Source: Coleofasciculus sp. B1-GNL1-01
GTDB lineage: Bacteria; Cyanobacteriota; Cyanobacteriia; Cyanobacteriales; Coleofasciculaceae
NCBI GenBank assembly: GCA_040220235.1
Contig: JAVJTO010000087.1
Direction: 5' to 3' (one strand)
DNA length: 14,948 bases
Part shown: one piece after another, positions 1 through 14,948 of the stretch
Position numbering within the stretch: the first letter of the stretch is position 1
Layout of the letters: the number at the start of each line of letters is the position of its first letter
Notes under the pieces: generated by a model
Databases searched by the model: none
Seen by the model: the letters and a program-made list of their open reading frames with translations, nothing else
What the model was told of the DNA's origin: nothing
Translations under genes and position numbers: made by a program

Positions 1-134
1 ACGTCGGCGGATTCACTGATACCAAAAAGACTCAGAAGGTTTCTGTTTGTGACTACACCTGGAAACGAATTGGGCAATTTGCTCCTAGTAAAGTTGAGCT
101 AATCAGGAGAAATAACGGCTTATGTGTGGCGTGA
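1..134 (+). CDS. 3' end (partial) of an RRXRR-domain IS200/IS605-superfamily accessory nuclease, most like IsrB
   Basis: Frame from nt 3 reads VGGFTDTKKTQKVSVCDYTWKRIGQFAPSKVELIRRNNGLCVA* (TGA 132-134). The 'VSVxDxxWKRxGQFxxSKVxLIxR' tail resembles cyanobacterial RRXRR proteins from memory. It is followed by an IS605-type end hairpin. Not in the ORF track because it is truncated by the window. Confidence 0.65.
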   Translation, partial: VGGFTDTKKTQKVSVCDYTWKRIGQFAPSKVELIRRNNGLCVA

Positions 135-146
135 AAAAAAAGAATT

Positions 147-228
147 GGATGCCTCCATCCTTCCGGCATCCCGCTATTCCTCCTCACCCTACGAGAGTTG
201 AGGGTGAGGACTCCCGCGAGTACGTTGA
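147..228 (+). mobile_element. IS200/IS605-family right end (subterminal hairpins)
   Basis: Perfect 10-bp stem TCCTCACCCT (181-190) / AGGGTGAGGA (201-210), in the context ATTCC-hairpin-CTCCCGCG typical of IS605-type ends. A second stem is GGATGCC (147-153) / GGCATCC (165-171). The exact end base is uncertain. Confidence 0.6.
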
Positions 229-257
229 CTTGTGCTAAACCCCATACTCTTTAATCC

Positions 258-476
258 ATGTCAGAGGAATTCCGCCAAATTGTCCCCACCCCTCCGCCTG
301 CTGCGGATAGTTTTGCCACCTACCAACTCGCTCAAGAGTTTCACCGAGAAACGCAGTATCGTCAAGAATTTGAGTCCTACTGCCAATGGTATCGCCAAAC
401 TGCCCAACGCCACCAACAGGAACTCCAAAAAATGCAAGGTGACATCAACCTGTTTAGGTGGTTCTGTCGCCGCTAA
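258..476 (+). CDS. Small hypothetical protein (72 aa, helical)
   Basis: ATG-started ORF with protein-like composition (EFHRETQYRQEFESYCQWY...DINLFRWF). It fills the gap before the convergent cyclase gene. Confidence 0.7.
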   Translation: MSEEFRQIVPTPPPAADSFATYQLAQEFHRETQYRQEFESYCQWYRQTAQRHQQELQKMQGDINLFRWFCRR

Positions 477-515
477 TGATTCATAAAGTAATAATACTCA
501 GTCAACCATCAATGC

Positions 516-2177
516 TCATAAGTCAATATATTCAATCGTTGGCGAATTCTGCTTTCTCGCCGTGAGCAAATAACAATTCATTTGCCCCTTCCCTTTGACT
601 TGAATCGGACCGCGATCATCAAAATGATAGCGATGCTTGAGGCGCTTATAGGTGTCTTCCGTTACCTGAATACTCCCCGGTAAGCCGTGGGATTCCATAC
701 GACTGGCAATATTTACTGTATCTCCCCACAAATCATAAATAAACTTTTTAATCCCAATAATCCCTGCAATCACCGGTCCAGTGTGAATACCAATGCGAAT
801 ACTAAAGGATTTCCCGGTTTCTTGACAAAATTGCTCAATCACCCGTTGCATATCCAACGCCATATCCGCGATCGCTTCGGTGTGGTTGAGCATGGGCATC
901 GGTAGCCCACCAACCACCATATAGGCATCACCAATCGTCTTAATCTTTTCTAAATGGTGTTCCTCAACCAGTTGGTCAAACTCCGAGAAAATCACATTCA
1001 AAATCTCAACCAACTCAATTGGCGAGGTGTGAGACGCCAACTCCGTAAACCCAACAATATCGGCAAAGAGTACCGTCACCTCATTAAAGTGATCCGCGAT
1101 CGTTCGCTCTTCTCGCTTCAAGCGATGGGCAATGGGTTCTGGCAAAACATTCAGTAGTAAGTGTTCGGATTTTGCCGTTTCCCGATCCAATGTAGTTAAC
1201 GCAGAAGCAAACTGTCTGGCAATAATTACTGCCGCAATTAATGCGACCAACACAGCCGCCACTAATAATATCGTCGCCGTATAACTGGTGTCATTAATCG
1301 TTCGACGCGCTCGATCCGCCTCCGCATCTGCCAAGTTGATTAATTTATCGGCTAGTGCCTGTGCCTGTTGATCAAAATTGCGAATTTTGTCCTGAATTTC
1401 TTTATCAAGTCGAACGATCTCTTCGGCAACCGATTGATAAGCATCGAGATATTTTAATGCCTGTCTCCGTTCCGTCTCATTAAATTTAGCACTGGTGTTA
1501 ATTTGCTCGCGTAACTGTTGCGCTGTTTTAGTCAGCAACTCCATTCTAGCAGGTTCACGAGTGGATAAATATTCCTTTTCATAGGACTGCATTTGATTAA
1601 CTAATTCCAGAAACTCTTGAGCCTCGGCGAGTTCCAAACGATTCCGCAATAGAGTTAAATTTTGTTCCAGTTGTTCGAGTACACCAACATTATCAAGTCC
1701 CAAATTACTCACCAAACCGACCGTTTCCTGGAAACTGCGAGAATATTGCTCAACAATTTCCACATACTCGACTAAATCCGGATTACTCTGCCGTTTAAAT
1801 ATCCCCCCCTGAACCTGAGCCAGAAGCTCTTGCAGTTGGCTACTAATATCGATAACTTTTTCAATCTCTTGGCGGTGTTTGTCGCGAAAGTCATTCAGAT
1901 TGGTACTGGAAAAATTAATGCTGGGCCACCGTAAAAAGAAATCAATTTCCACGCGACGGGCATTGCGTAACGCGGCATCCATTTCAAACCCGCGTCGTTG
2001 AACTTCAATACTGGTGAGAAGCACCGCTTTGGTCTCATTACGCATTTGCCGCAGAGAGACAAAGCCTGTCATTGATACAATGCCAATCAACAACAGCAGC
2101 GCAATAAATGCCAACGCAAACTTGGTGGTGATGCTAAGTTTGCGCCCACCTCCAGTCAGGCGCTTCCATATCTTCAT
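516..2177 (-). CDS. Membrane-bound class III adenylate cyclase (2 TM helices, extracytoplasmic helical sensor domain, C-terminal catalytic domain)
   Basis: Motifs VLFADIVGFT, EKIKTIGDAYM, RIGIHTGPV, YDLWGDTVNIASRMES and VKGKG. The Lys/Asp specificity residues indicate ATP. Hydrophobic segments FALAFIALLLLIGIVSM and ILLVAAVLVALIAAVII flank about 260 aa of helical region. Confidence 0.93.
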   Translation of the reverse strand: MKIWKRLTGGGRKLSITTKFALAFIALLLLIGIVSMTGFVSLRQMRNETKAVLLTSIEVQRRGFEMDAALRNARRVEIDFFLRWPSINFSSTNLNDFRDKHRQEIEKVIDISSQLQELLAQVQGGIFKRQSNPDLVEYVEIVEQYSRSFQETVGLVSNLGLDNVGVLEQLEQNLTLLRNRLELAEAQEFLELVNQMQSYEKEYLSTREPARMELLTKTAQQLREQINTSAKFNETERRQALKYLDAYQSVAEEIVRLDKEIQDKIRNFDQQAQALADKLINLADAEADRARRTINDTSYTATILLVAAVLVALIAAVIIARQFASALTTLDRETAKSEHLLLNVLPEPIAHRLKREERTIADHFNEVTVLFADIVGFTELASHTSPIELVEILNVIFSEFDQLVEEHHLEKIKTIGDAYMVVGGLPMPMLNHTEAIADMALDMQRVIEQFCQETGKSFSIRIGIHTGPVIAGIIGIKKFIYDLWGDTVNIASRMESHGLPGSIQVTEDTYKRLKHRYHFDDRGPIQVKGKGQMNCYLLTARKQNSPTIEYIDL

Positions 2178-2190
2178 AATCCGTTCTTAT

Positions 2191-2254
2191 TTAGTCCTTC
2201 GTCATTTGTCCTTAGTCCTAAAGCGCCTTTCGATAACCAATAACCAATGAGCCA
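2191..2254. repeat. Heptamer STRR-like tandem repeats upstream of the cyclase
   Basis: TTAGTCC TTCGTCA TTTGTCC TTAGTCC (2191-2218) and TAACCAA TAACCAA TGAGCCA (2234-2254). Confidence 0.65.
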
Positions 2255-2298
2255 GCAATCAAGTTTTGACCCTTCATGACCTTCGGGAAACCTGTTTT

Positions 2299-2363
2299 GT
2301 CGGGGCGGGTTTAGGGATTTTCTTTTTGCGATTGATGGTAACGTTTGTGCAGAACCCGCCCTG
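2299..2363. repeat. REP-like inverted repeat (GGGCGGGTT...AACCCGCCC), possible terminator or mRNA stabiliser between cruP and the cyclase
   Basis: GGGCGGGTT (2303-2311) pairs with AACCCGCCC (2353-2361) across a long loop. Confidence 0.6.
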
Positions 2364-2417
2364 ATTAAATTTTGCATTATCTCCCCCATCTGACCCACCC
2401 TCCTGTACCAAATCAGA

Positions 2418-3959
2418 TTAATAATCTCCCCCAGAACCATAGCGCCATGCATCCAGCCAACGGTGGTAATAGTATTGGGTGGTTGGGGGTAATTGATGTA
2501 CGGGTTTGCTCATGAATTGTCCTAATGGATATAAGCCACTGTAGACACCCAGATTAATGTAATGCACCATCCAATCTAACAGGGTGGTTAACCCAACTTG
2601 GGGAATCACAGGCGTCACCAGTCCCGGTTTAGTTAGGGAAATCAGTGTTAAGGTTTGGAATAGTCCAGAAAACTGCACCACATCTTGCAGGAAGGGGCGC
2701 AGTACGTCATCCCCCAACTGTGCCATTGTTTGAAAAACACCACTGAGCAACTCATTGATTTGATTGGGGGGGAGATTTTGCTCAACGCCCACACTCATCG
2801 CCCGTTGAAACATCCAGGTAACGGCAATATTCGGCTGATAGGGTTGCAGTAGACTCAAGGCGTCTTGGGTCAAAACGTCGCCGCTAAGGGCTTCCTGGAT
2901 GCCTTCTGTCAAACGTTTGAGGTGACGCACCATGGAGCCAAATCCGCCAAAACTGACGGGGGATTGAGCGCCACTGCTATCACCCACGGGCAAGATTCGA
3001 TTCCAGGGCATTCTGATGGGACTGTCTTTGTAGGATGGGAAAAAGCCAAATAACACTCGTTTAAAATCAAGTTGCGACAGTTCCACCCCTTGATAGTCGG
3101 GCAATAGCCGGAAGTATTCCTCCATAAAAAACCCCAAGCTGGGGCGTTGGGGATGGGCGTCGAGATAGCTGAATAAGTAGGTGGTTCTGCCATCTCTGGC
3201 GGGAAAGGCTTCCCAAAAGTATTGACAATGATTCTGAATGGGTGTAAAAGAGACAATTAAATCTCCTGTATCATTCTGGGTAAAGCCTTGAGCGCAACTA
3301 CCCACAACCAGACAAACCCCTTCCGGTTTTTCCCCCTGTCGCACTTGTTTAACGATAGGGGAGAAATTGCCCATCGCATCAATCAGTAACCGGGTGTTTA
3401 ACCCACCCGCCGCCTCGACGCGCACCCCATCCGGATGAATCACCGCCCCCTCGAATGCCGTTTTTTCCAAAAGCTGACCCCCAGCCTCGAGAAACTTGGA
3501 CTTGAGGGTATCGAGAAGGAAAACCGGGTCAACGCCAATATTCAGGACATCCCGCACCCAGACATCCTCTCCCCCCAAAAAACTCACCCGACCTGGGTTA
3601 TACTCAGATGCGATCGCGTCCTCTAATTCTTCCGGCGATAATAGGTCAAGTTCCAGGAATACCTCAAGTTCTGGGCGGGAAATATTCCACTCTTGATCCC
3701 TCCCCCGCAGAATTCCCCGTTCCAATAGGGCGACGCGCCAGCCTCGCTTTTGCAACGCCGCAGCTAGCAGAATGCCCAAAGTACCGCCACAGATAACGAT
3801 ATCCCAATCGACAGTTCCCAAGGGTTCAGTTGATTCCTTAACCACCTGGGGAATCGGTGTGGTACCGTCTCGCAACGCTTGCCAGAATTGGTCAGCCTTT
3901 TGCAAGCCTGCCAAGACATCTCCCGGTAGTTGGGAAAGAATGTGTTCAGTTTGACTCAT
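2418..3959 (-). CDS. cruP: FAD-dependent oxidoreductase, CruA/CruP lycopene-cyclase family (CruP-type)
   Basis: Rossmann motif DIVICGGTLG, LRGRDQEWNISR, IDAMGNFSPI, YFWEAFPARDGRTTYLF, GDSSGAQSPVSFGGFG and C-terminal WRYGSGGDY. ATG at 3959 (MSQTEHIL) is preferred over GTG at 3977. Confidence 0.85.
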   Translation of the reverse strand: MSQTEHILSQLPGDVLAGLQKADQFWQALRDGTTPIPQVVKESTEPLGTVDWDIVICGGTLGILLAAALQKRGWRVALLERGILRGRDQEWNISRPELEVFLELDLLSPEELEDAIASEYNPGRVSFLGGEDVWVRDVLNIGVDPVFLLDTLKSKFLEAGGQLLEKTAFEGAVIHPDGVRVEAAGGLNTRLLIDAMGNFSPIVKQVRQGEKPEGVCLVVGSCAQGFTQNDTGDLIVSFTPIQNHCQYFWEAFPARDGRTTYLFSYLDAHPQRPSLGFFMEEYFRLLPDYQGVELSQLDFKRVLFGFFPSYKDSPIRMPWNRILPVGDSSGAQSPVSFGGFGSMVRHLKRLTEGIQEALSGDVLTQDALSLLQPYQPNIAVTWMFQRAMSVGVEQNLPPNQINELLSGVFQTMAQLGDDVLRPFLQDVVQFSGLFQTLTLISLTKPGLVTPVIPQVGLTTLLDWMVHYINLGVYSGLYPLGQFMSKPVHQLPPTTQYYYHRWLDAWRYGSGGDY

Positions 3960-4021
3960 GACTCTCTCGTTTGGCACAGATGCTCCCTCTACATCCTAAT
4001 CTGCGAGGGGTTAAAGATAGA

Positions 4022-4068
4022 AGGCAGAGGGGCAGGAGGCAGGAGGCAGGAGGCAAGGAACAAGGCAA
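4022..4068. repeat. Heptamer tandem repeat (AGGCAGG)n, STRR-like
   Basis: GGGCAGG AGGCAGG AGGCAGG AGGCAAG GAACAAG, in the divergent intergenic region. Confidence 0.7.
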
Positions 4069-4108
4069 TGATATAACGGTTCAATAAAACATGACCCGAC
4101 TTAAGCTG

Positions 4109-4287
4109 GGTTCGTAGTAAGCTGTCATGCATTTAAATTGGGAATGGGTAGCGAGCAAGATGCAAAGCCTGCGGCATGGCTTCGCTAAACGCACTACAAG
4201 GATTTCGCAATTCTTGACATTAGGGTTTAAATGCCGAACAGCTTAGGCACGAAGCGTGCCAGCAGCGCTAAAGCGCTGACTACAAAC
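4109..4287. repeat. REP-like palindrome GTTCGTAGT...CAGCGCTAAAGCGCTGACTACAAAC interrupted by insertions
   Basis: Left arm at 4109-4118 and remainder at 4263-4287. An uninterrupted relative is at 10360-10428. Confidence 0.6.
4118..4245 (+). mobile_element. MITE family A, copy 1 (TAAGCTGTcatgCATTTAAA...TTTAAATGccgaACAGCTTA)
   Basis: Imperfect 20-bp terminal inverted repeats bounded by TA. Three copies occur in this window. Confidence 0.8.
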
Positions 4288-4345
4288 TCTCAAGTTGAAC
4301 CCTCAATTTCGTCTGTTCGCTGTTCCCTTGTTTTAAATCTGAAAA

Positions 4346-5461
4346 ATGAACAAACTATTTTTATTAGCTATTATCGTTATCGGCTCTATGGGATTCGCGA
4401 CTCCGGCTGTAGCCGAAACCAAAACCGCCGCATCGGGAAACGTTCGAGCTGAGTTTTCCTATCAAAGCCAAGAGTTTTGTTTAGATGACGCCCAATTACA
4501 AATCAGTCGAGATGGGGCAATTTTACTGAATCAATCGTCATTAACAGATTTTGGAATTTGTCGGTTGACGGATTTGCAAGTCCGCAACTTAGACGTTAAC
4601 CCCGAACCCGAAGTGATTTTAGACATCTATACGGGGGGAGCGCATTGCTGTTGGGTTTCTATGATTTATCGCTACGATGCGGCTCAAGATGCCTATACTT
4701 TAACCGAACAGTTTTGGGGGAATGCGGGTTACGAATTTAAAGACTTAAATCAAGATAACCTCCCCGAATTTTGGACACGGGACGATAGCTTTGCTTATGC
4801 ATTTACGTCTTATGCTGGTTCGTCTTTTCCCTTGCAGATTTGGCAGTATCGCAATGGCAAGATGGTAGACGTAACGCGCAGCTATCCGCAACTGATCTAC
4901 AATGATGCCTATCAACTCTGGCAGCGTTATACAGAAACTGAATATCCCGGTGTGGCTAGAGGAGCATTAGCCGCTTATTTAGCGGATAAATATATGCTTG
5001 GTCAAAGTGAAGATGGTTGGCAGCGTGTTCGTCAAGCTTATCAAGGAAATGACAGAGAGTCATTCTTTAAGGATTTACGCAAATTCCTCCAACAAACGGG
5101 TTATATTAGAAATCCTGGAGAAACAGCCTATTATCAGCTCGCTGAATTAGAACAGACGGAATTATATAACCAATGTCCCCCAGAAACTAGCTTAAGGACG
5201 GCTGGGGAAACGGACAACTATCGTTTTGCTATCTGTGCGGGTGAGTCAGGTCAATATTATTTAGGACAATCGAAACGGACAGGAGATTCGATTACCGTGA
5301 AACATAAGCAAAATGATCCAGAGAATTCGTTCCGTCGTGGCGATACGGTTTATCGTTTGCAAATGGATGAAGGTGACTCGGCGAATTTGTATCTGGAAGT
5401 CTATCAAAATAATCAGCGATTATTAAGGGAAATGGCACAGCAGGTTTATTCATTGATTTAG
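4346..5461 (+). CDS. Secreted/periplasmic hypothetical protein (371 aa, probably two domains)
   Basis: Sec signal peptide MNKLFLLAIIVIGSMGFATPAVA, a YTGGAHCC motif, DLNQDNLPE-type loops, and a C-terminal ~100-aa region with a Cys pair (CPPE...AIC). Confidence 0.8.
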   Translation: MNKLFLLAIIVIGSMGFATPAVAETKTAASGNVRAEFSYQSQEFCLDDAQLQISRDGAILLNQSSLTDFGICRLTDLQVRNLDVNPEPEVILDIYTGGAHCCWVSMIYRYDAAQDAYTLTEQFWGNAGYEFKDLNQDNLPEFWTRDDSFAYAFTSYAGSSFPLQIWQYRNGKMVDVTRSYPQLIYNDAYQLWQRYTETEYPGVARGALAAYLADKYMLGQSEDGWQRVRQAYQGNDRESFFKDLRKFLQQTGYIRNPGETAYYQLAELEQTELYNQCPPETSLRTAGETDNYRFAICAGESGQYYLGQSKRTGDSITVKHKQNDPENSFRRGDTVYRLQMDEGDSANLYLEVYQNNQRLLREMAQQVYSLI

Positions 5462-5549
5462 AAACGGTAAAAGTTTTTATGATTAGACAACACTGAAGCG
5501 TCAATGAATCCTTTATGCAAGGATCTCCACTAGCAAGCTACACCAGAGG

Positions 5550-5656
5550 TATATAGCAATCCTATTTAGGTTGTGGCAATTTTCAAAACTGGAACCCTTG
5601 TTATACCTGGGTTTCAATCCGTTTACTTGTTGCATCCTATTTAGGATTGCTATATA
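5550..5656. mobile_element. MITE family B (TATAGCAATCCTA...TAGGATTGCTATA)
   Basis: 15-bp perfect and about 24-bp imperfect terminal inverted repeats, TA-bounded, with no coding capacity. Confidence 0.8.
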
Positions 5657-5907
5657 AGCTGTCATGCATTTAAAGTGGGTATTAGTAGCGAGCAAGATGC
5701 TTAATGTAGCGAACAAGATGCTTAATGTAGCGAGCAAGATGCTTAATGTAGCGAGCAAGATGCTTAATGCAGCGAGCAAGATGCTTAATGTAGCGAGCAA
5801 GATGCTTAATGTAGCGAGCAAGATGCTTAATGTAGCGAGCAAGATGCTCGCACTACGGCAAGGATTTCGCAATTATTGACATTAAGGTTTAAATGTCGAA
5901 CAGCTTA
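5655..5907 (+). mobile_element. MITE family A, copy 2, expanded by an internal tandem array
   Basis: Same termini and internal sequence as 4118-4245. It shares TA 5655-5656 with MITE B. Confidence 0.8.
5685..5856 (+). repeat. 21-bp tandem array (GTAGCGAGCAAGATGCTTAAT)x7 plus terminal palindrome GTAGCGAGCAAGATGCTCGCACTAC
   Basis: Units start at 5685, 5706, 5727, 5748, 5769, 5790, 5811 and 5832. The seven full units show two single-base variants. Confidence 0.95.
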
Positions 5908-5971
5908 GCCGTTCCGGTGGAAAGCCTTTCCTAAATTCTGATGTATCCTATTTAACCTATTTACCATTCAA

Positions 5972-6083
5972 ATGTCTAGACGAGATGATCTACATTTTTC
6001 AGCTAGCTATCCAGCGTAATAAAATAAATCTACTCGTCTATGAACCAAGTTAGGAGGTAATTCTTCAATGGATAAATCCCTAA
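5972..6083 (+). pseudogene. xisH: xisH remnant (large internal deletion, frameshift, premature stop)
   Basis: ATG 5972 gives MSRRDDLHF, an XisH-like N-terminus. The next frame from 5994 gives IFQLAIQRNKINLLVYEPS*EVILQWINP*, an XisH-like C-terminus, overlapping the xisI start in the usual CAATGGAT arrangement. Confidence 0.75.
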
Positions 6084-6394
6084 GTTATGCAGATATCCTG
6101 AAAAAAACGCTGCAAGAGGCGACTATCGCCCAACCTCGTTTACAAGCCATCAAACTCTATCCGGTTTGTGATGTTGATTCGGGTCATTTTTTAGTTTTGG
6201 CTACAGGATTGGATAAACAACGGTGGATCGATACCGTTCTATTTCATGCTCGTTTAGTTGCTGATCAAGTCATCATTGAAGAAGATAATTTTGAGGAAGG
6301 ATTAACTCAGGCACTAATTACCGCAGGAATTAGGAAAGAGGATATTGTGACTAATCAGTATGGCTTCAACCCTTTGTCTCAGAAATCATCCTGA
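6068..6394 (+). CDS. xisI: XisI-family protein
   Basis: 108 aa with the family pattern D...GHFLVLATG...HARL...VIIEEDNFEEGLTQALITAGIRKEDIV. RBS AGGAGG at 6052-6057. Confidence 0.88.
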   Translation: MDKSLSYADILKKTLQEATIAQPRLQAIKLYPVCDVDSGHFLVLATGLDKQRWIDTVLFHARLVADQVIIEEDNFEEGLTQALITAGIRKEDIVTNQYGFNPLSQKSS

Positions 6395-6473
6395 TATAAA
6401 ATCGGCAAAATTGTCTTCAGTGCGATCGCGGATTTTGTCGGTTGGGTTGACTTATGCACACACGCCATTTATG

Positions 6474-6502
6474 GTAGGGGTACGGCATTGCTGTGTCCTT
6501 AC
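6474..6502. repeat. Degenerate GTAG-type REP palindrome between convergent genes
   Basis: GTAGGGGTACGGCATTGCTGTGTCCTTAC forms an imperfect hairpin with G-U pairs. Confidence 0.55.
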
Positions 6503-6513
6503 AGGTAGCTGGC

Positions 6514-6927
6514 TTATTTGCTATTAGCGTCTTGTTCAGTTGAGTCCGGAAATGAACATTCGACGGTAATCTTTAGGTTGCTCTTAGCTGTTCCTTTGGT
6601 GACATAAGGAACGCCAGCTTCACCACCCAGTTCGATGCCAAATTCTAGGGTAACTTTGTTGACGTTCGCGATCGCCATTTTTTTAAAAGCACTTAAGGTG
6701 TAGATTGTATACGCTCGAATTGTGCCTTGAATCGCTCGAAAATTCTGCACCATTTGCCTTTGCGCTTTGGCGACTTCAATGGTTTTGGGAACTGTGGGCT
6801 CCTCTCCGTCTTCGTCTTCCTCTTCGTCTTCGGGTTCTGTGGTGATGTCTGGAATGTCTACTTCATCTGTGGCTTCAATATAGATGATGGTTTGGTCGTC
6901 GAGCTTAATCGGGATGAGTTGAGGCAT
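6514..6927 (-). CDS. Trypco1 / CU044_2847-like peptidase-co-occurring protein
   Basis: N-terminal IPIKLDDQTIIYIEA, an acidic linker, a helix, then KVTLEFGIELGGEAGVPYVTKGTAKSNLKITV, the 'vtlEFGi...eaG..itkg.a.an.kvt' pattern of this family. Confidence 0.78.
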   Translation of the reverse strand: MPQLIPIKLDDQTIIYIEATDEVDIPDITTEPEDEEEDEDGEEPTVPKTIEVAKAQRQMVQNFRAIQGTIRAYTIYTLSAFKKMAIANVNKVTLEFGIELGGEAGVPYVTKGTAKSNLKITVECSFPDSTEQDANSK

Positions 6928-6952
6928 GATCGTTTGATGGGGTGGTATGGGT

Positions 6953-7077
6953 TAAGCTGTTCGGCATTTAAACCTTAATATCAATAACGGCGAAAGCCTT
7001 GTAGTGCGAGCATCTTGCTCGCTACTCGTGAGCATCTTGCTCGCTACTAATACCCAATTTAAATGCATGACAGCTTA
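6953..7077 (-). mobile_element. MITE family A, copy 3 (inverted), in the divergent promoter region
   Basis: Reverse complement of copies 1 and 2. It carries two copies of GAGCATCTTGCTCGCTAC. Confidence 0.8.
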
Positions 7078-7119
7078 TTGTTTAGCATACTTTCCAGGGC
7101 GACAACTGTTGGAGACGAT

Positions 7120-7888
7120 TAGCCGAATGTTTGTCATGATGAGGGAATAACACCGATAAAGATTGTTGGCGATGAGTCGGGATGCTTTGGTTGTTGGTAT
7201 AAATAAGTATGAGCGATTTAATCCCCTGCAAGCGCCAGGGGAAGATGCGGAAGCGGTAGCTCAACGCCTGAAACAGTATGGTGAGTTTAAGGTAACTCGA
7301 CTCCCAGGGGTTAAGGATAAGCAGAATAACCGGATTCGGGTGGGTCAGAAAACCAAGGTTACACTGAGTCAGCTACGAAACGCCATTATACAATTGTTTA
7401 AGCCTAAGGGTAAATCAGTCCCAGATACAGCGCTATTATACTTTTCTGGGCATGGATTACGGCAGGATTTGGGGGTGGAAGAAGGGTTTTTAGCGAGTAG
7501 TGATGTGAATCCAGAGGGGGAAAACTGGGGATTACCTCTACAGTGGTTACGTCGATTGCTGCTCACCAGTGAGGTGCGACAGCAAATTGTGATCCTGGAT
7601 TGCTGTTACAGTGGGGAGGTTCTGAATTTTGCTGAGGCTGATCCAGGGGAGGGAGGGAAAGCACGCGATCGCTCTTTTATTGCTGCTTCACGAGAGTTCG
7701 AGGTAGCCTACGAGGGGATTGATGGGAGTCATAGTGCGTTTACGGCGGCGTTACTAGAGGCGCTGGAACCCAAGTCAGAGCGCTGGGTAACGAATTACAC
7801 TTTAGTCGAGCGTCTGCATCAAATTAGCTCAGAGTTTCCCCAACGTTGGATTTGTAGCAATTCTGGGGAACCGATTCATCTTACTCGT
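7120..7888 (+). repeat. Long direct repeat, copy 1 (5' leader + caspase domain)
   Basis: Gapless match to 11766-12534 (offset 4646). The leader is 51/52 identical, and 33 of 239 aa differ by hand count. Confidence 0.92.
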
Positions 7889-10030
7889 TGTTTGACGCCA
7901 CTCATACCTAAGTCAGAGACGCTTCAACCTGAGTTAGCCGCTTCTCCCCATAATTTAAAGCGTAGTGGTGTAATTGAGTTTGTGGGACGCGCGGATGTTC
8001 TGGAAAATCTGCACCAACAATTACAGCAAACTGAACGCATCGCGATTTGTGCGGTAGCGGGGATGGGAGGTGTGGGGAAAACGGAATTAGCTTTACAGTA
8101 TGCTCTACATCACCAGAAACAGGGAACCTATCCCGGTGGCTTGTGCTGGATACTGGCGGGGGATGGCGTTGTCGGAACTCAGATTGTTAGTTTTGCTAGA
8201 ACTCAATTAGATTTACAGTTACCCGATGGGTTAGAGTTAACTGAACAGGTGGCTTACTGCTGGCGACATTGGCGGAGAGGGGATGTCTTATTTATCTTTG
8301 ATGATGTGCGAAATTATCGACAGATCAAACCCTATCTTCCCCCTGCGGAATCGCGGTTTAAGGTGTTGATTACGACTAGGCGACAAAAGTTGGGGGCGTC
8401 TTTTCAACGAATACATCTAGATGTACTGACTGAAGCAGCCGCGATTGATTTGTTCGTGTCATTGATTGGACAAGAACGGATTGAGGCGGAACCAGAACAG
8501 GTAAAACATCTGTGTGAACAATTAGGCTATTTACCCTTGGGATTGGAATTAGTAGGGCGGTATTTACAGCGTAAGCCTGATTTGTCATTCGAGAAAATGT
8601 GCCAGCGTTTGGGGTTAAAGCATCGTTCCCTAAATAATCCTGACCCAGATATGACGGCACAATTAGGGGTTGAGGCAGCATTTGAGTTAAGTTGGCTTGA
8701 ACTCAGTCAAAAAGCTCAAAAGTTAGGTTGTTTTCTGAGTTTATTTGCACTGGCTCCCATCCTCTGGGCAGACGAAGATGTAGAAGAGTTAGAGGATATT
8801 GTAGAAGAGTTAGAGGATATTAGGGATGATGAATTGGTGAATCGGAGCTTATTGAAACGGGTAGATAAAGAGAGTTATCAACTGCACCAACTGGTTAGGG
8901 AATTCTTGAAAGAGAAGTTAGAGGAATTAACTGAAGCTGAGGAGTTTAAACACAGGTTTTGCCAGGTGATGGTCATGGTGGCACAGCAGATTCCTGAGAC
9001 GCCAACTAAAGATGATATTGTCATCGCCACCCCGATGATTCCGCACCTAGCCGAAGCCGCAACGACTCAGAAGGATTGGTTAAGTGATAAAGATTTAATT
9101 TACCCCTTTGGTGGCTTAGGTCGATTTTATGAAGGTCAAGGACTTTACAGACAAGCGTTACCCTGGCGTAAGCAGTGCTTATCAGCAACCAGAGAGCGTT
9201 TAGGTGATGACCATCTCGATGTAGCAATGAGTCTCAACAATCTGGCAGCACTCTACTATTCACAGGGAAGGTATGGGGAAGCTGAACCTTTGTATCAAAA
9301 AGCCTTAGAGTTAGATAAACGCCTCTTGGGTGATGACCATCCTGATGTGGCAAGAAGTCTGAATAATCTGGCAAGACTCTACGAATCACAGGGAAGGTAT
9401 AGTGAAGCCGAACCTTTATATCTGCAAGCCTTAGAGTTGTTTAAACGCCTCCTGGGTGATGACCATCCCGATGTGGCAATGAGTTTCAACAATCTGGCTC
9501 TACTCTACAAATCACAGGGAAGGTATGGGGAAGCTGAACCTTTGTTTCTGCAAGCCTTAGACTTGAGAAAACGCCTGCTGGGGGATGACCATCCCGATGT
9601 CGCACAAAGTCTCAACAATCTGGCATATCTCTACTCATCACAGGGAAGGTATGGGGAAGCCGAACCTTTGTATCTGCAAGCCTTGGAGTTGAGAAAACGC
9701 CTGCTGGGGGATGACCATCCTGATGTAGCAAACAGTCTCAACAATCTGGCAGCACTCTACCGTTCACAGGGAAGGTATGGTGAAGCTGAACCTTTGTATC
9801 TGCAAGCCTTAAAGTTATATAAACGCCTGCTGGGGGATGACCATCCTGATGTGGCAATGAGTCTCAACAATCTGGCTGGACTCTACTCATCACAGGGAAG
9901 GTATGGGGAAGCTGAACCTTTGTATCAGCAAGCGTTAGAACTGTGTAAACGCCTGCTGGGGGATGACCATCCCAATACAATCACCGTCCGTGAGAATTTG
10001 CAAAGAATGCGCGAACAATGGCATCAATAG
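7172..10030 (+). CDS. NLR-like protein: caspase (peptidase C14) + NB-ARC STAND NTPase + TPR repeats
   Basis: Dyad YFSGHG / ILDCCYSG intact. FVGR, Walker A GMGGVGKT, Walker B LFIFDDV, LITTR and GYLPLGL are present, followed by six 42-aa TPR units. ATG 7172 is preferred over TTG 7163. Confidence 0.92.
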   Translation: MSRDALVVGINKYERFNPLQAPGEDAEAVAQRLKQYGEFKVTRLPGVKDKQNNRIRVGQKTKVTLSQLRNAIIQLFKPKGKSVPDTALLYFSGHGLRQDLGVEEGFLASSDVNPEGENWGLPLQWLRRLLLTSEVRQQIVILDCCYSGEVLNFAEADPGEGGKARDRSFIAASREFEVAYEGIDGSHSAFTAALLEALEPKSERWVTNYTLVERLHQISSEFPQRWICSNSGEPIHLTRCLTPLIPKSETLQPELAASPHNLKRSGVIEFVGRADVLENLHQQLQQTERIAICAVAGMGGVGKTELALQYALHHQKQGTYPGGLCWILAGDGVVGTQIVSFARTQLDLQLPDGLELTEQVAYCWRHWRRGDVLFIFDDVRNYRQIKPYLPPAESRFKVLITTRRQKLGASFQRIHLDVLTEAAAIDLFVSLIGQERIEAEPEQVKHLCEQLGYLPLGLELVGRYLQRKPDLSFEKMCQRLGLKHRSLNNPDPDMTAQLGVEAAFELSWLELSQKAQKLGCFLSLFALAPILWADEDVEELEDIVEELEDIRDDELVNRSLLKRVDKESYQLHQLVREFLKEKLEELTEAEEFKHRFCQVMVMVAQQIPETPTKDDIVIATPMIPHLAEAATTQKDWLSDKDLIYPFGGLGRFYEGQGLYRQALPWRKQCLSATRERLGDDHLDVAMSLNNLAALYYSQGRYGEAEPLYQKALELDKRLLGDDHPDVARSLNNLARLYESQGRYSEAEPLYLQALELFKRLLGDDHPDVAMSFNNLALLYKSQGRYGEAEPLFLQALDLRKRLLGDDHPDVAQSLNNLAYLYSSQGRYGEAEPLYLQALELRKRLLGDDHPDVANSLNNLAALYRSQGRYGEAEPLYLQALKLYKRLLGDDHPDVAMSLNNLAGLYSSQGRYGEAEPLYQQALELCKRLLGDDHPNTITVRENLQRMREQWHQ
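9209..9964 (+). repeat. Six 126-bp intragenic repeats encoding 42-aa TPR units
   Basis: Units start at 9209, 9335, 9461, 9587, 9713 and 9839. Consensus DHPDVAxSLNNLAxLYxSQGRYGEAEPLYLQALELxKRLLGD. Confidence 0.95.
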
Positions 10031-10032
10031 GT

Positions 10033-10428
10033 GTAGGGTGCGTTAGGCGCATAGTTTTTATTTAGTTTTATCCCTAACCAAACACCCGTGCGCCGTAACG
10101 CACCGTTTTATCGCTGTTGTTTTAGACGTTCCGGCGGAACGTCTCTACTATAGGATGTGTCCTAACCGCTATGGCGGTTGCTGTAATTGGTGCGTTACGC
10201 GGCGCTAACACACGATGGCGGCATGGCACACCTTAATTGGTGGATTAGAATTGTAGGGGCGCACCGACGTGCGCCCGATTTAACGATAAATCTATCCCAC
10301 AATTTTAGCTGTGTCAGTCCACTACTGGCGTGGCACACCTTATTTGATGAATTAGAATTGGTTCGTAGTGAGGGAACCTCAGCCCTCTCCAGCTAAGCGT
10401 TATAGCACTAAAGTGCTTACTACAAACC
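10033..10428. repeat. Cluster of REP-like palindromes and a MITE-like element
   Basis: GTAGGGTGCGTTA...TAACGCACC (10033-10104); AGACGTTCCGGCGGAACGTCT (about 10124-10148); GGTGCGTTACGCGGCGCTAACACAC (about 10189-10213); element 10220-10320 with imperfect TIRs GGCATGGCACACC/GCTGTGTCAGTCC enclosing GTAGGGGCGCAC..GTGCGCCC; GGTTCGTAGT...ACTACAAACC (10360-10428). Confidence 0.75.
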
Positions 10429-10434
10429 TGAATC

Positions 10435-10728
10435 ATGACGCTCTCTATTGTTCTAAAAAACCATCGCTCCGTACTTGCGTCCCATCACTCCGTACTTACG
10501 TCCCATTTATCGGTACTTACGTCCCATTTATCGGTACTTACGTCCCATTCATCCGTACTTACGTCCCATTCATCCGTACTTACGTCCCATCACTCCGTAC
10601 TTACGTCCCATTGCTCCGTACTTACGTCCCATTGCTCCGTACTAAAGCACCGTGACACCGTACCAAAGCACCGTCCTATTGTATCAACGCACCGTGACAC
10701 CGTAACCCTGAACCATCGATTAAAATAG
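10435..10728 (+). CDS. Possible heptad-repeat leader peptide (HxSVLTS)n; may not be translated
   Basis: ATG lies just before the array and TAG just after it, 36 nt before the next gene. An open frame is also expected by chance from a 21-bp unit. Confidence 0.25.
10441..10713 (+). repeat. 21-bp tandem array, about 13 units (9 well conserved: CATnnnTC(C/G)GTACTTACGTCC)
   Basis: Conserved units start at 10462, 10483, 10504, 10525, 10546, 10567, 10588, 10609 and 10630. In-phase degenerate units start at 10441, 10651, 10672 and 10693. Confidence 0.93.
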
Positions 10729-10764
10729 ACAAATCAAATTATTGTTGGGGAGAACAATTGCCAG

Positions 10765-11427
10765 ATGAGTAGCTATATGCCCCGCTCAGATGCTGACTTT
10801 AATAATTGGCAAGGAAATTTTATTGCCACGTTAACTAATTATCTCACCGATTTAGGACTCACTGCCGAAGAAATTACACCGATTACCACCGCTCAAACAA
10901 CCTGGACAACGGCTTACAATAACCATATTGCCGCCCAGTCTGCTGCCGAAAGTGCCCGCCAAGACAAAGACGATAGCGGTAAACAGTATAAATCTTTATT
11001 GCGTCAATTGGTTAATCAACTTCAGGTTAATCCTCAAATGACCGATGCCATGCGCCAAGGATTAGGCATCACTGTCTCTAAATCAACTGCCAGTAGCCTG
11101 GGTGAACCGACAACTCGTCCAATTCCTCGCGTAGAAGTGAAAGGACGCTATCAACTAGAAATTCATTTTGTTGACGAAACAACACCCACTCGTAAAGCTA
11201 AACCCAGTGGTGTAATGGGGAGCGAAATTTGGATCAAAATTGGTGATCCGCCGCCGACTGATCCGCAGGAATTAACGTTTGTGGCGTTAGATACAGCAAC
11301 CCCTTATGTGATGGAATTTAAGGGTGAAGATGTGGGGAAAACCGCTTATTTTATGTTGCGCTGGGTGAATAGAAAAGGGGAATCGGGACCTTGGAGTCAA
11401 ACGGTGAGTATGATGATTCCTGGGTGA
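10765..11427 (+). CDS. Hypothetical protein (220 aa): N-terminal helical domain + C-terminal beta-sandwich (FN3/Ig-like)
   Basis: RBS GGGGAG upstream. N-terminal YMPRSDADF and amphipathic helices, a Pro/Thr linker, then beta-rich KPSGVMGSEIW...GKTAYFMLRWVNRKGESGPWS, which matches an FN3-like terminal strand pattern. No signal peptide. Confidence 0.8.
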   Translation: MSSYMPRSDADFNNWQGNFIATLTNYLTDLGLTAEEITPITTAQTTWTTAYNNHIAAQSAAESARQDKDDSGKQYKSLLRQLVNQLQVNPQMTDAMRQGLGITVSKSTASSLGEPTTRPIPRVEVKGRYQLEIHFVDETTPTRKAKPSGVMGSEIWIKIGDPPPTDPQELTFVALDTATPYVMEFKGEDVGKTAYFMLRWVNRKGESGPWSQTVSMMIPG

Positions 11428-11435
11428 TGGGGTGC

Positions 11436-11688
11436 TCTTTGACATTTTTCCCCCTCATCCCCTAACCCCAACTCCGGACCCCCCTAGTTCCCTAAGCTGT
11501 GTCTGTCTATTCTTTGACATTTTCCCCCTCATCCCCTAACCCCTTCTCCCACCGGGGGAGAAGGGGAACCGGATTTTTTGGCACGGGGGAGGACAGAGGA
11601 TGCTTCGCTTTTGTTGCACCGGAGTTGGGGAACCGGATTCTCTTGCTCCCCTCTCCCCGGCGTGGGAGAGGGGCTGGGGGAGAGGGGT
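11436..11688. repeat. Nested CCCCTCTCCC/GGGAGAGGGG-type palindromic repeat complex
   Basis: 33-34-bp direct repeat (11436-11469, 11511-11543), 12-bp inverted repeat CCCCAACTCCGG (11466-11477 / 11619-11630), and hairpins CCCCTTCTCCC..GGGAGAAGGGG and CCCCTCTCCC..GGGAGAGGGG. Confidence 0.8.
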
Positions 11689-11732
11689 TGCGTAACGTAA
11701 CAATTAAAATGATATAACGTACCCATTAAAAT

Positions 11733-11762
11733 GGTGCGTTACGCTTCGCTAACGCACCCTAC
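11733..11762 (-). repeat. GTAG-type REP palindrome
   Basis: GGTGCGTTA-CGCTTCGC-TAACGCACC-CTAC. Confidence 0.8.
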
Positions 11763-11765
11763 GAA

Positions 11766-12534
11766 TAGCCGAATGTTTGTCATGATGAGGGAATAACACC
11801 GATAAAGATTTTTGGCGATGAGTCGGGATGCTTTGGTTATTGGCATAAATAAGTATGAGCGATTTAATCCCCTGAACGCGCCAGGGGAAGATGCGGAAGC
11901 CGTGGCTCAACGACTAGAACAGTATGGTGAGTTTAAAGTAACTCGACTCCCAGGGGTAAAGGATAAGCAGAATAACCGGATTCGCGTGGGTCAGAAAACC
12001 ACGGTCACACTGAGTCAGCTTGAAGATGCGATTATACAATTATTTATGCCAGAGGGTCGGTCTGTCCCTGATACGGCAATCTTATACTTTTCTGGGCATG
12101 GACTGCGGAAAAGTCGGGGAATTCAGGAAGGCTTTTTAGCCAGCAGTGATGTGAATCCAGAGGCGGGAAACTGGGGATTGTCTCTCCAATGGTTACGTCG
12201 ATTGCTGCTGGCTAGTGAGGTGCGACAACAGATTATTATCCTGGATTGCTGTTATAGTGGGGAGGTTCTCAATGTTGCTGAAGCTGATCCAGGGGAGCGA
12301 GGGAAAGGACGCGATCGCTGTTTTATTGCCGCATCACGAGAGTTCGAGGTGGCGTATGAGGGAATTGATGGGAGTCATAGTGCGTTCACGGCGGCGTTAC
12401 TCGAGGCGCTGGAACCGCAGTCAGAACGCTGGGTGACAAATCACACCTTAGTCGAGCGTCTCAATCAAGTTAACTCAGAGTTTCCCCAACGTCCGATTTT
12501 TGCCAATTCTGGAGAACCGATTAACTTAACCCGT
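11766..12534 (+). repeat. Long direct repeat, copy 2 (5' leader + caspase domain)
   Basis: Gapless match to 7120-7888. Confidence 0.92.
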
Positions 12535-14829
12535 CGCTTGTCAGTAGCCGTATCTGAGTCTATTGAAATACCCCAACCCGCGATTTGTCCTTACAAAGGA
12601 TTAGCCTATTTTGATTGTAATCAGGAAGACCCCAAATACTTTTATGGACGTACTGCACTGACAGATAAGTTGTTAGATCAGGTTCGACAAGGGAATTTTT
12701 TAGCCATTTTAGGAGCCTCAGGAAGCGGGAAGTCATCCGTGCTGCGAGCGGGATTACTGCATCAGCTTAAATTGGGGCGTCGTTTGTCGGGAAGTGAGGC
12801 GTGGGAGGTACGAATTTTAACCCCCGGTGAACATCCGTTGCAGAGTTTAGCCTTGGCGTTTCTTTCAACGGAAGCATCAGGAATTGAAAGAGCCGCACAG
12901 TTGAAGCAAGGGGAAGAGTTATTAGCTGAAGGTGCAACAGGATTACGGCGATTAGTGCAAGCGTCTACGGCTCCTCGCGTCGTGTTGGTGATTGATCAAT
13001 TTGAGGAAGCGTTTACCCTCTGTCAGGATGAGGAAGAACGAGAGTTGTTTTTTGCGTGTTTATTGGGTGTAACCTCCACCTCATCTGTTCAAGAGAGTGG
13101 CTTAAATCTGTGCATTATCCTAGCCATGCGTGCTGATTTCTTCGGGAAATGTGTTGAACGCAACTATAGCGGATTAGGGCAACAAATTCAGCACAACATG
13201 GTAACAGTCACACCGATGAAGCCGGAGGAATTAACCCAGGCAATTGTTGAACCTGCTAAACGAGTAGAATTAGCCGTTGAACCCGAATTGGTAGAGCAGA
13301 TGATTACCGATGTAGAGGGTTCCCCTGGAAGTTTACCTCTGTTGCAATACACATTGATGGAGTTATGGAACAGGCGAAACAATCATGGCTTAAGCTTGGC
13401 AACTTATTCCCAGTTAGGTGGGGTAATGGGGACATTACAAAAACGGGCGACGGAGGTTTACGAGGAGTTCTCGACGCCGGAGAAAGAAGTAGCGAAGCAT
13501 ATTTTTCTGTCGCTGACGCAATTAGGAGAGGGAACAGAAGATACTCGTAGGCGGGTATTGAAGCAGGATTTAGTCACATCGCGCCATTCTGAAGCATTGA
13601 TTAATCGGGTGGTGCAGCGTTTGGCGGATGTTCGTTTAATTGTTACACAAGAGGTATCAACTCTTAATCAAACATCTAAAACTATCAATCCCAATTCAGT
13701 GGTGGTAGATGTAGAACATGAAGCACTGATTCGCCATTGGATAGTATTGCGGCGGTGGTTAAATGAGAGTCGGGATCATCTCCGAGAAAAGCGGAAAATA
13801 GAAGCGGCGGCTGAAGAGTGGCGAAGTTGGGGAAAAGCGAAGGATTATTTATTGCAGGGGAAGCGGTTGAGAGAGGCTAGGGAGTTTCAGAAGGAAAAGG
13901 TAGAAGGCTTTCCTTTATCAAATTTTGCTAAGGAGTTTATTGGGACGAGTGTTAGACGGAAACAGATTAATCGAGTCAAAATTATAGTTGGTGTTCTGAT
14001 TATTCCTTTGATTGGGACGGGGTTTGTCGGTATTGGTATTTATAGAGAGAGAACAATCAAAATATACCGGGAAGTCCTTATGGAAACTAAAGGTTCGGAG
14101 TCCCGTCAAGCAAGACAAGAAAGAATTGAGGCTGTTAAAAAACTATCTTGGCTCCGTGATACTTTTAACGGTGGTTTACTTCAAGGAGCCGACCTCAGGG
14201 AAGCCGACCTCAGGGGAGCCAACCTCAGCAGAGCCTACCTCCAGAACGCCGACCTCCAGGAAGCCCATCTCGGTGGAGCCAACCTCCAGGAAGCCTATCT
14301 CGGTGGAGCCAACCTTCAGGAAGCCAACCTCCAGGAAGCCGACCTCAGTGGAGCAGTCCTCAGTGGAGCAGTCCTCAGGGAAGCCGACCTCAGTGGAGCA
14401 GTCCTCAGGGAAGCCGACCTCAGTGGAGCCGACCTCAGTGGAGCCAACCTCTGGGACGCCGATCTCCAGGAAGCCTACCTCAGGGGAGCCTACCTCATTG
14501 CAACCAACCTCACATTAGCTGACCTCAGTGGAGCCGACCTCCAGGTAGCCTACCTCAGGGGAGCCTACCTCATTGCAACCAACCTCAGTGGAGCCGACCT
14601 CTGGGAAGCCGACCTCAGTGGAGCCGACCTCAGGAGAGCCTACCTCAGGGGAGCCTACCTCAGGGGAGCCTACCTCAGGGGAGCTTACCTAACTCCGGCT
14701 CAAGTCAAAGTTACTTGTGATTGGCAAGAAGCAAATTATAGTGATAATTTTCGTGCAGAATTAAACTCGTCACCTGATCCTGAAGAGAAAGTTGATTGTA
14801 GTCGCTGGAGTTCAGGTGTTGATGACTGA
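11818..14829 (+). CDS. Caspase (C14) + nSTAND1-type NTPase + TM helix + pentapeptide repeats
   Basis: Dyad YFSGHG / ILDCCYSG. NTPase motifs CPYKGLAYF, FYGR, GASGSGKSS, VLVIDQFEE, MRADF, PGSLPLLQ and HEALIRHW. TM segment IIVGVLIIPLIGTGFVGIGIY, then 34 xAxLx repeats. ATG 11818 is preferred over TTG 11812. Confidence 0.9.
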   Translation: MSRDALVIGINKYERFNPLNAPGEDAEAVAQRLEQYGEFKVTRLPGVKDKQNNRIRVGQKTTVTLSQLEDAIIQLFMPEGRSVPDTAILYFSGHGLRKSRGIQEGFLASSDVNPEAGNWGLSLQWLRRLLLASEVRQQIIILDCCYSGEVLNVAEADPGERGKGRDRCFIAASREFEVAYEGIDGSHSAFTAALLEALEPQSERWVTNHTLVERLNQVNSEFPQRPIFANSGEPINLTRRLSVAVSESIEIPQPAICPYKGLAYFDCNQEDPKYFYGRTALTDKLLDQVRQGNFLAILGASGSGKSSVLRAGLLHQLKLGRRLSGSEAWEVRILTPGEHPLQSLALAFLSTEASGIERAAQLKQGEELLAEGATGLRRLVQASTAPRVVLVIDQFEEAFTLCQDEEERELFFACLLGVTSTSSVQESGLNLCIILAMRADFFGKCVERNYSGLGQQIQHNMVTVTPMKPEELTQAIVEPAKRVELAVEPELVEQMITDVEGSPGSLPLLQYTLMELWNRRNNHGLSLATYSQLGGVMGTLQKRATEVYEEFSTPEKEVAKHIFLSLTQLGEGTEDTRRRVLKQDLVTSRHSEALINRVVQRLADVRLIVTQEVSTLNQTSKTINPNSVVVDVEHEALIRHWIVLRRWLNESRDHLREKRKIEAAAEEWRSWGKAKDYLLQGKRLREAREFQKEKVEGFPLSNFAKEFIGTSVRRKQINRVKIIVGVLIIPLIGTGFVGIGIYRERTIKIYREVLMETKGSESRQARQERIEAVKKLSWLRDTFNGGLLQGADLREADLRGANLSRAYLQNADLQEAHLGGANLQEAYLGGANLQEANLQEADLSGAVLSGAVLREADLSGAVLREADLSGADLSGANLWDADLQEAYLRGAYLIATNLTLADLSGADLQVAYLRGAYLIATNLSGADLWEADLSGADLRRAYLRGAYLRGAYLRGAYLTPAQVKVTCDWQEANYSDNFRAELNSSPDPEEKVDCSRWSSGVDD
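14185..14694 (+). repeat. 34 x 15-bp intragenic repeats encoding pentapeptide repeats
   Basis: Consensus G(G/A)AGCC(G/A/T)ACCTC(AGG/AGT/CAG), with higher-order duplicated blocks such as AYLRGAYLIATNL twice. Confidence 0.93.
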
Positions 14830-14948
14830 AGCTAAAATTGTGGAATAGATTTATCGTTAAACCGGGCGCAAGGCTTCATTGGTGTCAATTTAAGGTCGAA
14901 AACCTATGCTGGTAAGGTTTTCAGTTATGTCTATCTACGGCTCACAAT

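Follow-up and report, generated by a model that had tools for sequence, protein, structure and literature searches.

What do the two caspase-bearing receptors of the filamentous cyanobacterium Coleofasciculus sp. B1-GNL1-01 cut, and is the small protein encoded beside them their target? Cyanobacterial orthocaspases have long been tied to regulated cell death and, to our knowledge, their natural substrates are largely unknown. The locus analyzed here, in a 14,948-nt stretch of contig JAVJTO010000087.1 (hereafter the window), offers for these proteases a named candidate substrate, a predicted cut site and a proposed killing mechanism. We interpret it as a protease-gated suicide module of the abortive-infection type and of the Pepco kind; for receptor activation, Trypco1 cleavage and pore formation taken together, we put the probability at roughly 0.6.

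The first-pass annotation described a Trypco1-like gene head-to-head with two co-oriented caspase genes, and all three genes were confirmed where it had placed them. Trypco1 (137 aa; Pepco family, caspase-linked branch), a predicted latent pore-forming effector, occupies positions 6514-6927 on the minus strand and is separated by 244 bp from the divergent plus-strand gene for a soluble 952-aa receptor (Peptidase_C14, NB-ARC and TPR by Pfam and motifs; 7172-10030). The second plus-strand gene (11818-14829) codes for a membrane-anchored receptor of 1003 aa (Peptidase_C14, nSTAND1, TM and pentapeptide by Pfam, motifs and hydropathy). A 57-bp leader precedes each caspase gene (7115..7171, plus strand, and 11761-11817). 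The caspase genes, however, are not adjacent; a hypothetical ORF of 220 aa (10765-11427, plus strand) and 21-bp tandem repeats intervene. The window is not a defence island. PADLOC returned generic caspase/TPR matches and a weak 23-residue P-loop match in it and nothing else, PADLOC 2.0 at E<=0.001 matched no Avs model, EACC1 had no match in the window, and a search of 50,697 phage records gave no match.

The recommended profile searches for Trypco1, Peptidase_C14, NB-ARC and nSTAND1 all produced matches, with NB-ARC at 69.9 bits and nSTAND1 at 412.8 bits (E 3e-123), both above cut-offs. Catalytic His/Cys dyads and Walker A/B motifs had been described as intact, and are so in both receptors: H94 and C145 lie within FSGHG and LDCCYSG and are invariant across 21 aligned caspase domains, and the Walker motifs are GMGGVGKT/LFIFDD in the NB-ARC receptor and GASGSGKS/VLVIDQF in the nSTAND1 receptor. 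Both genes have the STAND receptor-like build proposed for them, with an N-terminal effector, an NTPase and C-terminal repeats. The division into a soluble and a membrane-anchored protein also stands; a hydrophobic 19-mer of the second receptor (aa 723-741, 13984-14040) is predicted as a transmembrane helix with a mean Kyte-Doolittle value of 2.4, and the best stretch of the first reaches 1.6. Pentapeptide repeats of the nSTAND1 receptor are found at 14185-14684. The TPR region of the NB-ARC receptor is built of 42-aa repeats, visible as 126-bp DNA repeats at 9206-9973, which, over the 21 repeats matched, share a conserved scaffold and differ at positions 3, 6, 13, 16, 22 and 35.

The caspase domain of the nSTAND1 receptor was modelled with a pLDDT of 84.6, and its best fold matches were MALT1 paracaspase and metacaspases, which a profile search also returned as nearest solved relatives. 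A single-sequence PDB search with the caspase gave chance matches only, and against the EACC1-type model NF047832 the two caspases scored 94.9 and 99.9 bits, below the cut-off of 140. Judging from their sequences, a duplication gave rise to the two caspase genes, which differ in their C-terminal modules: the caspase domains are 86% identical and the 57-bp leader (96.5% identity between copies) matches the whole genome at these two places only.

The small protein is a clear Trypco1 member, both in Pfam (PF19493, E 3e-22; 79.4 bits versus a curated cut-off of 24.6) and in NCBIfam (CU044_2847 family, NF041216, E 2e-25; 89.2 bits versus 23). Trypco2 (PF19631) matched neither this protein nor anything else in the genome, and a profile-profile comparison with a 7-sequence Trypco2 alignment gave a probability of 3%. 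A low-confidence AlphaFold monomer (pLDDT 51.5) has strands at residues 5-8 and 14-19, a disordered segment at 22-47, a helix at 48-83 and strands at 91-99 and 118-125; with this model Foldseek found nothing at E<=0.001, and in an Atlas structure search Trypco1 alone scored above TM 0.5. The C-terminal beta-hairpin (aa 89-126; 6550..6663, minus strand), a predicted barrel stave, alternates hydrophobic and polar faces as read from the sequence; the protein's hydrophobic moment reaches 0.59. This amphipathic hairpin is the most conserved part of Trypco1, and F96, G97 and G105 are near-invariant among 74 sequences. After VECSFP, where the core stops, comes a variable tail in which no residue is conserved. 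Complex prediction for the caspase domain and Trypco1 scored 0.00, with controls not folded and the partner fold uncertain, and counts neither for nor against the pairing. By analogy with the tested Pepco, Trypco1 here is a small, probably pore-forming suicide protein.

Is the pairing of Trypco1 with the caspase more than an accident of position? A survey of cyanobacterial neighbourhoods had been proposed, and we carried it out in 151 genomes, in which 55 Trypco1 loci were fetched and 52 classified. A C14 caspase was head-to-head with Trypco1 in 11 of them, a trypsin gene lay directly downstream in 23, and 18 had neither; the 1.5-2 kb flanks of the surveyed loci contained no caspase in the same orientation as Trypco1. 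The head-to-head caspase was present in 10 of 25 close-relative loci and in all five plasmid regions viewed (7 records matched), and this genome has the pair once more, at a second locus (C102). In the tree, all 23 caspase-linked Trypco1 proteins fall into one starred branch (96/87; 43 rows, none of them trypsin-linked), and the anticipated divergent link of this branch with this caspase clade is conserved. The link exceeds chance, recurring at C102 and across cyanobacteria. Distances of caspases and Trypco1 proteins correlate over 20 linked pairs, which as kin are not independent (rho 0.75; 0 of 5000 permutations).

The link is also loose in places. A full caspase neighbour is missing for 20 of the 43 branch members, and in 5 of 17 genomes tested for orphan Trypco1 no caspase of this clade was found. 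At other loci, one of them in this genome, the same clade faces another, unnamed gene of 153 aa, and therefore Trypco1 is not its only candidate substrate. Three further Trypco1 copies in this genome are trypsin-linked, one of them in a MoxR-type cluster. A genome-level count (14/17 versus 5/133) was set aside as partly circular, the model having been built from linked caspases, and as including many unrelated genomes; of it, the orphan subset alone was put to use.

Where would the caspase cut? The annotation had singled out an exposed acidic linker of Trypco1. The linker is indeed present (aa 20-48; 6784..6870, minus strand) and ends in Lys48 (codon 6784-6786), but the cut probably does not fall within the acidic run, since Asp-Gly is unconserved (7 of 117 close homologues versus 17 in shuffles) while the Lys right after the run is conserved, with Lys plus a small residue in 99 of 117. 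Lys/Arg-Gly occurs in the linker of 27 of 38 caspase-branch members (9.1 in shuffles) and in only 2 of 30 trypsin-branch members, which are instead enriched for Val/Ile plus a small residue (21/30; 10.6 expected). The protein in the window has K-T, not K-G, at Lys48. We infer an Arg/Lys-specific cut, here K48|T49, that would remove an acidic N-terminal propeptide and not a C-terminal tail. Asp-directed cuts at the 'FP-D' end or within the acidic run were dropped as candidates, the sites not being conserved. On the protease side, D25 and D143 line up with aspartates in the motifs of metacaspase-1, which we take to be residues of the specificity pocket; the second pocket Cys of metacaspases is missing in this clade. 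Metacaspases and MALT1 represent groups that cleave after Arg/Lys, and an Arg/Lys preference is expected for orthocaspases (PMC5756287). One bacterial caspase studied by Evans et al. 2025 (bioRxiv 10.1101/2025.11.14.688446 / PMC12642450) cleaves Arg-Gly motifs. The P1 residue is not safely readable from sequence, because KrAvs12 also has the DCC motif (supplement of that paper) yet has a putative Asp site, and because of the missing pocket Cys. In the part of the Pepco literature covered, we found no description of the Lys/Arg-Gly motif of caspase-branch Trypco1, and figures of Evans et al. may already show caspase-Trypco1 loci.

The same module might be activated in another way, by loss of the short tail that follows the final strand at the C-terminus or by an Asp cut in the acidic run, with the linker Lys incidental. 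Such activation has precedents in SsPepco, from which a charged 2-kDa C-terminal tail is removed, and in KrAvs12, which is proposed to cleave at Asp (Evans et al. 2025), and all 120 close homologues examined carry 4-20 residues of tail beyond a C-x-F motif, and in 86 of the 117 counted this tail begins with D or E. We consider it improbable, however: the tail has no conserved residue, several branch members stop 1-3 residues past the last strand, linker Asp-Gly is under-represented, and the enrichment of Lys/Arg-Gly is confined to the caspase branch.

The preferred reading, with a cut at the linker end, can be laid out in four steps. Binding of a trigger by the repeat domain would lead to oligomerisation of the NTPase and activation of the N-terminal C14 domains, a step that STAND biology makes quite likely. 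With similar confidence, based on linkage and co-divergence, the active caspase would cut the head-to-head Trypco1. That it does so after the basic residue at the linker end (K48|T49 in this protein, K|G in the majority of relatives) has slightly better than even odds given the conservation of the motif; the N-terminal hairpin and acidic segment (net charge -16) would be lost, leaving a slightly basic core of helix and beta-hairpin. Finally, by analogy with SsPepco, it is fairly probable that this core would form or unmask a beta-barrel oligomer; the membrane would become permeable and the cell would die, which would protect the filament or mat.

Much of this module type is already in print. 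Evans et al. 2025, who cite Nicastro et al. 2023 for Pepco, report Pepco in cyanobacteria alongside proteases of the serine or cysteine class and name transmembrane STAND ATPases among its partners. The caspase/Pepco pairing is therefore not new and the surprise is limited. In their SsPepco-SsAvs4 system of Streptomyces subrutilus, SsPepco is a trypsin-activated beta-barrel toxin cut after Ile97, and Pepco modules are defined in part by a denaturation-resistant 9-10-mer barrel, toxic after cleavage. Our locus resembles it in that a small gene of the Trypco family adjoins one for a protease-STAND sensor fusion, here with a cysteine protease whose catalytic residues are intact, and perhaps also in an amphipathic helix plus beta-hairpin core (here from sequence and the low-confidence model). 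In SsPepco-SsAvs4 the protease is trypsin-like, and SsPepco lies co-oriented upstream and loses a C-terminal tail, whereas the present locus has Trypco1, a C14 caspase, a head-to-head arrangement, an additional N-terminal hairpin and acidic linker, and a predicted N-terminal cut after Lys; the conserved Ile after the last strand of SsPepco, with its removable 2-kDa tail, is not matched by the VECSFP end and variable tail here. By eye, SsPepco is Trypco2-type and starts with a helix. The pore mechanism for Trypco1 is thus an analogy: just one Pepco has been tested, a trypsin-linked protein that looks Trypco2-type, and the profile comparison is as low as noted above. If the analogy holds, the Pepco mechanism would apply to the Trypco1 family and to caspases as well.

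Other known systems share parts of the design. The Trypco1-trypsin pairs of VMAP ternary systems (Kaur et al. 2020, PMC7159879) belong to the same Pfam family, but there Trypco goes with trypsin and caspases with alpha/beta-hydrolase, and no MoxR, vWA or VMAP gene is among the genes of the window. EACC1-caspase systems (Kaur et al. 2020; KrEACC1-KrAvs12) likewise combine a constant small effector with a caspase on highly variable STAND/repeat sensors, and EACC1 is activated when its N-terminal fragment is lost (Evans et al. 2025), as predicted here for the inhibitory fragment of Trypco1; EACC1 is, however, a different family, co-oriented and with a putative Asp site. Multidomain orthocaspases, catalogued since 2010 (PMC2853523), include cyanobacterial fusions with WD40, NACHT or pentapeptide domains (PMC2853523; PMC5756287) and, as here, combine C14, NTPase and repeats. 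The available text of these sources names no dedicated effector for them, whereas a candidate substrate and site are proposed here.

Phage defence may not be the purpose. The pair could serve stress or developmental cell death, such as filament fragmentation or envelope-stress signalling, with the pentapeptide receptor sensing an envelope or thylakoid cue. The nSTAND1-TM-pentapeptide form is the commonest partner in the sub-branch (5 of 9 full-length architectures examined plus 2 plasmid loci), the neighbouring genes are housekeeping genes, and Evans et al. suggest that EACC1-DnaK fusions may act in stress. Conflict systems nevertheless fit better with a patchy distribution in one genus (4/8), sensor swapping, hypervariable TPR positions, broken copies, and plasmid carriage beside integrases and transposases, and we regard this alternative as unlikely. 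That Trypco1 is an inhibitor, decoy or adaptor silencing the caspase, with killing through other host targets, is very unlikely: the gene pair is divergent and not operonic, 5 of 133 genomes have this caspase clade without Trypco1, and an effector-less defensive caspase is reported by Evans et al., but SsPepco deletion ended toxicity instead of releasing it, orphan Trypco1 persists next to decayed caspases (locus L041), and conservation is highest in the amphipathic hairpin.

The locus also bears on whether several receptors share one executioner. Among eight congeners, a close caspase orthologue (86-92%) is found in exactly the four having this Trypco1, as one copy each, and the two fully readable loci contain the NB-ARC-TPR copy only. 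The two-receptor tandem is strain-specific. For the earlier idea of one effector shared by cytoplasmic and membrane sensors, the executioner role agrees with the published function of one Pepco, but the tandem is seen in this genome only. Because the leader-caspase unit is duplicated in this strain, two sensors (cytoplasmic TPR, and pentapeptide repeats beyond the TM helix) probably feed one effector, and orphan Trypco1 genes with unlinked caspases suggest that one effector can serve several sensors. A broader reading, offered tentatively and at somewhat less than even odds, joins these points: caspase-branch Trypco1 would act as an executioner dedicated to the multidomain orthocaspases of cyanobacteria, and like a gasdermin it would be a zymogen, opened when an Arg/Lys cut takes off its acidic N-terminal propeptide, the opposite of what happens in the one Pepco tested so far; the residue at the cut would have changed along with the protease, Lys/Arg going with caspase and Val/Ile with trypsin; and in each genome a single copy would serve several unlinked caspase receptors of NLR-like type, some of them membrane-spanning, in a small innate-immune network.

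Several other elements of the window were considered as module members and ruled out. The 220-aa gene is found in two congeners without this Trypco1; its product has no Pfam or NCBIfam match, and in the Atlas it falls with unnamed Bacteroidota clusters and a weak FN3 lead. XisI is missing from the listed ORFs and alignments of congener loci, and the 21-bp repeats were dropped as well, the repeats at 5685-5848 and 6950-7075 matching tens to more than 200 genomic places. A promoter/terminator scan was at chance level (7 versus 7.7). Four RNA-library contig sets span genes and intergenic repeats alike and are therefore not read as expression; no piece listed in them joins both caspase genes.

In the window, an entire contig (14,948 bp) of a genome totalling 8.66 Mb, ORF listing and profile scans placed a Trypco1 gene (137 aa, 6514-6927, minus strand) head-to-head with two co-oriented caspase-STAND genes, as the first-pass annotation had proposed. 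The latter encode a caspase-NB-ARC-TPR protein (952 aa, 7172-10030, plus strand) and a caspase-nSTAND1-TM-pentapeptide protein (1003 aa, 11818-14829, plus strand). HMM searches confirmed the Trypco1, Peptidase_C14 (C14), NB-ARC and nSTAND1 domains in the three genes, and the motifs reported as intact were indeed present: H94 and C145 in both caspases, and Walker A and B in both NTPases. Among named homologues, those nearest to the Trypco1 protein came from Coleofasciculus, a filamentous cyanobacterium. The two caspase domains were 86% identical, and a 57-bp leader common to both caspase genes was found at these two places only. The proposed division into one soluble and one membrane-anchored receptor agreed with the finding that only the second caspase protein has a TM-like stretch (aa 723-741), with basic residues ahead of it; however, a 220-aa hypothetical gene (10765-11427) between the caspase genes had been omitted. 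From this stretch and the basic residues, we infer that the caspase and NTPase of the second receptor would be cytoplasmic and its pentapeptides exported. TPR repeats (21 repeats, five loci) showed six variable positions on a fixed scaffold, as would be expected of a ligand-binding surface, the search pattern itself fixing seven positions.

The caspase-Pepco module is real, conserved and mobile. Five Trypco1 genes were detected in the window's genome, three directly upstream of trypsin-like genes and two (in the window and on contig C102) head-to-head with a caspase-STAND gene. Of 151 cyanobacterial genomes sampled evenly, 30 had Trypco1. We fetched 55 loci and left out three weak or broken matches; the 52 with a classifiable ORF had a downstream trypsin gene (23) or a head-to-head C14 gene (11), both confirmed by Pfam, or neither (18, one of which keeps a 30-codon caspase remnant), and no co-oriented caspase was found within their 1.5-2 kb flanks. 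Among 25 close-relative loci, 10 had a head-to-head caspase (two broken); the other 15 had a CHAT domain (1), an nSTAND1 remnant (1), no protease (8) or an unreadable upstream region (5). The pair was also present in all five plasmid regions viewed (seven plasmid records matched). In a tree of 75 Trypco1 proteins, based on a short alignment (130 columns) and containing long branches, all 23 caspase-linked rows fell within a single branch (support 96/87), which also held 20 unlinked rows and none of the 25 trypsin-linked rows. Caspase and Trypco1 distances were correlated (rho 0.75 for 20 linked pairs, a value inflated by kinship), the window and C102 pairs each grouped with their own lineage, and among eight congeners a close caspase orthologue occurred in exactly the four carrying this Trypco1. 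Thus, orientation, tree and co-varying distances bore out the suggested conserved divergent link.

On an Acaryochloris plasmid (L136), two Trypco1-caspase-nSTAND1 pairs lie inside 10 kb (8001-8354 and 12059-12337) and adjoin an integrase, a transposase and a TIR gene. In one congener (L002:3030-3040), window position 6883 is joined to 7343, a deletion that truncates Trypco1 and the caspase alike at their 5′ ends; this may reflect simultaneous inactivation of the two genes or a mistake in assembly. A partial caspase-branch Trypco1 at L016:7173-7856 faces a CHAT-domain gene, not C14, and that genome had no match to the C14 clade. Five loci (L052, L055, L066, L070 and L073) represent a small trypsin-branch Trypco1 clade with no protease neighbour, which may be a domesticated form; in four of them Trypco1 lies downstream of one and the same conserved gene of 280 aa. 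By eye, Trypco2 genes at L105, L107 and L108 lie upstream of genes with CHAT-like N-termini, suggesting that Trypco2 may also have caspase-type partners.

According to the available passages of Evans et al. 2025 (PMC12642450), Pepco comprises Trypco1 and Trypco2 and, in both Actinobacteria and cyanobacteria, is found alongside proteases of the serine or cysteine class. The window locus is a Trypco1 member and matches this published module definition; membership tests assigned it to none of VMAP, EACC1 or a named Avs system. In the accessible sections of Kaur et al. 2020 (PMC7159879), Trypco is paired with trypsin alone, and a search of the supplement had no match; passages of Kaur et al. 2021 do not mention Trypco. 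Excerpts of a DGR preprint place Trypco1 near trypsin- or caspase-like genes, and caspase-pentapeptide fusions are catalogued in the available part of Jiang et al. 2010. Literature searches on Trypco1, Pepco and related terms turned up no description of a Trypco1 branch tied to caspases, of how its genes are oriented or of cleavage near the N-terminus; the pairing may be covered by Nicastro et al. 2023. The module is known in kind, and what is new is a specific prediction for activation of this caspase branch.

In the same passages of Evans et al. 2025, SsPepco of Streptomyces subrutilus is a 9-10-mer beta-barrel, toxic once the trypsin-like Avs4 cuts after Ile97; by eye, it begins with a helix, as fetched Trypco2 proteins do. 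In contrast, the window Trypco1 has an extra N-terminal hairpin and acidic linker ahead of the helix (low-confidence model) and lacks the SsPepco C-terminal site; no conserved C-terminal site was found in alignments of close Trypco1 homologues, including a 120-sequence set. An alternating-face hairpin after the helix was read from sequence, and Trypco1 and Trypco2 profiles hardly align. A predicted caspase cut between K48 and T49, at the end of the linker, would release a segment of computed net charge -16 and leave a +3 core; such removal would parallel the N-terminal inhibition described in passages on EACC1. Linker motifs were counted in the 75 rows less 7 partial or insertion-bearing ones. 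Lys/Arg-Gly was present in 27 of 38 caspase-branch proteins versus 9.1 in shuffles (0/1000 as high) and in 2 of 30 from the trypsin branch, which was enriched in Val/Ile plus a small residue (21/30 versus 10.6), a motif also common in the caspase branch (24/38 versus 18.9). Among close homologues (117 of 120 counted; kin, not independent), Lys/Arg-Gly occurred in 59 (expected 12.5) and Asp-Gly in 7 (expected 17). As a caveat to the predicted cut, the window protein has K-T at the site, not K-G. The caspase model (pLDDT 84.6) was nearest to MALT1 and metacaspases, which favour Arg/Lys (excerpts of PMC5756287), and, according to portions of Evans et al. 2025, LcCaspase cuts at Arg-Gly. Further caveats are that the putative KrAvs12 cut site is Asp (portions of Evans et al. 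2025) and that the metacaspase pocket Cys is missing from this clade.

The two-receptor tandem did not hold as a general design and is peculiar to the window's genome. At this locus, congeners G154 and G158 carry the NB-ARC-TPR gene alone; in G153, a TPR end lies on a separate contig, with the 220-aa gene and then host genes after it, and in G155 the contig stops within the caspase gene. Each of these four genomes has one close caspase copy. In more distant relatives, the partner of the same Trypco1 is mostly an nSTAND1 form whose C-terminal end is a pentapeptide, WD40 or other domain. The second caspase gene probably does not stem from misassembly, because a contig from another population covers the leader-caspase-nSTAND1 junction (11755-13160). 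One Trypco1 effector may be shared by several receptors, a reading indirectly supported by orphans: among 17 tested genomes having a caspase-branch Trypco1 without a readable C14 neighbour, 12 had a clade caspase elsewhere (4/7 and 8/10, the upstream region being unreadable in two of these ten), in up to 5-6 copies, and those unlinked caspases that were placed on a tree intermixed with linked ones.

At other loci, caspases of this clade face an unnamed 153-aa gene, which counts against an exclusive Trypco1-caspase pairing. This gene is followed by a 510-540-aa gene, as on contig C151 of the window's genome (L100:922-1383 and 1380-2921) and at L082 and L099; in a fused form (L096:4050-6227 and L098:183-2420), a 725-745-aa protein has an N-terminal part related to the 153-aa protein. 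Those of these proteins that were scanned had no match in Pfam or NCBIfam. The 153-aa-type proteins have a basic motif mid-protein, and the 153-aa protein may be another effector used by these caspases. A fifth clade paralogue in the window's genome (contig C63, 118104-121853) has lost the dyad, with Tyr replacing His and the Cys motif altered.

The 220-aa gene was excluded from the module because its product had no family match in Pfam/NCBIfam scans and resembles unnamed Bacteroidota proteins (an FN3 lead was weak), and because two of the four congeners carrying it, among eight, are without this Trypco1. The congener copies were 85-100% identical, and none was found in 17 more distant genomes searched. 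The gene is preceded by 21-bp tandem repeats (10461-10704). A XisI-family gene (6068-6394), accompanied by 21-bp repeats at 5685-5848, adjoins Trypco1 and was not seen at congener loci. Three ordinary neighbours are kept in congeners: a membrane adenylate/guanylate cyclase (516-2177), an FAD-dependent oxidoreductase (2418-3977) and a protein of 371 aa (4346-5461) that matches no family and begins with a signal-peptide-like segment.
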